A stretch of 64,000 bases of DNA, taken from the NCBI GenBank assembly GCA_043814055.1, contig JBDRKL010000010.1, forward strand, positions 1 through 64,000, given 5' to 3'. The position numbers and the translations under genes were made by a program. The notes under the pieces are model-generated. The model was not told the DNA's origin and ran no database searches. It saw only the letters and a program-made list of their open reading frames with translations. Position 1 is the first letter of the stretch; every line of letters begins with the position of its first letter. Shown here in pieces: positions 1 through 64,000 of this stretch. Source of the DNA: an archaeon (GTDB lineage Archaea; Undinarchaeota; Undinarchaeia; Undinarchaeales; JBDRKL01).

Positions 1-574
1 CTTTACCATTGTTGCTGCGAATTTGTCTGATGTTAAGATGAATTTGATTTCTATGCCTTTGCAGATTCAGGATGATAATATTACCAGTTTAATTTTGAGT
101 GCGCCTTCTGCCGGAACAACCATTGCGTATTACATGGCGAATGAGACCACGCCGCAGTATGCGAAATATTTCTACTACAACAGCACGTGGAATGACGACT
201 TGAACCAGCTCAATAATCTCAAGGGTTTTGTGGTTACGAATACGCAGGGTTTTAATTTCACCGTGGTTGGCACAGTGCCCACAGGCGAGCAGAACGTGAC
301 GATTTACGCGACGAACTCAACCTCTGGGCAGGTGCAGGTCAACACTATCGGCTGGTATTCCTCAGTGCAGCAGTGCGGCCTGAACGCAACGCTCAACGAG
401 ACTGGGATGAGCTCGGGCGATACAATATCCTGGTACAACACGACGAGCAAGGAATTTGAAACAATAACCCACGATGAAACTGGCTGGAACGGCGACTTCG
501 CCTGCCTTGAGCCAGGCACTGGCTATTTCGTGACTGCGAACAATACATACAACTGGAGCTACAACAGCACATGA
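1..574 (+). CDS. Secreted/surface glycoprotein, 5'-truncated by the window edge
   Basis: Frame is open from position 2 (FTIVAANLSDVKMNLISMPL...). Rich in N-x-S/T sequons. Has two NLIS/NTIG...GF/GYFV units similar to those in the next gene. Confidence 0.75.
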   Translation, partial: FTIVAANLSDVKMNLISMPLQIQDDNITSLILSAPSAGTTIAYYMANETTPQYAKYFYYNSTWNDDLNQLNNLKGFVVTNTQGFNFTVVGTVPTGEQNVTIYATNSTSGQVQVNTIGWYSSVQQCGLNATLNETGMSSGDTISWYNTTSKEFETITHDETGWNGDFACLEPGTGYFVTANNTYNWSYNST

Positions 575-676
575 ATCTAACCGAAGGCACTCAACTAGCT
601 TGGCAAGGCCATTGCATCAAGCTCGTGATATGGCCTGCTCTTCCTCCGCAAGTAGCCGGAGAGCACATGATAAACA

Positions 677-684
677 TTTATATA
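677..684 (+). promoter_or_regulatory. TATA box
   Basis: TTTATATA starts 34 nt upstream of ATG 711. Confidence 0.5.
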
Positions 685-710
685 GACAAAAAAGTTATGG
701 GGGTTCAAGC

Positions 711-1937
711 ATGAATAAAAAATCAGCTATTATAATACTAACTGTATTCTTACTACTCATCTCCAGCGCCCACGCATACAACACCACGCTATGTCTGGTC
801 ACCGGCTACACCTACAACGCGTCAAGCGATTTGATACCTGACGCAGGCACTACAATCAACATAACTCTCCAGAGGCTTGACGGAACCGTAGGGTATCTGG
901 AAACCACAGTGGCAGGCGGATTTTTCCTGCATCTGTTCCACAACTGCACACCAAGTGTTGACAACTTCACAGTGCACGCCTGGTATGGCGCGTACTACGG
1001 CAATAACACGACAGCAGCTGATTACAATCTTGAGATAAATGTTACAACCAATGAGACTGTTGCGGTGAGCGCGCCGGAGAATTTTACGATTATGAGTAAC
1101 TCAACTGGTTTTGCAAATTTGAGCTGGTCTGAGGTGTCAGATGCAACGACATATAACATCTATTATTCAGACAATTATTCTAAATTGTTGGATCTGGATA
1201 CAGACTCATTGCCCGCAGGCGTAACAAACGTCACAGGACTAACTGACCTAAACTGGACTGACACAGGATCAAATGAGCTATACCAAAGATTCTACCGCGT
1301 TGCATCTGTGCTTGGCTCTACTGAGAATTTGAGCTCAGAAACAAAGGGTTGGTTGCGCCTTGAATATGCTAGTTCGGGGTTGACAATGCTATCTACCCCC
1401 CACAACAATTCGGTAATAACACTAGGTTTGGTTTCTTCTGTGGGGGACCCTCTGCCAACAATTCCTGCGAATAGTTTGGATTATATTAGTTTCTACAACT
1501 TTGGAAGCTGGGAGACTTCGACATATCGCAACATAGCTGGTTGGCGCTGGACAACAGGGGACATGAGTACAATTTCATTCAATCGTGGGTACTTCGTCAA
1601 CATACTAACACCATGTAATATAACCTATTGCGGCACTTTGCTGACTTCAAACCATACTGTTAATTTCCCGTCTACTGGTCTTACTATGGCTGGCTGGCCA
1701 TCATATACTAATTATACTCTTGGTTTAGTCTCGTCTGTGGGAGATCCATTGCTTACTGACCCTGCGAATAGTTTGGATTATATTAGTTTCTACAACTTTG
1801 GAAGCTGGGAGACTTCGACATATCGCAACATTGCGGGTTGGCGCTGGACAACGGGGGACATGAGCACAATGACGCCTGGCAGAGGATACTTTGTCAACAT
1901 CCTAACAGCCAACAACCTAACCTTTGCCATACAATGA
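711..1937 (+). CDS. Secreted glycoprotein with FN3-like segment and duplicated ~99-aa C-terminal domain
   Basis: Start reassigned to ATG 711, which gives a signal peptide (MNKKSAIIILTVFLLLISSAHA). FN3-like LSWSEVSDATTYNIYYS. Repeat PANSLDYISFYNFGSWETSTYRNIAGWRWTTGDMST occurs twice. Confidence 0.75.
   Translation: MNKKSAIIILTVFLLLISSAHAYNTTLCLVTGYTYNASSDLIPDAGTTINITLQRLDGTVGYLETTVAGGFFLHLFHNCTPSVDNFTVHAWYGAYYGNNTTAADYNLEINVTTNETVAVSAPENFTIMSNSTGFANLSWSEVSDATTYNIYYSDNYSKLLDLDTDSLPAGVTNVTGLTDLNWTDTGSNELYQRFYRVASVLGSTENLSSETKGWLRLEYASSGLTMLSTPHNNSVITLGLVSSVGDPLPTIPANSLDYISFYNFGSWETSTYRNIAGWRWTTGDMSTISFNRGYFVNILTPCNITYCGTLLTSNHTVNFPSTGLTMAGWPSYTNYTLGLVSSVGDPLLTDPANSLDYISFYNFGSWETSTYRNIAGWRWTTGDMSTMTPGRGYFVNILTANNLTFAIQ
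1464..1870 (+). repeat. Intragenic direct repeat, ~110 bp copies at 1464-1573 and 1761-1870
   Basis: The first 71 bp are identical and the remaining differences are synonymous. Period 297 bp. Confidence 0.9.
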
Positions 1938-2572
1938 CTAATCTAAAACTTATCCTGTTCATTGGATTGACCTTAACTTTATTGTTCACTCCAATTGCAA
2001 TGGCTCAGTTACCCTTTGTGGTCAGCGGGTATGTTTATCTTCAGGATGATTCTGTAGCACCAAATAATCTTGAGGTAACTGTTTATCAGGCTGGAAAGGT
2101 TACCAACACAGATTCTGGCATAACTGCGTACGGTGCTGGGTATTACCAAGCCACTCTAGAGCTGGAAGATTTTTCAAGCGGAGATTCAATTGTGGTGTCA
2201 TCGGACTATGGTACAAAAACAGTTATTTGGAATGGCGATGTGTCGCAGGGGATTAATTTAACATTTACAGAGGTGTACTCAGGTCCAATGGATTATAGTG
2301 ACTCTGAGAAAGAAGCAGCAGATGCAGCTCCGCAATCATCGCTGAAACCAAGCACAGATTCAACTGTTGACGGGGTGCCATCAGCTTCAAGCGAAGGGTC
2401 CGAAGCCCAGAATACAGACGGTGAACCCGCTGAATCTGCTGGCAAAAGCAAAATTTTGATTGTTACTACAGTCCTAATCCTTGGAATCCTTGCAATAATT
2501 ATACTTAAATACAAGTATTCCTTATGGAAATACCGTTATGACTTATGGCGGTCCCATCATAAGTCTATTTAG
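1934..2572 (+). CDS. Membrane-anchored secreted protein
   Basis: ATG 1934 overlaps the upstream stop (ATGA). Signal peptide, LPFVVSGYVY beta domain, acidic Ser-rich linker and C-terminal TM helix. Confidence 0.75.
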   Translation: MTNLKLILFIGLTLTLLFTPIAMAQLPFVVSGYVYLQDDSVAPNNLEVTVYQAGKVTNTDSGITAYGAGYYQATLELEDFSSGDSIVVSSDYGTKTVIWNGDVSQGINLTFTEVYSGPMDYSDSEKEAADAAPQSSLKPSTDSTVDGVPSASSEGSEAQNTDGEPAESAGKSKILIVTTVLILGILAIIILKYKYSLWKYRYDLWRSHHKSI

Positions 2573-2587
2573 AGGTGATATGATATT

Positions 2588-5500
2588 ATGGATTCAAAAA
2601 AACAACCAGGTTTCAAAATTTTGTTAGCGTTTGGTATCATCATGGTTTCTATGATGCTGATTCCAACTGTTGCCGCTCTGGATAATCTTCCAGCGGTAAC
2701 TCCGATGGTTCTTGATGGCTACGTAACCAAAGATGGGAGTACTGCTGTCTCTGACAACACCTCAGTACTAGCCTATGAAACAGAGGATACTACTCACAAT
2801 AATAGTGTTCTCACTCAATTAGGCGTTGGTTACTTCTCAGCAACCCTAGATCAGGATGAACTTGCTGCAGGCAGCAACATCACGGTCTATGCTAACAACA
2901 CCACGCACTACGGTACCAACACCACAGCATGGAACGAAGGCGCATCTCAAGTAATAAATGTTACAATGAATCTAGCATTGCCCGATGAAACAGATCCAAC
3001 AGTCAATGCAATGTCACCTGGTAATTCTACTGAAGGGAACAGTGAGAACTGGACAACTAGCTACACTGTAGATTTCCAATACAATACTTCTGATTATTAT
3101 ACTGTCAGTTCATGTGAGCTCGTGATAAATGACTCAGTTATGAACACAAGCGGCTCAATAACTGAGGACACCCCTCAGAATCTCACCTACAACTTTGTCT
3201 ACCAGAACAATTCAAAAGCCTATTCTTGGTATGTCAACTGCACAGACAATTCTAGTAATGAGGGGCAGAGCACTGTTTATTACTTCAATCTCGAAGTTCC
3301 AAACGCAGCCCCAATTCTCAGCGCCGCAGTGATGGACTACACAAACGAAACAGGCATACCGTCAAATTCAACTTACCCAACATTCACGAACCAAACCGTT
3401 CTGTTCAACGGCTCTGCAACAGATGCTGACAACGCAATCTGGTACATGATAGTCTGCAACACTACTGCGCTGAATGAATCTACCAATTTGACTTGCAACG
3501 AAACCTCATACTGCAACGGCAGTGTGGTTTCTACAGGCGCAGCATCAACCTGCACTCTTGCGCTTGACACTACCTACACAGCTGAAAACTACACATGGGC
3601 TGCATTTGCCTGCGACGGCTCAAACTGCTCCTTGTTCAACAACACATACGCTCCATTCCACGTGAACCACATGCCATCTCCAAGCGTTGCTCCAACAGTT
3701 AATAATACCGACCCCAGAGTTGCGGACACATTGAACTGCACAGCAGGAACTTTTGCAGACTCTGACTCAGGCGACACTGAAACCACTGACTCCAGGGAAT
3801 TCAATTGGTACAACAACACAAGCGCGCTAAGTGGCCAGACCAACGCAACCCTAAGCCTGTCCGGAGCAGGCCTGCTCAAGGGCAACAACATAACCTGCGC
3901 AATCAAGGTATACGACAACCACGGGTTTGCGGCAGCAGACTACAACAACTCCTCAAACTATGCTGTGATAAACAACACAGCGCCAAGCGTATCTGCAATA
4001 AGCATAAACGGCGCCGCTACAAGTGTGGTCTACAGCGAAGACCTGACCTGCACAGCCACAGCAACCGACGCTGATACTGCGGACACGATCCAGTACAACT
4101 TCACATGGTACCTGAATGACACAGTGTTCAACGTAAGCACTGGTTACTCAGCTAACAATTATACCATAATGCCCAGCGACAACACCACAATAAACGAGAC
4201 TTGGAACTGCAGCGTGATAATCAAAGATGATTCTGATGCCACAGACACTCTGGCCTCAAGCAACGTAACCATAGTGAACGCAACGGTTTACAACGCGTCA
4301 TTAACCGCCAACGCAAGTGCAACAACCGTTGCCCAGAGCACAACCGCGTCATACACTGTAAATCTCACAAACAGTGGAAATCAGATAGACAACTACACGG
4401 TAACCTTGACAAATACAAACAGCGCAGACTCTGCAACAATAAACGGCAGCTCCAGTCAAAATGTCACCGACTTGGATGCAGGCGGAGTAGTGCAGTTCGT
4501 AGTGAATGTTTCAGACGCAACTGTGGGTGAATACAACGTTACCTTAACTGCAGTATCTGCAGGAGGGGTGACCAACGGTAGCGACAGCAACGCTACCCAA
4601 GTCCTCACAACAACCGTGGTCGACCTAACCAACCCAACTGTTTCAGGAATAAGCTGCTCGCCAAACCCAGCAACAATGGAAAGCGGCTTAGTTACTTGTA
4701 CTGCAACAGTGGCTGATAACATTGCCATAAGCGCAGTTTCAGCCAACATAACCCACCCAGGCAGCTCGGTCACAGAGCAGTCCGGCACAGTAGGCGGTTC
4801 AGTTACCTTCTCAAACCTGAATGAGTCAGGTATTTACACAGTAAAATACATTGTGAACGATACTGCTGGCAATAATAACACTACTGAAACCACGACATTC
4901 AACGTGAGCTACGGAACAGCAACACCAACCATAACTGTAACTCCAAACTCAACACCTGCGTACGGCTCCTGGTTCTTCGTGAACGCGACCATAGCTGCAA
5001 CAATCGGCGACCTTTACGAGTGCAACGCGACAGTTTACTCAAGCAACGAGGCGCTTGCTAATACCAGCACGGTGCACACACTTGGCGGCGGCAACGCAAC
5101 TAACGGCACATCAATAACCAACACAACCTGGAACTTCACTATGGCAAACTCAACAGGAACTGTGACAATAACTGTCAACACGACCTGCGTGAACGGAACT
5201 GCAAGCACTGATGCTGAAAATGTTGTAGTGACTGACTATGTTGCGCCTATTGTAACCGCAATCTCACCGAACAACACGACCATAAACATGAGCGTTGCAA
5301 CGTTCTCCTACAACGTGACGGACATATCAACCATAGCAAGCTGTGAGCTGATATTGAACAACAGCGTTGCCCTGACCGATACCACTATCACAAAGGACAC
5401 CACGCAGTACTTCTACAAGACTGAGCTTGTTGATGGTGCCTACAACTGGAGCATAAACTGTACTGACAATTCAACCAACTCTGTAGAAGGCGCGTCCGCA

Positions 5501-6592
5501 ACAGGAAACATCACTGTGTCAATAAACACAAGCGACCTTGACGATGACGATGTGAATGACTCCTCAGATGCTCTCATTGGAACGAACACCACAATAAACA
5601 GCTCCACAATTCGAAACCCTGTTATATATGTCAACGACAGCGGCAACCTGACACAGGATTTCCACGGTCAGAACTTCTACGTGAATGTTACTGACAATGG
5701 AACACTGCGAATGAGGTTCAACTGGACCTTTAGCAACTCCAGCCCGCTGAACCTATTCAACATCCGTATTGACACGCAGGCAGAAGGCTCGGCTGCGGGT
5801 GGAATAATCGTGGGCAACCTCAGCGTGTCAAAGACAGTCTACGTGGACAACATATCTGGCGCAAATTCAGTGTGCATAAAAGACTCGACAACAGCAACGT
5901 CGCTTGCGTTGGTTTCATCAGGTTGCACCGCAGCTGACGAAACTCAAGTGAATTGCACAGGAACCAGCGTAACCGGTCCAAGTGGGCAGACATACACCTG
6001 CACTGGCTCAGGCGGAATCTACACAGTATCCGGCGTGACGCACTCGGCAGTTACTGAGCAGGCATACGTCTCTCCTGATGCACCAGCAGTACCAACTACG
6101 TCAGGCGGCGGCAGCGGCTCACCTGGTCCATCCTTCCTGCTAAATCCTGGCAAGAAGGTTACAATGAACCTCTATGCAAACCAGAAGGTTTCTTACAGGG
6201 ACGTGAACGACGAGCCGCACACAATCAGCCTGAACGAGGTTGGCGCGGATTATGTAGTGTTTGAATTTGAGTCCGAGCCTTTTGCAGTGACGTTCAACCT
6301 TGGGCAGTCCAAGAAAGTGGATGTGAACAAGGACGGCGTGGATGATATGGAAATAACGCTTGACGCAATCTCTGGAACAAAAGCTACGGTGACCTTTGAC
6401 ATCTACGAGCTGAATGCGCCTGAAGTCGTGCCTGAACCTGAGCCTGAGCAAGAAGTTCAGGAAATAGAGACAGCGCCGCCTGAAGCTGAAGCGCCTGAAG
6501 AGGCTGGAAGCGGAATGCTTGTCGTGCTCGCACTTGTAATAATAGTGCTTGCGGCTGGAATCGCCTGGAAGCTCGGCTACATCAAAAAATAG
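2588..6592 (+). CDS. Large S-layer-like / Ig-repeat surface glycoprotein
   Basis: SD GAGGTGA, signal peptide, very dense N-x-S/T sequons, Ig-like repeats (YxWxxNCTDN), PE-rich stalk and C-terminal TM followed by KK. Confidence 0.85.
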   Translation: MDSKKQPGFKILLAFGIIMVSMMLIPTVAALDNLPAVTPMVLDGYVTKDGSTAVSDNTSVLAYETEDTTHNNSVLTQLGVGYFSATLDQDELAAGSNITVYANNTTHYGTNTTAWNEGASQVINVTMNLALPDETDPTVNAMSPGNSTEGNSENWTTSYTVDFQYNTSDYYTVSSCELVINDSVMNTSGSITEDTPQNLTYNFVYQNNSKAYSWYVNCTDNSSNEGQSTVYYFNLEVPNAAPILSAAVMDYTNETGIPSNSTYPTFTNQTVLFNGSATDADNAIWYMIVCNTTALNESTNLTCNETSYCNGSVVSTGAASTCTLALDTTYTAENYTWAAFACDGSNCSLFNNTYAPFHVNHMPSPSVAPTVNNTDPRVADTLNCTAGTFADSDSGDTETTDSREFNWYNNTSALSGQTNATLSLSGAGLLKGNNITCAIKVYDNHGFAAADYNNSSNYAVINNTAPSVSAISINGAATSVVYSEDLTCTATATDADTADTIQYNFTWYLNDTVFNVSTGYSANNYTIMPSDNTTINETWNCSVIIKDDSDATDTLASSNVTIVNATVYNASLTANASATTVAQSTTASYTVNLTNSGNQIDNYTVTLTNTNSADSATINGSSSQNVTDLDAGGVVQFVVNVSDATVGEYNVTLTAVSAGGVTNGSDSNATQVLTTTVVDLTNPTVSGISCSPNPATMESGLVTCTATVADNIAISAVSANITHPGSSVTEQSGTVGGSVTFSNLNESGIYTVKYIVNDTAGNNNTTETTTFNVSYGTATPTITVTPNSTPAYGSWFFVNATIAATIGDLYECNATVYSSNEALANTSTVHTLGGGNATNGTSITNTTWNFTMANSTGTVTITVNTTCVNGTASTDAENVVVTDYVAPIVTAISPNNTTINMSVATFSYNVTDISTIASCELILNNSVALTDTTITKDTTQYFYKTELVDGAYNWSINCTDNSTNSVEGASATGNITVSINTSDLDDDDVNDSSDALIGTNTTINSSTIRNPVIYVNDSGNLTQDFHGQNFYVNVTDNGTLRMRFNWTFSNSSPLNLFNIRIDTQAEGSAAGGIIVGNLSVSKTVYVDNISGANSVCIKDSTTATSLALVSSGCTAADETQVNCTGTSVTGPSGQTYTCTGSGGIYTVSGVTHSAVTEQAYVSPDAPAVPTTSGGGSGSPGPSFLLNPGKKVTMNLYANQKVSYRDVNDEPHTISLNEVGADYVVFEFESEPFAVTFNLGQSKKVDVNKDGVDDMEITLDAISGTKATVTFDIYELNAPEVVPEPEPEQEVQEIETAPPEAEAPEEAGSGMLVVLALVIIVLAAGIAWKLGYIKK

Positions 6593-6597
6593 GGGAC

Positions 6598-6632
6598 TAA
6601 ACAGGGGGCTTCCAAAGCCCTCTTTGTTTAAT
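6598..6632 (+). terminator. Hairpin plus T-rich tract after the S-layer-like gene
   Basis: AACAGGGGGCTT-CC-AAAGCCCTCTTTGTTT is an imperfect inverted repeat right after the stop. Confidence 0.5.
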
Positions 6633-6642
6633 TTGGGGAGAA

Positions 6643-7704
6643 ATGAATATTCAAGTATCCAATTTCTTAAGCGGCATAATGTATGGCGACCTGATAACCG
6701 CGGTTATCGTCATATTTGCCTCTGTAGTGCTGGCTAAAATTGCTTACCACGTGATAAATACTACCATCCAGAGGCTTGCCAAGAAAACGCACACAACGCT
6801 TGACGACCAAGTTGTAAAGGCGGTTTCACGCCCGGTTTTCATAGGGTTCATTCTTGCAGGGTTCAACACAGCAATTTACATTGCTGTTTTTCTTGAGCCC
6901 TATTTGAGCATTCTGGAAAAGGCATTCGCCGCCCTGTGGATATTATGGGGCGCGCTCCTTGCGATGCGCCTGGTTGACACCGCGCTTGAATGGTACCTGA
7001 CCGAAATCTCAGAAAAGACCAGGACGCGGTTTGACAATCGCTTTGTCCCAATAATACGCAAGCTGGTTAACGGCTTCATATACGCAATAGCAATAATACT
7101 CCTGCTCAACCGCCTGGGTGTTGAGATTTCTCCAATGCTCGCAGGGCTTGGCATAGGTGGTCTCGCAGTGGCTCTCGCCCTGCAGGAGACACTCTCAAAC
7201 TTCTTCTCAGGCGCATACCTAATCACAGAAGGTGCGATAAAGCTCGGCGATTATATAGAGCTTGAGACCGGGTTGCGTGGGCAGGTGCAGGATATAAGCT
7301 GGCGCAGCTGCAAGATAAAAACCTGGGCGGACAATCTGGTCATAATACCAAACAGCAAGCTAGCAAGCAGTATTGTTACGAATTTTCACGCTCCTTCAAA
7401 GCCGCTCAAATTCATAGTTGACTGCGGGGTCTCATACAATTCTGACCTTGAAAAGGTTGAAAAGGTCACGCTTGATGTTGCTAAGCAGGTTATGAAGAAG
7501 TGGAAAATCACGAATTTTGAGCCGGTCATGCGCTACCGCGAATTTGGCGACTCAAACATCAACTTCAAGGTCGTGCTCAAGGCGCCCTCCTTCGGCGACA
7601 GCTACGAGATAATGCACGACTTCATCAAGGCGCTACACGCCCGCTTCAAGAAGGAAAAGATAGAAATATCCTGGCCGGTTCGAAAACTTTATATGTCAAA
7701 GTGA
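6643..7704 (+). CDS. mscS: Small-conductance mechanosensitive channel
   Basis: GLGIGGLAVALALQETLSNFFSG and GDYIEL...IIPNSKL MscS motifs. Confidence 0.92.
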   Translation: MNIQVSNFLSGIMYGDLITAVIVIFASVVLAKIAYHVINTTIQRLAKKTHTTLDDQVVKAVSRPVFIGFILAGFNTAIYIAVFLEPYLSILEKAFAALWILWGALLAMRLVDTALEWYLTEISEKTRTRFDNRFVPIIRKLVNGFIYAIAIILLLNRLGVEISPMLAGLGIGGLAVALALQETLSNFFSGAYLITEGAIKLGDYIELETGLRGQVQDISWRSCKIKTWADNLVIIPNSKLASSIVTNFHAPSKPLKFIVDCGVSYNSDLEKVEKVTLDVAKQVMKKWKITNFEPVMRYREFGDSNINFKVVLKAPSFGDSYEIMHDFIKALHARFKKEKIEISWPVRKLYMSK

Positions 7705-7755
7705 TGCATAGCCTTATAAATCGCAGGTCATAATCACAATAAAAAGGTTGGTATA

Positions 7756-9231
7756 ATGGCAAAAAAGAAATCTAAACCAAAGAAAAAAGATGCGCTTGGC
7801 CCGCTTAGCAAGTGGAAAGCAGCGCATGAAGATTACAATAAACAATTATTGCTCCTCCCGCTCGGGGTTGCGATAATTCTAGTGGCGCTGGGCGCAATGT
7901 ATTTTATGTCCAGTCCAATGCCTGCAGAAACCGGCGTGGTTGCAGGCGACACAGTCTTTGTAACTTACAAAGGCACATTAACCGATGGCACTGAGTTTGA
8001 CTCCGGCGAACTCTCCTTTGAAGTCGGCGCTGGCCAGATGATACCTGGCTTTGACGCTGGAGTTGTTGGAATGGAGCTCAACGAGGAGAAAACATTTGAG
8101 ATTCCTCCTGAAGACGCGTACGGCGCTTATGACGAGAATATGATGATAGAGGTTCCGCGTGTTCAGGAATTTGACAAGGTTGACTGGATTGAAAAAGACA
8201 TTTTGGCGACTGCTGTAACAGGCGAAATAAAGAAGGGTGCAGTGCTTTACGCTGCGCCTTTTGACTGGGATATAAAAATTATTGATATTATCGGCACTAA
8301 CGTGACATACGAGCACATGCCGCCTGCGGTCGGAACTGTGGTAATGCCACAAGGTCAGCCGTGGGGCTACAAGATAACCGCGATTGGAAAAGATACACTT
8401 ATTGTAACTGCAGAAGTTAAGGAAGGCGCGCTCATAAGCACAGGCACAGGAGTTGCTGCAGTTACCCAAGTCACAGATAAATCTGTAATAGTTGACATGA
8501 ACCACGAGCTCGCAGGAAAAACCCTGGTCTTTACTGTAACGGTTACAAACATACAGAAAGCAGAGAAAGCTGAAAAGGCTGAAGTTCTCGCGTTCATAAT
8601 GGCTGAGTGTCCATACGGCAGGCAGGCAATGTCCGGAATTGCTCCTGCTGCGATTGCGCTAGGCAGTGCGGTTGAGGTTGAGCCTGTTTACATAATGTAT
8701 CCATATGAGTGCCGCGAGGAAGGAGTTGCGTTTGAATGCAATTACAATGGCCAGTGGGTCCCAATGGACAAGGCTGGATGTGTTGAAAACCTAGACACAA
8801 CTGAAACTGATAATTATTTCTGCGCAATGCACGGCAAATCAGAGAGCATGGAGAACCAGAGGCAGCTCTGCATATACAACGAGCAGTCTGACAAATACCT
8901 TGCGTACATGGAGTGCATGAACGAGGGCGCGCCTACGAGCGTAATGCCGGTCTGGACTCAGTGCGCTGAAAAGGTTGGGGTTGACACTGTGGCTGTTGAA
9001 TCCTGCAGAAAAGCTGGAAAGGCAGTGCAGTGGATAAATAATGGTGTGGTTCTCAGCGAGGAATACGACGCTTGGGGCTCACCTGCAATATTCGTGAATG
9101 GCAAGGCATACTCAGGCGGAAGAGCCGCAGAGGATTACAAGTCAGGTTTCTGCTCAGTGCTTGACCCACAGCCGGCAGGGTGCACTGGAACTCTTTCAAC
9201 AGAAGTAACAATCGGCGGAAGCTGCGGATAG
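7756..9231 (+). CDS. Membrane-anchored FKBP-type PPIase fused to a thioredoxin-fold (GILT/DsbA-like) domain
   Basis: YKGTLTDGTEFDS, GQMIPGFD and DMNHELAGKTLVF (SlyD-like FKBP). C-terminal FIMAECPYG...AMHGKSE...GSPAIFVNG. Confidence 0.8.
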   Translation: MAKKKSKPKKKDALGPLSKWKAAHEDYNKQLLLLPLGVAIILVALGAMYFMSSPMPAETGVVAGDTVFVTYKGTLTDGTEFDSGELSFEVGAGQMIPGFDAGVVGMELNEEKTFEIPPEDAYGAYDENMMIEVPRVQEFDKVDWIEKDILATAVTGEIKKGAVLYAAPFDWDIKIIDIIGTNVTYEHMPPAVGTVVMPQGQPWGYKITAIGKDTLIVTAEVKEGALISTGTGVAAVTQVTDKSVIVDMNHELAGKTLVFTVTVTNIQKAEKAEKAEVLAFIMAECPYGRQAMSGIAPAAIALGSAVEVEPVYIMYPYECREEGVAFECNYNGQWVPMDKAGCVENLDTTETDNYFCAMHGKSESMENQRQLCIYNEQSDKYLAYMECMNEGAPTSVMPVWTQCAEKVGVDTVAVESCRKAGKAVQWINNGVVLSEEYDAWGSPAIFVNGKAYSGGRAAEDYKSGFCSVLDPQPAGCTGTLSTEVTIGGSCG

Positions 9232-9233
9232 AA

Positions 9234-9668
9234 TTATTTCTTTGGGCACTCTTTGCAGTGCCTGCATTCTTTCTCAACGTATTCCGAAGGCTCGCCAGCC
9301 TGCTTTTTGCGATAATCTTCAATCGCGGCGTGGAGTGCGTCAGCTGCCAGATTTGAGCAGTGCATCTTGATTGGCGGGAGCCCTTCCAAGGAGTCCGCAA
9401 CGTTTTGATTTGAAATCTTCATTGCCTCATCAAGCGTTTTGCCCTCTGCAAGCTCAGTAATCATTGAAGAAGTCGCAATCGCTGCTGCGCAGCCCATTGT
9501 CTTGAATTTTACTTCAGTAATAACATCATCCTTAACCTTGATGTAAACCCACATCACGTCGCCGCAGGTTGGATTTCCTACCTTTCCAATGCCGTCAGCA
9601 TCTGCTATCTCGCCCATGTTGTGGGGCTTATTAAAATGGTCCATTACTTTGTCAGTATACATTGCCAT
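9234..9668 (-). CDS. iscU: Fe-S cluster scaffold IscU/NifU
   Basis: GNPTCGD, GCAAAIA and LPPIKMHCSNL motifs. Confidence 0.95.
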   Translation of the reverse strand: MAMYTDKVMDHFNKPHNMGEIADADGIGKVGNPTCGDVMWVYIKVKDDVITEVKFKTMGCAAAIATSSMITELAEGKTLDEAMKISNQNVADSLEGLPPIKMHCSNLAADALHAAIEDYRKKQAGEPSEYVEKECRHCKECPKK

Positions 9669-10868
9669 CTAAACATTCTCCTTCATTTCTTCTTTAAAGC
9701 ACTTCAGCTTCGCGATAGGGCTCATCTTCCTAAGATCAACCACGGTTTTTTTCAGCGCTTCTATTGTCTTTTTTATGTCCCCTGTGCTTGTGCCTTTTCC
9801 TGTTGTTAGGCGCATTGAGCCGTGCGATATCTCGTCCGGAAGCCCAATCGCCTTGAGCACGTGGCTGGTTTCAAGTGTGTGCGATGAGCAGGCTGAAGCA
9901 GTTGAAGCCGCTATGCCCATCCCGTCAAGCTTGAGCACTATTGCTTCCCCCTCTATGCCACCGAAGCAGAAATTCGCGTTGTTGCAGAGCTTCTTGCTCT
10001 TGTCTTTTGGTCCATTGAGCTGGTAGTCCTCTATATTGTCCTCAACTCCCTTTATCAGCAGGTCGCGCGTCTTTGCCATTTGCTCTATATGAGCCGGCTT
10101 CATTATCTCAACTGCTTTTGCAAAACCTACAATTCCAGGTATGTTCTCGGTGCCGCTGCGCTTGTCCCTTTCGTGCCCGCCGCCGTGCTGCCAGCACCCA
10201 ATCTTTGTGTCGCTCCTGGCGTAAAGCGCTCCGACACCTTTCGGTCCGTAAATCTTGTGCGCGTTAATAGTGATTAAGTCCACAGGGGTTTTTGAAACAT
10301 CAAGCGAAACTTTCGTGAAGCTCTGGCACGCGTCAGTGTGAAACAAAACTCCGTGGTCTTTGCAGATTTTGCCAAGCTCATCAAGGTCCTGTATTGTTCC
10401 GATTTCATTGTTCCCGTGGATTATTGAAACAAAAACCGTGTCCTTGCGCAGCGCGCTTTTAAGGTCTTCGGGCCTAACGAACCCTTCCGGGTCAACTCCA
10501 AGGTATGTGACCTCAAAGCCCTGTTTCTCAAGCCACTTCGCCCCGCGGAGCACGCAGTCGTGCTCTATTTTTGAAACTATAACGTGCTTTCCCTTGTCCT
10601 TGTTTACAAATGCGCAGCACTTGAGCGCCCAGTTGTTTGACTCAGTGCCGCCTGATGTGAAATAAATTTCCTCAGGTTTTGCCCCGAGCTTTTCCGCAAT
10701 CTTCGCGCGGCTCTGCTCCATTGCTTCCTTGGCCTCCTGGCCGAAGCTGTGGATTGATGAAGCATTGCCGTATTTCTCCAGAAAATAGGGCTGCATCGCC
10801 CTGACTACTTCAGGGTCTGTCGGCGTGCTCGCGCCGTAATCTAAGTATATTCTCCTATTGCTCAGCAT
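9669..10868 (-). CDS. iscS: Cysteine desulfurase IscS/NifS
   Basis: IYLDYGASTP, FTSGGTESNN, AHKIYGPKG (PLP Lys) and STASACSS (catalytic Cys). Confidence 0.95.
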   Translation of the reverse strand: MLSNRRIYLDYGASTPTDPEVVRAMQPYFLEKYGNASSIHSFGQEAKEAMEQSRAKIAEKLGAKPEEIYFTSGGTESNNWALKCCAFVNKDKGKHVIVSKIEHDCVLRGAKWLEKQGFEVTYLGVDPEGFVRPEDLKSALRKDTVFVSIIHGNNEIGTIQDLDELGKICKDHGVLFHTDACQSFTKVSLDVSKTPVDLITINAHKIYGPKGVGALYARSDTKIGCWQHGGGHERDKRSGTENIPGIVGFAKAVEIMKPAHIEQMAKTRDLLIKGVEDNIEDYQLNGPKDKSKKLCNNANFCFGGIEGEAIVLKLDGMGIAASTASACSSHTLETSHVLKAIGLPDEISHGSMRLTTGKGTSTGDIKKTIEALKKTVVDLRKMSPIAKLKCFKEEMKENV

Positions 10869-10876
10869 TTTAATAA

Positions 10877-10899
10877 TTAACGATTGTTAAGTTTATAAA
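10877..10899 (-). promoter_or_regulatory. iscS promoter: TATA box TTTATAAA (10892-10899) and palindrome TTAACGATTGTTAA (10877-10890)
   Basis: TATA lies about 27 nt from ATG 10868, implying a leaderless mRNA. The near-perfect inverted repeat lies between TATA and start. Confidence 0.5.
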
Positions 10900-10958
10900 G
10901 GTTTTGAATTAGGTTTTTAAGTGAGTATTTATAAATTAGCAGTGTCTACCTAAAAACC

Positions 10959-11405
10959 ATGCAAAAAATAATGCTCATGGGTGTTTTGGTTGTTTTAGTA
11001 ATATTTATCTCTGTATGTGTTAGCAGTGACGTCGTTGAGATAAGGATACCCAAATCTTCAACAAATCTAGAGGACTACTGCACTGTTGACACGGACTGCA
11101 AAATTCAAGGGGGGACATGCGGCAGTAGAAGCTGTGTCCATGTGGATAAGCCGGACAGCTCACGTGAGCTTGATTATAATTGCCCGTCAACTTCCCTACG
11201 CTCCTATCCTGCGTTACTGTACTACGACCCTCCAATATATTGCGCCTGCGAGGACAGCGAATGCACTAGTAATATAGATACTGAATATATTTGCAATCAA
11301 TACTGCAAGCTCTTTGGGAACGATTCCTACAAAGGCACCAAAGAACTAAAATCTTATTGGGATAAACTTGAATGTAGTGAGGAGATCGAATGCGACGCCA
11401 TATGA
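10959..11405 (+). CDS. Cys-rich secreted/lipoprotein
   Basis: Hydrophobic N-terminus ending ISVC; CxxDxDC and CxCxxxxC motifs. Confidence 0.7.
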   Translation: MQKIMLMGVLVVLVIFISVCVSSDVVEIRIPKSSTNLEDYCTVDTDCKIQGGTCGSRSCVHVDKPDSSRELDYNCPSTSLRSYPALLYYDPPIYCACEDSECTSNIDTEYICNQYCKLFGNDSYKGTKELKSYWDKLECSEEIECDAI

Positions 11406-11767
11406 AAACTAAAACCCTAATCCCAATCCTGCTGATAATAGTAATCCTAGCCAGCGGCTGTGTTGGTGGTCAATCCTGTGATGGTCCAGGAGAATTCACG
11501 AAAACAGAATGCTGCAGCGGTTTGGTCCGGTTCGAGTTTGCTTTAACCACAGAGCACGAGCCAAAAGAATTTTGTGTCAACGAGCCAGAAGAATTTTGTT
11601 CCACTGGTGATTGTGTACTCGCTGGTGAGTGTGTAGGTCCTGGAGAATATTTTGTACTGGATTTCAATTCTGAAAATCCATATGGGTGTTGCGAGGGTTT
11701 GGATAATATCTGGAGGACAGATTCAGACGGTTATTGTGTCTATGAATGGCTTGATGATGAAAACTAA
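11402..11767 (+). CDS. Cys-rich lipoprotein
   Basis: ATG 11402 (ATGA overlap). Lipobox-like ILASGC. Duplicated C-x-GPGE...CC-x-GL unit. Confidence 0.7.
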   Translation: MKTKTLIPILLIIVILASGCVGGQSCDGPGEFTKTECCSGLVRFEFALTTEHEPKEFCVNEPEEFCSTGDCVLAGECVGPGEYFVLDFNSENPYGCCEGLDNIWRTDSDGYCVYEWLDDEN

Positions 11768-11855
11768 AACATATTTCATTGCACTGCTTGTTGCAGTCAT
11801 ACTGGTGAGCGGTTGTATCGGCGATTCAAGCGCGCAGTGCGATGATAATGCTTGA
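11757..11855 (+). pseudogene. Truncated lipoprotein remnant (signal peptide plus ~12 aa)
   Basis: MKTKTYFIALLVAVILVSGCIGDSSAQCDDNA*. Shares the 5' sequence atgaaaactaaaac with 11402. Confidence 0.5.
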
Positions 11856-11934
11856 TCCCGCGTCTTGACAATCACACGCACGGCTACTGCCTCTACCCAA
11901 CGTATTTAAATAGCAATTCTACTTTAACTTAACT

Positions 11935-14535
11935 ATGGCTTCAGACCCAAAGTTGGTGCAGTATGTCCGGGATCAGCTCACAGCTGGTTACATGCTTTCT
12001 GCAATAAAGGAAGAGCTCCTGATTTCTGGCTACTCGCCTAGAACTGTCCAAGACGTTATCTTAGAAGTGCACGGTGCAAATATCCCTTCTGCCGCTTCCG
12101 CAGGGTCAATCTCTTTGCCTCAAATACCTTTTGCGCCGCTTCATCCGCCAAGGGTCTCTGAACTAAAGCAGGGTCCGCCCAGGCCAAGCAATGTTCCGAA
12201 ATTTGCCGCGGCTGGGCTTCTGGTTATTATTTTTGTTGCAGTCGCATATGGTTTTGGCTTGTTCCCTTCCGGCGGCTCCACAGTGAGTCTCGGCGAGCTT
12301 GAGATTGGGGAAAGCGTGGAATTCACTGTTGACGGCGACGCCCACTCGCTTGAGCTGGAGGATGTTGGCGACGATTATATTGATGTCTTGGTGAGCTCAG
12401 AGCCCCAGCGATTCCGAATACTGGTTGGGGAAACTAGGGCTGTTGATTTGGACGGAGACGATGTTGATGATATCACTATAACCTTGAACTCAATAGAAGA
12501 CGGCAAACCTGACGTAGACCTGAAGAAGATCCCAAAATCCAGTAGCGGTCAGGGTGACAGCGGCTCTGGTTCTGGGAGTGATTTTGGCGGTTCATATGAA
12601 ACAGATTGCATATGCTCTGAAATCGAAAGCCCTGACGGCAAAATAATGTGCGAGGCACTGCTTAAAAACGATCAGGATATCTGCAAGCAAATAGATGTGC
12701 TGCACGATGATGCCCAGGATGAGGGTTGGTGGGACTACGAGGACAACTACGAGTACTGCTACGACAACTTTGGAATACTCGCAAAAGAAGCAGCAGTTGA
12801 GCAGAACGATGTTAACGTCTGCCATACATTCTACAACGATTATAGGTGCGAGCTTGCCAAAGGGTATGAAACTAAGCAAATCTGCAGGTATATGGAGAAA
12901 AATCTGGATTGCATAGAAAAATTGGCAATCATTAACAAAGATCCTGCAATCTGTGATCAAATAATAACCAATAAATCCGACGGGGGTCTATATTACAAGC
13001 AGAAGTGCTATACTAAGGCATATTATGCAATAATCAACAGTGGCGACAAAAGCCTTTGCTCCAGGCTTGAGGGGAGAAAGCCAGATATATTGCAATCAAA
13101 CGAGGATCCGGTTGAAAACTGCATGGGGAAAGACCCCAGCAACTGCCTAGGAGACTGCCAGTTTTACATGGCACAGGATATCAACACGTGCAGGGAAATG
13201 AAAGATAGCTACGAGAAAGACCTCTGCATTGTTGAACACGCAACCGACATTTCTCAGTGTGATGAAATTCCTAACGAGATGAGGGCAGGAAGCGTTACTA
13301 AATGTGTCTTGAATACTGCCAAGGATGTTGATGCGTGCTTTAACAAACTTCAGGGTATGCACCCGGAATTGCCTGACGCTTATTTTGAAATGCTGTGCAA
13401 TGCCCATGTGGGCACAAATACAAACAATCTTGGGCTATGCAAGGACGCTACTGAAGTTGACGCAGCTGATTTGGTTGAAAACACTAACCTCTTCGACAGC
13501 GAGGATGACATACTTGACTATGTAACCTGGGAATGCTATATGCCGATACTGCGCGAAAAACTTTCTGATTACGCGTCTGAATGCCAAGATTACACAGCAG
13601 TGCCTGATAAATCTGATGAGGATTCTGGCGATGATTCCAGCTGCACACCTGACTGGAGCTGCAGCTCGTGGAATACCTGCAGCAGTGAAGGCATTCAAAT
13701 GCGCTACTGCCGCGACCTCCATTTCTGCAACACTACGGAAGGGATGCCTGCTATACAGAGGGAATGCGAGCTGGGCGGGGGGTGTACCCCTAGTTGGGAC
13801 TGCAGCTCCTGGGGTGAGTGCAGCAATTCACGTAAAACAAGGACCTGCACTGACACAAACAACTGCGACGTTAATACCTCTAAGCCCTTTACAACAAAGT
13901 ATTGCGTGCAGGACTGCACTCCTGACTGGAACTGTAGCTCGTGGGGCGCCTGCAATGGGGGCTTCCAAAACAGATATTGTTACGACGTAAATAAATGTGC
14001 CACAAATGACGGGGCGCCTGAGACAAGGCAGTCTTGTGCGTCTGAGGATAATAATGAGAATTCAAACTGCACCCCGCTCTGGGATTGCCAGAAATGGCTG
14101 TCTTGCACCAACGGGGTTCAATCAAGGAACTGCTTTGACTGGAATTATTGTGGCACAAACGCGGGGAAGCCGGACACAAGCAGATCCTGTGATAATGATG
14201 CTCCTGTAACTGAAAACAAGCCCTGTTCTGACAATGGCGCCTGCAACGCTCTGGGCTGGTTCTGCAATAGTCCAGCTGGTGGCGATTTTATGGAAGGCAA
14301 TTGCCTGAGATACTCCCAGCTGGAATCTGATTTTATGCGCTGTGACCAAGATTTGCTGGAGCAACAACAGAATGCCTGCCCATACCCTTGCGACCACTGC
14401 AAAGCCGGAAAAATGCATTGCACATATATGAGTGATGGTGAAGGTGGTATGATAAATCTTTGCAGGGAATGCAGTACAAACAAAGAGTGTGACATGGGAT
14501 ATGAATGCCACTCCATGATGTGCGTGCCGCAGTAA
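11935..14535 (+). CDS. Membrane-anchored Cys-rich extracellular protein with thrombospondin-type-1-like repeats
   Basis: Cytoplasmic N-terminal helix bundle, one TM, Cys-spaced helical repeats, then four CTPxWxCxxWxxC...RxCxDxxxC repeats. Confidence 0.8.
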   Translation: MASDPKLVQYVRDQLTAGYMLSAIKEELLISGYSPRTVQDVILEVHGANIPSAASAGSISLPQIPFAPLHPPRVSELKQGPPRPSNVPKFAAAGLLVIIFVAVAYGFGLFPSGGSTVSLGELEIGESVEFTVDGDAHSLELEDVGDDYIDVLVSSEPQRFRILVGETRAVDLDGDDVDDITITLNSIEDGKPDVDLKKIPKSSSGQGDSGSGSGSDFGGSYETDCICSEIESPDGKIMCEALLKNDQDICKQIDVLHDDAQDEGWWDYEDNYEYCYDNFGILAKEAAVEQNDVNVCHTFYNDYRCELAKGYETKQICRYMEKNLDCIEKLAIINKDPAICDQIITNKSDGGLYYKQKCYTKAYYAIINSGDKSLCSRLEGRKPDILQSNEDPVENCMGKDPSNCLGDCQFYMAQDINTCREMKDSYEKDLCIVEHATDISQCDEIPNEMRAGSVTKCVLNTAKDVDACFNKLQGMHPELPDAYFEMLCNAHVGTNTNNLGLCKDATEVDAADLVENTNLFDSEDDILDYVTWECYMPILREKLSDYASECQDYTAVPDKSDEDSGDDSSCTPDWSCSSWNTCSSEGIQMRYCRDLHFCNTTEGMPAIQRECELGGGCTPSWDCSSWGECSNSRKTRTCTDTNNCDVNTSKPFTTKYCVQDCTPDWNCSSWGACNGGFQNRYCYDVNKCATNDGAPETRQSCASEDNNENSNCTPLWDCQKWLSCTNGVQSRNCFDWNYCGTNAGKPDTSRSCDNDAPVTENKPCSDNGACNALGWFCNSPAGGDFMEGNCLRYSQLESDFMRCDQDLLEQQQNACPYPCDHCKAGKMHCTYMSDGEGGMINLCRECSTNKECDMGYECHSMMCVPQ

Positions 14536-14538
14536 TAT

Positions 14539-14733
14539 ATGAATAACGAACTATTTACAATTGGGATTCTTGTGACTATAGTTGCTGTGAGTGGGTGCGT
14601 CAACAAACCGCTTGGAGAAGACGAATGCATCACACACGCTGATTGTTGGTATAGCAACGAGGGCGACGGCTGTATGAACAAAGAATATACTGATTTGTAT
14701 CCAACGCCTGAACCTATATTGCGATTGCATTAA
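14539..14733 (+). CDS. Small Cys-containing lipoprotein, possibly truncated
   Basis: VAVSGC lipobox-like motif; ECITHADC. Confidence 0.5.
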   Translation: MNNELFTIGILVTIVAVSGCVNKPLGEDECITHADCWYSNEGDGCMNKEYTDLYPTPEPILRLH

Positions 14734-14806
14734 TAACACGTGCACTGCGATGAGTTCTATGCCTGATTTGCGATAGCTATATAACGCCCTAAAATTTATT
14801 CAACAT

Positions 14807-15277
14807 ATGAAAAATCTCCGCAAAGGCATATCTGTTAATTTTCAGGCGCAGGATATTCAGCCAATCTGCGGGGCGCTGAAGCAAATCTATCCCGATGCGG
14901 GTGTTTCCCAGCACGCAAACAACAACTATTCCATCGCCTTAAATGGTGTGCAGGCAATTCTTTTTGAGCAGGTGGGTTTCCGCGGAATTCCGCACCTTTA
15001 CGCCAAGCTGGATGATTCTGCACTCTCTCCTGAGGATTTTTCAAAGGTTGAGCGGGTCCTAAATAGCATTGGTATTACAATTGATAAAACGTTTTTAAAT
15101 CCCGGCATACTGGCTGTGATTGGCATTGTTGGCGGCAGTATTGCAATCGGCTTCCTTGGCATGGTTTTTGGTCGGGTAATAATCTGGATTGGCATACCCC
15201 TCTTGGTCATGGCTCTGGTTCTCCTGAAATTCATACTCTTGCCAAAACTTGGGGGTTCAAATGAAAAGCCTGCTTAA
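14807..15277 (+). CDS. Hypothetical membrane protein
   Basis: Soluble N-domain plus two C-terminal TM helices; paralog-like to the next ORF. Confidence 0.65.
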   Translation: MKNLRKGISVNFQAQDIQPICGALKQIYPDAGVSQHANNNYSIALNGVQAILFEQVGFRGIPHLYAKLDDSALSPEDFSKVERVLNSIGITIDKTFLNPGILAVIGIVGGSIAIGFLGMVFGRVIIWIGIPLLVMALVLLKFILLPKLGGSNEKPA

Positions 15278-15734
15278 GGGACTTTTCTCCGCGCGGTATA
15301 CCGAGGATGAAATAGCTGGGATTTATGCAGAGCTTAAAAAAGCCTGCCCCGTCGCCAAGCTCGTTGAAGGCCAGAATGAAAAGATCATACTCCTAAACGG
15401 CAAGAAGGCCCTTATTTTTACAAACCGGCTCGGCAAATTTGTGGCAAAAATCGATGAGTTTGCCCTTACCAAGGAAGAATACAGCGTGATTCAGGAATCT
15501 CTGGGCGCGCAGGGCATAACCATATCCGCGCCTGGCTCTGAACAGGGGAAACTGCCTATGGACAAATGGCTCCGTTATAGTGTTTTTGGCTTGTTTGGGT
15601 TCGGCTTGATAGTGTCTGCAGTGTTGATTGCAATCGCTGTGCAAAGCGGTGATGTTTCAAACCAGATTTGGATGTTCCCTTTTCTCGTTCTGGTTGGATT
15701 AATCTCTTTTAACTCTATGACAAAAACAGCTTAA
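15261..15734 (+). CDS. Hypothetical membrane protein, paralog-like to the previous ORF
   Basis: Shared pattern I-x-LNG...A...F...AK(L/I)D and two C-terminal TMs. Start probably ATG 15261 after GGGGG. Confidence 0.65.
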   Translation: MKSLLKGLFSARYTEDEIAGIYAELKKACPVAKLVEGQNEKIILLNGKKALIFTNRLGKFVAKIDEFALTKEEYSVIQESLGAQGITISAPGSEQGKLPMDKWLRYSVFGLFGFGLIVSAVLIAIAVQSGDVSNQIWMFPFLVLVGLISFNSMTKTA

Positions 15735-17200
15735 TTGTTGATTCTCCACCGCGCCCCATCTTTCCCATCTTCCAGAATTATTCCAAGCTTTTCAAGCTTT
15801 TTGCGAATCTCATCGCTCTTTCCATAATCTTTCTCCCTGCGCGCGGTTTCTCTCAAGTCAATCAGCGCTTTCATATTCTCTTTAAAACTCTTCTTTTTAA
15901 CATCAAATTGCCTGGCGAGCTCAAGAACCGCGTGCTCGGTGTCTTCGCTGACCTCGTTCTTCTTCAGAATCTTAAAAATTGAGTCAAGCTCTTCAAGCGT
16001 TTCAAGGCCTGCCTTCAGCGTTGCCTTTGATGCTCCGCCCTCTGCATTCCCACCTTCCATCTGCTTATTTAAAATTTTGCTCAGGTCAAATAGCTTGGAC
16101 ATAGCTATTGAGGTGTTGAAATCGTCATCCATCGCGGCTTTGAACTCTTTCTTCACTTTCTCAAATTCTTTTAAGACTTTTTCATCAGCTTTTCCAGCCT
16201 TTGCTTTCTCAAGCGCCTGCCTCAGATTATCATAAGTGTTCTGCAGTTTTGACAGGCTCACAGCTGCCTGCTCAAGGTAAACATCCGCAAAGTCAATCGG
16301 CGAGCGGTAGTGAGTTGAAATCAAAAAGAATCTGATGGTTTTAGCGTCATATCGCTTGAGCAGCTCGCGGATTGTTGAGAAATTCTTGAGCGACTTGCTC
16401 ATCTTGGCCTTGTTCACAGTGATGAAACCATTATGCAGCCAATATTTCACGAATTTCTTCCCTGTTGCGCACTCTGCCTGCGCTATCTCGTTGCTGTGGT
16501 GCGGAAATATCAAATCCTGCCCACCGCCGTGTATATCAAACGTCTCTCCGAGGTACTTTGAGCTCATTGCTGAGCATTCTATGTGCCAACCTGGTCTCCC
16601 CTTACCCCAAGGTGAATCCCAGCTAATCTCCCCTTCTTTAGCCCGCTTCCAGAGCGCGAAGTCCAGGGGTTCGTCCTTCAGCGGGCTTGGTTCAATCCTT
16701 TTCCCAGCTTCCATCTCCTCAATCTTCATCCCTGAGAGCTTGCCGTAGTCTTTGAATTTGTTAACTGAGAAATAAACATCCCCGCCTGCTTCGTAGGCGT
16801 AGCCTTTCTCTATGAGCTTTTCAATGAGCTTAATCATCTCCCCAATGTGCTCGCTCGCTTTTGGATATTTGTCAGCTCGCTCTATGTCAAGAGAGTCCAT
16901 ATCCTTGAAATACTCTTCTGCGTATTTCTTTGAAAGCTCAAGCGGTGCAATTTTCTCTTCCTTTGCGCGGTTTATGATTTTGTCATCAACATCTGTGAGA
17001 TTTTGGATGTAAACAACCTTGAAGCCGCTGTATTCCAAATAGCGGTGAATAACATCAAACGCGACATAAGCGCGGGCGTGCCCTAGGTGCGAAAGGTCAT
17101 AAACCGTTGGTCCGCAGACATACATCCAAACCTGCCCTGGTTTAACTGGCTTGAAAGCTTCCTTCTTTCTGCTCAGGGTGTTGTAGAGATTTAAGGTCAT
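15731..17200 (-). CDS. cysS: Cysteine--tRNA ligase
   Basis: MYVCGPTVYD, HLGH (HIGH), PGWHIECSAM and KMSKS. Start is ATG 17200 (ATGA overlap with the toxin stop) or 17206. Confidence 0.97.
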   Translation of the reverse strand: MTLNLYNTLSRKKEAFKPVKPGQVWMYVCGPTVYDLSHLGHARAYVAFDVIHRYLEYSGFKVVYIQNLTDVDDKIINRAKEEKIAPLELSKKYAEEYFKDMDSLDIERADKYPKASEHIGEMIKLIEKLIEKGYAYEAGGDVYFSVNKFKDYGKLSGMKIEEMEAGKRIEPSPLKDEPLDFALWKRAKEGEISWDSPWGKGRPGWHIECSAMSSKYLGETFDIHGGGQDLIFPHHSNEIAQAECATGKKFVKYWLHNGFITVNKAKMSKSLKNFSTIRELLKRYDAKTIRFFLISTHYRSPIDFADVYLEQAAVSLSKLQNTYDNLRQALEKAKAGKADEKVLKEFEKVKKEFKAAMDDDFNTSIAMSKLFDLSKILNKQMEGGNAEGGASKATLKAGLETLEELDSIFKILKKNEVSEDTEHAVLELARQFDVKKKSFKENMKALIDLRETARREKDYGKSDEIRKKLEKLGIILEDGKDGARWRINN

Positions 17201-17475
17201 AGCCATTCATATCCTTTGCCGCGGTGGAATATCTTTGTTATCATTACTGTGCTATTTTCTACCATGTATAATATTCTATAATTTCCAACTCTTAACCTAT
17301 ATAAGTCCTCTCCCTTCTTAACGCCCTTGAGCATTTTGATGTCAGTGCCCGACCTGCTTAGGAAGGGGTCTTTTTGCAGCTGCTCAGTTCCTTTTTTTAT
17401 GCGCTGACCTGTCTCATAGTCAAGCCCTGTTATAAACTTCACAGCAGTGCTGCTTATGTTGACTTTGTAGGCCAT
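17197..17475 (-). CDS. relE: RelE/ParE-family type II toxin
   Basis: YRLRVGNYRILY and KIFHRGKGYE RelE signatures. Confidence 0.88.
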   Translation of the reverse strand: MAYKVNISSTAVKFITGLDYETGQRIKKGTEQLQKDPFLSRSGTDIKMLKGVKKGEDLYRLRVGNYRILYMVENSTVMITKIFHRGKGYEWL

Positions 17476-17663
17476 TTCACGTCGCTCAGCGGCACAAATT
17501 TGTCGTCTCTAAGTACTTTGTAGTGTTCTTCAACCAGTGATTCATATTCCAAGGCCATCATCATTTTTTTAATGATGTCATCATATGTCTCGTCCTTTGT
17601 GCCAAACTTCTTGAGCTCGTCACGCGTTTCTTTTTCTATTGCGATTGTGGTCAATTGTTCCAT
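17454..17663 (-). CDS. Putative antitoxin, ribbon-helix-helix-like
   Basis: TTIAIEKETRDELKKFG..ETYDDII. Small, acidic, overlaps the toxin start; SD GAGGTG. Confidence 0.75.
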   Translation of the reverse strand: MEQLTTIAIEKETRDELKKFGTKDETYDDIIKKMMMALEYESLVEEHYKVLRDDKFVPLSDVKWPTKST

Positions 17664-17721
17664 TATACACCTCTATTATGTTTGATTATATGTTATTATA
17701 ATGATATATAAATGTTATGTT

Positions 17722-18604
17722 TCACTTAAACAGCTCAGTGCTTAAATATTTAGCCCCTCCATCCGGCAGAAGCGTTGCAACCACGTTGCTTTCTTTCTTA
17801 TTTGCTTCTTTCAACGCAATATACATCGCAGCTCCTGAGCTCATCCCTGCAAAGATGCCTTTTTCTTTCGCAAGTAGCTGGGCTGTTCTCACTGCATCAG
17901 CTGAATAGACATCCACAATTTCATTAACAAAGCCCGGGTCAAAGATGCTCGGCGTGAACTTCTCCTGCATGTTGCGCAGTCCCTGTATCGGCTCTCCGCG
18001 CGCAGGTTGGACTGCAATGAGCTTTACTTTTGGATTTACCTCCCTTAGTCGTTTCCCAATTCCCATTATGGTTCCTCCTGTCCCAATCCCGGCAACAAAT
18101 ACATCAATCTTCGGCAACTGCTCAACTAATTCTTTCCCAGTTGTTTCATAATGCGCCCGCACGCTCGCCTCATTATTGAACTGGTCCGGCATGAAGTATT
18201 TGGAATCTTTTGCGAGTTCCTGCGCAACCTCAATCGCCCCCTCAGTCCCCAGCTCGCCGGGTGTTAAAATCAGCTCTGCGCCGAGCGCCTTGAGCCATTT
18301 GCGCCGCTCAACACTTACATTCTCTGGCATTACAAAAAGTGTTTTAAAACCCCTTTCAGCTGCGAGCATTGCAAGACCTATTCCTGTATTGCCTGATGTC
18401 GCTTCAAGAATTATTTTGTCTCCTTGAAATCCTTCCAAGAAATATTTCGCAACCCTATCTTTCACAGAGCCGCCGGGGTTGAAGAACTCGAGCTTTGCGT
18501 ATACATTATCTATCTGCAATAGTGGTGTATTTCCAATAAGCTCTGCTACATTAGCCTTAACAAAGGCCACCACCAACTTTTACAGCATTTAGTCTCATTT
18601 TCAT
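17722..18604 (-). CDS. cysM: PLP-dependent cysteine synthase (CysK/CysM family), predicted to be expressed through a +1 frameshift at 18565-18560
   Basis: IGNTPL, NPGGSVKDR (PLP Lys), ATSGNTG, GTGGT and KYLST. The catalytic frame (17722-18576) has no ATG before the PLP Lys. The SD-led ATG at 18604 is in another frame. The product family is certain; the 5' boundary is inferred. Confidence 0.85.
18557..18604 (-). CDS. 0-frame short ORF MKMRLNAVKVGGGLC* overlapping the cysteine synthase 5' end
   Basis: AAGGAGGTTT-ATG AAA ATG AGA CTA AAT GCT GTA AAA GTT GGT GGT GGC CTT TGT TAA. Confidence 0.75.
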   Translation of the reverse strand: MKMRLNAVKVGGGLC

Positions 18605-18620
18605 AAACCTCCTTAAAATT

Positions 18621-18675
18621 TGGAGCAGGGAGACAAAACACAGACATTGCTTTTTGTTACTGTGTTTGCCTCTGC
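18621..18675 (-). ncRNA. tRNA-Cys-like armless hairpin, copy 2
   Basis: GCAGAGGCAAACACAGUAACAAAAAGCAAUGUCUGUGUUUUGUCUCCCUGCUCCA; 55 nt, GCA in the loop, UCCA end. Confidence 0.65.
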
Positions 18676-18694
18676 TCCGCTGACCACTTTATTA

Positions 18695-18749
18695 TGGAGC
18701 AGGAGACAACGCACAGACCTTGCAATTGGTTACTGTGCGAGCCTCCTGC
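18695..18749 (-). ncRNA. tRNA-Cys-like armless hairpin, copy 1
   Basis: GCAGGAGGCUCGCACAGUAACCAAUUGCAAGGUCUGUGCGUUGUCUCCUGCUCCA; acceptor stem identical to the neighbouring tRNA-Cys, UCCA end. Confidence 0.7.
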
Positions 18750-18772
18750 TTTTGCTGTGCCTTTTATGAGAA

Positions 18773-18846
18773 AGCAGGAGATGGGATTTGAACCCATATA
18801 AATGCGCTCTGCAGGCGCACGCATGACCGAATTTTGCTACTCCTGC
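18773..18846 (-). tRNA. tRNA-Cys(GCA)
   Basis: Acceptor GCAGGAG/CUCCUGC with U73, D arm GCA/UGC with GG, anticodon arm UGCGC-CUGCAGA-GCGCA, T arm AUGGG-UUCAAAU-CCCAU. CCA is not encoded. Confidence 0.92.
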
Positions 18847-18849
18847 GTG

Positions 18850-19025
18850 CTCCGCCGAATTGCGGAGGATAATTGCGCTGCACAAGTTTGTGAAGATACA
18901 GCGCTACCGGGTCAGTTGCCCGGCATCTCAGCTCATAGTTCTGAAATCACTAACAATTAATTGCTGAGAACTATAGAGGTTAACCTATGCTTGCCTTACT
19001 GGCTACAGCAACAACCGCACAGGTT
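18850..19025 (-). promoter_or_regulatory. Structured leader with five consecutive hairpins upstream of tRNA-Cys
   Basis: Stems found by eye at 19025-18982, 18978-18932, 18924-18906, 18904-18875 and 18867-18850. Confidence 0.6.
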
Positions 19026-19034
19026 TCTCTTCAT
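18996..19034 (-). CDS. Cys-rich leader peptide MKRNLCGCCCSQ
   Basis: ATG AAG AGA AAC CTG TGC GGT TGT TGC TGT AGC CAG TAA; the ATG is 29 nt downstream of the first T of TTTATA (19063-19058). Confidence 0.75.
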   Translation of the reverse strand: MKRNLCGCCCSQ

Positions 19035-19056
19035 TAGATTTCAAATGTACAGCACC

Positions 19057-19066
19057 CTATAAATAT
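19057..19066. promoter_or_regulatory. Candidate bidirectional TATA box
   Basis: CTATAAATAT lies about 29-30 nt from both ATG 19034 (-) and ATG 19088 (+). Confidence 0.55.
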
Positions 19067-19087
19067 CTGATGGTTCTAAGCTACAAC

Positions 19088-19276
19088 ATGCCCTGCGACA
19101 ACCAAGAAAACGCTGACTGCCCGTGCACATACTCCTGCGAAAAGCACGGCAAGTGCTGTGAGTGCCTGAAATATCACTTGGGTAGAAACGAGCTTCCAGC
19201 CTGCTGTTTCTCATCTGAAACGGAGAAAACTTATGACCGCTCCTTCCAAAAATTCGCAGAAGACAAAGGGCTCTAA
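19088..19276 (+). CDS. Small Cys-rich protein, DUF6485-like
   Basis: CPCTYSCEKHGKCCECLKYH...ELPACCF...EKTYDRS, recognised from memory of the family. Start 19088 preferred over 19070 on TATA spacing. Confidence 0.75.
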   Translation: MPCDNQENADCPCTYSCEKHGKCCECLKYHLGRNELPACCFSSETEKTYDRSFQKFAEDKGL

Positions 19277-19907
19277 ACCCAAAGTTATCTGCCTGTTCTC
19301 ATCCGGCATAGACAGCCCTGTAGCCGCGCACTTATTGCTTGAGCAGGGCATTGAAGTCATTCCTGTGTTCTGCTACAATTACCCGTATATGGACGAGGAA
19401 GAAATCCAGAATGTCAAGCTTCTCCTGCACACGCTCTCAAAGCTCCACAAGGTCAAGCTCACGGCATATATGATCAAGCACGGCCCGTCCCTGATGGAGT
19501 TCAGCGAGCACTGCGAGCCAAAGGCGATGTGCATTCTTTGCAAGCGGATGATGCTTCGCACTGCTGAGAAAATAGCTAAAAAAGAGAAAGCAATCGCAAT
19601 TATGACCGGTGAAAATCTCGGGCAGGTTGCGTCGCAAACTCTTGATAATTTAATTGTAAACCACGCAGCTGTAAAGCTTCCTGTGCTAACTCCGCTTCTC
19701 GGATTTGACAAGGAGGAGATTGTGCAGATTGCGAAGAAAATCAAGACCTACAACCACTCAATCGCGCCGACAAGCGGCTGCAGCGCAGTTCCAAGGTATC
19801 CTTTGACACACGCCCGGATTGAGCAAATTCAGGAAGAAGAGCGCAATGTGAATGTTAAAAAGCTGGTTGACGCGTCGTTCAAGAGCATCAAGGCGGTGAA
19901 ATATTGA
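19233..19907 (+). CDS. thiI: ThiI-family tRNA sulfurtransferase, PP-loop catalytic half
   Basis: SSGIDSPVAA, CILCKRMM, TGENLGQVASQTLDN, PLLGFDKEEI and a third Cys (GCSAVP). Confidence 0.88.
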   Translation: MTAPSKNSQKTKGSKPKVICLFSSGIDSPVAAHLLLEQGIEVIPVFCYNYPYMDEEEIQNVKLLLHTLSKLHKVKLTAYMIKHGPSLMEFSEHCEPKAMCILCKRMMLRTAEKIAKKEKAIAIMTGENLGQVASQTLDNLIVNHAAVKLPVLTPLLGFDKEEIVQIAKKIKTYNHSIAPTSGCSAVPRYPLTHARIEQIQEEERNVNVKKLVDASFKSIKAVKY

Positions 19908-20758
19908 AAAAGAAATCTGCTCCTAAACCAGAGCTGAAGCCAAGCACAATCCTTGTTCGCTTCGGTGAAATCGCCCTGAAGAGCCCAAGAGTCCGCCGCA
20001 AGTTCGCCAGCCGCTTGGTGGGTAATATGAGGCGAATGCTTCCTGGACATCCTAGGATAAAAAAGGAATGGAGCCGAGTATTTGTTGAAGCCGGCGACCC
20101 TGAAGTGCTCTCTGCGCTGACTAAAATATTCGGCATAGTCTCGGTTTCGCCTGCCTATGTGTGCGCGCCAACAATGCCTGAGATACAGAAGCTCGCGCTC
20201 AAATTGGCAAAAGAGCATATCAAAAAGACAGATTCATTTGCAATCCGCGCCCGCCGCGCAGGAACGCACAAGTTCACAAGCCAGGATATTGGAATAAAAA
20301 TTGGGGATGCAGTGCGCAAAGCATCAGGCGCCAAGGTCAATTTGGGAAAGCCAACAAAAGAGCTCTTCATAGAGGCGCGGCAGGACCACGCGTATGTGTT
20401 CATTGAGTCAATTAAGGCACCGGGCGGTCTGCCCTACGGCGTTGAAGGCAAAGTGCTTGGGCTTTACGAAGGCTCAGCTGAGTTCAAATTAGCAACTTAC
20501 CTGCTCGCGAAGCGCGGATGCGAGATTGAACTGCTCGGCAATGCTCCAGCTGATTTCATGAAAGAGTGGCTCGGCGGGGTCAAAGTGCATTCAAAAATGC
20601 CAAATGATGACAGATTAAAAGCAGTATACACCGCGGACACAATTAAAGACATTAAAAAGTTCGCAGCGTTTGACAAGAAATATGAGTTAGAAGTTTTCCG
20701 CCCACTGTTGGGTTTAAATGAATCTGCAATCAAGAAAGCTTTAGGAATACTCCACTAA
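19904..20758 (+). CDS. ThiI N-terminal/THUMP protein with degenerate PP-loop domain
   Basis: ILVRFGEIALKS, SFAIRARRAG and GPG-like APGGLPYGVEGK. SGGxDS is replaced by YEGSAE. TTG start overlaps the upstream stop. Confidence 0.8.
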   Translation: MKKKSAPKPELKPSTILVRFGEIALKSPRVRRKFASRLVGNMRRMLPGHPRIKKEWSRVFVEAGDPEVLSALTKIFGIVSVSPAYVCAPTMPEIQKLALKLAKEHIKKTDSFAIRARRAGTHKFTSQDIGIKIGDAVRKASGAKVNLGKPTKELFIEARQDHAYVFIESIKAPGGLPYGVEGKVLGLYEGSAEFKLATYLLAKRGCEIELLGNAPADFMKEWLGGVKVHSKMPNDDRLKAVYTADTIKDIKKFAAFDKKYELEVFRPLLGLNESAIKKALGILH

Positions 20759-21481
20759 GCTTGTCTTAAAAATTCTTTCTATATCCCGTACAATGCTCTT
20801 ATTGTCAATGCTGTTCGCGAGCCTCTGGGTTTTCCTGTAAATTTCAGCAGCTTCTTCCAGCTTTCCGAGCCGCTCAAGGCACTTCCCTTTCAGGTACATA
20901 TTCTGCGCGAGAATGTTTTTTATTTCAACTCCATACTTCTCTCGTATTTCTTTTTGAGGATCTTCTTCCACCCTATTGCTAATATCTTCTGCGCTTGCGC
21001 TTATTGCCCTGTAAATTTTGTAGGCTTCAGTATACTTTTTATCTGTGTACGCTTTAGTAGCTCTTGCCTTCAAATGCTCCACGCTCTGCTTCCAGTTCTC
21101 CATCAAATCCCTGTAAAGTTCATCAAAATCAGCGAATCCAAGGCCACCAAACTCTGTTTTCACAATATCCTTAATTGCAGCCGCGCCCAACAAAAGTGGA
21201 AAGTATCTCTTTAGTGTGAATATGTTTTTTAGCTCGCCAGCGCGTTTTTGCTCTCTTTTAATATAATCCTTTACAGTATCAAGCGTTTTCATGTATTCAA
21301 TTGGTTCATTGTTCTTGCAAAAAATTATGGCTCTCACGTGCTCTTTTATAGCCTCAAAATAATCAGAATCATCCTCCCTGCGCTTTGCCTCGTATAGTGC
21401 GTAACTCGGAGTTTTCTTGAGATTGTCAAGTGTCTCAAGCAATTTCTCAGTTGGTGTTTTTTTCTTTGGTCTCTGCGCCAT
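20741..21481 (-). CDS. Hypothetical helical protein with C-terminal TPR-like motif
   Basis: YLKGKCLERLGKLEEAAEIY. Confidence 0.65.
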   Translation of the reverse strand: MAQRPKKKTPTEKLLETLDNLKKTPSYALYEAKRREDDSDYFEAIKEHVRAIIFCKNNEPIEYMKTLDTVKDYIKREQKRAGELKNIFTLKRYFPLLLGAAAIKDIVKTEFGGLGFADFDELYRDLMENWKQSVEHLKARATKAYTDKKYTEAYKIYRAISASAEDISNRVEEDPQKEIREKYGVEIKNILAQNMYLKGKCLERLGKLEEAAEIYRKTQRLANSIDNKSIVRDIERIFKTSLVEYS

Positions 21482-21530
21482 TAGTCCTCGCGTTATCTTG
21501 AACTAAAACATATAAAACATTTCCCATTGC

Positions 21531-21962
21531 CTACTTCTTCTTTGCTACCAGATTCACGTTCTTCTCAATCTGGATGGTTGGAAGCTGCATCGGGGCAGGA
21601 AGCTTCATTTCCTTTGAAAGTACCAGAGCCTGTATTACAGAATTTCTGAGCGCCACGTTGCTGACCTCACTAAAAGCACCCTCATTAAACGTTACTTTTT
21701 TCTTTTCCTCTTTGATGTGCTTCTTCAGATCCTTATCGTGGAAAATTGCTCTGCCTTCTATGATAATGCTGCCTATCTCTGGCTCATATTTTGCTTTGTA
21801 CTCAAAACTGGCTACAACCACGTCTCCAAGCCCTGGGAGCTTCTCTTTCTTGATTCCTGTAAGCCCAAAGTTGCTGGAAACCTTTACGCCTTCCTTTACC
21901 TTTATATCCTTCATGTTTCGCTCTGTTGCGAGCTTGTCGTATATTAAATCAATTACTGGCAT
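21531..21962 (-). CDS. Conserved-looking archaeal hypothetical protein, possibly SecB-like fold
   Basis: SD GAGGTG; FEYKAKYEPEIGSIIIEG...LPAPMQLP pattern. Confidence 0.65.
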   Translation of the reverse strand: MPVIDLIYDKLATERNMKDIKVKEGVKVSSNFGLTGIKKEKLPGLGDVVVASFEYKAKYEPEIGSIIIEGRAIFHDKDLKKHIKEEKKKVTFNEGAFSEVSNVALRNSVIQALVLSKEMKLPAPMQLPTIQIEKNVNLVAKKK

Positions 21963-22004
21963 TTTAACACCTCGTGTGGTGCGCTTATTTGTATTGAGCA
22001 GTAT

Positions 22005-23765
22005 TTAAGCGTAGTGCTTATCGTAAAACGCTTTAATCTCCTCAACACTCGGCAGTTTGCAATTCTTCCAGACTTCTCGCACTGCCTTTAGCTTGTCATA
22101 ACCTTCCTGCCCCTTGAACACTTCCTCAAGGAATTCCGTCCGTTCCTTTATGTCCCGCTTTGCAAATTCAAGAATTTCATCAGCTGTATAATAGTTCAAC
22201 AGGTTGAACCGCTTTTTAAAATCCTTCATTCCGTGCACGTCCTCAAGCTCTTTTGGTTCAGGGATTAAATAGCCATAGACAGGATGCTTAACCCAGTTCT
22301 TTATCTTGCGGTGCTCAATCAGGTCAATGAGTCTTTTTGAATCTTCAACCTTGATTTTCTCACCTTTTTTCTGCTGGTCTCCATCTAATTTGGAATCTCC
22401 TACAAAGCCAGCGTTGTTTATAAAGAACATCAGCTTGTCCTCAAGACCCAAATCATTGTACATCTTAAGTTTGAGAAGCGCCTGTTCTGACTGTTCCCTG
22501 GACATAAAATCAGTTGCAGCATACGATCTTACCCGCGTCCCTGCCTTGCGCCCAGCCACTGCGCTCGTGATGATTGACTCGCATGCGCTGTCCAGTGCAA
22601 CTGCCATAATGGGGTTAGTGACTCTGAAAGCAGGCTCAAGCACATCAAAGCGCTTGAAGCTCAGAGTAATGGTTTTGAGCAGTTTCTTTTCTTTTCTCTT
22701 ATTCCAGCCAGGGTTTACCTCATTGAATCCAAATATGAATCTGCCATTCGTGGTGCCGCTCTTTTCATATTGAGTACACTGCAAATGTCCTGCTTCTCCT
22801 CGCGGAATTTTAACATCATCTTCAACAACATACTCAACTCCTTCACAATCAATATTCTGCGCAAGCACGATTGTTTTGCCGTCCTTTGATTTCATCAAGC
22901 CAACCCACTCTGGGCTCTTCTCGTCAAGCCCCTGTGACTTTGCATAGCTCGCAGCTTCCAGACCAATCAGCTCAACACCTACAATCTTTTCACCCTCATA
23001 AATCGGCTTGCCCAGGCAAGCATCGTCCTGCTCCAGCTTAGGTCCTACAGTGAGCGTGGTCTTCCCGGTTCCGCTCAGGCCTTTCAAAATTCTGTCTTTC
23101 GTGCAGCCGGCGTGATATGAAATGAATCCTTCTGCCTCTCCGCGGTTCCAGACCATTGTGAGGTTTGGCTTCTTGAACGCTCCGCCAAAGTAGTCAACAC
23201 CAAGCCCAAGCACTCTGCGCTTGTCTTGGTCTTCTTCAGTAAAATCGTAAAGCGTGAGCGGCTCATCTGCGTCATATTCAGACCAGACTGCCTTGATTTT
23301 TTTAACATACTCATCAGGCAAGCGCTCAGGAATTTGGTAGTTCCAGCAGTGAATATGCATATTGTTCTTCGGCGGAAATATCATTTTCTTGCCCATCCAC
23401 ACGATGTACGCGGACTGCGGGCGCTCTATGCTCAAAATTACCCGAACTCCAGTTTCATAACTTGCCTCGCCCTGCATGCCCTCAAGAACTATGACTTTTA
23501 CTTCTTTCAAATAGCGTAGCGCGATTTCAAAAATCTTTTTTCCAATTTCAACATCAAATTCTTTCTGCTTGTATCCAAGCTTATGCCCTTCTGGAGCCAT
23601 GTGAAACACCCGGTCCGGCCGTCGCCCCGGCTGTTTTGAGCCAAAGAGGTACTGCCCATCCGCTGTCTTGACATAATAATCCTTTAAAAAATCCCTGTAA
23701 AAATCATCATTAGGGTTGTGCGTGATGTTCTCATCCTTGAGCTCGTAACCCTTTTCTATCTCCAT
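22005..23765 (-). CDS. pckA: Divergent ATP-type phosphoenolpyruvate carboxykinase
   Basis: YFGGAFKK, YHAGC, GLSGTGKTTL, QDD, LEAASYAK and TTNGR align with PEPCK(ATP) motifs. Confidence 0.75.
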   Translation of the reverse strand: MEIEKGYELKDENITHNPNDDFYRDFLKDYYVKTADGQYLFGSKQPGRRPDRVFHMAPEGHKLGYKQKEFDVEIGKKIFEIALRYLKEVKVIVLEGMQGEASYETGVRVILSIERPQSAYIVWMGKKMIFPPKNNMHIHCWNYQIPERLPDEYVKKIKAVWSEYDADEPLTLYDFTEEDQDKRRVLGLGVDYFGGAFKKPNLTMVWNRGEAEGFISYHAGCTKDRILKGLSGTGKTTLTVGPKLEQDDACLGKPIYEGEKIVGVELIGLEAASYAKSQGLDEKSPEWVGLMKSKDGKTIVLAQNIDCEGVEYVVEDDVKIPRGEAGHLQCTQYEKSGTTNGRFIFGFNEVNPGWNKRKEKKLLKTITLSFKRFDVLEPAFRVTNPIMAVALDSACESIITSAVAGRKAGTRVRSYAATDFMSREQSEQALLKLKMYNDLGLEDKLMFFINNAGFVGDSKLDGDQQKKGEKIKVEDSKRLIDLIEHRKIKNWVKHPVYGYLIPEPKELEDVHGMKDFKKRFNLLNYYTADEILEFAKRDIKERTEFLEEVFKGQEGYDKLKAVREVWKNCKLPSVEEIKAFYDKHYA

Positions 23766-23837
23766 GTTTCAACATATGCACAAGTGCCTTAAATATTTTC
23801 ACAAATCTATTTAAGCAAGCTGAATTTATCTCAGCGC

Positions 23838-25013
23838 ATGAAAATACAAGAACGCGCGTCAAATATCAGTTATGCTATACGCGATTTAGCTGTTCCTGCA
23901 AGGGAGATTGAGGCGCAAGGCCACAAAGTTTTGAAGCTCAACATAGGCGACCCTGATGTTTACGATTTTGACGCTCCTTCTTTTATAGCAGACGCTGCTG
24001 TGCGCGCAATAAAGGGCAAGAAAAATTTTTACAGCCCGTCAGAGGGAATACCTGAAGTGCGGGACGCGATAGCAAAGCGCGAGTGCAAGTACAGAAAAGT
24101 CAATGTAACTGGCGATGACATACTTCCAACTGCAGGCGGCTCTGAAGCAATAAGCTTCCTACTTGGCTCTCTCACTGGCAACGGGGGCGAAGTCCTTATG
24201 CCTAATCCAGTGTATCCGCTCTACGCTTCCAAAACAAAGTATTACGGAGGCAAACCTGTTCTTTACAAATGCATTGAAGAAGACGCGTGGCAGCCTGACC
24301 TTGATGATATTCGCAAAAAAATCAGTAGCAGGACAAATGCAGTAGTCCTAATAAATCCAAATAATCCAACTGGTGCGGTCTATTCAAGAAAAATTATTAA
24401 GGGCATTGTTGACATCTGCGCTGAGAATAATGTCCCATTAATCAGCGATGAGGTGTATGACCTTTTAACATTTGACAAGGAATTCGTGAGCGCAGGCTCA
24501 GTTGCAAAAGACGCGTGCGTAATGCTGCTCGGCAGCCTGTCCAAGGTTTACTTCGCACCGGGCTGGCGCGCCGGCTACATAACTTTTCTAGGCGCTGGCA
24601 CTGAAGAGCTAAAGGATGTATGCAGGAGGATGAGCCGCCTCAGGCTGAGCATAAACACGCCGGCTGAATACGCAATGAAGGCAGCGATGCTCTCAGACCA
24701 CAAGTTCCTTAAGGCTAAACTGAATAAACTGCGCAGGCGCAGGGACTACTCATACAAGCGAATTTGCGAAATCCCCGGGCTGTCTGTTTCAAAGCCTGAG
24801 GGTGCGATGTATACGTTCCCCAAGATTGAGAATAACCCCTACAAGACGGACAAGGAATGGGTGCTTGGGCTCCTTCGGCAGAAGCACGTGCTGGTTGTGC
24901 ACGGCTCAGGCTTTGGCGGGGTTGATGACGGGCACTTCAGAACTGTGTTCCTGCCTAATATGGAAACTCTTGAGACGGCGTTTGAAAGGATTGAGGAGTT
25001 TGTGAAAGGGTAA
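23838..25013 (+). CDS. Class I/II PLP aminotransferase, AlaA-like
   Basis: SYAIRD, LNIGDP, INPNNPTG, SDEVYD and SLSKVYFAPGWRAG. Confidence 0.9.
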   Translation: MKIQERASNISYAIRDLAVPAREIEAQGHKVLKLNIGDPDVYDFDAPSFIADAAVRAIKGKKNFYSPSEGIPEVRDAIAKRECKYRKVNVTGDDILPTAGGSEAISFLLGSLTGNGGEVLMPNPVYPLYASKTKYYGGKPVLYKCIEEDAWQPDLDDIRKKISSRTNAVVLINPNNPTGAVYSRKIIKGIVDICAENNVPLISDEVYDLLTFDKEFVSAGSVAKDACVMLLGSLSKVYFAPGWRAGYITFLGAGTEELKDVCRRMSRLRLSINTPAEYAMKAAMLSDHKFLKAKLNKLRRRRDYSYKRICEIPGLSVSKPEGAMYTFPKIENNPYKTDKEWVLGLLRQKHVLVVHGSGFGGVDDGHFRTVFLPNMETLETAFERIEEFVKG

Positions 25014-25045
25014 TCTCTATTAATGACCTCTCCCCTACTCACATT

Positions 25046-25504
25046 ATGAACTACAAGATAATCCTTAATTATTTGCGCGCTTTTGTCGCTTTTATTGAAA
25101 AAGAAAACCTCGAGGACAAGTTCACCTTTGAAGTAAGCATAAGCCTGAAAAAACCAAAATTGAACCGCTACAACCTGCCCTCTGGGTATAGCGTATACGA
25201 CGATTCTAACAAACGCGGTAATATCGTTTATCTTCCTGCAGACGGCCGCACTCTCATACGCCTTGTCAAAAATTTGTTACACATCGGTATGGCCCCTGTA
25301 ATACTCCTAAAAGGAAAACAAGGCGTATTTTGCGAGGAGTGGGAAGTGTGCTTTTGGGACAGCAACACCGCGTGTGACGCCCTAAACTGCGGGCCTCCTG
25401 CTACCCCTTTACCAACTATGCCCAAAGGATGCACTCCAGACAAGTGGGGGTTATGCAAAAAGCTGAGCTCCAAACACCGGGAGTTGTGCGCTCTATACCA
25501 CTAA
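25046..25504 (+). CDS. Hypothetical protein
   Basis: 152-aa ORF filling the gap between convergent genes; no recognised motif. Confidence 0.5.
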   Translation: MNYKIILNYLRAFVAFIEKENLEDKFTFEVSISLKKPKLNRYNLPSGYSVYDDSNKRGNIVYLPADGRTLIRLVKNLLHIGMAPVILLKGKQGVFCEEWEVCFWDSNTACDALNCGPPATPLPTMPKGCTPDKWGLCKKLSSKHRELCALYH

Positions 25505-25516
25505 TTGCAAAAAATA

Positions 25517-26386
25517 TTATTTCTCTTTCTCCCAATTCTTGTCAATCTGCGCCTGTATCTGCGCAATCTGCTCTTCTGAAAGGTGCTTGAACCTGCGCTT
25601 CTGCATAGCGAAATAATCAGCAATCGGCTTCTTCGGCTCCGGCGGCTTCACAGTTACCCTGCGCTCGCCGTTCTCCTGCTCCCACATCTTCCACAGCCCG
25701 GTCTCAACAACCAGGCGCGAAATCTCAACAGTCTTGTTTGGAGCCAAGCCCCAGCCAGGCACGCACGGCGCGTAAACCAGTATGAATTTTGAGCCCTTGT
25801 GGGTCATAGCCTTCTTGATTTTTGCCTGGAAGTCAGGTAAATATCCGATTGAGGCAGTAGCTACGTAAGGAATCTCGTGCGCAGCCACTATATCCGCGAT
25901 TGGCTTCTTAAACTCGGTCTTGCCTTTTATCTCACTGCCGACCGGCGAAGTGGTTGTCCACGCGCCGAACGGGGTTGAACCGGAGCGCTGGATTCCAGTG
26001 TTCATGTATGCCTCGTTGTCATAGCACAAATACAAAACATCCTCGTTGCGTTCAAGCATCCCTGAGAGCGCGCCGAACCCGATATCATAAGTCGCACCGT
26101 CCCCTGCGATTACAGAAACTGTGGTGTGGTCGTTGCCCTGAGCGCGGAGCGAGTGCACGATTCCAGAAGCCACGGATGCAGTGTTCTCAAAGAGCGTGTG
26201 GATATAAGGGACATTGAAAGCGCTTCTTGGGTAGTTTGAGCTTATAATTTCTGAGCAGCCTGTTGCGTTAACTATGACTGTGTCTTTTCCTGTTGTCTTG
26301 ATGAAGTGCTTTATCGCAATGGCCATACCGCAGCCTGCGCACGCGGTGTGCCCGGATTCAAAAAGCTTTTTCTCTTTAGCTGCCAT
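25517..26386 (-). CDS. porB: Pyruvate/2-oxoacid:ferredoxin oxidoreductase beta subunit
   Basis: GHTACAGCG, ATGC, GDGATYDIG and DNEAYMNTGIQRS. Confidence 0.95.
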   Translation of the reverse strand: MAAKEKKLFESGHTACAGCGMAIAIKHFIKTTGKDTVIVNATGCSEIISSNYPRSAFNVPYIHTLFENTASVASGIVHSLRAQGNDHTTVSVIAGDGATYDIGFGALSGMLERNEDVLYLCYDNEAYMNTGIQRSGSTPFGAWTTTSPVGSEIKGKTEFKKPIADIVAAHEIPYVATASIGYLPDFQAKIKKAMTHKGSKFILVYAPCVPGWGLAPNKTVEISRLVVETGLWKMWEQENGERRVTVKPPEPKKPIADYFAMQKRRFKHLSEEQIAQIQAQIDKNWEKEK

Positions 26387-26516
26387 TTCAATGCCTCACC
26401 GCTTTCATCAGCTTTGAACACAATGAATCTCCAGCAATATTATTTTTTACAGTCTCTGGAGTTTCATTGTGAATGAACGCGAAGCTGCTTGACAAATTTA
26501 CTGCTTTGCGTCTCAT
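26387..26516 (-). repeat. Intergenic repeated element, copy A (contains 42-aa ORF MRRKAVNL..., 26516-26388)
   Basis: Shares ATGAGACGCAAAGCAG, AGCTTCGCGTT, TGTGTT, CAAAGCTGATGAAA and TTGAAATG with 34926-35065; contains hairpins. Confidence 0.75.
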
Positions 26517-27637
26517 TATAGCCACCCCTGGTGCTCTTTTCCATCACTTATCTTTTTCATCAAGCTGTTAATATCTCTCTTGCGCACGTCCTTGCCGCCG
26601 AGTCCGCCAACAAAGCTTGACATCGCGACATCAGAATCTTTCATCGCGTTCGCAACATCGGAGTAAACCGGAGGCAGCGCTCCCATGCTGTATGCTTTTT
26701 CAAACACCACAGCGCCTTTCTTGCCCTCGAGTGCCTTGGAGATTTCCTCGTATGGGAAAGGCCTGTATGAGCGTATCTTGAGTATGCCGTACTTGCTGTC
26801 TGATTCCTCTACTGCGTCGCGCGCGGTTCCGATTGTTGAGCCCATGCTTATGAAAATATAATCCGAGTCGTCCATATTGTAGCCCTGGATAAGCCCGTCC
26901 CCGTAGCCGCGGTCGAACTGCTTCTCAAACTTCGCAGCCTCTTTCTTGATGTTCTCTTTTGCCTTGAGCAAATCCTTGTGAACATCTTCTCTAAAGTTCT
27001 GGTAATCTGCAGGCATTGCGTAAGCGCCCATTGTCATTGGATTTTCAGTGTCAAGCTTGACATCCATCTTGAGCTTTGGCAGGTATTTCCGAACGTCCTC
27101 AACTTCTGGAATCTCCACTGGCTCAACAACGTGCGTGAGTATGAATCCATCCATGCAGACCATTGCCGGGAGCATAACCTGCTCTGAAACTTTGAAAGCC
27201 TGAACCGTGTTGTCAATAGCCTCCTGCGAGCTCTCAGAGTAAAGCTGAATCCAGCCTGAGTCGCGCTCTGCAATTGAGTCCTGCCAGTCGTTCCAGATGT
27301 TCAACGGCGCGCTCAGCGCGCGATTTCCGACCACCATTGTAATCGGAAGTCTCATTCCAGCTGCACAGTAAACTGGCTCGTGCATCAGCGCAAGCCCTTG
27401 TGAAGATGTTGCTGTGAAAGTCCTGCCGCCTGCGGCTGCAGCGCCTATGCAGGCGCTCATTGAGCTGAACTCCTGCTCAACCGCGATATAGCTCTTTATT
27501 CGGCCGTCTGCATGCAATTGAGCAAGATGCTCTGCAATGTGTGTGCTCGGCGTGATTGGATAGCACGCCACAACATCTGGCTCGCAATTTGCCACAACCT
27601 CTGCCACTGCCTCGGATGCCTCCATGGTAATTTTCAT
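26516..27637 (-). CDS. porA: Pyruvate/2-oxoacid:ferredoxin oxidoreductase alpha subunit
   Basis: YPITPST, TATSSQGLALMHE, NRALSAPLNIW and DGFILTH. Confidence 0.95.
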   Translation of the reverse strand: MKITMEASEAVAEVVANCEPDVVACYPITPSTHIAEHLAQLHADGRIKSYIAVEQEFSSMSACIGAAAAGGRTFTATSSQGLALMHEPVYCAAGMRLPITMVVGNRALSAPLNIWNDWQDSIAERDSGWIQLYSESSQEAIDNTVQAFKVSEQVMLPAMVCMDGFILTHVVEPVEIPEVEDVRKYLPKLKMDVKLDTENPMTMGAYAMPADYQNFREDVHKDLLKAKENIKKEAAKFEKQFDRGYGDGLIQGYNMDDSDYIFISMGSTIGTARDAVEESDSKYGILKIRSYRPFPYEEISKALEGKKGAVVFEKAYSMGALPPVYSDVANAMKDSDVAMSSFVGGLGGKDVRKRDINSLMKKISDGKEHQGWL

Positions 27638-28074
27638 TTGTCCCTCTGATTCGGGTATACTTCTTCCCTCTTTTTTATATTTCTAACCAGCTTTCCGTTT
27701 TTATCTATCAAGTGAGGATCTTCGTCTGTTTTGCCATTAGAATTAATATCTGGTAATGAGATTAAGAGATAAGTAATACCGCCAGTTCTCTTATGTAGGT
27801 ACCTCGCTTCCTCTTCTTTAACATCAAAGCTCATAAAAGCTGCAACAGAGTATTTTAATTTGCTTCTAGCTGATTGGGTTTCTTCCAATTTATCTAATCC
27901 GTCATCTTGCAAAATTTGTGGTGTGTAAGGTTGTGCCCTATATTTTTTTTCTGGTGTTGAACCCAGCAAGCGCTCCTCTTGTGGCGTAAGGTATTTCAAA
28001 TTTGGCCTCACATTTGGTTTTATTTTTCCTAAAAGTTGAATATAGTCACTATCAACAAAATCAAGCCTACTCAT
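27634..28074 (-). CDS. Orphan hypothetical protein inside the por operon
   Basis: ATG 28074 overlaps the porD stop and its own stop overlaps the porA ATG; visibly AT-richer than the flanks. Confidence 0.6.
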   Translation of the reverse strand: MSRLDFVDSDYIQLLGKIKPNVRPNLKYLTPQEERLLGSTPEKKYRAQPYTPQILQDDGLDKLEETQSARSKLKYSVAAFMSFDVKEEEARYLHKRTGGITYLLISLPDINSNGKTDEDPHLIDKNGKLVRNIKKREEVYPNQRDK

Positions 28075-28349
28075 TTCTCTTCCTCCTCCATTTTGATGCA
28101 CTTCTTCGGGCATTCGTTCGCGCATATGCCGCAGCCCTTGCAGTAATCATAATTTATCTTTGGGAAAGTGCGCTCAGCTGGCTTTTTCTCCTGCTCAGAG
28201 CCACTGATGCAATCCTCAGGGCAGTACAAGTGGCAGATTCCGCACTTGATGCACTCTGGTTCGTTCACCACAGGCCTGTGGGTCCTCCAACTGCCAGTCT
28301 GGTTCTCTATGCTGGTTCCTGGTTTTGAGTTTGGTGCGTTTACGCTCAT
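28071..28349 (-). CDS. porD: Oxidoreductase delta subunit (2x[4Fe-4S])
   Basis: TGSWRTHRP, CIKCGICHLYCP and YCKGCGICANECP. Confidence 0.95.
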   Translation of the reverse strand: MSVNAPNSKPGTSIENQTGSWRTHRPVVNEPECIKCGICHLYCPEDCISGSEQEKKPAERTFPKINYDYCKGCGICANECPKKCIKMEEEEK

Positions 28350-28879
28350 TTTATTGAATTATAACACGCCTCTATTGCTGCCACGTTCTTCTTGCCGATT
28401 TCGCCTGGGAAGTGGTGCTCTATCGCGCGCTTCAGCGCGTCAAGCGGCACGAGTCCTGTAACTTTTGAAAATGCGCCGAGCAAAGCGGTGTTCACAATCG
28501 GCCTGCCAATGTGCTTCATTGCGATTGCGGTCGCGTCCACGTTGTGCACGTTCTTCGCCTTCAGGCAGAGTTCAGTGTTGTCTTTTGAGCTGTTGATTAT
28601 AACAATTTCATCGCCTTTTAACCCATTGCACACGTCCACGTCCTTGATGAGCGTCGGATCCATAACAACAACTATGTCCGGCTCGTACACGTTCTCGTGC
28701 ACGCGGATTGGCTTGTCGTCTATGCGGCAGAATGCCTGCACAGGGGCTCCGGTGCGCTCCACACCGAAGAATGGGAAAGCCTGAGACATTGCGCCGCCTT
28801 CTGCTGCTGCGATTGCGAGAAGCTCGGCTGCGGTAACAGCACCCTGGCCTCCTCTTCCATGAAAACGTATTTCCTTCAT
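28346..28879 (-). CDS. porG: Oxidoreductase gamma subunit
   Basis: EIRFHGRGGQGAVT and FGVERTGAPV. Confidence 0.95.
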   Translation of the reverse strand: MKEIRFHGRGGQGAVTAAELLAIAAAEGGAMSQAFPFFGVERTGAPVQAFCRIDDKPIRVHENVYEPDIVVVMDPTLIKDVDVCNGLKGDEIVIINSSKDNTELCLKAKNVHNVDATAIAMKHIGRPIVNTALLGAFSKVTGLVPLDALKRAIEHHFPGEIGKKNVAAIEACYNSIK

Positions 28880-28918
28880 TGCAGTTGTTTAATCCTGTGT
28901 TCTATTTAAGTTTTGAGT

Positions 28919-28944
28919 TGGCGCCGGAGTCAGGATTCTCCGGC
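28919..28944 (-). ncRNA. tRNA-Ser acceptor-stem microhelix; 19-bp duplication of the tRNA 3' end
   Basis: GCCGGAG-AAUCCUGA-CUCCGGC-GCCA; 28919-28937 is identical to 29028-29046. Confidence 0.55.
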
Positions 28945-29027
28945 GAACTCCGGAGGAGAGTTAGGCGGCATTCAGCCTTCGGCTGAAGCCACCTTGCCGA
29001 GCTATTTGGTTTCCTTCTGTTAAGTTT

Positions 29028-29169
29028 TGGCGCCGGAGTCAGGATTTGAACCTGAAAGGGCCGAAGCCCATCCGCTTTCTAACTTTAAGAAGTTCGATTA
29101 TAGTTTTTCACTATTGCTCACTTCTCAAAGTTTCGAGGCGGACGCGTTACCGGGTTCTGCCACTCCGGC
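29028..29169 (-). tRNA. tRNA-Ser(CGA) with ~55-nt intron at 37/38 (29131-29077)
   Basis: Acceptor GCCGGAG/CUCCGGC, G73 and encoded CCA. Anticodon arm UCCGC-CUCGAA^A-GCGGA, long variable arm GGGC-UUCG-GCCC, T loop UUCAAAU. Relaxed BHB with intron helix CUUUGAGAAG/CUUCUUAAAG. Confidence 0.92.
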
Positions 29170-29173
29170 TATT

Positions 29174-30595
29174 TTATCCTCTCGGTATCGGTATGAATGA
29201 TATCATGTACAGGCGATCCATCTCATGCGTGAGGTGCTGTTCATTGAGCATTTTCATGAAAGCTGAGCCGCCTGTGAATGCAAGTATCAGGTCAAACTCC
29301 TTACTTTTTATTATCTTCTTTACCTGCTCTGCAGTGTTCTCACCTGGCCAGAGCAGCTGGTTGACCGCATCGCCGTGCATGTAAAATATGGTCTTTCTAG
29401 TTAATTGTGCTTTACTTGTGTCCACGGCGTAGTAGAGTTTTGCCCGCATTCTCCTGAGTATTCCCTCTTCCCGGCTCACTGCGTGGCCTGGTGCTATCTT
29501 TGGCAGTTTCCTTAGCTTTTCAGTTGCAGCATAGGTCTGGTCCAGAATGTCCCTGCCAGTCATAACCCTGCCCTTAATTCCTTCCACAGTTATTTCTTCG
29601 CCTGTGCTGTTAAGCATTTCTGAAAAAGGCGAGTCCTTTGACACCACGTACCAAATCATTGGATAATCCGCTCCGCAGTATTTGATAAGCTGTGGTATCA
29701 TCTGAATATCAGTGTCTATCTGGCTTTCCTGCTTGTAGGTCTTGATTTCAATTGCTGCAGCTAACTTCCTGTCCGGCGCTGACATATATAGGTCTGGGAA
29801 AAGGAATGTTGAGCCATTGCTGTCCTTTAGCTGTTCGCCCTCGTGAAGCATAATGTCCGGATTTACTGATTTCATGTATTTCCGAAGTATCTGCTTGTGA
29901 ATTGCTTCGTTCTGGAGTGCTATGCCATTCTGGTAAATACCAAGCTCTAAGGTGGTCGCGTCGCCCAGGGCAGCCACGAGCATGTCATCAAACGTGACTT
30001 TAGTTCCTGTCTTCCGCCTCTTCATGCTTGTTGTCGGGTAGCCGAAAAAATTCTTTACAAAAGTCGGTTCCATTGTGAAGCCGTGAAGGCTCGCGAAGCG
30101 CAGGTAGTTTATGACCGCTGCGTGAGAATACTTCTCAAAGCTATCCAAGCCGGCCATTTTAAGCCTGCTGTGCGGGGTGTGCTTGTCTATCTGTCGCGCA
30201 GAAGTGAAATATAGCTCATCTCTTTTATACACCTGCAGTGCATCCTCAAACTCTGCAGAATTATTCTCAAATATTTTTTTAGTCTGTTTGCTTAGGTACT
30301 GGAGGCTGTATTCTTTAAACCATTCTAGATTGTAATACTTCTTGTCTTCTTTTATAAAATTCTCCACGCAAAGCATTCTGGGGCAGCAGCGTATAACATT
30401 TTTGCCATGTTTTAACAGGGTTTTTTCAATCTCCTGGGCTGCCTTTCTTTTCTTTCCGCGGAGCGGCTTACCGTCATAAGGGATTCCAAGAAGCTCTCGC
30501 GCGGTCATAGCATTGTGCTGTAGCTGCTCATAAATTGGATTGGTGAGGTCGCTCAAATCACCAAGGTCTTCAATCTTTATTACAGGCTCTTCCAT
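29174..30595 (-). CDS. Hypothetical protein with possible PD-(D/E)xK nuclease-like motif
   Basis: FPDLYMS...AAAIEIKT in a 473-aa ORF. Confidence 0.6.
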   Translation of the reverse strand: MEEPVIKIEDLGDLSDLTNPIYEQLQHNAMTARELLGIPYDGKPLRGKKRKAAQEIEKTLLKHGKNVIRCCPRMLCVENFIKEDKKYYNLEWFKEYSLQYLSKQTKKIFENNSAEFEDALQVYKRDELYFTSARQIDKHTPHSRLKMAGLDSFEKYSHAAVINYLRFASLHGFTMEPTFVKNFFGYPTTSMKRRKTGTKVTFDDMLVAALGDATTLELGIYQNGIALQNEAIHKQILRKYMKSVNPDIMLHEGEQLKDSNGSTFLFPDLYMSAPDRKLAAAIEIKTYKQESQIDTDIQMIPQLIKYCGADYPMIWYVVSKDSPFSEMLNSTGEEITVEGIKGRVMTGRDILDQTYAATEKLRKLPKIAPGHAVSREEGILRRMRAKLYYAVDTSKAQLTRKTIFYMHGDAVNQLLWPGENTAEQVKKIIKSKEFDLILAFTGGSAFMKMLNEQHLTHEMDRLYMISFIPIPRG

Positions 30596-30668
30596 AAATT
30601 TTCTATTGTTCTGTGGAGTAATAAACTCTTTGGAAACCCTTATATTCCTCCCTGCTATATCCTATATT

Positions 30669-31568
30669 ATGGATATCACTTTCCTTGGAACAACCGCAGG
30701 CAAGCCCACAAAGGACAGGGCGCACTCAGCCATAGCGCTCAAGCACAAGGGGGAAGTCCTGTTGTTTGACTGTGGGGAGAACACGCAAAGGCAGCTGATG
30801 TTCGCAGGGATTTCTCCAATGAAGATAAACAAGGTATTCATTAACCACTGGCACGCGGACCATTTCGCAGGGCTCATTGGTTTTCTGCAGACAATGTCGC
30901 TCCAGGAGCGAACTGCAGAGCTTCACATTTACGGACCAAAGGGCACAAAGAAATTTGTCGGGATGATTGAGAAGCTCGGTTACTCGCGGGTGAATTATCC
31001 AATACGAGTAAAGGATATCTCTGGCGCGGAAATTGTGGCTGTTGAGCCAGGCTACACAGTATATTCATGCCCAACTGTCCACAGCGTTCCAACAATCGCC
31101 TACAAATTTGAGGAGAATGAGACAGCAGGTCATCTGAATGTTGAAAAAGCTAAAGCGCTCGGTGTGAATGAACTGCAGTTCAGGGAGCTGAAGAAAGGCA
31201 AGGCAGTTAAAACACAAAGCGGCAAGGTAAAGCCTGACCAAGTGCTTGGGCCAGAACAGACTGGAAAAAGCATAGTTTACTCAGGTGACACCGCGCCCTG
31301 CGACGGCTTGATTGAGTTCTCAAAGAACGCGGATTTGCTTATTCACGAGGCGACCTACACAGACGAGCTCAAGGACAAGGCTGAGAATAGGGAGCACAGC
31401 ACAGCGCGACAGGCTGCGGAGATTGCGAAGAAAGCGAATGTCAAGCGATTAATTCTCACCCACATCAGTGGCAGGTACAAGGAAACCACACAGCTCTTGA
31501 AAGAGGCGAGGGGCGTTTTCGAGAACACTGAGGTCGCTGAGGACTTGATGAAGATTGAGTTAAAGTAA
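30669..31568 (+). CDS. rnz: Ribonuclease Z
   Basis: MDITFLGT, LFDCGE, HWHADH, YSGDT, HEAT, HST and LTHIS.RY. Start reassigned to ATG 30669. Confidence 0.95.
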   Translation: MDITFLGTTAGKPTKDRAHSAIALKHKGEVLLFDCGENTQRQLMFAGISPMKINKVFINHWHADHFAGLIGFLQTMSLQERTAELHIYGPKGTKKFVGMIEKLGYSRVNYPIRVKDISGAEIVAVEPGYTVYSCPTVHSVPTIAYKFEENETAGHLNVEKAKALGVNELQFRELKKGKAVKTQSGKVKPDQVLGPEQTGKSIVYSGDTAPCDGLIEFSKNADLLIHEATYTDELKDKAENREHSTARQAAEIAKKANVKRLILTHISGRYKETTQLLKEARGVFENTEVAEDLMKIELK

Positions 31569-31569
31569 C

Positions 31570-31580
31570 GGTTTTTTTTC
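31570..31580 (+). terminator. Oligo-T terminator after rnz
   Basis: GGTTTTTTTTC immediately after the stop. Confidence 0.5.
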
Positions 31581-31633
31581 CTGTGTTTTCCCTTTTGTGA
31601 ACTGTTTTATACTTGTTTGTGCATTGTTTGTGT

Positions 31634-32755
31634 ATGGAGAAGAGGCCTGTTGTTGAGCCGGGTGAGCTGATTAGGGCGCCGGCGCTGACCGAGGACGAGT
31701 TGCTTTCTTTTAGGGAGACTTGGGAACGCCGAGAGAGGAAGCCGAAGGTGAAGGGCATTGAGCGCTACAAGACTATAGAAGGAATGCTCGGTCTGAAGAA
31801 ATCTTACATCAAGGTAATGCTGCAGATGCTCGAGGGGGACTTCCCGGACATAAGAAGCATGGAGCCTGAGAAAAAAGCAAAGGCACTGCTGAATTTCTTA
31901 AAGCCGACTGAAATCATAAAAGGCGAGCTGACCGAAGAAAAATGGCAAGAATATGCGAAACAGCACGGCACTTGGATACTCAAAAAGCCCGTGGGCCACC
32001 TTGACAACCACCCCACACTCCTCGCGCTGCTCAGGACCGGCTGGGGCAACTGCATGGCACGCGCCCTATTCTTTAGGGTGCTCGCGCGGCACATAGGCCT
32101 TGACGACAAGACGCAAGGCACCAGATGCAGGGTTGCACTGATGCCAGAACACGCAGTAGTTTTCCTAACCATAAATGAGAAGAAAGTCCTCGCAGACCCG
32201 ACGCACGGCGTGCTTGGCAAAGAGCCAGCCCATATGTATTACCCCCTGAAAGAGATGTACGACGAGGCCTTTGAAGTTGAGGATGTTTACGCGGTTTATT
32301 GGCTGAAGGCGAGCCTTGCAGAAAAGCCAAAGATTGGCGTGAAGTACTACACCCTGTTCCACAAAAAATATCCAGACTATGCCGAGTGCCTGAACAACAG
32401 AGGCATCCTGTACAAGACTATAGGTGAGCTTGGCAAAGCACTCAACGACTACAACAAAGCCCTCCAATTAAAACCAAACGATGCCGAGTGCCTGAACAAC
32501 AGAGGCAACCTGTACAAGACTATAGGTGAGCTTGGCAAAGCACTCAACGACTACAACAAATCCCTCCAATTAAAACCAGACTATGCCGAGTGCCTGAACA
32601 ACAGAGGCATCCTGTACAAGACTATAGGTGAGCTTGGCAAAGCACTTGCTGACTTGAAAAAGGCATTAGCCCTTTTCAAGGCGCGCGGGCAAGAGCAATA
32701 TGCAGAAATCGCTGAACTAAACATTATGGGTGTAAAATCTAAAATGAAACAATGA
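31634..32755 (+). CDS. Transglutaminase-like domain plus TPR repeats
   Basis: GWGNCMARA...PEHAVV...LADPT is a Cys-His-Asp triad; three TPRs (AECLNNRG.LYKTIGELGKAL). Confidence 0.78.
   Translation: MEKRPVVEPGELIRAPALTEDELLSFRETWERRERKPKVKGIERYKTIEGMLGLKKSYIKVMLQMLEGDFPDIRSMEPEKKAKALLNFLKPTEIIKGELTEEKWQEYAKQHGTWILKKPVGHLDNHPTLLALLRTGWGNCMARALFFRVLARHIGLDDKTQGTRCRVALMPEHAVVFLTINEKKVLADPTHGVLGKEPAHMYYPLKEMYDEAFEVEDVYAVYWLKASLAEKPKIGVKYYTLFHKKYPDYAECLNNRGILYKTIGELGKALNDYNKALQLKPNDAECLNNRGNLYKTIGELGKALNDYNKSLQLKPDYAECLNNRGILYKTIGELGKALADLKKALALFKARGQEQYAEIAELNIMGVKSKMKQ
32372..32646 (+). repeat. 102-bp tandem repeat (~2.7 copies) encoding TPRs
   Basis: Near-identical units start at 32372, 32474 and 32576. 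Confidence 0.9.
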
Positions 32756-33657
32756 ATTCTGAACTAAAAGACCTTTTAACTTCTCAACAATACCGCGTTG
32801 TTGGCAACCACGCGGCTGTTAAAATTTGTCACTGGACAAAGGAGTCCCTGCGGAACAAAGGCTTTTGCTATAAACAGCAATTCTACGGAGTTGACTCGCA
32901 CCGATGCCTGCAGATGACTCCTTGTGCGGACGTGTGCAACCAGCGTTGTGTTTACTGCTGGCGACCTATGGAGGGTTCGCTGAATTCTTTTCCAACTGCA
33001 GAAATTGACGAGCCTGATGAAATGATTGACAGGCTAATTGAACAGCAGCGCGCTCTTATTATGGGTTTCAAAGGTCATAGTGAAATCGATATGAAAAAAT
33101 TTGAGGAAGCGCTCGAGCCAAAGCACGCTGCAATCTCGCTCTCGGGTGAGCCAACCTTATATCCAAAGCTCGGCGGGCTCATTGAGTCTTTCCACAAGCG
33201 AGGATTGACAACTTTTCTGGTTACTAATGGCACTCGGCCCGATGTGCTTGAATCCATCCCGGAGCCAACCCAGCTCTACATTTCGCTTGACGCGCCAAAT
33301 GAAGAAATGTACAAGAAAATCGATAATCCTCAAATTTCAGAAGGCTGGAAAGCAATACAGAAATCCCTTGAAATGCTCAAATCTTTCTCTTGCAGGACTG
33401 TAATTAGGCTCACATTAATGAGGCGGAATATGGTGCAGGCTTCTGATTTTGGCAAGCTCTTGGATGCTGTGGATCCGACTTGTATCGAAGCCAAGGCGTA
33501 TATGCACGTTGGCGCATCACAGGATCGCCTGCCTCACTCTGAAATGCCGCTCCACAGCGAAATAAAAGCCTTTTCAGAAGAGCTAAAAAACAATACAGGA
33601 TTTAAGATTTTGGATGAGAAACCAGAATCTAGAGTGGTATTGCTAGGGAAGCGCTGA
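32752..33657 (+). CDS. tyw1: 4-demethylwyosine synthase (radical SAM)
   Basis: HAAVKICHWTK, CYKQQFYG..SHRCLQMTP, CNQRCVYCWR and AISLSGEPTLY. Confidence 0.95.
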   Translation: MNSELKDLLTSQQYRVVGNHAAVKICHWTKESLRNKGFCYKQQFYGVDSHRCLQMTPCADVCNQRCVYCWRPMEGSLNSFPTAEIDEPDEMIDRLIEQQRALIMGFKGHSEIDMKKFEEALEPKHAAISLSGEPTLYPKLGGLIESFHKRGLTTFLVTNGTRPDVLESIPEPTQLYISLDAPNEEMYKKIDNPQISEGWKAIQKSLEMLKSFSCRTVIRLTLMRRNMVQASDFGKLLDAVDPTCIEAKAYMHVGASQDRLPHSEMPLHSEIKAFSEELKNNTGFKILDEKPESRVVLLGKR

Positions 33658-33759
33658 ACCTCGTATTGTTTTTTTTGTCACTGCCGGAGCGTAACAACTT
33701 ATTTAAACCCTTATCCTAACTTAATGCAGAAAACAATACAAAATTGAGGTGGTTTAAGA

Positions 33760-34929
33760 ATGCAGGAAAATCCTTTTTCAGATTCAGTGCCAACGCACTT
33801 TGCCATAGCGGCAACTGTCTACACAAAGCCGCTCACCGAGCTTTCAGACACGACTAAATCAAACAAGTCCAAGCTCATACTTGTTACAGGCGGATACGGC
33901 AACGGCAAATCCCACGCGCTTGAGCGGCTCAAGAACGACTTGAACATTAACGAGAAGAAAAAGCTCGCAATATACTGCTCAGCTTTCGCGACCAAGAGTT
34001 TGCAGACAATTTACGAGCAGGTATGCTCTGAGCTTTCAAGCGGAAAGCTGAATAAGTTCGCTTACACCACGGACGGACGCGCGTTTATGACTAACAAGGG
34101 CATTCCATCCAAGATTATAGACATATTCTACAACAAGGAGGCAATCCGACCTGCCGAGGATATCAAGGCAAACTTCACCTACGGCAAGATTGTCGCGTCA
34201 TCCTCTGATGTTATTCATTTTTTCTGCGCTCTCTCTTTGCTCGTGGACCAGTTCGTGCTGCTCATGGACGACATAGAGGAAGCGACTACGATGGAGCAGA
34301 ACGAGCGCAAGATGTTCTTCGGGCACATCCGCGCCCTCTACGACGAGGCAGTTAGAAAGGAACTGAGCATGATAGTTGTGATGACACTCACGCTTGACAA
34401 GCTTGAGCTGCTCAAGAATGACCGAATGGACCTCTACGAGCGAATGGACAAGGTAATTAAGTTTGACAAGCTCTCCCCTAAGGAATTTGAAAATATTATT
34501 GAGAAGCGGCTTGAGATAAGCGCGCTTGATGACATCAAGGTTGACAAAAGCGTAATAAAACAAATTTGGGGCTATTCTGACAACATCCGCGGAATGCTGA
34601 ACATACTCCGCGACCTTCTTGAAGAGGTCTACAACAAGGGTGAGAAGAAAATCACTACAGTTGTGCTTCCTGAAAAAACCGTGTCTCAGCTCATAGAGTC
34701 ACAGAAGATACGGGACAGCTACAAGCCTGCTGATGATTTAATCCTCAACATTCTTGAATCTGAGGATGGCCTCTCTGCAGAGGCAATCATAGAGCGCTCA
34801 AAGAAGAGCGGCTCCTGGATACGGCACCGCCTCGCAGATTTGGTTAATGATGGCGTGCTGCTCAAGGAGCAGGTCGCTAGGAACAGACCTGCAAAATACA
34901 TACTAAGCAAGGTGGAGAAGAAACAATGA
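33760..34929 (+). CDS. AAA+/P-loop ATPase with C-terminal winged-helix
   Basis: Walker A GGYGNGKS, Walker B LLMDDIEE, sensor-like NIRGML and HTH GLSAEAI...IRHRLADLVNDG. Confidence 0.8.
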   Translation: MQENPFSDSVPTHFAIAATVYTKPLTELSDTTKSNKSKLILVTGGYGNGKSHALERLKNDLNINEKKKLAIYCSAFATKSLQTIYEQVCSELSSGKLNKFAYTTDGRAFMTNKGIPSKIIDIFYNKEAIRPAEDIKANFTYGKIVASSSDVIHFFCALSLLVDQFVLLMDDIEEATTMEQNERKMFFGHIRALYDEAVRKELSMIVVMTLTLDKLELLKNDRMDLYERMDKVIKFDKLSPKEFENIIEKRLEISALDDIKVDKSVIKQIWGYSDNIRGMLNILRDLLEEVYNKGEKKITTVVLPEKTVSQLIESQKIRDSYKPADDLILNILESEDGLSAEAIIERSKKSGSWIRHRLADLVNDGVLLKEQVARNRPAKYILSKVEKKQ

Positions 34930-35066
34930 GACGCAAAGCAGAGCTTCGCGTTAATTCCAAAGCTGATGAAATAGGAGAAACTTTGAAATCATACACAAAA
35001 TCCCTAGAAATTGATGAGCTTTGTGTTGATTCCAAAGCTGATGAAATAGGAGAAACTTTGAAATGA
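34926..35066 (+). repeat. Intergenic repeated element, copy B (46-aa ORF MRRKAELR...; internal 36-bp direct repeat)
   Basis: ATTCCAAAGCTGATGAAATAGGAGAAACTTTGAAAT occurs at 34954-34989 and 35029-35064; homologous to 26387-26516. Confidence 0.8.
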
Positions 35067-35749
35067 GAGCAACGATTACCCTGAATAAAAAACCAATGAC
35101 TGAGAAGACCTACTGCAACCTGGTGAATGCATTCACCTCGGAAGGCTACACGCCAATTATTGACCCGCGCCAGTTTGACTCGCCAATTTCAATCAAGGCG
35201 AGGTTCAAGGCAAAGGAAGAAAAAGTGCGGTTCATAGAGTTCTCGCCGCAGATGGAGCTGAGCATAGAGCACGAGCTCACCAAGTCCAAGGCGGAGAAGC
35301 AGCTTGACGCGCTGAGCACAAAACTGGAGGAGCTTATGGTGGTTGGGGATGCAAAAGTTGAGGACTATGAGTTGGCTACTTTGCAGATGATATCCCAGCA
35401 TAACATGCTCCAGAAGAACCCAGTGGTGTTTCCTGCAAACGAGGCCGAGGCAAAGCTCTTTGAGGGGCTTGAGCAGAAGAAAATATTTTCCAAGGCATTC
35501 GCGATAAAGTGCCCAAAATGCAATCGCGCGTTTATGGTTCCGCACAACAAGATAAAGCTTGAATCCGATAAGATGTTCTGCGTTGGCTGCGAGGCGTGGG
35601 TTTCTATACAGAATGAAACGCTTGCGTACATAGTCAACGAGGAATATATGGCAGTCATAGACACGGTCTGGGACAAAGTTCAGAAGCTAATTCGGGCGAG
35701 CTGGCGCGAAGTCATCAAGCGCGGAATACCAATAATAAAAGTGGAGTAG
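35063..35749 (+). CDS. Hypothetical protein with CxxC...CxxC zinc ribbon
   Basis: CPKC...CVGC. Confidence 0.7.
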   Translation: MRATITLNKKPMTEKTYCNLVNAFTSEGYTPIIDPRQFDSPISIKARFKAKEEKVRFIEFSPQMELSIEHELTKSKAEKQLDALSTKLEELMVVGDAKVEDYELATLQMISQHNMLQKNPVVFPANEAEAKLFEGLEQKKIFSKAFAIKCPKCNRAFMVPHNKIKLESDKMFCVGCEAWVSIQNETLAYIVNEEYMAVIDTVWDKVQKLIRASWREVIKRGIPIIKVE

Positions 35750-35750
35750 A

Positions 35751-36359
35751 ATGAAAATAGGAGTTTTGGCATCAACACGCGGCACTGACTTGCAGGCGAT
35801 TATAGACGAGATTGAGGCAGGCAGTCTGGACGCTGAAATTTCCTGCGTGATAAGCAACAAGGAAAGTGCAGGAGCGCTGGACAAGGCGAGAGCGCACAGC
35901 ATTGACGCAATTTTCATTGACCCTGATGACAAGAGCCGCGAGGAATTTGACGAGGAAATCGCAGCAGAGCTTGGCAAGCGCGGGGTTGAGCTGGTTTTGC
36001 TCATCGGTTACATGCGAATTCTTTCGCCTAGTTTTGTGCGCAAGTACGAGAACCGGATAATGAACGCGCATCCTTCGCTATTGCCGGCGTTTGCGGGCGG
36101 CATGGATACTAATGTGCACAGGGAAGTGCTTGAGTCCGGGGTTAAGGAGACTGGCTGCACGATTCATTTTGTAACTGAGGATGTTGACTCAGGACCGATA
36201 ATACTCCAGAAAAAAGTTCTTGTTGAGAAGAACGACACTGAAGAAACACTCAAGGCGAAGGTTCAGGAACAGGAAAAAATCGCGTTCATAGAAGCGATTA
36301 ATTTGTTTAAGGATGGGAAATTAAAAATTGAAGGCAGTACTGTTACTATACTAAAATGA
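35751..36359 (+). CDS. purN: Phosphoribosylglycinamide formyltransferase
   Basis: GYMRIL, NAHPSLLPAF, TGCTIHFV and DSGPII. Confidence 0.95.
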   Translation: MKIGVLASTRGTDLQAIIDEIEAGSLDAEISCVISNKESAGALDKARAHSIDAIFIDPDDKSREEFDEEIAAELGKRGVELVLLIGYMRILSPSFVRKYENRIMNAHPSLLPAFAGGMDTNVHREVLESGVKETGCTIHFVTEDVDSGPIILQKKVLVEKNDTEETLKAKVQEQEKIAFIEAINLFKDGKLKIEGSTVTILK

Positions 36360-37525
36360 ATTCGGAAGAAGCAACAAATTACTTGCAGGACCTGCAGAAA
36401 CATGGTATTCATCTGGGTCTTGACATAATTGAAGAGATTCTGAACGCTCTGGGCAATCCGCAGAATGATTACAAAACAGTCCATATTGCAGGTACTAATG
36501 GCAAAGGGTCTGTAGTGGCTATGGTTTCTGAGGCATTAAAGCTTTCAGGTTTTAAAACAGCGATATATACCTCGCCGCATCTCATTAGTATCCAGGAGCG
36601 GTTCTTGATTAATGGTGAGCTTATATCACAAGAGAGGTTTTCTGAATTAGTTGGGCAGGTCAGGGAAGTTGTGGAATCTCTTGGCATAAAACCAACGTTC
36701 TTTGAATTTGTCACTGCAAGTGCGTTCAAGTACTTCTCAGACGAGAAAGTTGATTATGCAGTTTTTGAGACCGGCATGGGTGGACGCCTGGATGCAACAA
36801 ACATGATAACTCCTGAAATTTCAGTCATTACCAATATTGACCTTGAGCACACAAAGCACCTCGGCGATACAGTGGAAAAAATCGCTGAGGAGAAAGCAGG
36901 CATAATAAAACGCAGAGTTCCTGTTGTGACAGGTGCAATGCACGGAGCTCTTGAGTTCATAAGGCGGAAAGCTGTGGATATGGAGGCGCCACTTCACATA
37001 ATTCATAAACCTTACACAGGAGAAGTTGGCCTAAATGGGGAGTTCCAAAAAGTAAACGCTGCAATTGCAGCAGAAGCACTCAGAGTTTTAGGTTTAAAGC
37101 CGGACATAATCTCAAAAGCAATCAAAACTGCAAAGTGGCCTGGTAGGATGCAGTTTGAGGGCAATATCCTGCTGGACGGCTCGCACAACCCTGCTGGGTT
37201 CAAGGTTCTGATTGATGAGCTTAAGAAGCTGGACAAGCGATTCATATTCGTGACCGGCCTGAGCGAGGGCAAGGATTATGCCGCTATTTTCAAGCTCATA
37301 AACCCGATCGCGAATAAAATCATACTCACAAAGACCAAGGTTTCTCGGGCGGTTGACCCAAGCGAGTACTCAGAGCATGCGAAAGATCCGATTATAACAA
37401 GGAATGTTCCAGTTGCGCTTAAAAAAGCACAGGGGCTTGCCAAGGAAGGCGATTTAATTGTGGTAACCGGTGTTTTCACAGTCGGAGAAGCAATGGAATA
37501 CCTGGGCATAACCCCGAGCTTTTAA
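36356..37525 (+). CDS. folC: Folylpolyglutamate synthase/dihydrofolate synthase
   Basis: HIAGTNGKGS, YTSPHL, ETGMGGRLDATN, WPGR and DGSHNP. Confidence 0.93.
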   Translation: MNSEEATNYLQDLQKHGIHLGLDIIEEILNALGNPQNDYKTVHIAGTNGKGSVVAMVSEALKLSGFKTAIYTSPHLISIQERFLINGELISQERFSELVGQVREVVESLGIKPTFFEFVTASAFKYFSDEKVDYAVFETGMGGRLDATNMITPEISVITNIDLEHTKHLGDTVEKIAEEKAGIIKRRVPVVTGAMHGALEFIRRKAVDMEAPLHIIHKPYTGEVGLNGEFQKVNAAIAAEALRVLGLKPDIISKAIKTAKWPGRMQFEGNILLDGSHNPAGFKVLIDELKKLDKRFIFVTGLSEGKDYAAIFKLINPIANKIILTKTKVSRAVDPSEYSEHAKDPIITRNVPVALKKAQGLAKEGDLIVVTGVFTVGEAMEYLGITPSF

Positions 37526-37526
37526 T

Positions 37527-37628
37527 TGTAGGTAGTAGTTAGTAGTAAGTAGTTGGTAGTATGTAGTTAGTAATAACCACAAACTACAGACTATGAACTA
37601 CAAACCACAAACTAATAGCTACAACTAT
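37527..37628. repeat. Degenerate heptamer tandem repeats arranged as an inverted repeat
   Basis: (nGTAGTw)n followed by (AACTACA-like)n between the convergent folC and transporter genes. Confidence 0.75.
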
Positions 37629-38245
37629 TTCTTAAGCCACTTAACCCCAAGATAGCAGAACGGGGTGTCAAGCGCTGCGAACAGGACTTTTACAATCCAG
37701 TAGGGTATTATGAGCGCAGTTATGAACGCAACGCCTGCGTATGGAGTAACTCCATAAAATGCGATGAACATGAATATCGTGGTGTCAATGAGCTGGCTCA
37801 CTAGTGTTGACGCGTTGTTGCGGAGCCAGAGGTATTTTCCATTTGTCTTTTTCTTCCAGAAGTTGAACGCCCAGACATCGTGGGTTTGCGAGATTCCAAA
37901 AGCGATTATGCTAGCTATAAAAATTCTCAGGGATGCTGAAAAGACTTTGGTATACTCAGCTGGGAAAAAGTCCCGCGCTGCAGAAGGCAGGTAAACCGCG
38001 ATTGCGGTTATTATGAGTACAAATACGAGTGATATTATGCCTGCGTTCACCAAGCTCTGGGCTCTTTCCCTGCCATGCACTTCCTCAATTATGTCTGTCA
38101 CAAGGAAAGTTATTGGAAAAGCGAGTATGCCTGTGGAAGCGATGAAAATTCCAAAGTCAGCTATCTTCGTGCCCATCAGGTTTGCAGCGACTAGCGCGCC
38201 TATGAAAAGCGCGGAAAGGATTGTTGTTTTTTGTTCAATGTTCAT
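37625..38245 (-). CDS. yhhQ: Queuosine/archaeosine precursor transporter (YhhQ/VUT family)
   Basis: FPITFLVTDIIEEVHG, LWLRNNASTLVSQLIDT and ALDTPF. Confidence 0.9.
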   Translation of the reverse strand: MNIEQKTTILSALFIGALVAANLMGTKIADFGIFIASTGILAFPITFLVTDIIEEVHGRERAQSLVNAGIISLVFVLIITAIAVYLPSAARDFFPAEYTKVFSASLRIFIASIIAFGISQTHDVWAFNFWKKKTNGKYLWLRNNASTLVSQLIDTTIFMFIAFYGVTPYAGVAFITALIIPYWIVKVLFAALDTPFCYLGVKWLKK

Positions 38246-38287
38246 AATTCTGGGTTTTATGGGGGTGTAGTTTAAATGGTTTTTTGT

Positions 38288-39838
38288 TCACGCCTGCAAA
38301 TACACGTCCGTTTGCCTCTCTATGCCAAGCTCTACTTCAAGTGCACTCACATGGTTCCAAAATTCATTGGCACTCTTTTGGTAGAGGTCTATGTCTTTTA
38401 CTATATCCTTCAGGGTTTTTTCCCTGGGTGTATTTCCTTCCTGAGGGGTATTCTCTTTCAATTGGTCTGCTTTTTCCCGCAAGAAAATTGTTGCTACGTC
38501 TTCTGTGCGCACATCACTTCCGGCCTCTCTAAGCTTTTCTTGTTTTTCCTTCAATTTTTTGGCGAGCAACACACCCAATTCGGCAAGTGAAACTTTTTGT
38601 TTTTTCAGGCCTTTTGTATAATCCTCAGTCAAGCCTTTTATCGCCAGATTTTGCGCCTTCTGCCACACAAGTTTTGCTATTATCAAATTTGAAAGAAGCT
38701 TAAGTCGCAAATTAGGTTCATAGTCCGGCAGGCTGTCAAGTGGCTCGTAGCACTTTCTGGCAAGGCCCAAGTTAGCTTCAACCGCTGATGCCTCATTTTT
38801 TAAACTTTTATAAAGTTCAAGTATCCCATTTAAAATGTCGCCCTTTTTTGAAGGCCTTGCATTAGCAGTCCCTTTGCCGGCAGCCTCGTATTTTTTATTG
38901 GCGTCTTTCAGCATTGCCTCAAACTTAGCGTTCCCTAAATAAACCTCAAAGTGGGTGGCCTTGAGCATGAGGCAGTCGCCAACTCCTTCAATCGCTGTTG
39001 AGTGCTCATTTGATCTTGACACGCTTAGCTGCTCTACCTGACTGAACCTTTTAATTGCTGTATCAACCAGCCTGTGCTGGGGGTCATAGTTCTTAAATGC
39101 CTTTAGGAGGCATACTTGGCCAACGTAGAACGCTGAGCGTTTTATCAGTTCTGTATGCCCTTTCTGCGTTGCATATTCCAGGGCTTCCTTCAGTTCTGTA
39201 TAGGCAGCCGTATAATTCTGCCTCTTGGTCTGCACTTTGCCGAGCTCAAGCTGAATCTCTGCAATCTTTAGCTTATTTTCGATCTCTACTGCGAGATTCT
39301 TTGCGCATTTAAGCGCCGTAACGGCCTTTTCATATTCCGGACATTCCCGCTTTGCAGAGGTGCCTTTTTCATCTCCGCGCAGAACGTAGATTTTTGCCAG
39401 ATATTTCTTTGCATCTATTTTCAGATCGATTTCTTCAGAGGCCCCAACTATCTCAAGATAAGTCACTGCAGTTCCTAATTGTATTTTTGATTTATTCTTT
39501 CGCCCCTCCTCAAAGGACGAAATGCCAAGCATCAAGGCAATCGGCACGCGAATCTTGCGGCTAAACGGAGCGCTAGAATCCAGGCAGAGCATACAGTAGT
39601 CTATGGCTTCTCCATACTCTTTGGCTTCAAAAGAAACAACTGTAAGCCCGAGCAGTGCGCGGTATTTGTCGTCAGACCTATCAGGTGCAGCTTTGAGCGC
39701 TCTTCCAAAATTAGCTAAACCGCCCTCCAAATCTTTTTTTTCCAGGCTCTGTATCCCTTCTTTCAAGCCGTCAACTGCACCCTTGGCAATCTCTCCTTTT
39801 AGCCACTTTATCATGCCCCTTAGCTTGAACAAATTCAT
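38288..39838 (-). CDS. TPR-like helical repeat protein
   Basis: Repeated LG...G.Y..A...Y helical pattern. Confidence 0.65.
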   Translation of the reverse strand: MNLFKLRGMIKWLKGEIAKGAVDGLKEGIQSLEKKDLEGGLANFGRALKAAPDRSDDKYRALLGLTVVSFEAKEYGEAIDYCMLCLDSSAPFSRKIRVPIALMLGISSFEEGRKNKSKIQLGTAVTYLEIVGASEEIDLKIDAKKYLAKIYVLRGDEKGTSAKRECPEYEKAVTALKCAKNLAVEIENKLKIAEIQLELGKVQTKRQNYTAAYTELKEALEYATQKGHTELIKRSAFYVGQVCLLKAFKNYDPQHRLVDTAIKRFSQVEQLSVSRSNEHSTAIEGVGDCLMLKATHFEVYLGNAKFEAMLKDANKKYEAAGKGTANARPSKKGDILNGILELYKSLKNEASAVEANLGLARKCYEPLDSLPDYEPNLRLKLLSNLIIAKLVWQKAQNLAIKGLTEDYTKGLKKQKVSLAELGVLLAKKLKEKQEKLREAGSDVRTEDVATIFLREKADQLKENTPQEGNTPREKTLKDIVKDIDLYQKSANEFWNHVSALEVELGIERQTDVYLQA

Positions 39839-39853
39839 ATATAAAGATTAGTG

Positions 39854-40537
39854 CTATCGATTTCTCTTTAACATCTGCTTTATTTTTTCACTCTTCAGCT
39901 CCCTTATCGCGTCGTTCGCAATCCACTTTGCAGCTTTTGAATCAATCTTCTGAATTTCTTTTGCAACTTTAATAGCTTTTTTGTTCAGCGCCAAATTCCT
40001 TTTGCCAATCTGCCTAAGCGCCCAGTTCACAGCTTTCTTCACAAAGTTGCGCTCGTCTGTTGAATATTTTTTAATAATTGGCAAAAACTTCTTAAACTGC
40101 GCATCAGGTGCTTTCTTGTCGTGCACAGCAGAGGTTGCCATAAGCACAAACCCTGTCCGCTTTACAAATTCCTCGTCGCGCTTGGTCCATTCCACAGCTT
40201 TTCTGTAAACAAAAGGCGTCTTGTCAAACAGGTTGCTGCAGCACTGGTCCACGATGTCCCAGGAATTAAAATCCTTAACCCAGCGATCCATCTGTGCCTC
40301 TGTAACCTTGTCAACTTCATCAATGAGCGGCGCGAGTATTCTTGCCTCGTGGATTCCCGTGTCCCAAAGCTTCTGCGCAAGCGTGTGGCTCTTCCCAATC
40401 TGCTTTGCCATTTTGCGCACAACCGGCACTGACACTCCGAGCATTTTCCCGCCCTGAATTCCAAACCTCTGCATACCTTCAACGTTCTTCGGGTTTGCGT
40501 GCGACTGGAGCTGTTTGATTATTTCAGTCTTGTTCAT
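39854..40537 (-). CDS. DNA alkylation repair protein, AlkD-like HEAT glycosylase
   Basis: HEARIL, FNSWDIVDQ and DERNFVKKAVNWALRQIGKRN. Confidence 0.88.
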   Translation of the reverse strand: MNKTEIIKQLQSHANPKNVEGMQRFGIQGGKMLGVSVPVVRKMAKQIGKSHTLAQKLWDTGIHEARILAPLIDEVDKVTEAQMDRWVKDFNSWDIVDQCCSNLFDKTPFVYRKAVEWTKRDEEFVKRTGFVLMATSAVHDKKAPDAQFKKFLPIIKKYSTDERNFVKKAVNWALRQIGKRNLALNKKAIKVAKEIQKIDSKAAKWIANDAIRELKSEKIKQMLKRNR

Positions 40538-40595
40538 ATTGGCTATTGGCGGTTAGCTGTTAGCCAACTGCCAACCCCCTGCTAACTACTAATCC
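40538..40595. repeat. Degenerate heptamer inverted-repeat tract
   Basis: attggct attggcg gttagct gttagcc ... gccaacc ... gctaact actaatc. Confidence 0.55.
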
Positions 40596-40630
40596 AAACC
40601 TTGATAAATACTTTAGCACTATATCCTGTT

Positions 40631-41476
40631 ATGACTGTCCAAATAATTGACGGCAAGGCAATCGCGGAGGAAATCCGCGGAAAGCTCAGGGATAAAATCA
40701 CCGAGCTCAAGCTAACCCCTGGCCTCGCAGTGATTCAAGTTGGGAACAACTCTGCTTCTAAAATCTACGTGAGCAGCAAGCGCAAGGCGTGCGAAGAAAC
40801 CGGCATCTACATCGACGTTCACAGGCTACCTGCAGGCACGAAAGAATCTGAAGTCATCGCGCTTGTCAAAAAGCTCAACAAGGACTCTAAAATTCACGGC
40901 ATTCTCGTCCAGCTCCCTCTGCCTGATAAGATTGACGAGCGCGCGGTTCTGGATACAATTAATTCTGAAAAGGATGTTGACGGTCTCACGAAGAAAAATC
41001 TCGGCGCGCTGTTCATAGGAAATCCTCGCATAATTCCCTGCACCCCGCGCGGCATTATGAAGCTCATCAAGAGCACAGGGGTAGAGCTTGAGGGGAAGCA
41101 CGCGGTGGTCATCGGAAGGAGTATGCTTGTTGGAAAACCAATTGCGATGCTTCTCCAGCAGAAGAACTGCACAGTCACGATGTGCCATTCACGAACCAAG
41201 AATCTTGAAGAGCACACAAAGACTGCGGATATTTTGGTCTCCGCGGTTGGGGTCCCCCAACTAATTACAGGAGAAATGATAAAGGAAGGCGCGGTAGTGA
41301 TTGATGTTGGAATAAACCGCTTGGATAACGGCAAGGTGGTCGGCGATGTTGATTTTAAATCTGCAAAAGAAAAAGCAGCGTTCATAACCCCTGTGCCAGG
41401 CGGGGTCGGACCGATGACAGTCGTCTCATTGCTGGAGAATGTTGTGGAAGCCGCAGCGAGAATTGCAAACCCATAA
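40631..41476 (+). CDS. folD: Methylenetetrahydrofolate dehydrogenase/cyclohydrolase
   Basis: GILVQLPLP, KDVDG, PCTPRG, GRSMLVGKP and TPVPGGVGPMT. Start ATG 40631. Confidence 0.96.
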   Translation: MTVQIIDGKAIAEEIRGKLRDKITELKLTPGLAVIQVGNNSASKIYVSSKRKACEETGIYIDVHRLPAGTKESEVIALVKKLNKDSKIHGILVQLPLPDKIDERAVLDTINSEKDVDGLTKKNLGALFIGNPRIIPCTPRGIMKLIKSTGVELEGKHAVVIGRSMLVGKPIAMLLQQKNCTVTMCHSRTKNLEEHTKTADILVSAVGVPQLITGEMIKEGAVVIDVGINRLDNGKVVGDVDFKSAKEKAAFITPVPGGVGPMTVVSLLENVVEAAARIANP

Positions 41477-41507
41477 TATTTATACCAGTATTCTTTAAAA
41501 CAATTCA

Positions 41508-42050
41508 ATGGGCGAAACTAAAAACAATAATCAAACTCTTCACCCGCCGCACAAGCAGATGACTTTTGGCGAGCGCGCGGCTGACAAGCTTACTGTGATT
41601 GCAGGAAGCTGGACATTTATCATAAGTCTCCTAATCCTCCTCGCTATATGGGTAATGATAAATGCATATGCGCTGGGCATTCTGCACTGGGATCCCTATC
41701 CCTTCATACTTCTCAATTTAATCCTATCCTGCCTTGCAGCGTTTCAGGCGCCTGTTATCCTGATGAGCCAGAACAGGCAATCTATTATTGACAGGCGCAG
41801 GTTTGAGTACGACTATGCTGTTAACAGAAAAGCAGAGCACGAGGTTGCGAACATGCAAAAAGATTTGGAAGACATCAAGGACTTAATCTGGACAGTTAAG
41901 CAGGATTACAAGCTCAACGTGAAGACTGACAAGAGTGTTGATCACTTGAAACAGCACATATCGGACATAAAGAAGACTCACACAGAAACCACAAAACACC
42001 TTGAAGGTATTAAGAAAGATTTGAGCCATTTAAAGAAAGGGATGAAATAA
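41508..42050 (+). CDS. DUF1003-family membrane protein
   Basis: GSWTFI, DPYPFILLNL.LS..AAFQAPVILMSQNRQ. Confidence 0.88.
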   Translation: MGETKNNNQTLHPPHKQMTFGERAADKLTVIAGSWTFIISLLILLAIWVMINAYALGILHWDPYPFILLNLILSCLAAFQAPVILMSQNRQSIIDRRRFEYDYAVNRKAEHEVANMQKDLEDIKDLIWTVKQDYKLNVKTDKSVDHLKQHISDIKKTHTETTKHLEGIKKDLSHLKKGMK

Positions 42051-43097
42051 TTATACTTTGAACTTTCCATTTTCTAGAAGCACAGTGCCATTCTTTCTTT
42101 GCATGCCCTTTTTTATATTTCTATAAACAGTTATTGTTGGCTTGAGCAGTAGTCTGTCACGATGAGTTCCGCCTATGATCCTACCCTGTAGTTCTTTGTT
42201 ATTGCCAACTGCAAAGTGGCAGGTTTCAAATGCTTTTTCAGATTCAAGCATAGTTTCCACAACTTTTGCTTTTGGATTTATTCCAATACCAATCTCGCCT
42301 ATTACTAGGTCGTCGTCGCACTTCACGTCATCCCAATACAGCTTCGGCGCGTCGCTTTCCTTGCGTATTATCCTGCCTTTGCACACAGTGAACTTCATCG
42401 GTTCCTTTGCTTCCCAGCGCGGCAGCATTGCATCAACAACCAGAGTGCCATTGTTATGCTCGCTGAACTCAAACGGCACAAAGAAAACCTCGCCGCCTGG
42501 CAGGTTCCCCATCTTGTTCTTGGCCTTGTAAATCTCGCCAAGATCCTTTGTCACGCTTTTCACGTCAATTGTTGTGAAATAGTCAGTTCCAGCAGGAGTT
42601 GTAATGTGCATACACCTGCTCTTTTTGAGTATTTCGTAAAGCTTGTCTGCGCGGGTCTTCATGTCACGCATTTGCATCGGCGCGAGGTCAAGTGGTTCTG
42701 TGAAAGAACGGTGCAGCAGCATTGGCATTGAGGCAAAGCAGGCCTTGTGCTGCATTGCGGGCTTTACGCTGATGGTGGTTGTGTATGACACGCCTGATTC
42801 TGGTGAAGTTATGAGAAAAATCTTGGTTGGGTATTTTCCCCCTGGCGGCTTAACCAATGCATCGTGCACGTCCTTGTGCGGTATTCTTTTCTCGCCATTT
42901 AGGGGCGGGCTGGTTGGCTTTATGAAAAGGAGAACACGATCAGGATCCTCGGTTAAATCTATAGCAGCATTTGCTATTTCCTGTGCAATTTTTGCAACAA
43001 TCTCATTTTGTTTATCTGCGTAAATAAGAACAATATCTTTTGGATTAACATTCATGCAAAATTCAGTTGCGATTATTGTAGCCCTAGATGATACCAT
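42051..43097 (-). CDS. M29-like (thermophilic metalloprotease) aminopeptidase
   Basis: GNLPGGEVFF, IGEIGIGINP, ESEK...HFAVGNN and HRD. Confidence 0.8.
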   Translation of the reverse strand: MVSSRATIIATEFCMNVNPKDIVLIYADKQNEIVAKIAQEIANAAIDLTEDPDRVLLFIKPTSPPLNGEKRIPHKDVHDALVKPPGGKYPTKIFLITSPESGVSYTTTISVKPAMQHKACFASMPMLLHRSFTEPLDLAPMQMRDMKTRADKLYEILKKSRCMHITTPAGTDYFTTIDVKSVTKDLGEIYKAKNKMGNLPGGEVFFVPFEFSEHNNGTLVVDAMLPRWEAKEPMKFTVCKGRIIRKESDAPKLYWDDVKCDDDLVIGEIGIGINPKAKVVETMLESEKAFETCHFAVGNNKELQGRIIGGTHRDRLLLKPTITVYRNIKKGMQRKNGTVLLENGKFKV

Positions 43098-43106
43098 ATA
43101 AGATAA

Positions 43107-43793
43107 CTAGAACTCTTTGTATTTATTCCTTACTTCTTCCATCTTGCCGCAGGTCTTTGAGCCTTCAGGGCACGGTCCATTCAGGCACCCAGGTCCGGCG
43201 TTTTCAAAAATATTAGGCGCAACTTTCTTAATTTCCTTGAGCATCAGGTCAGCCATTTCGTGAATCTCCCACTGAGCTCGGTTGCAGCAGCGCAATTGGA
43301 AAAAGTGCAAAAGTGCGCGCGCGTTCATTGTAATCACAATGTTCGTGTGCGCAGCGTTCGGGTAAACATAGCGGGCGTCCTCTGGAGCAATGCCTGAATC
43401 AATGAGCTCTTTGTATGAGTCCGCTGCTTTCTTGATTGCTGCATCATACTTCTCCTTCTTTGCAGGGTCTTTCTCAATCTCAGGCGGGGTAACATATTCA
43501 AGCTCGTCAAACTTGACATACCTCTGGCTCTGCTGGGTATAGCTTGCGATACGGTGTCGTACTAACTGATGTGAACAAGCGCGTGAAATGCCCTCTATGC
43601 TGAAAGTAAACGAAGCGTGCTCAACAACTGACTCGTGGCCGTATTCAATAACTTTCTTAAGAATTTTAATCGCTTTCTCACCTTCAGTCTTCTCATATAA
43701 ATCAGAGTAACTGCCCTCTTGAGTTGAAACCAGCGCTGCAGTGCCGCAGACCTTTTCAGGATCTTTTGTGTATGCTATGAGTTTTATTTTCAT
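43107..43793 (-). CDS. thyX: FAD-dependent thymidylate synthase
   Basis: GHESVVEH, HQLVRHRIASYTQQSQRY, EDARY and AQWEI. Confidence 0.96.
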   Translation of the reverse strand: MKIKLIAYTKDPEKVCGTAALVSTQEGSYSDLYEKTEGEKAIKILKKVIEYGHESVVEHASFTFSIEGISRACSHQLVRHRIASYTQQSQRYVKFDELEYVTPPEIEKDPAKKEKYDAAIKKAADSYKELIDSGIAPEDARYVYPNAAHTNIVITMNARALLHFFQLRCCNRAQWEIHEMADLMLKEIKKVAPNIFENAGPGCLNGPCPEGSKTCGKMEEVRNKYKEF

Positions 43794-43816
43794 TATTTTT
43801 GATATTGGTTAAAGTT

Positions 43817-43893
43817 TGTAAGATGTAGTCCGTAGTTCATAGTATCTAGTTTACCACTTATTACCTACTACCAACAGTCTATTATCCACTATT
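43817..43893. repeat. Degenerate heptamer inverted-repeat tract
   Basis: tgtagtc cgtagtt catagta tctagtt followed by taccact tattacc tactacc ... cactatt. Confidence 0.55.
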
Positions 43894-43937
43894 TATTTAG
43901 GGAACATAATATAAATAACTAATTATTATCACATCCC

Positions 43938-45083
43938 ATGGACATACTCCTGTCGCTTGCAATGCTGCTTTTCGCTGCCAAGATTGGCGGTTTTATCAGC
44001 AAGAAGATAGGTCAGTCAGCGGTCCTTGGGGAAATTGTTGCTGGCGTCATAATAGGGCCGAGCGCCTTCGGTCTCTTCACATATACTGAGTTCTTCAGCA
44101 CGTTCTCTGAGCTGGGCATAGTTTTTCTCATGTTTTTGGTCGGGCTGGAGCTAAACATCAAATCATTTGAGCACTTTTTGAAAAGGGGCGCCCTAATAGC
44201 CCTGGTCGGGGCTTTCCTGCCATACTTAGTTGGGATTGCAGTAGCATCCCTGCTGTTCCATTGGAGCGCCCTGCAGAGCTTTTTGTTTGGGGTCATACTC
44301 ATGGCTTCCAGTGTCACCATAACAGCAGCAATCCTAAGGGATTTGAAGAAATTGAAAAGCCCGATCGGTCTCACGATACTTGACGCGGCAGTTGTTGATG
44401 ACGTGATTGGCATTACTATGCTGACCTTTTTGCTGGCTGTGACAAAAGCGACCACTTTCTCAATAATAGATTTTGGCGGCATAATGCTAAAAGTTCTCGT
44501 ATTCTTCATCGGCGTCTTCCTCGCAGGCCCGCAGCTCGCAAAGTATGTTATTGCGCTAGGGGAGCATCTTGACCTCAGGGTTGAGGAGGGGCATCTCTCA
44601 GTAATAATAATATTAATCCTAACCCTGGCCATACTTGCCAATGCTATCGGGCTCTCCATAGTGGTGGGGGCTTTCCTCGCAGGCATGATTCTGGACAAGA
44701 GGCGCGTAAAAGCAGCCGGCCACGAAATATACAGCATGGCCTATGGGCTGTTCGTCCCTGTGTTCTTCGTGCTTATCGGGAGCTACGTAGTAGTCGGTAC
44801 CCTGTTGAGTAATCTGCCGCTAATATTCTTGATTGTGGCAATAGCAATAATCACAAAGCTGGTGGGCGCCGGGCTAGGTGCCAGGCTCTCCAAGATGAAC
44901 TGGCGCCAATCCCTGATTATCGGCGTCGGGATGATACCCCGCTGTGAGGTCGCTCTCATCCTGGCACTTATGGGCACGACACTCCACATAATAGACACTG
45001 AGATATACTCCGTACTTGTCACTGCAATTGTCTTGACAGCCATAGTAACTCCAATATTGCTCAAGGCGGTCATGAGGGACTAA
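43938..45083 (+). CDS. Cation:proton antiporter (CPA2 family)
   Basis: GEIVAGVIIGPS, FLVGLE, AAVVDDVIG, GAFLAG and PRCEVAL. Confidence 0.9.
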   Translation: MDILLSLAMLLFAAKIGGFISKKIGQSAVLGEIVAGVIIGPSAFGLFTYTEFFSTFSELGIVFLMFLVGLELNIKSFEHFLKRGALIALVGAFLPYLVGIAVASLLFHWSALQSFLFGVILMASSVTITAAILRDLKKLKSPIGLTILDAAVVDDVIGITMLTFLLAVTKATTFSIIDFGGIMLKVLVFFIGVFLAGPQLAKYVIALGEHLDLRVEEGHLSVIIILILTLAILANAIGLSIVVGAFLAGMILDKRRVKAAGHEIYSMAYGLFVPVFFVLIGSYVVVGTLLSNLPLIFLIVAIAIITKLVGAGLGARLSKMNWRQSLIIGVGMIPRCEVALILALMGTTLHIIDTEIYSVLVTAIVLTAIVTPILLKAVMRD

Positions 45084-45751
45084 TGGTAAAATGGCATTCA
45101 CTTTCTGAGGACGACACAATTGAAAAAATGAATTCAAGCAAAAGCGGCTTGGACTCAAAAGAAGCAGCCGAGCGGCTCAAGGTATATGACCCAAACCTTC
45201 TTGAGGTCGGCGACAAAGTTCCTGCAGACGCGCGCATAATTGAGCAGAGCAACCTGCACCTTGACGAGGCAATGCTTACAGGCGAGTCAGTGCCGGTATG
45301 CAAGACTGCAAAGGCAATCAATAAAGAAAATGCAATCCTGGTCGAGCGCAAGAACATAGCCCATATGGGCACTGTGGTCACGAACGGCTGCTGCGAAGCC
45401 GTTGTAATCGGCACGGGAATGAAAACAGAGATGGGCAAGATTGCAAAGCTGATACAGGATGTTGAGGAAATGCAGACGCCTCTCCAAGTTAAGCTTCGCG
45501 ACCTTGGAAAACAGCTTGGCATTATAATACTTGGAATCTGCGCGGTTGTGTTCTTCTCAAACAAGTTCCTGCTGCTTGCAATTGCAGTGTCACCAATAGG
45601 CCAAATATTGATACTTTACGTGCCCATGTTCCAGTTGGCATTCCACACAATGGCAATGGGCTTGTACGACTGGCTGCTCATCATAGCTGTTGCAAGCACT
45701 GGCTTCATCTATCTTGAAGCTTATAAAGCAATTAGTCTTAGGAGGAAGTGA
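45083..45751 (+). pseudogene. Internally deleted P-type IIA (Ca2+-type) ATPase remnant with intact reading frame
   Basis: N-terminal WHSL..GL...EAAERL..Y.PN, actuator GDKVPADAR/LTGES, TPLQ plus one TM, then C-terminal FSNKFL...ILYVP. No DKTGT or GDGxND. Confidence 0.8.
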
Positions 45752-46668
45752 GTAACTTGAACTCTCTAACTTTCATCTACTTTGCAATCGGCTTAGTTGC
45801 TCTTATCAAAGGCGCGGACATATTCACTAACAGCGCGTCAAAGATTGCAAGGCACTACGGCCTCTCCGAGCTCGTTATAGGGCTTACCCTGGTTGCATTT
45901 GCAACTTCCCTGCCTGAGCTTGCAGTATCCGCCACTGCATCATTTTTTCATTCCTATGAAATAGCACTTGGCAATGTAATCGGCTCAAACATCGCCAATG
46001 TTGGCCTTGTTATTGGGCTCTCTGCTCTGGCTTTTCCAATTGTCGCGCGGTCTGAGGAAATTTCAGAATGTCTTGTGATGATTGGCGTTCTTATGGTGGC
46101 TTCAATTTTATTCATCTTTGGCCTGGTATTCTGGGAAGGCATTCTGCTTGTGATGTTCCTTTTTGCCTATGTCTGGAGCGCGCTGCGTGAGCACAAGCGC
46201 ATCCTAGGGAAGAAAATCAAGACTAACATGTCAAAAAACATTATTCTCTGCCTAATCGGCGTTGCAGGCGTGGTAGCTGGCAGCCGATTTGTTGTTATAT
46301 CATCTGTTGAAATAGCCAGATGGGCTGGCATATCTGAAATGGTTATCGGGATGACACTTATCGCAATAGGGACGTCCCTGCCTGAGCTGGCAACCTCGTT
46401 TGTCGCCGCGTTCAGGGGTATGCGAGAGCTTGCATTGGGCAACATCATAGGCAGCAACGTGTTCAACATCTCAGCTGTTCTCGGCATTTCAGCGCTCTTA
46501 AACCCAATACCAGTTGCTTCAAGCGTTCTAATGTTTGACGTTCCAATAATGATTGCTTTCTCAGTTCTAATGCTAATTTTTATGTGGACGCGAAAGAAGA
46601 TAGGCCGGATTGAAGGTGGAATCTTGCTCCTGCTTTACCTTGGGTTCTTGTGTATGAATTTCCTCTAA
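45748..46668 (+). CDS. Ca2+/Na+ antiporter (YrbG family)
   Basis: Two alpha repeats: ATSLPE...GNVIGSN and GTSLPE...GNIIGSN. Confidence 0.92.
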   Translation: MSNLNSLTFIYFAIGLVALIKGADIFTNSASKIARHYGLSELVIGLTLVAFATSLPELAVSATASFFHSYEIALGNVIGSNIANVGLVIGLSALAFPIVARSEEISECLVMIGVLMVASILFIFGLVFWEGILLVMFLFAYVWSALREHKRILGKKIKTNMSKNIILCLIGVAGVVAGSRFVVISSVEIARWAGISEMVIGMTLIAIGTSLPELATSFVAAFRGMRELALGNIIGSNVFNISAVLGISALLNPIPVASSVLMFDVPIMIAFSVLMLIFMWTRKKIGRIEGGILLLLYLGFLCMNFL

Positions 46669-47570
46669 AGCAGCGGCGTAACATACACTTCAATGTATGA
46701 TCCAAATATTATCAGCGCAATCGCAAGCCCAAGCAGAAGCCCAACATCCATTATTACCCGCGTAAAATGTTTTGTCCTATAATGACGCCTTACTATTGAT
46801 GCTGAAAATATTCCTCCTGCAATTGCTCCGACAAAGTAGCCGAGCACTTCAAAGATTCCGTGCACAAAGAAAGAGAAGAAGCTGATTGGGAAGCCAGTGA
46901 AGTATGTCGCGGTTTTCAGGAATATGGAAGCTGTTGCTCCAACCATTCCGCGAATTAGGTTGCCTATGGCAACTCCAACCACCGCAGCGTTCCAAGTGAG
47001 AAGAAGTATTGCGCCTGCGCCGAAGACAAAGGCGAACGCCATAAAGAGGAAGAGTAGCCTCAGGTTGTTGAGCATTATGAGCTTTAGCATCGTGCCCTTG
47101 TTCGCAAACATCGCAGTCACTGCCATTCCGCTGGTCCCTATCAAGCTCCCAACTATTGTGGTCCGCAGGCTCTGTATCCTGAGCACCTCTGTTATCTGGT
47201 CTGAGAATAATACCTGGACTAAGTGGTAGGGTAGCACGGTGAACCAGAAAGAAACCGCGATTATCATTCCAAAGAACATGAACATGTACAGAAATATGAC
47301 ATCTGTGTGCCGCCCAAGTAAAGTTCCCTTGTCCACGAGCATTTCTTTTTCCTCTCTCATTAAAACCCTGTTGAGCAGCTGAACAAGCGCAAGCGAGGTC
47401 AGGAACAGGAACCACGCGTTTATGTGCCCTGGGAATATGTATGTCGGCAGCCACTTTGACATCAGAAATGCTATAAAGAGCGATATGGTTGAAACTACAA
47501 AGCCCCAGAGTACCATATCTATTGGATGTCTTTCTGCTTTTTCCGCCCCGAGTAAGTCTTCAAGTACCAT
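46665..47570 (-). CDS. SpoIIM-like membrane protein
   Basis: NNL, FGAGAILLLTWNA, HGIFEV and AIAGGIFS. Confidence 0.75.
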   Translation of the reverse strand: MVLEDLLGAEKAERHPIDMVLWGFVVSTISLFIAFLMSKWLPTYIFPGHINAWFLFLTSLALVQLLNRVLMREEKEMLVDKGTLLGRHTDVIFLYMFMFFGMIIAVSFWFTVLPYHLVQVLFSDQITEVLRIQSLRTTIVGSLIGTSGMAVTAMFANKGTMLKLIMLNNLRLLFLFMAFAFVFGAGAILLLTWNAAVVGVAIGNLIRGMVGATASIFLKTATYFTGFPISFFSFFVHGIFEVLGYFVGAIAGGIFSASIVRRHYRTKHFTRVIMDVGLLLGLAIALIIFGSYIEVYVTPLL

Positions 47571-48323
47571 TTAAGCTCCTAGTATGTACGCCTTCGCCAG
47601 CGCGCTTATCACGACGAGCACGACAGCAAAGAATATCATTATCATGACATCCAGCAATATGTGCGGAAATGCCTTAGTCTTGTAATGCTTCCGGATTATC
47701 GCGGCGGAGAGCATTCCTCCTGCTATCGCGCCAAGGGAGTAGCCCATTATTTCAGGAATTTCATAAAGCAGGACTCCTCCAATACTAACTCCAGCGTAGG
47801 ACTTTCTGATTATGCTTCCTATGAGCGCTGCGGTTATGGATGCATCCCACGCGAGCAAAAGGATTGCGCCTGCGCCGAACACGAACGCGATAAGTATGAA
47901 TGCAGAAAGTATCTTGAGATTCGTAAGCAATGCCAAGCTTGGGTCAACCGTGGTTGTTAACAAAGCGAGCTGATTGTTGAACAAGATTGCCCGCACAGCG
48001 TCCGGCACGAACAGGAACCACGCGGTGAATGAGGTCAACATTCCAAAGAACAGGAACACGTAATCGCTTATGACGTCAGCGTGCCGCTTAAAAAGTGATT
48101 TTTCCTTTATGTCAAATTCTTCCTGCTCTTCCCTAACCAGCACTCTATGTATGAGCGGCGCGAGCGCGAGCGTTGTGAGAAATATTGACCAGCTGCTGGA
48201 GCCATTTGGAAATATATAATAAGCCAGCCAGGTGCCAAGTGAGGATACGAACAGCCCGAGGATGAACATGTCCCAAGGATGCCTTCTTATCTCATTGCTT
48301 GTGAAGAGTGATTCAAGTACCAT
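47571..48323 (-). CDS. SpoIIM-like membrane protein, tandem paralog
   Basis: MVLE.L, FGAGAILLLAWDAS and PEIMGY..GAIAGG. Confidence 0.75.
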   Translation of the reverse strand: MVLESLFTSNEIRRHPWDMFILGLFVSSLGTWLAYYIFPNGSSSWSIFLTTLALAPLIHRVLVREEQEEFDIKEKSLFKRHADVISDYVFLFFGMLTSFTAWFLFVPDAVRAILFNNQLALLTTTVDPSLALLTNLKILSAFILIAFVFGAGAILLLAWDASITAALIGSIIRKSYAGVSIGGVLLYEIPEIMGYSLGAIAGGMLSAAIIRKHYKTKAFPHILLDVMIMIFFAVVLVVISALAKAYILGA

Positions 48324-48467
48324 TTAGAGCACCGCAAATTTTATTATCACGTACGCGAGCGCAAGGGTGACAGCCCAGAATACGACTTTCATGCTGGCTT
48401 TGAGCGCTTTGTACATGAAAAGCCCTCCAAAGCCAATTACTGCAAGGAATATCACGAGGTCAATCAT
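48324..48467 (-). CDS. Small two-TM membrane protein (47 aa, not in the ORF track)
   Basis: MIDLVIFLAVIGFGGLFMYKALKASMKVVFWAVTLALAYVIIKFAVL*. Its stop abuts the next ATG, and a TTATATA box lies about 30 nt upstream. Confidence 0.6.
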   Translation of the reverse strand: MIDLVIFLAVIGFGGLFMYKALKASMKVVFWAVTLALAYVIIKFAVL

Positions 48468-48526
48468 ACAAGCGCTTTTAGGCAAAGAGCCTCATATATA
48501 AGTTTCGCTCCGTGGTATGCAGTGAT

Positions 48527-50488
48527 TTATTTGCCAACTAGCCTGTCGTGCTCAGCAACCAGCTTGTCCACAACACTTGGGTCTGCTAGCGTGCTTGTGT
48601 CCCCAATCTGGTCCTCTTCATTCGTTGCAATCTTGCGCAGGATTCTCCTCATAATCTTGCCACTACGCGTCTTCGGCAGTGACGGTGCGAACTGGATTAC
48701 GTCCGGCTTTGCAATCGGTCCAATCTCTGTCCTGACGTGTCCTTGCAGCTCCTTTGCCAGCTCATCGCTCGGCTCCCTGCCAGTCTTCAGCGTGACATAC
48801 GCGTAAATCGCCTCGCCCTTGATGTCGTGTGGCATTGGCACAACAGCGGCCTCTGCGACAGCGTCGTGCGAAACAAGCGCAGATTCAACTTCTGCAGTTC
48901 CCATCCTATGTCCTGACACATTCATAACATCGTCAACGCGACCCATTAGCCAGTAATAACCGTCGTCATCCTTCCTTGCGCTGTCCCCTGTAAAATATAG
49001 CCCTGGGAACATCTTGAAGTATGTGTCCCTAAAGCGTTGTTTGTCCTTATAGACTGTGCGCATCATACTTGGCCACGGCTTCTTTATCATAAGGTAGCCG
49101 CTCTCATTTGCTGCAACTTCCTCGCCCTTGTCATTTATTACTATTGGCTCAATCCCTGGGAACGGGAATGTTGCTGAACCAGGCTTGAGCGGAGTTGCTC
49201 CAGGCAGCGGTGTTATGAGTATTCCGCCTGTCTCGGTCTGCCACCAGGTGTCCAAGATTGGGCATCGCTCCTTTCCAACGTGCTTGTAATACCAGCGCCA
49301 CGCCTCTGGGTTTATCGGTTCTCCAACCGAGCCAAGTATCCTGAGTGTTTTCATCTCGTGCTTGTCCGGCCAGGTCTCTCCATCTTTCATAAGTGCCCTA
49401 ATTGCTGTCGGCGCAGTGTAGAATACCGTGACACCATATTTCTCAACAATCTTCCAGGCTCTGTCAGGCTCTGGGTAATTTGGTACTGACTCAAACATTA
49501 TGCTTGTTGCGCCTGCACACAGCGGACCGTAAATAATGTAGCTGTGTCCTGTAATCCAGCCAATGTCTGCTGTGCACCAATAAACATCATTGTCCTTGTG
49601 GTCAAAAATCCACTTGAACGTGAGCGTTGTGTAAAGCATGTAGCCGCCGGTTGTGTGCAGAACTCCTTTTGGCTTGCCTGTGCTTCCGCTCGTGTACAGT
49701 ATGAACAATGGGTCTTCTGCGTCCATTTCCTCAGCAACGCACTCTTCGCTCTGCTCTGCAATTGCATCGTGCCACCAGACATCCTTCTCGCTCATCTCAA
49801 CATCAAGCCCGTCTTCTATGCGCTTCGCGACAACAACTTTTTCAATTGAAGGGCAGTTCGCGACAGCTGTGTCAGCGATCTGCTTTGCGTTTATGACCTT
49901 GCCTGCGCGGTAGTATCCGTTCGCTGTGAGCAGGACTTTGCACTTGCTGTCATTTATCCTGTTTGAGAGGGATTCAGCGCTGAACCCGCCGAAAACTATG
50001 TTGTGTATGGCTCCAATGCGGGCGCACGCGAGCATTCCTATAGCGAGCTCAGGAATCATCGGCATGTAAATTGCAACTCGATCGCCTTTCTGCACGCCCA
50101 TTCCCTTGAGCGCGTTGGCGAACTTGCATACCTCCTTGTGAAGCTCCGCGTAAGTGTATTTCTTCTCTGCGCCTGCCTCAGGCTCCCAAATAATCGCTGT
50201 CTTGTCCTTGTTGGAACCCTCTAAGTGCTTGTCCAGGCAGTTGTATGCTGCGTTGAGCTTGCCGCCCTCAAACCATGTGCACTCTGCCGTGTCCGGATTC
50301 CAGGAGTGGACATTGTCCCATTTCTTGAACCAGTGCAGGGTTTCCCCTGCCTTTTCAGCCCAGAACTTCTCAGGATCTGCGATTGACTCATCATAAATCT
50401 TCTGATATTCCTCCATGCTCTTGATGTGCGCGTTTGCGCTCAGCTCAGCCGGGGGGTTGAATATTTTTTCATTTGTTTCTTCTGTCAT
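48527..50488 (-). CDS. acs: Acetyl-CoA synthetase (AMP-forming)
   Basis: YTSGSTGKPKG, ADIGWITGHSY, DTWWQTETG and LPKTRSGKIMRR. Confidence 0.97.
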   Translation of the reverse strand: MTEETNEKIFNPPAELSANAHIKSMEEYQKIYDESIADPEKFWAEKAGETLHWFKKWDNVHSWNPDTAECTWFEGGKLNAAYNCLDKHLEGSNKDKTAIIWEPEAGAEKKYTYAELHKEVCKFANALKGMGVQKGDRVAIYMPMIPELAIGMLACARIGAIHNIVFGGFSAESLSNRINDSKCKVLLTANGYYRAGKVINAKQIADTAVANCPSIEKVVVAKRIEDGLDVEMSEKDVWWHDAIAEQSEECVAEEMDAEDPLFILYTSGSTGKPKGVLHTTGGYMLYTTLTFKWIFDHKDNDVYWCTADIGWITGHSYIIYGPLCAGATSIMFESVPNYPEPDRAWKIVEKYGVTVFYTAPTAIRALMKDGETWPDKHEMKTLRILGSVGEPINPEAWRWYYKHVGKERCPILDTWWQTETGGILITPLPGATPLKPGSATFPFPGIEPIVINDKGEEVAANESGYLMIKKPWPSMMRTVYKDKQRFRDTYFKMFPGLYFTGDSARKDDDGYYWLMGRVDDVMNVSGHRMGTAEVESALVSHDAVAEAAVVPMPHDIKGEAIYAYVTLKTGREPSDELAKELQGHVRTEIGPIAKPDVIQFAPSLPKTRSGKIMRRILRKIATNEEDQIGDTSTLADPSVVDKLVAEHDRLVGK

Positions 50489-50553
50489 TTAATTATACCT
50501 CTAGATTGTGATTTTTATGTTTTTATTAAGAATAGTATAAATAAGTTGTGCGG

Positions 50554-51117
50554 TTACTTGACCAACTCGCTAATCTTTTTGAACTCATCATTCCCAGCCT
50601 CTTTAATCAGCTGGAACAGAATCATTTCAGTTGAAGCAATAAAACATCCAGATTGTCGCATTCTTTCCAAAGCGATTTGCGTGTTCTCTGCAGTTCTTGA
50701 AGATGTTGCGTCTGCAATCACGTGAACTTCCTTTCCAAGCGCGAGCGCGTCCAGCGCGGTTTTTAAAACGCAAACGTGCGCTTCAACCCCGAACAAAACA
50801 AGCGTTTCAATCTCAGCGGGAATGCTTGTATCAATCTCCTCAAGCTTTTTAGAAAAGGAATCGCAGTCAAAGCAGGAGAAGGAGATTTTTTCAATAACTT
50901 CCTGGTTCTCCGGTAGTTCAAGCACGGTTTTGCCCAGGCCTTTCGGGTACTGCTCGGTCACGATGAGCGGGATGTTCAGAATTTCAGAAGCTTTGATTAA
51001 AATCTCCGCGTTCTTCTTAATCTTTTCAAACTCGTTAATAACTGGCTCAAATTTCTCCTGAAGGTCAATCAGGACAAATGCGGTTTTCTCGCGTTTTAGG
51101 ATTCCAATTTTACTCAT
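50554..51117 (-). CDS. Isochorismatase-family hydrolase
   Basis: IDLQEK, TEQYPKGLG and GVEAHVCV. Confidence 0.9.
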   Translation of the reverse strand: MSKIGILKREKTAFVLIDLQEKFEPVINEFEKIKKNAEILIKASEILNIPLIVTEQYPKGLGKTVLELPENQEVIEKISFSCFDCDSFSKKLEEIDTSIPAEIETLVLFGVEAHVCVLKTALDALALGKEVHVIADATSSRTAENTQIALERMRQSGCFIASTEMILFQLIKEAGNDEFKKISELVK

Positions 51118-51156
51118 ACAACTAATCTAATCTTCAATCCTTAAATAATTCTCGCT

Positions 51157-51606
51157 TTACGCAGCCGGCACTATTCTTTCAATCCACTTCTTGTCCGCGT
51201 AGAACCGAACATCCAGCTCAACCCCTGAGTCAAGGTCTGCCTCGTCAATCTCTTCCGGGACAATGAGCTCGTAGGTTTCAAATGTCTCAAGGTTCATCAG
51301 CTGAACTCTTGCCAGCTCGTTCGGCACGTTCGGGTCGTTGTGCTTCACGCTTGGAATGACTGAAAGAACCTGCGCCCGCTCTTTTTCAATAACCGGCTTT
51401 TCCATTTCCTTGTGGCCTGAGTAGGTCACTTCGCCGCCGCTACCTGTGAGTAGGTTGTTATACATTATGCGCACTTTGGCGTGGCCGTGCTTGCCTGGGG
51501 CTGATGTGCTTAGGTTCTTCACCTTGAAGATTTCATCGCCCTGTCCCTCTAGTAGTATTAAATCGCCTGGTTTCAATCTTGTTGCTGGTACTCCGCTTGT
51601 TGTCAT
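51157..51606 (-). CDS. eif5a: Translation factor aIF5A
   Basis: STSAPGKHGHAK hypusine motif and QLMNLETFET. Confidence 0.9.
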   Translation of the reverse strand: MTTSGVPATRLKPGDLILLEGQGDEIFKVKNLSTSAPGKHGHAKVRIMYNNLLTGSGGEVTYSGHKEMEKPVIEKERAQVLSVIPSVKHNDPNVPNELARVQLMNLETFETYELIVPEEIDEADLDSGVELDVRFYADKKWIERIVPAA

Positions 51607-51681
51607 AGTGGACTTTGATTTATCTCAGTGGTATAAAAAGGTTTAGGCGGATTTAAATATGCACTCAACTTAGTTCTGCTT

Positions 51682-52569
51682 ATGTGGATTTACTACGTGC
51701 TACTGGCAGTAATGATGTGGTCTGTGAGCGACACCATAGCCAAGATAATGATTGACCACTTTGTAAAGCACCCGTTTAACCTGCTTATGTTCATTGGTTT
51801 GACTGCAGGGGGCGTTTCCCTTGCAACTGGTATGGTGGCGGGCGGTTTCTCAGCCCCGTGGCCTGCCCCGGTTGCACTGGCTGGTGGCCTGCTATGGTTT
51901 CTTGGCTCAACAACCTATATGAAGGCGCTTGAAGTTGAGGAGCTTTCAAGAGTTGCTCCACTTATTTTCATAAAGCCAATAGTTGTGCTGGTAATTGCAT
52001 ACTTCCTGCTCGGCGAGGTGTTCACACTGCCAAAATACGCAGGCATCGCAGTCCTCTTAGTAGGTGCAGTGCTTCTGACACTCAGAAGAGAGGGGAATCT
52101 GCTCAAGAAAAGCTCTGCAATAAAATACGTCGCCGGATTCGTGCTTGCCTGGGGACTGCTTGACGTGTTCGCAAAATATTACCTTGACAATTACGTGTCT
52201 TTCCTGGGCTGGATAACCTACTTCCTGATGGGCATTGCGCTGAGCACTTCTGTGTTCTGGCTCTCAAAGGAAATGCGCGCAGGCTTTTTTGTCTCGTTCA
52301 GCCCGCCAAAAGTTTTCATTGCCGAGCTTGTTGGTGCGCTGTTCATAATGCTCGCGATGTTCCCGTTCGCATACGCGCTCACTCTTGGGCCTGTCACGCT
52401 CATCTCTGCTGCGAACGCGACCCAGACGCTTTTCACTGTTCTGCTGGCTAGCGCAGTGACACTTTTTATGCCGAAGATGCTCAGCGAGGGCATTGACAAA
52501 AAATCAATCCTGTTAAAGTTCATTGCAGTTGCATTGATAATCCTTGGAGTTTACCTGGTGAGCATATGA
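51682..52569 (+). CDS. EamA/DMT-family transporter
   Basis: About 10 TM helices, duplicated halves and LLGE motif. Confidence 0.85.
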   Translation: MWIYYVLLAVMMWSVSDTIAKIMIDHFVKHPFNLLMFIGLTAGGVSLATGMVAGGFSAPWPAPVALAGGLLWFLGSTTYMKALEVEELSRVAPLIFIKPIVVLVIAYFLLGEVFTLPKYAGIAVLLVGAVLLTLRREGNLLKKSSAIKYVAGFVLAWGLLDVFAKYYLDNYVSFLGWITYFLMGIALSTSVFWLSKEMRAGFFVSFSPPKVFIAELVGALFIMLAMFPFAYALTLGPVTLISAANATQTLFTVLLASAVTLFMPKMLSEGIDKKSILLKFIAVALIILGVYLVSI

Positions 52570-53000
52570 AACTGGTGCTTGACGCCTCGGCGATCATAAA
52601 TGGCTTCAGCGAAGAAGGCGAGCTAATGACCACGCTTGCGGTTTCAAAAGAAATAGGCGACCGAGATATCGGTGAGGTTGTAGTGCGGAACCCTAAAGAG
52701 GAATTCGTGCAAATTGTGGCTGAAAAAGTGAAAGAAAAGAACGACAACCTCTCAGAGCAGGACATCGGACTGCTCGCGCTCGCTCTTGAGTTCAAAGCGC
52801 AAGTAGTCACGGACGACTACGGCATACAGAACATCGCGAAGCTTTTAGGCATCAAGTTTATTCCAATTGCTCAGGAAGGAATCAAGGAAGTTCTCAAATG
52901 GCAATATTACTGCCCAGGGTGCAGAAAGCACTACAAACAAGACGGGGTTTGCGGGGTTTGCGGGACTGGGCTGAAGCGGAGAGCCAAGGAAAGTATATAA
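52566..53000 (+). CDS. nob1: Nob1 endonuclease (PIN plus Zn ribbon)
   Basis: VLDASA, LSEQDIGLLALA, TDDYGIQN and CPGC...CGVCG. Confidence 0.93.
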   Translation: MKLVLDASAIINGFSEEGELMTTLAVSKEIGDRDIGEVVVRNPKEEFVQIVAEKVKEKNDNLSEQDIGLLALALEFKAQVVTDDYGIQNIAKLLGIKFIPIAQEGIKEVLKWQYYCPGCRKHYKQDGVCGVCGTGLKRRAKESI

Positions 53001-53032
53001 ACAGTGGAGGTCATCTTTTTTTGGGAGCAAGA

Positions 53033-53710
53033 ATGGTCAAACTATGTAGTAATGCGTATGCTGGGTTTTTTCCCAGATTGCTAGGCATTTTAATGCTCTT
53101 TTCCCTGTTATTACAATTGCCGGTTCTAGCAGCTGATTCCCCTGCTGGCACTTCGCTTGAAGCATCCCCGGGCAATACCCTTGATCTTAGCCTTAACTCT
53201 GTGCCATACACCCTAACTATTACAGAAGTTGATGTCAGCTCTGTCACATTGACAATTAGGTCAGAAACTACCAAGATGTTCGTGAAGTTTTTTGACAGCA
53301 TAACGCTGGACATTGATGAGGACTCTGTGAACGACCTGAGCCTTGTGATAGAAAGCACCCAAGACGGCAAATCGCTCCTAAGAATAGAGGAATTAAATCC
53401 CAGTATCACAGAGAGCAGCAGCTTAACCGGCTCTTTAACCCAATTAAGCAGAAAGGCCATAAATACCATCATCAAAAAAGTGGCAGTACCATTACAGGGC
53501 TTGGACACAGAAAGAAGCGAGAGGGTATTAAGTAATGGGCAAGCAGAAGCTGGCGCAGCGCACACCCCAACGGGCATGATATCTTTGCTTGGGCTAGGGT
53601 TGAGCGCAGGCGCAGTAATCGGCGCAGCGCTATTGATAGGGTTGCTGGTAGCGATGAGGGAAAAAAGTTTCAAGGAAACCAGAGAAGGCAGGACGGGGGG
53701 AGTTAAATGA
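53033..53710 (+). CDS. Secreted, C-terminally anchored surface protein
   Basis: Start ATG 53033. Signal peptide, a beta domain shared with 2588 and 11935 (LDIDEDSVNDLSL) and TPTG before a C-terminal TM. Confidence 0.7.
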   Translation: MVKLCSNAYAGFFPRLLGILMLFSLLLQLPVLAADSPAGTSLEASPGNTLDLSLNSVPYTLTITEVDVSSVTLTIRSETTKMFVKFFDSITLDIDEDSVNDLSLVIESTQDGKSLLRIEELNPSITESSSLTGSLTQLSRKAINTIIKKVAVPLQGLDTERSERVLSNGQAEAGAAHTPTGMISLLGLGLSAGAVIGAALLIGLLVAMREKSFKETREGRTGGVK

Positions 53711-55893
53711 GGCAGGAAGGCGCGCTACAGGTGCTACTTACGCTAATTGCCCTGATTTTTTTCAGCATGGTGGTTCAAGGCGCTTTTGCAGCTTCTTACA
53801 CTGTTCGGGTTGAGGATGCCGCCCTCACTACTGATGTCTATAAGCAGCCTGGTGACTTTGTTAATATTGTAATATGGGCTTCTTCTTCTGGCTCGGCTTC
53901 GCTCTCATATAACAATGATTTGAAGCTGGTGGGCGGCGATTCCAATAGTGTATCTTTGTCTTTGGGCAGGAATGTACTGAAATTTTATATCCCTGAAGAT
54001 GCGGATACCGGCTTTTATTCCGTGACTGTTGGCTCAACCACTGTGAGCTTTAAAGTCATTACAAATCCTTCGCTGATTATTATTACACACCGCAACAGGC
54101 TTTTTCAGCGGTATGGTCAGAACTCAAACAGCCAGAGCGGCACTGTAATTTCTCTTTTGGCAAAGGCGTATGAAAAGGCCGACGATGGCAACGGCATTGT
54201 GTATGACCTCGGCAATTTTGATTCCATGCCTGAATACCTCTGGAGCTCTTATTCCCAATATTCAGAGGAGCCGCTTTCCCCTGAAGAACTTGACAATTCC
54301 TATGCCGTAAGCGCAGGCATTTTCGTGCAGAGCAGGTGCAAGGCGCCAAACTGCGAGAACGTGCTGGTCCTTGGTGATGACTATGTCGTCCCGTATTACA
54401 GGCGAAGCGTGACAATGACACAGGGCTGGCTGTGGAACCAAGGGGAAGCTACTGAAACAATTTACACAGACCTTTCATATATCCCAACAAAACGCATGTA
54501 CTTTTCTGACCTGGACTCGCTTTTTCCCGGCTCCCAAGTGACGATTGTCACGCCGAGTTATGTAAGTTCCGAGTTGAATAACCAGATTAACGACCTAAAG
54601 AACGATCTTAAGTCAGAATACAATGTGGTTGTTAACATCAAGAGTTCTTACAACCTTGCCTGCAATTCCTACCTTGAACTTGGCGGCACGTTGGTTACAA
54701 AAAACCTGATTCTGATAGGTAATGCTGACAACAACAGGGCAATCGCCTGCCTGCCATGGGTTGAGAGCGGGGAGTCAACGATTTCAATCGAGCGGAACGT
54801 GTGGGGCAACAAGGGCAGTGCGATTGTCTTGGAGACCGACGGAAAAAGGCTGGACAGCATCCTAACGCTGAGGAAGCTGATGGCAGAGCAGGACAAAGAT
54901 GAGTTTGATTTTGGGAGTGCTGTTGTTGCATGTTTATGGGACGGAAAGTTTGAGGGCGAGCACCCGATGATGCAGGAAGTCAGCTGCAATATGATTCCCA
55001 TTGTCGAGCTTGCACCAGACTTCAGGGACTCAATAAAGTGCCTGCTGGAGTCTGAAAAAACAACCATTGATGAGTTTGTCTGTAAAGTAAACCACTTTGC
55101 AACCTTTTATGATCTTGCCGGATATGGGGCTGCTTTCGTCAGTTTTGGCGCTGGCGGGGTGGCTGCCGAGGTCGGAGATACTGGCGTTTCTGTCTTGAAG
55201 GTTGGCTTGAAGAACGCCGCAGAGGGAATTAATGACCCCAAGGTTTTGAAAGCTGCGGCTGATTCTTTCGATGGGTTGTCAATAACAAAGAAGGTTAAGC
55301 ATACTAGTAGCCTGGCGGATATTGTGTACAAGAACCCTGCGAAGTATGAGGAACTAACCGAATCTTGGATTAAAATAATTTCCAAAGGGGACGGTGTCAC
55401 GACCACCACTTTTAAGGCAATTGATATTGACGTAGTGGATGTTAAGCATTTGATGCCGGACAAGTTCGCTGATTACGCAGAGGGCGTGAAAATTGCAGGC
55501 TATGCCGATCCTTTGACAGACGGCGCAGGGGTTCATAAAGTGGTGAAGGCATTTAATGCTCCCGGAGTAGTCACGAATGTCATTGATCCGGGCTCTGTCG
55601 TTGTTAAACAGATAGATGGGATGGCGATACTGAAACAAGGAGAGCATATAGGACCTAACAGTGGGTTTGGCCAGGTGCATATGGTGAAAGAAGGTCATTA
55701 TGACCAAATTAAAAATGCGTTTGGCCTTGCGGATAATAACAAGGCAGTGGATGAATTCATCCAGGAGGGGTTGGAGAAAGGGACGAAGTCAGGTAATACG
55801 ATCACTTGGGATGTACCCAACAATGAACACAATCTGAAAATCATTTTAAGTGACACGTCTCCCGGCAGCATTCAAATAGCTCGTCCCGATTAA
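53707..55893 (+). CDS. Secreted multidomain protein, candidate polymorphic toxin
   Basis: Signal peptide, C25-like VLVLGDDYVVPYY...YTDLSY, pre-toxin-like MIPIVELAPDFRD, Gly/Ala hydrophobic segment and C-terminal LKQG...GFGQVHMVKEGH. Confidence 0.65.
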   Translation: MRQEGALQVLLTLIALIFFSMVVQGAFAASYTVRVEDAALTTDVYKQPGDFVNIVIWASSSGSASLSYNNDLKLVGGDSNSVSLSLGRNVLKFYIPEDADTGFYSVTVGSTTVSFKVITNPSLIIITHRNRLFQRYGQNSNSQSGTVISLLAKAYEKADDGNGIVYDLGNFDSMPEYLWSSYSQYSEEPLSPEELDNSYAVSAGIFVQSRCKAPNCENVLVLGDDYVVPYYRRSVTMTQGWLWNQGEATETIYTDLSYIPTKRMYFSDLDSLFPGSQVTIVTPSYVSSELNNQINDLKNDLKSEYNVVVNIKSSYNLACNSYLELGGTLVTKNLILIGNADNNRAIACLPWVESGESTISIERNVWGNKGSAIVLETDGKRLDSILTLRKLMAEQDKDEFDFGSAVVACLWDGKFEGEHPMMQEVSCNMIPIVELAPDFRDSIKCLLESEKTTIDEFVCKVNHFATFYDLAGYGAAFVSFGAGGVAAEVGDTGVSVLKVGLKNAAEGINDPKVLKAAADSFDGLSITKKVKHTSSLADIVYKNPAKYEELTESWIKIISKGDGVTTTTFKAIDIDVVDVKHLMPDKFADYAEGVKIAGYADPLTDGAGVHKVVKAFNAPGVVTNVIDPGSVVVKQIDGMAILKQGEHIGPNSGFGQVHMVKEGHYDQIKNAFGLADNNKAVDEFIQEGLEKGTKSGNTITWDVPNNEHNLKIILSDTSPGSIQIARPD

Positions 55894-55906
55894 GCCTTAG
55901 CAATCC

Positions 55907-56377
55907 ATGAAAAACACATACAACACTCAAATATTGGATATAATTCCTTCGACAGTAGATGAAGGGAAAGGGCGGATTATAGATGGTTATGTAAAATTAA
56001 AAATAAATGACATTGAATTTTGGGCTTTTGCTTTAGAGGATTGGAGAACAGGCAAATGGTCTCTGTCTATGAAGGGCTCCAATTTATCATTAAAACTTAG
56101 TTTTTTGAATCTAAACATACAAGCATCTGAAAAAAAGATTAAACAAATAGTTCCAATACCAAATCAGAAAAAACCCTGTGATTACATAATTTATGGCGAA
56201 GTTGTTGATAAAGTGCCTTCGTCAAAACTTCCTGATAAATATGAGCGACTTCAGGTTGGATGTGGCTTTGTAGTAGGTGGTGTCAGTGTAGCTAAGAATC
56301 AATTCAAAATCGGCGACTACATCCAGGCAGAAGGCCGCTTGGACGCTTACCGCGTGAAGGAGGCAGATGAACTCTAA
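55907..56377 (+). CDS. Small cytoplasmic protein, candidate immunity protein
   Basis: Directly downstream of the candidate toxin, no signal peptide, AT-richer than the flanks. Confidence 0.55.
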   Translation: MKNTYNTQILDIIPSTVDEGKGRIIDGYVKLKINDIEFWAFALEDWRTGKWSLSMKGSNLSLKLSFLNLNIQASEKKIKQIVPIPNQKKPCDYIIYGEVVDKVPSSKLPDKYERLQVGCGFVVGGVSVAKNQFKIGDYIQAEGRLDAYRVKEADEL

Positions 56378-59300
56378 CCTAAAACCCCCACTGCTCGCAG
56401 CACTTATCATAGCCCTGCTCTTGGTAGTCCCAGCTCTTGCACTTGAGCCTGACTATGAGTCCGCTGCAGTTGGCCGCATTGTCGGCGACACCGCAACGGA
56501 GATGGCATCTGTGCTGGACTCAGGCGATTTCTCCTTCCAGCACGCCACATTTTACTCAAATAACGGTCTGCCTTACTCGCCTGCCATGGACACAAAATAT
56601 GTCCTTGGCGCGTATTTCCCCTCCCAGCTCACGTCCCAAATAAACGGCTGGAGCTGGTCTGACGTCAGCAGCAGCATGTCCTCGTGGAAGAATAACGAAA
56701 TGTTCATTGTTGAGGCGGACAGCATGTTCAGCAGTGGCGACTTAAAGGTTAAGGACAGCCCCTATTATGGAACTTCTTACTTAGAGGCCTCAGATGTTTC
56801 TGGCTGGAAGTCCAGTTTTAGCGCAAAAGACCCTTTGTTTGTGTTTGATGCTGAATACGCAGGCCTGTACCTGCCAAAGAGCTTTGACTCAACGGACTCT
56901 TTTGTTGGTCAGCTTGGCCAGGACTCCAGCATAATTGCCCCAACTGCTGTGCCAAGCGATGAGTTTGTCAAGTCCCTGGTGTGCTCCATGTATTATTCTG
57001 ACGGTTCTCTTGGGACTGCTTTCAGGGACGCAAGGAATTCCTACTATAGGAATGCTGAGAACTATGGGGAGCTGCCTGGCCTGTCCCTGATGTCCTATGA
57101 GCTGTACGGCGACCCAAGCGCCTCATTTTCCATGCCAGGGTCGCCAAGCCCGTCTGCAGTTGACCAGTATTGTTACCCCTACACAGAGGGCGGCACAGTA
57201 AACGTGCCAATGGAGATTGATATTACCAAGAAAGGCGCTGTAGCTGATGACGAGGTCTGGAAGGTCCAGCTGAGCGTTGGCAACATAAAAAATCTCAGGG
57301 TCAAGCTAAGCTGGGCGCAGACCAATGCAAACCTTGACCTGACTTTAGTTGACCCGAATGGCAAATCTTATTCCCCTAGTTCTACAGGCTCCTCAAACGA
57401 GGAAGTCACTGTATGGAACTTCGCCAGTAACCTGCGAAACAAGCCTTGGATAGTAAAGGTAACAGGGACAAATGTCCCGAGCAGCATTGGTTATGCAAAG
57501 TTTGATGTTCTAGCCACTTCTCCTTCTGATGAATCAGGCGGCGGGGGTGGTGGAGGCGGAGGTGGCGGCGGAGGCGGTGCAGGTGGCGTAAATCTCACAT
57601 CCATAAGCCTCAATTACCTCTCAGCGTGCTCCCCTGAAAATGGTCTGACTTTTGTAATCAAGGGGACAAAGGCAGGCGAGGGGGATGAAATCATAGTAAA
57701 CCCGGACCAGGCAGCAGGGGAAGCCTTGAAGTATTTCAAGACCGGTCTTGTGATACCAAATTATGCGCAGTGGATTACAATGGACTTCAAGCCAGGGCAC
57801 TTGGACTGGGACAACTGCGGAACTGTTGAAAGAGTTGACCCTATCTTCAGGCAGACTGAGGTCGCCCGCGTCATGTTCGACGCCGACGTGAAATTAAAGT
57901 TTGATGAGTTCGGCTCTGTTTCCGAGACTCTCCAAAAAGAGATGCGGCAGTATTGGATTGATGACATACAAGCAGGGCCGTATTGGAGCGAACTGTCTGC
58001 CAAAGGCTTCAATGAATTCCCTGATTACAAAAGGCGCGCATATATTCATCCAGCGGCATTTGAGGTAAATGGAAGCGGCTGTAATATATTCATATCCGAG
58101 GCAAAGATGAATGTAACGCATGTGTTTGACTGGGTTGTCCTGGATACTGCGAGATATAGCCTAAGCCCTGAGGTACAGGCCTATTTGGACCAGCGCCTTG
58201 AGAACTGGGAAAATGTTTTCCAGATGCGGCAGGAAACTGAGCTTGTTTCCAAGCATCTTGAGTCATTAAACAACGATCCAAAGTATGCAGAAATGAGGCG
58301 GGTCTACACCGCATTGGCGCTTGTACAATGGTACAAACAACAGGACAGGAGCAAGATACCATTTGGAGATATCATTGACTCAAACAACATAAGCGGCTTG
58401 GAGTCAGACCCCCTATTTGACCAGAGCTATTGGGATGCGCAGGCTTGTCAATTCATGTTCACGACTCCAATGCCATGCGGCTTCTATGGCGGAACCTGCA
58501 ACTGGGACTTCGGCGGAGGGGTCTCTCTTGGCTCTGTCCCGCCGGACGTGCTCGGCGAGCTTGACGGGCAGATAAGTGAGCTGATGTCAGAGGCAATCAC
58601 TGCGCCGTATGTGCAGGAGGGGAACGATTATTATTTTGGCGGGGAGATTGTGGCAAACGAGCCTGACCTAAAGCCTGTTGGCATGGGCTTTTCCGAGCTA
58701 TCTCCTGCCACGCAGGAAACCATCAACATAACTGCGGATCTAGCCAATACAGGGCGCACTGGTTCAGCCGGATTCACAGCAAGGTTCTATGACAAGTACA
58801 CGTATCCAAATGGTCATGTGGCTGCGTATTTGATTGGGGATGCTAGCGCTCCGCCGCTTGATGCAGGCGCTTCTGAAGCAGTATCAGTCAGCTGGAGCAC
58901 CGGGGATCTCCTGGGTACACATGAAATTTACGTGAAGGTAGACTACAATGGCGAGGTTGATGAATCCAATGAGCTGAACAACCTGTTAATCAAGGAACTT
59001 GCTGTGGTTGACCCTAACCCAACAGCAATGATAATGTATCCTAAAAACGGGGCTGGTTTTTCACAAGGGAGCATTGTGGCTTTATCTGGCATAGGAAGTG
59101 ATGAGCAGGACGGTTTCCTCCCAGAGTCCTCAATTGGGTGGAGCTCAAGCATTGATGGTGGGCTGGGCACAGGATTCCGCCTGGAGCTTTCCAACTTGTC
59201 AGCAGGAACTCATACTATAACCCTGACTGTAACTGACAGCACGGGATTGCGGGATTCAAAGCAGGTGGCATTAACTATCTACAAGCCTGATTATCCCCGG

Positions 59301-62300
59301 GTTTTATTGAGCTCGCCAACAGAAGGGCAGAAGTTTGCAGAGGGTGAGCTAGTATATTTCACTGGCTCTGCTTTTGACCCTGAGGACGGCGTACTGCCTG
59401 ATTCTTCACTTGCCTGGAGCTCCAGCATTGATGGCGAATTAGGAACGGGAAAATCAATAATGAGTACAGGCCTGTCAGTTGGTACTCACATCATAACTCT
59501 CTCAGCCACGGACAGTAGCAGCTTAACATCAACTGCTAACACCAGCATAGTGGTAGAGGAAGGCAGCCCGGTTGCAAGCATTGCCTCTCCTGCGAGCGGC
59601 AACAAGTACTTTCAGGAGAAAGACATATCATTCAACGGCTCTGGCTCTGACCTGCAGGACGGCTCACTGCCAGGAAGCTCCCTTTCATGGTTATCCAGTA
59701 GTGACGGATATCTTGGTCTGGGAGCTACAATCTCCAAAGCTCTGACAAGCGGCACGCATGTAATCACACTCACTGCCACTGACAGCCACGGCCTTACTGG
59801 CACAAGCCAGGCAACCATCGAGGTGCTCCCGCCTGGCTACGCATACTCCTCTATAATGTCGCCGCGCAGCGGACAGGAGTTCATACATGGAAGCACTATA
59901 ACATTCACAGCAAGCGGAGAGGGTGCGCAGGGGTCTTTACCAAGTTCTGCATTCGCATGGTCCTCAAGCATTGACGGCGCGATTGGAACAGGCAATTCAT
60001 TTAATTTTGACTCAACCACCCTGAGCGTGGGAGAGCATGAGATAACGCTCACGGTCAACAGCAGTGGCGGACTGGTTAGCGCGCTGAAGACTGACATAAA
60101 TATAACCCCTGCGCCGCCGGTCGCAAGCATTGTATCGCCATCAGCCGGTCAGGCATTTGCTGCAGGCGAAGATACCATATTATTCAACGGGTCAGCAGTT
60201 GACCTAGAAGACGGCGTTCTTGGCGGGGATTCACTCGTATGGTCCTCAAGCATTGAGGGGGGAATTGGGACCGGCGCCTTGTTCAACAGGACTAACCTGT
60301 CCGTAGGGACGCACAAAATAACGCTCACAGCCACTGACAGCGATGGAAAACAAGGCACCGCAGAAGCCAATGTTGTTGTGGTTGGAATTGGTGAAGCAAC
60401 GCTAATCATATTCTCCGACGGCTCTGCAGTGAAGAACTTTACATTCTCATCAGCTGGGAGCCAGGTCGCTTCTTTGAAGATCCCGAAAGAGGGGGATGTA
60501 ACTTATGCAACAGTGCAGATTGAGGGCAAAACTGCTGGGGGCTATTATGGCGGAGGGAGCCCCAACTTAGTTTCTTACTTTAAATTTGAGGAGAGCTCTG
60601 GGCAAACCGCAATTGACAGCAGCACCTACCAGAATCATGGGCAGCTTGGATCTACAAATGGGACAGATTCCAGCGATCCAACTCGGGTAAACGGTCTTAT
60701 TGGAAAAGCGCTGGAATTTGACAGGTCTGATGATTTCGTCAGTGTGCCTGATGATGACTCACTTGATTTCGGGACAGGAAGCTTTACTGTAGAGTTCTGG
60801 ATGAAGCACAATACAATTGTCAGGTCCAGCGAAGCCGGGGACGAGGAGTATGCAGTCATCAAGATGAATTTCGGCAACCACGAGGGCTTTTATATCAGGA
60901 TGGACCCGTACCAAAGCACAGCAGGTCAATTGGTTTTTCGAGTCAGGGATACCATACCCAGTACCACAGATCTCCATTCTCAGGTAGCACTTGACGACAA
61001 TAAGTGGCATTATATCGCCTGTGTCAAAAATGGCACTTCATCACAGAAGATATACGTGGACGGGGTGGAGAAAGCCTCAGGTACGCCACCGGCTGGCAGC
61101 ACATCCCACAATCAGGATTTGTTCATCGGAAGCAGCCTCCAAGCCAACAGGGTTTGGGGTGGAATTATTGATGAGGTCCGCATATCTAATGTAGCCCTGA
61201 GCGCTTCTGAGATTAGCGGGCATTATGCCCATGCTGTAAATTGGATTGGCTACTGGAATTTTGACGAGGGGAGCGGACAAATCGTGGGAGACAAGAGCAA
61301 CAACAATCATAATGGAATGCTGGGGGCTTCAGAGAATATTGATAACGATGATCCTTTATGGGTGGGTGGGATTTCAGAAAGTGCATTGGAATTCGACGGA
61401 AACAATGATATTGCTAAAATTTCAGCCGGAACCTGGGATGATTTTGGCAGCAATAGTTTTACAGTAGGATTCTGGGCAAAAACAAACGAATTATTTACAG
61501 ACAGTATACATCTCTTGGTCCATAATATGCAGTATTCAGGGGGTCCAAATGCCCTTGGCTGGGACATTGGCATCCTAAAGAATGGGAGCGTGCTTTTGGA
61601 TATCCGTGATGGGCACGACGAAGCCCAGGCGTATTCAAATTCAGTGATCAGTGATGGGACATGGCATTATATTGTTGGCGTTCGAGATGGGTCTTCTATA
61701 AAAATATATATTGATGGGAAAAAAGAAGCCACATCGGATTGTTCCAATGTAGACTCAACCAGCAATAGTGACCCCATAAGAATAGGGGGCAGATACCCGT
61801 CTGAAAGCTATTACTTCTATAAAGGTGCTATAGACGAAGTTATGCTTTGGGACTATGCGCTTTCTGATGTGGAAATCCAAGAGCTATATCCTGGCTCCTC
61901 TTTATCATACCCGTTAAACCCCAGCCTGGACGCTGGCTCGGACGGCAATTCTGAGTGGAGCTATGCAGGAGCTTTTGGTGCAAAGGAAACAACGCAGGAC
62001 TTTCATAGCGAACTGAACGAGCACCTGCTGGCGTGCACGCCTGTAAACAACATGTGTACAATCCCACTAAAAGTGTCTTCCAAATCGGCAGGCATCCTGG
62101 AGCTTTCCAACATCAGTATCCAATATTCTATAGTAGACAAGTATCCGCCTGTAATCCACAGCATAGTCATCATACAGAACACCTACAAGCCAGGCGAGCT
62201 GCTAAAGATTAAGGCCAATGTGTCAGACAACGTTGAAGTGCAGCGGGTTGAGACGGCGCTCAGCAATTCAATAGTACAATTGGCTTATAATGAGGTGACT

Positions 62301-64000
62301 GGGCTGTATGAGGGCAACATGACCGCGCCGCAAAGCGGAAATTACATTGCCAACATAACTGCATTTGACTCTGTCGGGCTGAGCAGCCAGGCCAATATTT
62401 CCATAGAGATAAACTCAGTTAAGCCGGACCTGAGCATAAGCCCGGGCGATATCGTGTACGCGCCGGCTGAGCCAAAGGACGGCAGTATTGTTGTTGTAAA
62501 TGCCACGATTTACAACTTCGGCGAGACTGCAGCAAATAACTTTGGGCTGGAGCTGCTCATTGACGGGGTTTCAAGCGAGGCAAAAATTATTTCAGTCCCA
62601 GCAATGTCTGCCACGATGGTGCAATTTGAGTGGGCTGCTGCCTACGGTCAGCACGAAGTTAAAGTGCGCGCTGACTACACCAATGCCCTAGATGAGTGGG
62701 ATGAGTCAAATAATGAGGCTGGGTTCACCTTAACTGTGATAGACGCTGTGCCTCCAACAATACACAGCATATCGGTTGAGCCTATGATAGTGCATGAGGG
62801 GGACATTGTCTATGTCAGTGCCAATGTTACTGACAACGTTGAAGTGAAGCAGGTCAAGGCAGAAGTTGGCACTGCCAGCAAGGTACTTATGTATAACAAC
62901 GAGTCTGGGCTATATGAGGGCACGATAACAGCGCCTTTTAAGGGATTCTACCATGTCGTGGTTACTGCAACTGACAGGGATGGCCTGGTAAGCTCCAGGC
63001 AGGCAGGGCTCAATGTGAATAGCAATAAGATAGACCTTGTAGTGGGCACTGCTGACATCGCCTTCCTCCCAGCAAGCCCGAGAGATGGTGAGTTTGTTAA
63101 TATTAAGGCGACCATCCACAATACTGGTGCTGCAGACGCAGACAACTTTATAGCAGAGTTCCTGGTTGATGGCAATTCGCATGAAACTGTCAATGTTTCT
63201 GTTCCAGCAAAATCCCAGGCACTGGCAGAATTCACCTGGGTTGCCAGCTATGGCACGCACACGCTTTCAATCAATGCAGATTCAGAAAATATCATTGCAG
63301 AGGTTAATGAAACCAATAACCTGGCTGGGAAGGTTCTGCTGGTTCCGGATACTATTCCGCCGACAATAGAGAGCATAACCAATAGCCCCGAAATAGTCCA
63401 CGAGAGCAACCTTGTCACAATAGAAGCTGTTGTTACAGATAACCGCGGCATAGATGTGGTAATTGCAGAATTAAATGGTGCAAACATAAGTCTTTCGCCT
63501 GATTCAGGCGCATATACAGGTGTGCTAACCGCTCCTGCTGAAGGGAAATATAACGTCAAGGTAACTGCTTTTGATGACAGCAGCTTGTCCAGCACGCGGC
63601 AGGAGCCGCTTGCTGTGCATAGCATTAAGCCGGATATCCAGATAAGAGAGGAAAATGTCACCTTTGTCCCAGAGAATCCTGTTGATGAGTCTGTGCTGAG
63701 GATAAGCGTTGTGCTGTATAACACAGGTGCAAGCAGCACGGGCAGTTTTGAGGCAGGGCTTATTATAGATAACAAGGCAGTGCAAAGCAATACTATTTCA
63801 GTGGAAGCAGGTTCTAATGTGAGCACAGAATTTTCTTGGAATGCCACTTATGGCAACCACACCCTGAAGATAAAGGCAGACACCAAGAATGATGTAGCTG
63901 AGATAAATGAGTCAAATAACGAGTACACAAAAGAACTATTTATCCCTGACATTACCCCGCCGGACTCTCCAGTGGTTAGCGCAGACCCCAGCAGCTGGGC
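56367..64000 (+). CDS. Giant secreted protein (>2540 aa, 3'-truncated): C25-like half, PPC-like domain, Gly linker, CARDB, PKD-like repeats and two LamG domains
   Basis: GGAGG SD then ATG AAC TCT AAC CTA with a signal peptide. Frame spot-checked at 56760, 57540 and 63960, and no terminated long + ORF is listed here. Motifs YELYGDP, ESNELNN, WSSSIDG.LGTG...GTH.ITLT.TD and W.FDEGSG...IDEV. Confidence 0.85.
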   Translation, partial: MNSNLKPPLLAALIIALLLVVPALALEPDYESAAVGRIVGDTATEMASVLDSGDFSFQHATFYSNNGLPYSPAMDTKYVLGAYFPSQLTSQINGWSWSDVSSSMSSWKNNEMFIVEADSMFSSGDLKVKDSPYYGTSYLEASDVSGWKSSFSAKDPLFVFDAEYAGLYLPKSFDSTDSFVGQLGQDSSIIAPTAVPSDEFVKSLVCSMYYSDGSLGTAFRDARNSYYRNAENYGELPGLSLMSYELYGDPSASFSMPGSPSPSAVDQYCYPYTEGGTVNVPMEIDITKKGAVADDEVWKVQLSVGNIKNLRVKLSWAQTNANLDLTLVDPNGKSYSPSSTGSSNEEVTVWNFASNLRNKPWIVKVTGTNVPSSIGYAKFDVLATSPSDESGGGGGGGGGGGGGGAGGVNLTSISLNYLSACSPENGLTFVIKGTKAGEGDEIIVNPDQAAGEALKYFKTGLVIPNYAQWITMDFKPGHLDWDNCGTVERVDPIFRQTEVARVMFDADVKLKFDEFGSVSETLQKEMRQYWIDDIQAGPYWSELSAKGFNEFPDYKRRAYIHPAAFEVNGSGCNIFISEAKMNVTHVFDWVVLDTARYSLSPEVQAYLDQRLENWENVFQMRQETELVSKHLESLNNDPKYAEMRRVYTALALVQWYKQQDRSKIPFGDIIDSNNISGLESDPLFDQSYWDAQACQFMFTTPMPCGFYGGTCNWDFGGGVSLGSVPPDVLGELDGQISELMSEAITAPYVQEGNDYYFGGEIVANEPDLKPVGMGFSELSPATQETINITADLANTGRTGSAGFTARFYDKYTYPNGHVAAYLIGDASAPPLDAGASEAVSVSWSTGDLLGTHEIYVKVDYNGEVDESNELNNLLIKELAVVDPNPTAMIMYPKNGAGFSQGSIVALSGIGSDEQDGFLPESSIGWSSSIDGGLGTGFRLELSNLSAGTHTITLTVTDSTGLRDSKQVALTIYKPDYPRVLLSSPTEGQKFAEGELVYFTGSAFDPEDGVLPDSSLAWSSSIDGELGTGKSIMSTGLSVGTHIITLSATDSSSLTSTANTSIVVEEGSPVASIASPASGNKYFQEKDISFNGSGSDLQDGSLPGSSLSWLSSSDGYLGLGATISKALTSGTHVITLTATDSHGLTGTSQATIEVLPPGYAYSSIMSPRSGQEFIHGSTITFTASGEGAQGSLPSSAFAWSSSIDGAIGTGNSFNFDSTTLSVGEHEITLTVNSSGGLVSALKTDINITPAPPVASIVSPSAGQAFAAGEDTILFNGSAVDLEDGVLGGDSLVWSSSIEGGIGTGALFNRTNLSVGTHKITLTATDSDGKQGTAEANVVVVGIGEATLIIFSDGSAVKNFTFSSAGSQVASLKIPKEGDVTYATVQIEGKTAGGYYGGGSPNLVSYFKFEESSGQTAIDSSTYQNHGQLGSTNGTDSSDPTRVNGLIGKALEFDRSDDFVSVPDDDSLDFGTGSFTVEFWMKHNTIVRSSEAGDEEYAVIKMNFGNHEGFYIRMDPYQSTAGQLVFRVRDTIPSTTDLHSQVALDDNKWHYIACVKNGTSSQKIYVDGVEKASGTPPAGSTSHNQDLFIGSSLQANRVWGGIIDEVRISNVALSASEISGHYAHAVNWIGYWNFDEGSGQIVGDKSNNNHNGMLGASENIDNDDPLWVGGISESALEFDGNNDIAKISAGTWDDFGSNSFTVGFWAKTNELFTDSIHLLVHNMQYSGGPNALGWDIGILKNGSVLLDIRDGHDEAQAYSNSVISDGTWHYIVGVRDGSSIKIYIDGKKEATSDCSNVDSTSNSDPIRIGGRYPSESYYFYKGAIDEVMLWDYALSDVEIQELYPGSSLSYPLNPSLDAGSDGNSEWSYAGAFGAKETTQDFHSELNEHLLACTPVNNMCTIPLKVSSKSAGILELSNISIQYSIVDKYPPVIHSIVIIQNTYKPGELLKIKANVSDNVEVQRVETALSNSIVQLAYNEVTGLYEGNMTAPQSGNYIANITAFDSVGLSSQANISIEINSVKPDLSISPGDIVYAPAEPKDGSIVVVNATIYNFGETAANNFGLELLIDGVSSEAKIISVPAMSATMVQFEWAAAYGQHEVKVRADYTNALDEWDESNNEAGFTLTVIDAVPPTIHSISVEPMIVHEGDIVYVSANVTDNVEVKQVKAEVGTASKVLMYNNESGLYEGTITAPFKGFYHVVVTATDRDGLVSSRQAGLNVNSNKIDLVVGTADIAFLPASPRDGEFVNIKATIHNTGAADADNFIAEFLVDGNSHETVNVSVPAKSQALAEFTWVASYGTHTLSINADSENIIAEVNETNNLAGKVLLVPDTIPPTIESITNSPEIVHESNLVTIEAVVTDNRGIDVVIAELNGANISLSPDSGAYTGVLTAPAEGKYNVKVTAFDDSSLSSTRQEPLAVHSIKPDIQIREENVTFVPENPVDESVLRISVVLYNTGASSTGSFEAGLIIDNKAVQSNTISVEAGSNVSTEFSWNATYGNHTLKIKADTKNDVAEINESNNEYTKELFIPDITPPDSPVVSADPSSW

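Follow-up and report, generated by a model that had tools for sequence, protein, structure and literature searches.

The window analysed here, a stretch of 64,000 nucleotides, belongs to a metagenome-assembled draft genome (82% complete) of a small-genome archaeon, designated G000 in our comparisons. On its minus strand a TATA box is followed, in order, by a 12-codon open reading frame (ORF), hairpins, tRNA-Cys(GCA), two further hairpins, a gene for a cysteine synthase (cysK in what follows), a toxin-antitoxin pair and cysS; every part listed in an earlier note on this DNA is present in the sequence. The tRNA-Cys (18773..18846; 60.2 bits in Rfam) is the sole tRNA-Cys among the 40 tRNAs found in the genome by ARAGORN. 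The cysteine synthase (17722..18561) is a CysK/CysM-like member of the PALP family (220.5 bits in Pfam), its exact reaction remaining putative since the NCBIfam cysKM score of 318.8 bits is under the cut-off of 344. Identification of cysS, the cysteine--tRNA ligase (15731..17206), is firm at 573 bits for TIGR00435 (cut-off 340), and the gene lies 3' of tRNA-Cys in all seven orthologous loci. In one of these, that of genome G011, the cysK ATG follows the tRNA after a mere 22 nt, and the two genes must share a transcript.

The ORF at the head of the locus (18996..19034, minus strand) encodes MKRNLCGCCCSQ, with Cys at four of its last seven sense codons. A TATA-like box, TTTATA (19058..19063, minus strand), lies 23 nt before its ATG at 19034, a spacing that, judged from sequence, implies a leaderless transcript. 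The arrangement recurs among relatives. Among the 13 genomes of the order examined tRNA-Cys was detected in seven, and in each of the seven an ATG-led ORF with a terminal run of Cys codons lies 5' of it; six of the seven also have a TATA-like box 20-25 nt 5' of the leader ATG. The Cys-rich leader described in the earlier note is borne out by this conservation. The other leaders read MMNTDKICCCCCC, MKSKTFDCCCCCQ, MEPKTIECCCCCC, MNQIRLCCCCC, MKLNLCCCC and MDQKKKKSKCGCCS, each ending in a stop. N-terminal codons and lengths diverge, while the ATG, the in-frame Cys run and a stop within 0-2 codons of it are intact in all seven, and TGT and TGC are exchanged synonymously.

Related ORFs are found before other aminoacyl-tRNA synthetase genes. 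In the same genome MSNSSVVVV lies 42 nt before valS and MNTDSEIIIIR 86 nt before ileS, and these offer independent support for the Cys leader as a sensor. Across the order, Ile-rich short ORFs precede ileS in 10 of 13 genomes and Val-rich ones precede valS in four of 13. A strict scan of the genome passed 18 short ORFs, three of which are cognate cases of this kind. Among 147 distinct cysteine-synthase loci from a wider search, 27 have a poly-Cys short ORF upstream (ATG-led, no longer than 30 codons, with three or more consecutive Cys codons and within 300 nt). In the controls such an ORF was seen at 0 of 147 loci when the reverse strand was read, and in four cases among 2940 shuffled sequences. 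In two of these loci (L026 and L118) tRNA-Cys lies between the poly-Cys leader and cysK.

The leader region is also strongly structured. The 481 nt from 19040 to 18560 have a predicted folding energy of -175.5 kcal/mol, whereas shuffled sequences give -137.2 +/- 5.8 (z = -6.6, a figure that counts in the tRNA itself). The first hairpin, H1 (18982..19025, minus strand), encloses the Cys run and stop codon of the short ORF, AACCUGUGC within the ORF pairing with GCAUAGGUU beyond the stop. The H1 segment folds better than shuffled sequences in all seven orthologues (z from -1.5 to -4.3), and in five of them no more than 5% of shuffles fold as well. A CATAGG box is kept in six of the seven leaders, G005 having CATCGG. 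In the second hairpin, H2 (18926..18969, minus strand), CUCAGC pairs with GCUGAG and AGUUCU with AGAACU; it holds a conserved 14-nt box, TTGTTAGTGATTTC, identical in G010. An equivalent of H2 is predicted in all seven orthologues with differing arm sequences. In simple constrained folds H2 did not change between a ribosome placed over the Cys codons and one placed over the stop codon, and no classical three-hairpin switch emerged.

The strong structure of the region would fit an alternative in which the Cys-rich ORF is not a sensor, being an untranslated part of a structured 5' leader of the tRNA, or else encoding a functional Cys-rich micropeptide that, for instance, binds metal or responds to redox state. 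Consistent with it, conservation of CATAGG and TAGTGA is seen at the nucleotide level, and a separate gene for a small Cys-rich protein (DUF6485) adjoins divergently. We nevertheless regard this alternative as improbable: the ORF has kept its integrity in seven of seven leaders with synonymous exchange of its Cys codons, poly-Cys short ORFs are enriched before cysteine-synthase genes in other phyla, and a metal-binding peptide leaves the Ile and Val ORFs before ileS and valS unexplained.

A second conserved feature lies at the start of cysK. A Shine-Dalgarno (SD) sequence, AAGGAGG (18608..18614, minus strand), complementary to the 3' end of 16S (...GAUCACCUCCU), serves an ATG at 18604 that opens a frame-0 ORF of 15 codons, MKMRLNAVKVGGGLC (18557..18604, minus strand). 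We propose this ATG as the true cysteine-synthase start; in G002 and G011 too an SD lies 7-9 nt from it. The ORF ends in CUU UGU UAA (18557..18565, minus strand), a candidate +1 shift site with a Leu codon for the P site, a Cys codon for the A site and a stop, and the enzyme follows in the +1 frame. Three nt 5' of the shift codon is a G-rich, anti-SD-like hexamer, GGUGGU (18569..18574, minus strand). The corresponding sites are CUU UGC CGC UAA in G002, CUU UGC UAG in G011 and GUU UGU UAA in G013, with hexamers AGUGGU, AGGGAU and GGUGAU, respectively. The common layout is therefore a short ATG-led ORF in frame 0, the hexamer, 3 nt, (C/G)UU, UGY, a stop after 0-1 codon and the enzyme in +1. It is found in four of the seven cysteine-synthase genes of the phylum, comprising all three of the order and one from another order, and the slip site reported in the earlier note is upheld to that extent; being related and from one phylum, the four cases are not independent events. 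Duplexes of the hexamer region with the 16S tail were calculated for three genes (-9.7, -5.9 and -8.8 kcal/mol). The first value is for GGUGGU, and about 4% of random 18-mers from the genome reach -8. G002, at -5.9, has a weak element, since -6 is attained by some 14% of such 18-mers.

In all four genes the enzyme frame has no ATG and is closed 1-8 codons 5' of the shift site. Most homologues elsewhere have an ordinary ATG start 3-5 codons before the conserved N-terminus. A U/C change in the Cys codon of the shift site is synonymous in frame 0 and replaces Val by Ala in +1. Genes for both tRNA-Leu(GAG) and tRNA-Leu(UAG) are present. Genome-wide, NTT-TGY dicodons are mildly under-represented (209 observed, 310 expected), while CTT-TGT is not (23 observed, 15 expected).

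Could the enzyme be made by ordinary means, with translation starting inside the short upstream ORF at TTG, GTG or a still less common start codon, and that overlapping ORF tuning or coupling initiation? Internal initiation is possible in G000 and G002, where TTG/GTG codons stand in the enzyme frame 5-7 codons before the conserved N-terminus, and in other lineages four genes (L032, L035, L038 and L066) start with GTG or TTG at a similar place, two of them (L032 and L038) carrying an overlapping upstream ORF with SD and ATG (pattern MK.G.YRCKR. before its stop) with no NUU-U site. On the other hand, neither G011 nor G013 has an ATG, GTG or TTG in the enzyme frame before the IGNTP motif, the frame in G013 being open for only eight codons (FVNSPLEL) ahead of it. 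Further, the strong SD is spaced for the frame-0 ATG and not for TTG/GTG, the (C/G)UU-UGY-stop with its upstream hexamer is kept in four of four genes, and a ribosome stalled at the Cys codon would hide an internal start rather than expose it. We consider initiation without frameshifting unlikely, though a reading to be taken seriously. That the break is an assembly error or marks a decaying pseudogene is scarcely credible, even for a draft metagenome assembly: the same break with the same motif occurs in four separate assemblies, and in each the ORF that follows is intact over some 280-300 codons and has the PLP-binding Lys (SVKDR), TSGNTG and GIGTGGT. In addition, contigs from an RNA library cover 18389-18520 at identity of at least 99%; these come from the sole RNA run found, which gave two short contigs limited to cysK and the toxin-antitoxin genes, with DNA carry-over possible.

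Other parts of the locus are peculiar to this genome or lineage. About five hairpins are predicted 5' of tRNA-Cys, as the earlier note had it, but three of them (18925-18905, 18906-18874 and 18873-18850, minus strand) are lineage-specific and have dispersed copies elsewhere (contig C2 of G000 at 5056-5088, 97% identical; C16 of G010; C5 of G002). None of the three is found in the other orthologous leaders, and G005 has an unrelated insertion. The two hairpins 3' of the tRNA (18693..18755 and 18620..18682, minus strand) had been taken for tRNA mimics. In the corresponding reading they would be bound by CysRS in the manner of the thrS operator, adding feedback at the protein level. The first copy has the exact 7-bp acceptor stem and U73 of the adjoining tRNA-Cys and shares with the tRNA 3' end a 9-nt direct repeat, TCTCCTGCT; both copies carry GCA in the apical loop. 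However, they belong to a dispersed family of structured hairpins, R1, with 30 matches in seven of 17 genomes, of which only six have GCA as loop triplet. The GGAGGC/GUCUCC stem core is a trait of that family, copies occur beside unrelated genes (rpl37ae/rpoP, V-ATPase) in either orientation, those at the present locus lie 5' of cysK and not of cysS, and between tRNA-Cys and cysK of G002 and G011 there are none. A role as mimics is accordingly very doubtful.

The toxin-antitoxin pair is likewise a local insertion. An antitoxin-like gene (DUF7557; 17454..17663) and a ParE/RelE-family toxin gene (17197..17475; RelE_StbE 23.7 bits, under the cut-off of 27.9), the end of which is overlapped by the start of cysS, are both on the minus strand, and tblastn found no counterpart in any of the six orthologous loci. 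About 37 nt upstream of the pair is a strong TATA-like box, TTTATATA. The single promoter assumed for the whole stretch is put in question by this second box between cysK and the antitoxin gene. AT-rich TATA-like boxes also occur between several leaders and their genes, and with such boxes after leaders and ahead of the toxin-antitoxin pair, hence of cysS, separate promoters are possible.

On genome comparison, then, a conserved core is distinct from local additions. The earlier proposal of a ribosome-level cysteine circuit keeps its leader and slip site, both conserved among relatives, and loses the mimics, the lineage-specific upstream hairpins and the toxin-antitoxin pair; the hairpins around the tRNA and that pair are outside the circuit as we propose it. 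The four separate cysteine signals once counted reduce to two conserved ones and the tRNA itself. Even so, by the counts for leader and slip site the arrangement goes beyond chance, as had been argued.

We infer ribosome stalling, an attenuation step, a slip and its dependence on cysteine, and the archaeon appears, from this anatomy, to gauge charged tRNA-Cys twice with the ribosome itself. A ribosome-stalling leader joined to a prfB-like +1 frameshift at a hungry Cys codon would, on balance, probably form a two-layer sensor. In the first layer, the leaderless mRNA would open with the ORF of 9-14 codons, its terminal Cys run buried in H1. When Cys-tRNA(Cys) is scarce, a ribosome stalled in the Cys run would keep H1 open, and tRNA-Cys, cysteine synthase and cysS would be reached by a transcript that goes on or persists; with good supply the ORF would be completed and vacated, H1 would form and output would be attenuated. 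The likeliest attenuation step would be termination at the U-rich tract found 3' of H1 in most relatives, although after H1 in G000 and G011 there is no run of four or more T. To terminate at oligo-U, the RNA polymerase of archaea needs no hairpin. In the second layer, cysteine synthase would initiate at the SD-led frame-0 ATG. Decoding of Cys at CUU-UGU would bring immediate termination at UAA, the product then being a peptide of 15 residues instead of the enzyme; with the Cys codon empty, peptidyl-tRNA-Leu may slip from CUU to UUU, aided as in prfB by the hexamer, and translation in +1 would yield the enzyme. Cysteine shortage would thus lead to more enzyme.

In trp, his and E. coli pheM-pheST, leader-peptide transcription attenuation uses cognate codons to report the supply of charged tRNA, pheST being its application to a synthetase operon. 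The present leader resembles these in placing cognate codons in a short ORF and differs in having them at the extreme end, with no terminator/antiterminator three-hairpin switch derivable. The thrS operator and T-box serve the same purpose of keeping synthetase and tRNA in step with demand; here the candidate mimics fail conservation tests, and apart from the tRNA the region matches no Rfam family, the T-box included. A closer parallel qualifies the earlier statement that no described archaeal system is known to combine such parts: polycysteine leaderless short ORFs have been described as Cys-responsive attenuators in mycobacteria, among them Ms5788A and Rv2334A, the latter ahead of cysK1-cysE, in a 'Cys ribulon' (as outlined in bioRxiv 10.1101/834739). 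As in that account, a leaderless ORF with a C-terminal Cys run precedes cysteine-metabolism genes, and the Cys tract is one strand of a duplex whose formation would be blocked by ribosome stalling. Unlike those actinobacterial cases, so far as the preprint's account goes, ours is archaeal, pairs the tract with a CAUAGG box just past the stop instead of with the next gene's SD, and has Ile and Val versions in its lineage for ileS and valS. The first gene downstream is moreover a tRNA gene, followed by a synthetase, so that simple masking of a ribosome-binding site cannot be the control. Neither control by a leader of this kind nor control by programmed +1 frameshifting is as yet known to have been demonstrated for archaeal cellular genes.

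The second layer is most like prfB (CUU UGA C), with its short frame-0 ORF, CUU-U slip site, anti-SD-like hexamer 3 nt upstream, product made entirely from the +1 frame and autoregulatory logic. It differs in its archaeal host, in the GUU that replaces CUU in one relative, and in its slow A-site codon, here a sense Cys codon with a stop 0-1 codon later where prfB has the stop itself; the quantity sensed would be Cys-tRNA and not release factor. A review (PMC5009743) states that no hungry-codon frameshift giving a starvation-specific product is known. In Ty1 and ABP140 (CUU AGG C), as treated there, CUU in the P site likewise slips before a slow sense codon in the A site, but where that slowness is fixed by a rare tRNA, here it would follow the supply of the amino acid.

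The locus lies on the minus strand, where all the parts listed in the earlier note are present and their order was accurately described. A TATA-like box (19063-19058, minus strand) is located 23 nt 5' of the ATG of a 12-codon short ORF (sORF; MKRNLCGCCCSQ then stop, 19034-18996, minus strand), and the ~150 nt after this leader are strongly structured (fold energy of the 481-nt segment 19040-18560, -175.5 kcal/mol, z = -6.6, the tRNA counted in). A tRNA-Cys(GCA) gene identified by ARAGORN (18846-18773, minus strand) follows, with two long hairpins on its 3' side (18620-18755, minus strand), then a Shine-Dalgarno (SD) sequence, AAGGAGG, and an ATG at 18604 on the same strand. From this ATG a 15-codon ORF, whose frame we call frame 0, runs to CTT TGT TAA at 18565-18557 (minus strand), and a cysteine-synthase-like PALP frame, +1 relative to it, continues onward to 17722 on that strand. 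A DUF7557 and ParE/RelE gene pair and then cysS, again on the minus strand, come last. The tRNA-Cys is the sole one among the 40 tRNAs detected by ARAGORN in the whole draft genome (G000, the window lying on its contig C10), an archaeal draft of ~1 Mb that is 82% complete; 13 species-level genomes of the order and 17 of the phylum formed the comparison set. We regard the core of the locus - leader, tRNA-Cys, putatively frameshift-gated cysteine synthase and cysS - as real, and a chance origin as very unlikely.

The surroundings offer further features. The gene for DUF6485, a 68-residue Cys-rich protein (19070-19276, plus strand), starts on the opposite strand at a distance of 36 nt from the leader ATG, and the two have an AT-rich promoter region in common. 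ThiI is split at 19233-20758 (plus strand) into two overlapping genes of permuted domain order, the PP-loop domain gene (19233-19907) coming first and the ferredoxin-like/THUMP domain gene (19904-20758) second. This pair is divergent from the Cys leader, and the PP-loop gene adjoins the locus in two other genomes of the phylum too (G002 and G006). The gene at 11935-14535 (plus strand) encodes a protein of 866 residues that combines a signal or membrane anchor with numerous repeats of Cys-rich modules (CTPxWxCSSWxxC).

A tRNA-Cys was detected in seven of the order's 13 genomes; that of G005 (extracted locus L008 = G005:C3, ~1284-1546) has a 179-nt intron following position 37 and was missed by ARAGORN. 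At all seven tRNA-Cys loci an ORF starting with ATG lies 79-220 nt 5' of the tRNA. It spans 9-14 codons and finishes with a run of Cys codons: 3-6 Cys codons fall within the last seven codons in every case. The sORFs of the other six genomes are MMNTDKICCCCCC, MKSKTFDCCCCCQ, MEPKTIECCCCCC, MNQIRLCCCCC, MKLNLCCCC and MDQKKKKSKCGCCS, each closed by a stop codon. Throughout the seven loci the N-terminal codons diverge and TGT and TGC are interchanged, with the reading frame and nearby stop retained. A TATA-like box occurs 20-25 nt 5' of the leader ATG in six of the seven, a spacing that bears on the predicted leaderless start. The cysS gene is found on the same strand 3' of tRNA-Cys at all seven loci and cysK at three; in one of the relatives, G011, just 22 nt separate the tRNA from the cysK ATG, leaving no room for a separate promoter. 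In G013, from a different order, no poly-Cys ORF was seen within the 330 nt inspected at the tRNA-Cys.

Predicted folds of all seven Cys leaders place the codon run and stop inside a first hairpin (H1), the 3' arm of which is a box directly past the stop, CAUAGG in six of the seven. Compared with shuffled sequences the H1 segment gives z values of -1.5 to -4.3, and in five of the seven it is equalled by no more than 5% of shuffles. A U-rich tract follows, with T-runs of at least four in five of the seven (absent in G000 and G011), and then a second hairpin, H2, the arm sequences of which vary among genomes. Constrained folds gave no alternative pairings of the kind expected of a terminator/antiterminator switch, the classical three-hairpin attenuator. 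AT-rich TATA-like boxes lie between the leaders and the genes, so that second promoters are possible. The simplest model, after the mycobacterial sORFs, is that H1 would form once the ribosome had vacated the Cys tract, attenuating output, and that a ribosome stalled on the Cys run would block H1. Most likely the controlled step would be termination at the U tract, or the fate of the transcript; masking of a ribosome-binding site is excluded because the next gene is a tRNA.

Similar leaders precede two synthetase genes of the same genome. At G000:C10:75016-75045, beyond the window (= L218:2716-2745, minus strand), the predicted leaderless sORF MSNSSVVVV, with a TATA box 23 nt upstream, is followed by a GC hairpin and U tract and is 42 nt 5' of valS (NF009687, 1048.8 bits). 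Its Ile counterpart, MNTDSEIIIIR (G000:C12:21951-21986 = L219:3252-3287, minus strand), also predicted to be leaderless, is 86 nt 5' of ileS (TIGR00392, 935.6 bits). The TATA boxes of both have the same spacing as that of the Cys leader. A strict scan of G000 for intergenic sORFs of 5-25 codons with a TATA box at -36 to -16 and at least three identical residues among the last six yielded 18, three of them the cognate Cys, Val and Ile leaders. Ile-rich sORFs 5' of ileS are present in 10 of the 13 genomes of the order, and Val-rich sORFs 5' of valS in four; neither kind occurs in the other four genomes of the phylum. The Ile-rich sORFs are all succeeded by a conserved hairpin, GUGCUCC-UUUUUCAAAAUUUC-GGGGCAC, and show the hairpin and tract layout of the Cys leaders. 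In G009 and G001 the ileS ATG comes 13-14 nt past the second hairpin, which places leader and synthetase on one transcript. A putative sensor of cognate codons explains the data for the Cys, Val and Ile leaders; the alternatives considered, a micropeptide rich in Cys or simply an RNA leader, would account neither for the cognate Val and Ile leaders nor for the wider pattern. That the Cys leader senses Cys-tRNA is, in our judgement, highly probable. A Phe leader may exist as well: the sORF MSTHRTYFVFSGF (G000:C4:147592-147633, minus strand), with three Phe in its last six residues, lies 209 nt 5' of a GlyRS-like gene, after which come genes resembling PheRS alpha and beta (identities assigned by eye).

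Poly-Cys leaders extend beyond the phylum. Cysteine-synthase loci were gathered from species-representative genomes and metagenomes (163, of which 16 that were duplicates or had less than 200 nt of upstream sequence were dropped) and searched over the 300 nt upstream for an ATG-led ORF no longer than 30 codons that has three or more Cys codons in a row. Such an ORF was found at 27 of the 147 remaining loci, compared with 0/147 on the opposite strand and 4/2940 in shuffled sequences. As labelled, the 27 come from Woesearchaeota/Nanoarchaeota, Thermoplasmatota and some candidate-phyla bacteria; the window leader, 479 nt from cysK, is not among them. Within the phylum, G014 has a leader, MTAKVCCC, at its cysteine-synthase gene. 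On the metagenome contig L134 a 19-codon leader with nine Cys (MGERLCSCEKCCCKECCCC, -79 to -22 relative to the enzyme match) overlaps the extended open cysteine-synthase frame, which is +1 to it and lacks an ATG.

The cysteine synthase itself is present in three of the 13 genomes of the order and seven of the 17 of the phylum. That of G000 scores 220.5 bits with Pfam PALP, above the cut-off, and 318.8 bits with NCBIfam cysKM, below the cut-off of 344.15, and is best filed as cysteine-synthase-like. An unusual start layout is common to all three genes of the order (G000, G002 and G011) and to that of G013, of another order and 45% identical. In all four the putative shift site falls at or immediately before the end of a short frame-0 ORF, and the enzyme is in the +1 frame. 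The frame-0 ORF opens with a strong initiation signal: in the genes of the order an SD 7-9 nt away, and in G013 a TATA box at leaderless distance. The four ORFs end in CUU UGU UAA (G000), CUU UGC CGC UAA, CUU UGC UAG and GUU UGU UAA, so that the slip codon is CUU-U in three and GUU-U in one, the A-site codon is the Cys codon UGY, and the stop comes 0-1 codon later. The third base of this Cys codon is U or C, a difference that is silent in frame 0 and exchanges Val and Ala in the +1 frame. At a spacing of 3 nt 5' of the shift codon are the hexamers GGUGGU, AGUGGU, AGGGAU and GGUGAU, all resembling the complement of the G000 16S 3' end, ...GAUCACCUCCU; the duplex energies of those in G000, G002 and G011 come to -9.7, -5.9 and -8.8 kcal/mol, respectively.

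Homologues elsewhere mostly have an ordinary ATG start 3-5 codons 5' of the conserved N-terminus, and the other three genes of the phylum start at ATG (G014, G015) or GTG/TTG (G016). The enzyme frame lacks an ATG in all four of the unusual genes. Internal initiation at the TTG and GTG codons present in G000 and G002 would allow the enzyme to be made there by another route; the enzyme frames of G011 and G013 are devoid of any ATG, GTG or TTG, and that of G013 is closed by a TAG one codon 5' of the shift site. Use of a +1 frameshift is probable. With Cys-tRNA plentiful, the ribosome would insert Cys and then terminate; with the Cys codon empty, tRNA-Leu would slip from CUU to UUU, allowing enzyme synthesis. 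G000 carries a tRNA-Leu(GAG) gene. We infer this mechanism from anatomy and conservation alone, and lean modestly towards leader sensor and frameshift both being true.

Scanning metagenomes for nearer relatives of the enzyme gave a best identity of 55% and no additional CUU-UGY case. The sole extra case in the genome collection, L030, is identical to G011 across the compared stretch and was therefore counted as the same genome; L023 (58% identity), in a bacterial MAG, has an ordinary start layout. Avoidance of NTT-TGY dicodons as an indirect sign of shiftiness had an ambiguous outcome and was set aside, and an apparent second shift at an in-frame CTT-T (residue 89) was an artefact of the blanket translation rule CTTT=L. 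Cysteine-synthase genes without an in-frame ATG also occur in two Woesearchaeota/Nanoarchaeota MAGs (L032 and L038), where SD-led ATG uORFs, MKQGEYRCKRT and MKVGYRCKRA (just 5' of position 3001), overlap the +1 enzyme frame. These uORFs (...UAU CGG UGC...) have no NUU-U slip site or re-pairing site for +1 reading; a poly-Cys leader lies farther upstream, and TTG/GTG starts are available.

The check for conservation in relatives suggested by the earlier note gave a divided result: leader and slip site are kept, and the supposed tRNA-Cys mimics and the toxin-antitoxin pair are not. The mimics belong to a dispersed hairpin family, R1, with loop GCA in six of 30 members, and are missing at the locus in G002 and G011. 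The family structure has compensatory changes in 15 of 20 pairs of the seed alignment; in the 30 matches the share of paired cells is 86.6%, where shuffles reach 68.4% and slid controls 27-38%. R1 occurs in seven of the 17 genomes of the phylum, in 1-10 copies each that are often tandem, in both orientations and next to unrelated genes; it has a conserved apical loop, CAGUAACC...GGUCUG, and no Rfam match. Copies in G000 lie at 18620-18755 of the window (minus strand), G000:C6:47158-47220 and G000:C10:117053-117117. The first copy repeats the acceptor stem and discriminator base of tRNA-Cys in the form of a 9-nt direct repeat, TCTCCTGCT. Located at the tRNA-Cys 3' end (18773-18781) and in the first R1 3' arm (18694-18702, both minus strand), this repeat may be the trace of an insertion at the tRNA end.

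Two of the upstream hairpins, likewise outside the proposed circuit, have copies elsewhere. These two, GCGCUGUA.CUUCACAAACUUGUGCAGCGC and CCUCCGCAAUUYGGCGGAG (18850-18906, minus strand), recur in intergenic regions at G000:C2:5056-5088 and in the comparison loci L012 and L014, once beside a tRNA. A cmscan of 18300-19300 against Rfam (E <=10) returned the tRNA and three sub-threshold chance matches, with no T-box. The toxin-antitoxin pair (PF05016, 35.4 bits, and DUF7557, 29.6 bits, both above cut-off; genes overlapping by 22 nt) drops out of the proposed circuit, six orthologous loci offering no counterpart. It has a TATA-like box of its own, TTTATATA, and the end of the toxin gene overlaps the start of cysS, so that part of cysS expression in G000 may come from that promoter.

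One groundwater RNA run contains 7% of the sampled words, and two contigs were obtained from it, 17335-17585 and 18389-18520. As contigs they cannot show starts, ends or strand, and neither reaches the leader, a tRNA junction or the shift site.

Archaea are not known to have the leader-peptide and T-box systems that in bacteria match synthetase, tRNA and biosynthetic capacity to amino-acid supply. In the open-access literature, supplements aside, we found no archaeal report of a cysteine-synthase frameshift or of Cys-codon leader attenuation, bacterial work alone being retrieved, and the Cys leader is the first of its kind that could be found there for Archaea. The available portions of a 2021 review of archaeal recoding (PMC8211752) give a single demonstrated frameshift, -1 in fucA1, and list no cellular +1 case; those of a 2016 review of frameshifting (PMC5009743) state that hungry-codon frameshifting has no known starvation-specific product. 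It is an evenly balanced question whether the lineage runs a ribosome-read amino-acid regulon (Cys: tRNA-Cys/cysS; Ile: ileS; Val: valS) together with a cysteine synthase gated by +1 frameshifting at an empty Cys codon. If it does, the leaders would be the first leader-peptide attenuators in Archaea. The shift would be the first programmed +1 shift in a cellular archaeal gene and, among natural frameshifts of any origin, the first signalled by amino-acid starvation at a sense codon. It would show a way for a genome of 1 Mb that has few regulators to obtain feedback control by the ribosome alone. The locus and its relatives supply short, portable test sequences: a ~40-nt shift cassette for a reporter, and the family of Cys, Ile and Val leaders. 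Gene callers will split or mis-start such cysteine-synthase genes and overlook the leader ORFs.

Of the known systems compared, the T-box has an Rfam model that is unmatched in 18300-19300. The thrS operator calls for a cognate anticodon-like loop conserved at the locus, a feature that the R1 hairpins lack. Mycobacterial polycysteine sORFs (10.1101/834739) likewise have a C-terminal tract of Cys codons 5' of cysteine-related genes; one of their defining features is pairing of this tract with the following gene's SD, whereas here the hairpin is made with a post-stop box and the next gene is a tRNA. The archaeal leader is proposed to work in the manner of these sORFs and of pheM-pheST. The shift site has the layout of prfB, except that a Cys codon occupies the A site and the stop comes 0-1 codon after it; in prfB the A-site stop is read by the encoded factor itself, a feature absent here. 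The frameshift would work in the way of prfB and Ty1, but the codon sensed would be a sense codon.

Follow-up and report, generated by a model that had tools for sequence, protein, structure and literature searches.

A candidate cysteine-gated +1 ribosomal frameshift at a cysteine-synthase-family gene in archaea

A programmed +1 ribosomal frameshift probably gates production of a cysteine-synthase-family enzyme according to the supply of Cys-tRNA; the probability assigned to this reading is roughly 0.7. The gene was analysed in a 64,000-nt stretch of DNA (the window) from an archaeon of the Undinarchaeales, and it lies on the minus strand. It has no ATG of its own in the expected place. Instead, a short upstream ORF (uORF) with a strong Shine-Dalgarno (SD) sequence runs into it in another frame and ends on a Leu codon, a Cys codon and a stop. 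Comparison of the sequence with other loci suggests that the shift occurs, that it responds to Cys-tRNA and that an SD-like element just upstream stimulates it.

The features of the locus are collected in Table 1. The preliminary description had placed the SD, the ATG and a 15-codon frame ending in CTT TGT TAA on the minus strand, and all of these elements are where it put them. Translation also confirms that the enzyme frame is +1 to the uORF, is free of Cys and has no ATG before the PLP lysine of the SVKDR motif. This frame opens only at 18579, after a TAA. Its only start candidates in the window are TTG 18576, GTG 18573 and GTG 18570, which are 2-4 codons 5' of TTT. If CTTT is decoded as one step, the product begins MKMRLNAVKVGGGLVKANVAELIGNTPLL and the fused enzyme has 293 aa, the approximate length first proposed.

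The SD-like element was first described as GGUGGUG, 2-4 nt before CUU. The element is present but this spacing is not: GGTGGTGG ends 1 nt before CTT, and the conserved part is GGTGG with a 4-nt spacer. Read in the enzyme frame, GGTGG covers the whole of GTG 18573 and one base, the first, of GTG 18570. The 16S tail of this genome is complementary to AGGAGGTGATC, and its UCACC pairs with the SD-like element. An element of this GGTGR type, complementary to the 16S tail, is found 4 nt upstream in all 23 loci compared below. This register differs from that of prfB; the geometry (UCACC pairing, 4 nt from the P codon) is closer to initiation than to the 3-nt 'compressed spring' described for prfB (PMC10798248). 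The RNA fold of 18500-18604 is unremarkable (z -1.47; 17 of 200 shuffles fold as well).

Table 1. Features of the cysteine synthase locus and its surroundings in the window
Feature	Position	Strand	Remarks
Cys-rich leader ORF upstream of tRNA-Cys, MKRNLCGCCCSQ then stop	18996..19034	-	4 Cys in 12 codons
tRNA-Cys (GCA)	18773..18846	-	ARAGORN; Rfam 60.2 bits
Long hairpin repeat, unit 1	18693..18750	-	fold -32.2 kcal/mol, z -6.25; direct repeat D1
Long hairpin repeat, unit 2	18618..18680	-	fold -26.6 kcal/mol, z -5.5
SD AAGGAGG of uORF	18608..18614 (read 18614-18608)	-	complementary to 16S 3' tail ..GATCACCTCCT on contig C12
Zero-frame uORF, 15 codons + TAA, MKMRLNAVKVGGGLC then stop	18557..18604	-	
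uORF start ATG	18604-18602	-	behind AAGGAGG
Internal SD-like GGTGG	18570..18574	-	4 nt 5' of P-site codon; 23-locus anchored comparison
Proposed shift site CTT TGT	18560..18565	-	P-site Leu codon + A-site Cys codon
CTT; TGT; +1 re-pairing codon TTT	18565-18563; 18562-18560; 18564-18562	-	
uORF stop TAA	18559-18557	-	directly after TGT
Post-shift enzyme frame, GTT 18561 to stop 17724-17722	17722..18561	-	Cys-free cysteine-synthase-family PLP enzyme
DUF7557 small protein, likely antitoxin	17454..17663	-	Pfam; between enzyme gene and cysS
ParE-family toxin gene	17197..17475	-	Pfam; 3' end overlaps cysS start by 10 nt
cysS, cysteinyl-tRNA synthetase	15731..17206	-	Pfam tRNA-synt_1e, E 3.1e-137; last gene of apparent operon

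In the proposed mechanism, ribosomes would initiate at the ATG behind the strong SD and read 14 codons; CUU (Leu) would then occupy the P site and UGU (Cys) the A site. At this point the anti-SD tail of the 16S rRNA could pair with GGUGG 4 nt upstream. With plentiful Cys-tRNA, Cys would be added, UAA would follow and a 15-residue peptide would be released. With scarce Cys-tRNA the A site would stay empty; peptidyl-tRNA-Leu(GAG) could then re-pair from CUU to UUU, GUU would be read next and the 293-aa enzyme would be made. The genome carries tRNA-Leu(GAG) (on contig C9) and tRNA-Leu(UAG). Because the enzyme is Cys-free, its synthesis would need none of the scarce tRNA.

The enzyme frame in the window encodes 284 aa with zero Cys. 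It matches the Pfam family PALP (PF00291, E 4.1e-65) and has the GGSVKDR and TSGNTG motifs. The best NCBIfam profile is cysKM (TIGR01136) with 318.8 bits, under the cut-off of 344.15; scores for TIGR01139 and TIGR01138 are 280.5 (cut-off 350.95) and 280.4 (cut-off 394.2). The enzyme thus reaches none of the curated cut-offs for cysKM, cysK and cysM. The nearest solved chains are all cysteine synthases, and 2egu_A is the closest (E 6e-71). The enzyme may supply cysteine, for which the candidate substrates are O-acetylserine or O-phosphoserine plus sulfide. No match to the serine acetyltransferase CysE (TIGR01172) is found in the genome, which is 82% complete.

The same layout is found in 23 distinct loci: the window and at least 22 others, from 20 species genomes in three archaeal phyla (as labelled) and 3 metagenome contigs. 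The search took in the best 30 of 65 matches in one phylum sample and 80 of the matches in a 401-genome sample, besides the collection scans; the loci include related genomes, which are non-independent samples. Alignment of these 5' ends bears out the motif expected from the window, except that a stop directly follows the Cys codon in only seven loci (in the window, UGU UAA); in the other 16 a sense codon of varying identity follows. Each locus has a short uORF with its own SD and the enzyme frame at +1, and each has a Cys codon at the junction (TGC in 17, TGT in 6). The P-site codon is CTT in 10 loci, GTT in 5, TTT in 3, CGG in 3 and CTC in 2; NUU precedes the Cys codon in 18. Positions -9 to -5 are GGTGA (14 loci), GGTGG (3) or other purine-rich forms (6), and the spacer is always 4 nt. 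The proposed combination of a slip from CUU to UUU, a slow Cys codon and an SD-like element is thus supported by sequence features at the same positions in 23 loci. CUU itself is the variable part, being present in 10, and re-pairing in the +1 frame is not possible in the five loci with CGG or CTC. The junctions of L002 and L003, the two other loci of the window's order, read ..GGT TAC CTT TGC CGC TAA and ..CGC CTT TGC TAG; in L003 there is no ATG, GTG or TTG before the IGNTP motif in the enzyme frame.

Start codons in the enzyme frame vary among the loci. A GTG stands three codons before the junction in 15 of 23, the window included, and in-frame starts lie 1-4 codons before TTT; L293 has an ATG at -1. 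The -3 GTG is followed by an in-frame TAG in three loci and is replaced by GGG, GGG, GCG, GTA or TAG in five. Eight loci have no usable start in the enzyme frame, and there the frameshift would be the sole route to the enzyme. The enzyme frame of L014, L217 and L090 has a TAG immediately before TTT and is open only from that codon on, which would pin the shift to NUU_U. Three loci differ in that the zero frame runs on as a Cys-rich tract over the open enzyme frame: CCECCECE, SCEKCCCKECCCC and CCACCKCVECKC, each then a stop, in L039, L075 and L285. The overlapping frame has 5-9 Cys codons in these loci, compared with 1 in 15 codons of the window's uORF.

The enzyme frames are intact in all 23 loci (271-307 aa) and all have the S[VI]KDR lysine motif, which argues against pseudogenes. 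The enzymes of the other loci are 34-61% identical to that of the window. Seventeen of the 23 have no Cys and six have one; the median is 3 among 158 other enzymes. This near-absence of Cys fits synthesis during Cys shortage. In the window's order the gene is present in 3 of 13 genomes, and both of the others show the same split. On a 79-enzyme tree, at least five state changes are needed to place the 14 frameshift rows, and well-supported branches force at least three of these. Scans of metagenomes and genome collections mostly returned enzymes of about 50% identity, many of them bacterial; the frameshift type appeared there only as L039, L073/L075, L086, L090, L113 (= L003) and L172 (= L086).

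The pattern exceeds chance. In 230 distinct control loci with ordinary starts, a zero-frame [C/G]TT TGY within 30 codons upstream of GxTP occurs in three, and one of these is a further frameshift-type locus. There are 2941 [C/G]TTTGY sites genome-wide; seven satisfy a geometric filter, and of these the cysK site alone has the SD-like element and the full signature. The most similar other site, on contig C4, was rejected: its +1 frame is of low complexity and resembles the antisense of another gene. A start in the third frame was also set aside, as the TTG or GTG 6 nt after GGTGA in CTTTGY and CGGTGC opens ORFs of only 5-8 codons which, by eye, do not lead to the enzyme. Transcriptional slippage was discarded (the U run is just 3-4 long). 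So was a stimulatory RNA structure: judged by eye, L003 does not share the small hairpin that surrounds CUUUGU, and the fold has the unremarkable z-score given above.

The enzyme could be made with no frameshift, from GTG 18573, GTG 18570 or TTG 18576, while the overlapping uORF serves as a separate leader peptide which modulates the start by occlusion or by termination and re-initiation. This is improbable, although it has the in-frame TTG, GTG and GTG candidates in its favour. The GTG that 15 of 23 loci have exactly three codons 5' of the junction would also account for the conservation of GGTGA (as G-GTG-A), and an ordinary relative, L294, uses GGTGA-N4-TTG as the plain start of its enzyme. 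However, the eight loci without a usable start have kept the uORF, the Cys codon and intact enzyme frames, and the GTG lacks its own SD. Stalling at the Cys codon would place the ribosome over the GTG, and Cys-tRNA would be needed for re-initiation; less enzyme would then be made in cysteine shortage, which is the wrong sign. Nor does a direct start explain NUU before the Cys codon in 18 of 23 loci. An attenuation-type arrangement, in which alternative RNA structures control a downstream start, was not found, given the same z-score for 18500-18604 and the eight loci that lack a downstream start.

It is less likely still that the frameshift is real but does not sense cysteine, operating either at a fixed low ratio or at the following codon, where Cys-tRNA would occupy the P site and, as in prfB, the stop would be the slowly read A-site codon. 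A stop does directly follow the Cys codon in the window and six other loci, and in yeast tests stop codons stimulate +1 shifting more strongly than sense codons (PMC5009743). Against this, the Cys codon is invariant while a variable sense codon follows it in 16 loci, and tRNA-Cys(GCA) would not be able to re-pair on GUU or GCN. Cysteine is also indicated by the Cys-rich tracts of three loci, by the low Cys content of the enzymes and by the association with tRNA-Cys, cysS and poly-Cys leader ORFs. An assembly or sequencing error (a 1-nt indel), or a decaying pseudogene, is hardly credible as the source of the split. The genome is in 14 contigs and 82% complete, and one public RNA-library run (0.07 share of sampled words) yielded one contig of 168 nt, which is identical to the window but only over 18389-18520, short of the shift site. 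But 22 other loci, each from an independent assembly, show the same split with the same codon pair, homopolymers at the split do not exceed 4, and the enzyme frames are full-length with catalytic motifs at the identities to the window's enzyme given above.

The surroundings of the proposed shift site are also related to cysteine. The tRNA-Cys gene upstream is the sole one detected in the genome (14 contigs, 82% complete), and a tRNA-Cys gene is directly 5' of the uORF in L002 and L003 too. In L276 and L277 an intron-bearing tRNA-Cys is seen by eye just upstream; ARAGORN and Rfam at the gathering score report no tRNA there. The gene cysS follows the enzyme gene in 14 of 17 frameshift-type loci (those longer than 1300 nt). 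The leader ORF upstream of tRNA-Cys has counterparts at the same place in L002 (MMNTDKICCCCCC, then stop) and L003 (MKLNLCCCC, then stop); a block of Cys codons and a CATAGGT..CCT block 3' of the stop are conserved among them, and similar poly-Cys ORFs occur upstream in many archaeal relatives. Judged by this conservation, the leader ORF is probably a second, separate Cys-codon sensor.

Two long hairpins lie between tRNA-Cys and the uORF. The outer stem of unit 1 is a copy of the tRNA-Cys acceptor stem, ending ..CUCCUGCUCCA; unit 2 is 80% identical to unit 1 over 44 nt and ends 3 nt (18617-18615) 5' of the SD. They were considered as tRNA-Cys mimics which bind CysRS, and this was rejected, as the loop GCA is not conserved. 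The inner core also occurs at C6:47177-47202 and C10:117073-117098 with different loops and outer stems, so the two hairpins look like members of a repeat family.

One of the closest known systems is bacterial prfB (release factor 2), which shifts at CUU_UGA with an SD 3 nt upstream acting as a 'compressed spring' (PMC10798248). Both have a short first ORF with the main ORF at +1, and both have the slippery tetranucleotide CUU_U, on which tRNA-Leu can re-pair with UUU (PMC10798248 for prfB). In prfB, and by proposal here, a slowly decoded A-site codon chooses between a useless peptide and the full product, and the result acts back on whatever reads that codon; both also have an SD-like element a few nt 5' of the site, whose role here is putative. 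They differ in the A site, which in prfB is the stop UGA read by its own product, RF2, but here is the sense codon UGY (Cys) in 23 of 23 loci. The molecule sensed here would be an aminoacyl-tRNA and not a protein factor, and the product would be a metabolic enzyme which feeds back via metabolism. The present host is archaeal, the SD-like GGUGA, at 4 nt, pairs elsewhere on the 16S tail, and the P site can be CUU, GUU, UUU, CGG or CUC.

The 'hungry codon' +1 sites of yeast are Ty1 and ABP140 (CUU_AGG_C) and Ty3 (GCG_AGU_U) (PMC5009743). In Ty1, too, CUU is in the P site; Ty3 shifts with no re-pairing and then reads GUU, which sets a precedent for the variants CGG_UGC and CUC_UGC found here (PMC5009743). 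Unlike the present loci, the yeast sites use a constitutively rare tRNA to set a product ratio; they are eukaryotic, have no SD-like element and are not known as end-product feedback in an amino-acid pathway. Antizyme, the polyamine sensor, shares the principle that a metabolite level sets +1 efficiency and closes a homeostatic loop (PMC5009743). There, high metabolite raises shifting, the product is an inhibitor and the A site is a stop; here, low metabolite would raise shifting and the product would be a biosynthetic enzyme.

Mycobacterial poly-Cys leader ORFs, which are cysteine-responsive attenuators, similarly report Cys-tRNA supply to genes of cysteine metabolism by ribosome pausing at Cys codons in a short uORF (bioRxiv 10.1101/834739). 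The stalled ribosome there opens an RNA structure that masks the next gene's ribosome-binding site, with no change of frame. The uORF described here, by comparison, overlaps with the frame of the enzyme, mostly contains just one Cys codon and would be fused to the enzyme by the shift. A precedent for a cellular gene expressed by ribosomal frameshifting in an archaeon is fucA1 of Sulfolobus solfataricus. Its shift is -1, takes place on a heptamer and joins two enzyme halves, and it is not known as a metabolite sensor.

Regulatory +1 frameshifts are known from release factor 2 and antizyme, and hungry-codon shifts are known from yeast elements and as starvation artefacts. The literature searched holds no natural case in which an amino acid's codon gates, by frameshift, the enzyme that makes that amino acid. 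If the present reading is true, it would be the first natural case of an amino-acid biosynthetic enzyme placed under end-product feedback through recoding, and with the leader ORFs leader-peptide control would be seen for the first time in Archaea. It would account for such genes seeming truncated, start-less or broken in metagenome-assembled genomes. The system would provide a tractable recoding model for archaeal translation, and synthetic biology would gain a compact switch, about 20 nt long, that responds to cysteine. It would also make testable the long-standing question of whether SD-like elements act on elongating archaeal ribosomes.

On balance, by a narrow lean, a 'cysteine regulon' read by ribosomes may operate in small-genome (DPANN-type) archaea: a +1 switch that senses Cys-tRNA would join a throw-away uORF to a cysteine synthase free of Cys and would be layered with poly-Cys leader ORFs, in operons with tRNA-Cys and CysRS. 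As the switch is scattered over several enzyme clades, it would either be ancient or have been gained repeatedly. Such a switch would give cells a new means of sensing amino-acid shortage: a minimal, protein-free feedback loop suited to tiny genomes.

An AAGGAGG Shine-Dalgarno (SD) sequence at 18614-18608 (-) stands 3 nt ahead of an ATG at 18604, with a further in-frame ATG at 18598. This start opens a short upstream ORF (uORF) which translates to MKMRLNAVKVGGGLC and ends at a TAA at 18559-18557 (-). The enzyme is encoded in the +1 frame relative to the uORF. A TAA blocks reading of the enzyme frame until 18579; it then extends for 284 codons, from TTG 18576 to the stop at 17724-17722 (-), with no ATG ahead of the SVKDR lysine and no cysteine. 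If CTTT is read as one step at the junction (CTT TGT, 18565-18560), the two frames fuse to give MKMRLNAVKVGGGLVKANVAELIGNTPLL... The layout of SD, uORF, stop and +1 enzyme frame in the preliminary description is accurate by sequence, ORFs and translation. Folding found no significant RNA structure near the proposed shift site. In a genome-wide scan the full signature was unique to this cysK site within the window's genome, which is ~0.98 Mb in 14 contigs and 82% complete.

The enzyme-frame product is a PALP-domain protein (E 4.1e-65). Its nearest solved structures are cysteine synthases throughout (top 2egu_A, E 6e-71); the top NCBIfam model is cysKM, with a score of 318.8, below the curated cut-off of 344.15. 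No cysE was detected in the genome, which is incomplete, so the product is a putative cysteine synthase.

Features of the cysteine locus and its surroundings in the window
Feature	Coordinates	Strand	Position
Short ORF MKRNLCGCCCSQ	19034-18996	-	First in locus order
tRNA-Cys, sole one detected in genome	18846-18773	-	After short ORF
Two tandem, highly stable hairpins	18693-18750 and 18618-18680	-	Between tRNA-Cys and SD
SD, uORF, enzyme frame	18614-17722	-	After hairpins
ParE-type toxin/antitoxin pair	17197-17663	-	Between enzyme gene and cysS
cysS (CysRS)		-	Last in locus order
68-aa Cys-rich ORF	19070-19276	+	Divergent from cysteine locus
PP-loop/ThiI domain gene	19233-19907	+	
Ferredoxin-like and THUMP domain gene	19904-20758	+	
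139-nt tRNA	29031-29169	-	

The tandem hairpins (58-63 nt; dG -32 kcal/mol with z -6.3, and -27 kcal/mol with z -5.5) have outer stems which duplicate the tRNA-Cys acceptor stem and terminate in UCCA. Their inner core, CACAGTAACCAA..AAGGTCTGTG, also occurs at two further sites of the genome (C6:47177-47202 and C10:117073-117098), with other loops and with outer stems matched to their own flanks. The hairpins belong to a small family of structured repeats; the repeat is absent from L002 and L003, the homologous loci in the window's order. A ParE-family toxin and its DUF7557 partner interrupt the order of enzyme gene and cysS, the end of the toxin gene sharing 10 nt with the start of cysS; L002 lacks the pair and has ~14 nt between the two genes. 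On the divergent side two separate genes encode the parts of ThiI, their order swapped, and the region 19070-20758 (+) is a sulfur-transfer neighbourhood. The genome contains an intron-bearing tRNA of archaeal style; the 139-nt tRNA, an Rfam match (36.8 bits) missed by ARAGORN, presumably bears an intron.

Homologues were surveyed in 13 species genomes of the window's order (gene in 3), 17 genomes of its phylum (gene in 7), 31 of a second phylum (gene in 7), a domain-wide sample of 401 (match in 151; 80 further N-terminal regions examined) and 301 genomes sampled from a third, large phylum (match in 62; best 30 of 65 loci read), together with 80 metagenome and 80 genome-collection loci. Distinct loci of the same type number 23: 20 species genomes in three phyla, counted by locus handle, and three metagenome contigs. 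Eleven of the best 30 loci read in the third phylum are of this type. The frame split is identical in all three gene-bearing genomes of the window's order. The uORF of L002, MSEKTLGKNSGYLCR, ends ..TAC CTT TGC CGC TAA and that of L003, MDMENNVKRRDRLC, ends ..CGC CTT TGC TAG, each with the enzyme frame at +1; the L003 enzyme frame has no ATG, GTG or TTG ahead of its IGNTP motif.

In a junction-anchored comparison a Cys codon (TGC in 17, TGT in 6) stands in the uORF frame in 23/23 loci and is the one invariant junction feature; it starts with the base that closes the enzyme-frame codon where the frames meet. The preceding codon is CTT in 10, GTT in 5, TTT in 3, CGG in 3 and CTC in 2. All 23 have a GGTGA-like element exactly 4 nt upstream of this preceding codon: GGTGA (14), GGTGG (3), and AGTGG, AGGGA, GGGGA, GGCGA, GTAGA and GGTAA (one each). 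GGTGA complements UCACC of the 16S tail, which in the window's genome ends ..GATCACCTCCT. Each uORF has its own SD and start, 5-20 codons ahead of Cys. Its stop adjoins the Cys codon in 7/23 and lies 1-14 codons further on in the others; in three loci the uORF frame runs on as a Cys-rich tract over the open enzyme frame. The uORF peptides are otherwise dissimilar. In 16 loci the junction precedes the G-x-T-P glycine by 7-13 codons, in the region where ordinary homologues start; in the other seven the distance is 17-41 codons.

Every one of the 23 enzyme frames is full length, at 271-307 aa counted from the position ahead of G-x-T-P, and keeps the S(V/I)KDR lysine motif; they are therefore not decaying genes. 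A usable enzyme-frame start is missing in eight. Three loci (L014, L217 and L090) have an enzyme-frame TAG immediately 5' of TTT, and in L014 the uORF stop is immediately 3' of the Cys codon, so the frame change there must fall within GTT-TGT. Of 230 distinct ordinary-start loci, three have a zero-frame (C/G)TT TGY within 30 codons upstream, and one of them has it together with the purine-rich element; that one, L086, is itself a further frameshift-type locus. Classification was repeated on 249 distinct loci with Cys dropped as a criterion: an enzyme-frame ATG is missing in 32, and in 14 a short uORF overlaps the enzyme frame at -1. In eleven of these the junction holds a Cys codon; the other three have plausible GTG starts. 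The frame split in the window is genuine and far from chance.

GGTGA in the uORF frame reads G-GTG-A in the enzyme frame, which places a GTG three codons ahead of the junction in 15/23 loci; in the window it is GTG 18573, flanked by GTG 18570 and TTG 18576. Direct initiation at such a codon could yield some enzyme with no shift and would account for the conservation of GGTGA, and L294, an ordinary relative, has GGTGA-N4-TTG as its plain start. As a general mechanism, however, it fares badly: the in-frame GTG lacks a dedicated SD, precedes a TAG in three loci and is swapped for GGG, GGG, GCG, GTA or TAG in five, with all else retained. Direct initiation also offers no account of the NUU-UGY pair, and the regulation it produced would have the wrong sign; for the window it is unlikely. 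The best-supported explanation, at a probability of roughly 0.7 on comparative sequence evidence, is the one originally proposed: a +1 frameshift with a Cys codon as sensor. In the simplest common mechanism the P-site tRNA would slip +1 on N-UU-U while the A-site Cys codon waits. The window's genome has a tRNA-Leu(GAG) gene, whose product should be able to pair with UUU by G-U wobbles. A shift one codon later, with Cys-tRNA occupying the P site, fits less well, because the codon that would then fill the A site varies among loci.

Five loci have a P-site codon which cannot re-pair at +1: CGG TGY in L193, L194 and L307, and CTC TGC in L299 and L300. All retain GGTGA-N4 together with the Cys codon; an in-frame GTG is present in L193, L299 and L300 and absent in L194 and L307. 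These loci may shift without slippage, or may depend on the in-frame GTG. They resemble Ty3, whose shift proceeds without slippage according to passages of PMC5009743.

Scarce Cys-tRNA would favour the shift and thus enzyme synthesis, a direction suggested by the site geometry. Besides the invariant Cys codon, several features favour cysteine as the molecule that would be sensed. The enzymes contain no Cys in 17/23 loci and one in 6/23, against a median of three in 158 other enzymes, although these sequences are related, not independent, and the p-value overstates the difference. Of the 17 frameshift-type loci that exceed 1300 nt, 14 have cysS in an apparent operon with the enzyme gene; L193, L194 and L090, a short contig, are the exceptions. 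Frameshift-type genes often adjoin tRNA-Cys (tRNA searches, partly by eye).

Within enzyme-cysS operons, tRNA-Cys lies directly upstream of the SD and uORF in the window, L002, L003, L281 and L286, or between enzyme gene and cysS (L004, L075 and L086); in L217/L235 it was recognised by eye. In L003 only 5 nt (TTTTT) part the annotated tRNA 3' end and the SD, leaving no promoter space. Several operon tRNA-Cys have introns at unusual places and are undetected by ARAGORN.

In place of the frameshift layout, many ordinary-start relatives have poly-Cys leader ORFs upstream (21/235 distinct loci on the sense strand, 5/235 antisense), a further feature in keeping with cysteine sensing. Short ORFs ending in poly-Cys, such as MKRNLCGCCCSQ, MKLNLCCCC, MNTMDLCCCC and METKLCCCC, are found upstream of archaeal cysteine-synthase genes or preceding tRNA-Cys. 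They occur further upstream of tRNA-Cys in the window, L002 (~2620-2662, -) and L003 (~2567-2596, -), and also at L004, L006, L037, L058, L100, L115, L117, L192, L207, L213 and others. Genomes of the window's order conserve both the Cys block and a post-stop CATAGGT..CCT block; in L004, judged by eye, the leader complements a downstream segment, and a hairpin lies against the SD. In mycobacteria such poly-Cys leaders have been described (bioRxiv 10.1101/834739), and they were predicted for Actinobacteria. The literature search found no account of such ORFs, or of leader-peptide control, in Archaea; the ORFs seen here look like leader-peptide control in that domain.

A FastTree phylogeny was built from 79 of 172 distinct full-length enzymes (all frameshift, leader and genome-search rows, with one in three of the remaining rows). 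For the 14 frameshift rows identified by that stage a minimum of five state changes is required, at least three of them forced by well-supported branches; the trait is thus scattered. This would reflect either repeated gain or an old trait lost several times.

A full-text literature search found no paper connecting cysteine synthase with frameshifting. The word 'cysteine' is absent from 300,000 characters of a 2016 frameshifting review, from the GeneTack survey main text and from a 2025 frameshifting preprint (supplementary tables might list such a cluster). The proposed sensor in the archaeal loci is a sense codon, unlike that of prfB; the SD-like element lies at 4 nt and would pair with another part of the 16S tail, whereas that of prfB lies at 3 nt (PMC10798248). 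The window's system is outside the prfB family, yet would work like prfB. Judged from sequence, it would be a new form of programmed +1 frameshifting that uses a sense codon to monitor the end product of the pathway itself.

Follow-up and report, generated by a model that had tools for sequence, protein, structure and literature searches.

Does a short open reading frame (ORF) with a run of cysteine codons, lying upstream of the tRNA-Cys gene of an archaeon, let the ribosome report on the supply of Cys-tRNA-Cys? Ribosome-mediated attenuation is a textbook bacterial mechanism. In this mechanism, the position of the ribosome on a leader ORF carrying cognate codons decides how the RNA folds, as stated in the accessible part of a report on mycobacterial leaders (10.1101/834739). 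A preliminary description of the locus had called such control poorly documented in archaea. The literature that we searched, accessible in part, agrees: it yielded neither a leader-peptide attenuator from an archaeon nor a case in which a leader peptide precedes a tRNA gene. The accessible text of a 2026 cross-domain review of termination (PMC13675443) has no occurrence of "attenuat" or "leader peptide".

The locus lies in a window of 64,000 nucleotides, i.e., the whole stretch of DNA that was analyzed, to which all plain coordinates below refer. The genome containing it (G000; 0.98 Mb in 14 contigs, 82% complete) is archaeal, with archaeal SSU rRNA and archaeal RNase P RNA present.

The short ORF and its genomic setting

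The ORF occupies positions 18996..19034 on the minus strand, with the ATG at 19034 and the stop codon at 18998-18996, and consists of 12 codons plus TAA (ATG AAG AGA AAC CTG TGC GGT TGT TGC TGT AGC CAG TAA). Read directly on this strand, it encodes MKRNLCGCCCSQ followed by the stop, with Cys codons at positions 6, 8, 9, and 10, so that the four Cys codons in five positions claimed in the preliminary description are indeed there. TGT accounts for two of these four codons and for 21% of the Cys codons in long ORFs of the genome.

An A/T box of eight nucleotides is located at 19058..19065. On the minus strand it reads TATTTATA (19065..19058) and ends 23 nt upstream of the leader ATG, a spacing in keeping with the earlier claim of a distance typical of a transcription start. 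On the plus strand the same box reads TATAAATA and ends 22 nt 5' of the ATG at 19088, which begins a divergent gene for a Cys-rich DUF6485 protein. Judged by spacing only, both the leader ORF and the DUF6485 gene look leaderless and served by one box, and 19058..19065 is likely a TATA box shared by two divergent leaderless transcripts.

The tRNA-Cys gene (anticodon GCA; 18773..18846, minus strand) was identified by ARAGORN and matches the Rfam tRNA model with 60.2 bits. It is preceded by a pre-tRNA leader module of three GC-rich hairpins (18847..18925, minus strand), the last of which abuts the 5' end of the tRNA. By eye, related GC-rich hairpin modules are present 5' of at least eight tRNA genes of this genome, where A/T boxes lie approximately 115-130 nt upstream of the tRNA; partial copies of the tRNA-Cys module occur at G000:C2:5053-5088 and G000:C10:103901-103923. 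The leaders of related genomes are without this module, and the extra length of the leader in the window, about 80 nt, is this general pre-tRNA module of G000. Distant promoters and long structured tRNA leaders are normal in G000, which fits transcription of tRNA-Cys from the box at 19058-19065. In pre-tRNA processing, RNase P cleavage separates the 5' leader from the tRNA, and the presence of archaeal RNase P RNA therefore makes the long 5' leader removable. A reading of the tRNA leader hairpins as a C/D-box RNA was rejected on inspection by eye, as the boxes are not conserved.

Several genes on the minus strand follow the tRNA. Two long hairpins (18624..18750; fold z = -6.13) separate it from a gene of the cysteine synthase family. 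Each of the two hairpins has CUGCUCCA at its end, and in the first the closing sequence is that of the tRNA-Cys acceptor stem together with UCCA; their core, CACAGTAACCAA..AAGGTCTGTG, is also found at G000:C6:47177-47202 and G000:C10:117069-117100. The cysteine synthase gene (17722..18576) encodes a CysK/CysM-like, PLP-dependent enzyme (Pfam PALP, 4e-65) that scores 318.8 bits against the NCBIfam cysKM subfamily, under the cut-off of 344. Next are a ParE-family toxin/DUF7557 pair (17197-17663; Pfam ParE_toxin and DUF7557), located between cysteine synthase and cysS, and cysS itself, encoding cysteinyl-tRNA synthetase (CysRS; 15731..17206; Pfam tRNA-synt_1e, 3e-137, with DALR_2 and CysS_C). The neighbors in the window have a sulfur theme, including ThiI domains and the Cys-rich DUF6485 protein, and these two were seen in the window only. 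Of the RNA runs, just one contained any of the locus: this metatranscriptome, with 9% of the sampled words, gave two low-depth contigs, at 17335-17585 and 18389-18520, both away from the leader.

When all frames of the 0.98-Mb genome are counted, 38 places have four Cys codons within five positions, and the codon run alone therefore proves nothing. A narrower class, ATG-initiated ORFs of 6-25 codons in which four of five residues are identical, has 314 members in the genome, three of them with Cys; 22 of the 314 lie outside long ORFs, and the leader ORF is the single Cys case among these 22. A Cys-run cognate short ORF is found upstream of tRNA-Cys only among the 40 tRNA calls of the genome, and the other 39 calls have no comparable cognate run upstream, bar one SSS case. 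Our search of G000 for analogous leaders for other amino acids yielded none that was convincing, and one candidate, MNSTKVGVVV, was discarded, as it overlaps a tRNA-Pro call.

As a separate observation, the SSS-containing short ORF is located 60 nt 5' of a tRNA-Ser gene.

Conservation of the frame and its hairpins

Our sample included 13 species genomes of the order and 17 of the phylum. tRNA-Cys was located in 12 of the 13 order genomes, in nine by BLAST and in three (family f5) by pattern; the pattern did not locate it in G009, G014, G015, and G016. An ATG-initiated short ORF with a Cys run is present 79-220 nt 5' of tRNA-Cys in 9 of these 12 genomes, namely all nine genomes of families f1-f4. 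Conservation of Cys-codon runs upstream of orthologous loci was a check set beforehand, and the runs were found; these nine genomes are related, and such counts therefore overstate independence.

In addition to MKRNLCGCCCSQ in the window, the predicted leader peptides are MDQKKKKSKCGCCS (G005), MNQIRLCCCCC (G001), MKLNLCCCC (G011), MKSELCCCC (G007 and G003), MMNTDKICCCCCC (G002), MKSKTFDCCCCCQ (G006), and MEPKTIECCCCCC (G010). Residues before the Cys run are unconserved, the number of Cys codons ranges from three to six, TGT and TGC interchange, and in 9/9 ORFs the stop codon follows 0-2 codons after the run. An A/T box, identified in seven relatives by no more than two mismatches to TTTAAATA, ends 20-26 nt 5' of the leader ATG in 8 of 9 genomes; none precedes the ATG in G005, which we count against the mechanism proposed below. 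Because the N-termini, the number of Cys codons, and the choice of TGT or TGC vary while the position of the stop codon holds, the element, as judged from these sequences, resembles in its behavior a reading frame rather than a peptide or RNA word of fixed sequence.

We also examined genomes beyond these nine. The three f5 genomes have no Cys-run ORF before tRNA-Cys; they carry an A/T-rich box approximately 35-50 nt 5' of the tRNA, beside a divergent gene, as in an ordinary promoter. No conserved TATA box was found near the tRNA in the leader-bearing genomes. The sole tRNA-Cys located outside the order, in G013, has no Cys-run ORF either. When we searched by pattern for four TGY codons followed, after 30-250 nt, by a tRNA-Cys-type anticodon and T loop, matches were obtained in seven genomes of the order and, among 388 other archaeal genomes, in none, and since the pattern misses intron-bearing and unusual tRNAs, the latter figure means that it was not found in those searched. 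A pattern scan of metagenomes returned 56 stretches, only three of which contain archaeal leaders; their peptides are identical to those of G010, G001, and G006, and so add no diversity. Most of the other matches have no tRNA at the expected place. A CysRS-based scan of contigs detected at least 80 loci, nearly all bacterial, with 42-50% identity; among the matches listed, one to Iainarchaeum (49%) is no closer than the bacterial ones, and only L109 has tRNA-Cys, with no Cys-run ORF beside it.

These data bear on the simplest explanation, an accidental short ORF in an intergenic hairpin. The 38 Cys-run places in G000 would favor it, but the leader ORF is the only intergenic Cys case in that genome, and the element recurs at the same place in nine genomes of four families and was not found in the 388 other archaeal genomes. 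We regard a chance origin as extremely improbable.

The genes after the leader were also compared. The one partner found downstream in all nine is tRNA-Cys. Seven of the nine leader-bearing genomes have cysteine synthase or CysRS downstream as well: the former in G000, G002, and G011, the latter, in direct succession, in G003, G006, G007, and G010. In G001 and G005, there is no cys gene after the tRNA, and other genes take its place. Since tRNA-Cys is the only constant partner, the tRNA gene itself seems to be the primary target. A second tRNA suspected downstream of tRNA-Cys in G001 and G007 was dismissed, having no tRNA model match.

If the translated product were what matters, it would be a poly-cysteine micropeptide of 9-14 residues, with a role in metal or sulfur binding, co-expressed with tRNA-Cys. 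The frame, start, and stop are conserved in 9/9 genomes, as such a peptide would require, and the sulfur-themed neighborhood (ThiI domains, the Cys-rich DUF6485 protein, and cysteine synthase) is in keeping with it. However, its N-terminal residues are unconserved and its Cys count varies from three to six, the ThiI and DUF6485 neighbors were seen in the window only, the tRNA is the sole constant partner, and a conserved hairpin lies over the Cys codons, which a function of the peptide alone does not need. We consider a functional micropeptide quite unlikely.

This hairpin (hairpin 1; 18982..19025, minus strand) pairs codons 4-6, with the first Cys codon included, to GCAUAGGUU in the minimum-energy fold. 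Its outer stem, AACCUGUGC/GCAUAGGUU, has nine pairs (19025-19017 with 18990-18982), and its inner stem, UUGCUG/CAGUAA, is made by the later Cys codons and has the stop codon in its 3' arm. The preliminary description had proposed that the Cys codons form the 5' arm of a long stem with an outer and an inner part, and both parts were recovered in this fold. From the leader ATG to the tRNA, the 190 nt of RNA have a folding energy of -68.2 kcal/mol (z = -4.37), and none of 200 shuffles was as good.

In all nine genomes, the 3' part of the ORF pairs better with the 26 nt after its stop codon than with shuffled versions of these 26 nt. The z values for hairpin 1 range from -1.0 to -3.9, with a Fisher p of 1.6e-5 over seven lineages, which are related, so that the value is descriptive. 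In five genomes, GCA within GCAUAG is the pairing partner of UGC, the first Cys codon; in the g3 genomes, the pairing partner is just 5' of the first Cys codon, and the inner stem is made by later Cys codons. Changes in the two arms are paired across families (AACC/GGUU versus GUC/GGC), and the inner end of the outer stem is C-G in some families and A-U in others. The minimum-energy fold of G002 leaves the conserved CAUAG unpaired, and the motif may therefore have a role other than pairing.

In a second hairpin (hairpin 2; 18926..18969, minus strand), the 5' arm, UAGUUCUCAGC, is rich in pyrimidines and the 3' arm, GCUGAGA / AGAACUAU, in purines, and AAUUAAUUGUUAGUGAUUUC forms the loop. Hairpin 2 is predicted in 9/9 genomes with differing stem sequences, its purine-rich 3' arm ending at or near the tRNA, and covariation in it was seen by eye. 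Its U-rich loop is AUUUCUUUG in six of the nine genomes, in which this sequence is located 29-52 nt 5' of the tRNA. MAFFT with RNAalifold on the nine leaders gave 0 pairs and no consensus structure; this alignment is not structure-aware, and single-sequence folds and shuffles were therefore used. We also sought an alternative pairing of the terminator/antiterminator type and detected, by eye, only a weak AGG..CCU pairing of 3-5 bp, which would join hairpin 1 (3' arm) to hairpin 2 (5' arm). Searches against Rfam found nothing but tRNA in the whole window at gathering scores, and only the tRNA match, with no T-box, in 15000-22000 at E values up to 1. Pairing of the leader, through GCAUAGG or the UGY run, with the body of tRNA-Cys was discarded, as it is not conserved by eye.

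Alternatively, the leader could be an untranslated structured pre-tRNA leader in which the UGY repeats act as RNA, e.g., in T-box-like anticodon pairing, CysRS binding, or as a processing signal, and the frame is incidental. Long multi-hairpin 5' leaders are common on tRNA genes of G000, UGC and UGU are complementary to the GCA anticodon, and CAUAG is conserved even where it is unpaired (G002), all of which would suit such an RNA. On the other hand, the spacing of the in-frame ATG and the A/T box is fixed in 8/9 genomes, an in-frame stop follows within 0-2 codons in 9/9, and TGT and TGC vary as synonymous codons would; moreover, no Rfam family, T-box included, matched at E values up to 1, and complementarity between leader and tRNA body is not conserved by eye. 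An untranslated leader is thus unlikely, though it deserves some weight. The fixed geometry of start and stop combined with variable residues argues, on the comparison of these sequences, against both the micropeptide and the untranslated RNA.

A proposed mechanism and a candidate frameshift

The comparative evidence, i.e., ORFs in 9 of 12 genomes, boxes in 8 of 9, and hairpins in 9 of 9, is the reason that we hold to a leaderless, Cys-sensing reading. We propose that the ORF is probably a leaderless regulatory frame at the 5' end of the pre-tRNA-Cys transcript, sensing Cys-tRNA-Cys by the mechanism that follows, for which we infer where transcription starts, that the frame is translated, that the ribosome stalls, which way the response goes, and the step of termination or pausing.

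Transcription would start at or beside the leader ATG, and a ribosome would read the frame of 9-14 codons. When Cys-tRNA-Cys is plentiful, the ribosome would pass the Cys codons, terminate, and leave. Pairing of the vacated Cys-codon segment with GCAUAGG(UU) could then give rise to hairpin 1, immediately 5' of a pyrimidine/U-rich stretch, and hairpin and stretch together would slow or end transcription, so that few polymerases would reach tRNA-Cys and the genes following it. When Cys-tRNA-Cys is scarce, the ribosome would wait on the Cys codons, cover the 5' arm, and block hairpin 1. More transcription would then proceed into tRNA-Cys and, where they are present, into cysteine synthase or CysRS. 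On the basis of the folds and of general knowledge of the ribosome footprint, the 5' arm of hairpin 1 would be covered by a ribosome that has any Cys codon in its A site, and part of the 3' arm would remain covered when the ribosome has reached the stop codon. Both positions would mask the hairpin, which would therefore form only once the ORF is vacated. Since the next gene encodes a tRNA and RNase P removes the leader, the useful output must be on transcription.

According to the accessible part of the review cited above, U-tracts are an archaeal termination signal whose number sets efficacy, together with aCPSF1 (PMC13675443). In keeping with the preliminary description, a search of the window's minus strand from the ORF to the tRNA found no hairpin-plus-U terminator; a single U3 is present between hairpin 1 and the tRNA. 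U4-U6 tracts occur directly 3' of hairpin 1 in three g3 genomes (G002, G006, and G010), and the other relatives have several U3-U4 tracts after it. The weak U content of the window itself is the main gap of the termination reading.

It could be that Cys-tRNA-Cys is sensed and that the output is something other than termination, i.e., coupling or pausing near the promoter, an effect on transcript stability, or the occlusion of a second promoter for the tRNA. The window, being without a U-tract terminator, favors this, and AUUUCUUUG, at its place before the tRNA in six of nine genomes, could be a promoter element; in addition, in g4, 5' AUGAAAUC can pair with GGUUUCAU just before the tRNA. Yet RNase P separates the leader from the tRNA, so that leader stability should not alter the yield of tRNA, and the three g3 genomes have their U4-U6 tracts after hairpin 1. 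We think it improbable that the output is of this kind. If AUUUCUUUG were a separate promoter or terminator for the tRNA, the ORF could be its own transcription unit, which would count against the proposed attenuation of tRNA-Cys transcription.

A second feature of the locus is found at the start of the cysteine synthase gene, where a candidate +1 frameshift site spans 18557..18612 on the minus strand. A Shine-Dalgarno sequence, GGAGG (18612-18608), precedes an ATG at 18604 and the frame MKMRLNAVKVGGGLC, which then reaches a stop codon. This 0 frame of 15 codons ends in GGC CUU UGU UAA (CUU UGU UAA, 18565-18557), and the enzyme is encoded in the +1 frame, GCC UUU GUU AAG. The cysteine synthase gene thus appears, from its sequence, to need a +1 frameshift at CUU-UGU-stop, and the site is a candidate for a second sensor based on a Cys codon. 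We detected the same layout in four of the seven cysteine synthase genes of the phylum. The 0 frame ends in CUU UGU UAA in G000, CUU UGC CGC UAA in G002, CUU UGC UAG in G011, and GUU UGU UAA in G013, which belongs to another order; nothing unusual was seen in the genes of G014, G015, and G016. Between the upstream in-frame stop and the conserved IGNTP motif, the enzyme frame of G011 and G013 offers no ATG, GTG, or TTG. In 4/4 cases, an SD-like element (GGUGGUG, GUGGU, GGGAUC, or GGGUGAU), as judged against the 16S 3' end GAUCACCUCCU, is located 2-3 nt before the slippery codon. The candidate slow A-site codon is UGU or UGC, and TGT is the rarer Cys codon in G000. A specific search pattern for the frameshift, applied to 151 genomes, returned the three cases with an immediate stop and one chance match, in G041, which was rejected, its frame being non-homologous.

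In the case of prfB, programmed +1 frameshifting takes place at CUU UGA, an SD-like element lies upstream of the site, and the +1 frame encodes the functional protein; frameshifting of the Ty1 type involves CUU plus a slow codon. As in these systems, the candidate site has an SD-like element, CUU (or GUU) as the P-site codon, a slow A-site codon, and a nearby 0-frame stop. Unlike in prfB and Ty1, the slow codon here is a sense codon for Cys and lies in a gene for cysteine synthesis. Frameshifting at a "hungry codon" is discussed in the accessible part of PMC5009743, and in the literature searched, likewise accessible in part, we found no frameshift of this type at a Cys sense codon in cysteine synthase. 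A shortage of cysteine would lead to more +1 shifting and hence to more cysteine synthase.

The candidate frameshift lends independent support to the idea that this lineage may read cysteine supply through the ribosome. We tentatively raise the possibility, which we would not yet call probable, that the ribosome serves as a cysteine sensor twice at one locus: the poly-Cys leader would set transcription of tRNA-Cys, and the +1 shift at CUU-UGY-stop would allow cysteine synthase to be made only when Cys-tRNA is slow to arrive. If true, the leader would be the first example of leader-peptide attenuation described in Archaea, and likewise the first to act on a tRNA gene, which would stand under feedback from the decoding speed of its own codons; the cysteine synthase frameshift would amount to a natural "hungry codon" switch coupled to the amino acid that it senses. 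An archaeal case would offer a defined, testable system for the influence of the ribosome on archaeal RNA polymerase, and would address the long-standing question of coupling and termination in Archaea. The leader ORF and the frameshift element are both short and portable.

Comparison with known systems

Like trpL, hisL, and pheL, the element is a short ORF with cognate codons ahead of genes for the same amino acid (tRNA-Cys in 9/9 genomes; cysteine synthase or CysRS in 7/9). A leader for an aminoacyl-tRNA synthetase operon is also known, pheM, which precedes pheST. Unlike in the classical attenuators, no terminator/antiterminator pair of hairpins was found, and two successive hairpins are predicted in 9/9 genomes; the window has no hairpin-plus-U terminator, archaeal polymerase and termination rules apply, and the controlled gene encodes a tRNA. 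The T-box leaders of bacterial cysS and cysK sense the charging of tRNA-Cys directly, without the ribosome. They share with the archaeal locus the theme of tRNA-Cys charging ahead of cys genes, and the locus gave no T-box match in Rfam.

The closest known system is a set of polycysteine leaderless small ORFs of mycobacteria, Ms5788A and five further loci, which the accessible part of the report describes as Cys-responsive attenuators (10.1101/834739). According to the same source, the vacated Cys tract pairs there with the next gene's ribosome-binding site and a stalled ribosome blocks this pairing, as was shown experimentally (10.1101/834739). The mycobacterial ORFs, as presented there, are bacterial and exert translational control through a Shine-Dalgarno sequence, whereas the element described here is archaeal and its next gene is tRNA-Cys. 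Its pairing partner, GCAUAGG(UU), is not followed by a start codon, and the two elements are unrelated in sequence. Since the next gene encodes a tRNA and the partner has no start codon after it, control must act here on the RNA itself. The element misses one defining feature each of the mycobacterial small ORFs and the classical leader peptides. With the former it shares a run of Cys codons at the 3' end of a short ORF, which here has three to six such codons in 9/9 genomes, and, so far as the accessible part of that report goes, genes of cysteine metabolism that follow; the pairing of a vacated Cys tract with downstream RNA, and its block by a stalled ribosome, would be common to both, and the A/T boxes that end 20-26 nt before the ATG in 8 of 9 genomes would suit a leaderless start.

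Structured leaders of tRNA genes and short ORFs at other loci

In the genome that holds the window (G000), a conserved multi-hairpin 5' module precedes at least eight tRNA genes. The copies lie at 18847-18925 on the minus strand of the window and upstream of tRNA genes on contigs C4, C8, C9, C10, C12, and C13, and each is laid out as a long GC-rich hairpin, a linker containing ..TTGTCAACT.., and a short hairpin that abuts the tRNA. The A/T boxes of module-bearing tRNA genes are found ~115-130 nt upstream, instead of ~30 nt, and the pre-tRNA leaders of this genome are unusually long and structured.

Short ORFs were also noted at other loci. In four high-GC, bacterial-looking metagenome contigs (L055, L059, L065, and L084), tRNA-Gly(GCC) is followed by a short ORF, MTIF(T/S)GS(H/R)ARCCCCPCA*, with three TGT codons, and then by tRNA-Cys. 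This ORF may be an independent poly-Cys leader of a bacterial tRNA-Cys gene; alternatively, the search pattern may have picked it up by chance. In G000, contig C12 carries a short ORF (~18810-18870, minus strand), MLRPYRVSSSETKTIG, with three consecutive Ser codons; its start lies 60 nt before a called tRNA-Ser(cga), an arrangement that is probably due to chance. A further short ORF, MTCCCCCCAKNCDDTRESDGFLS followed by a stop codon, occurs at ~195 on the plus strand of L098, a contig of Gallibacter intestinalis (Clostridia), ~3.8 kb upstream of cysS.

Cysteine synthase and neighboring genes in the window

The cysteine synthase gene appears to require a programmed +1 frameshift (18557-18612, minus strand). 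An SD and an ATG open a frame of 15 codons whose last codons are CUU UGU UAA, and the enzyme sequence carries on in the +1 frame relative to it. The candidate frameshift cassette consists of NUU UGY, a stop 0-1 codons later, and an SD-like element 2-3 nt before the NUU. It is present in four of the seven cysteine synthase homologues of the phylum (with loci L178, L179, and L183), and in two of these four the enzyme frame lacks a start codon. A likely toxin-antitoxin pair, made up of a ParE-family toxin with a DUF7557 protein (17197-17663, minus strand), is inserted between this gene and cysS.

An A/T box (19058-19065) is equidistant from two divergent ATGs (22 and 23 nt), and the divergent gene beside it encodes a Cys-rich DUF6485 protein of 62 aa (19088-19276, plus strand). 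ThiI is divided between two overlapping plus-strand ORFs in swapped domain order (19233-20758): the first (19233-19907) contains the PP-loop/ThiI domain, and the second (19904-20758) ThiI_fer and THUMP.

tRNA-Cys genes and the hairpins that follow them

The tRNA-Cys gene of the order relative G005 (~1284-1690 of its locus, L008) contains an intron of ~220-260 nt, as estimated by eye, after the anticodon loop; ARAGORN in default mode made no call for this gene. In two other relatives, G001 and G007, tRNA-Cys is followed by a partial copy of its own T-arm and 3' acceptor strand.

Long hairpins that share the apical core CACAGTAACCAA..AAGGTCTGTG form a family with members in the window (18624-18750, minus strand) and elsewhere in G000, on contigs C6 (47177-47202) and C10 (117069-117100). 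Both copies located 3' of tRNA-Cys terminate in ..CUGCUCCA. The first of them is closed by the sequence of the tRNA-Cys acceptor stem plus UCCA and in this respect resembles an acceptor minihelix.
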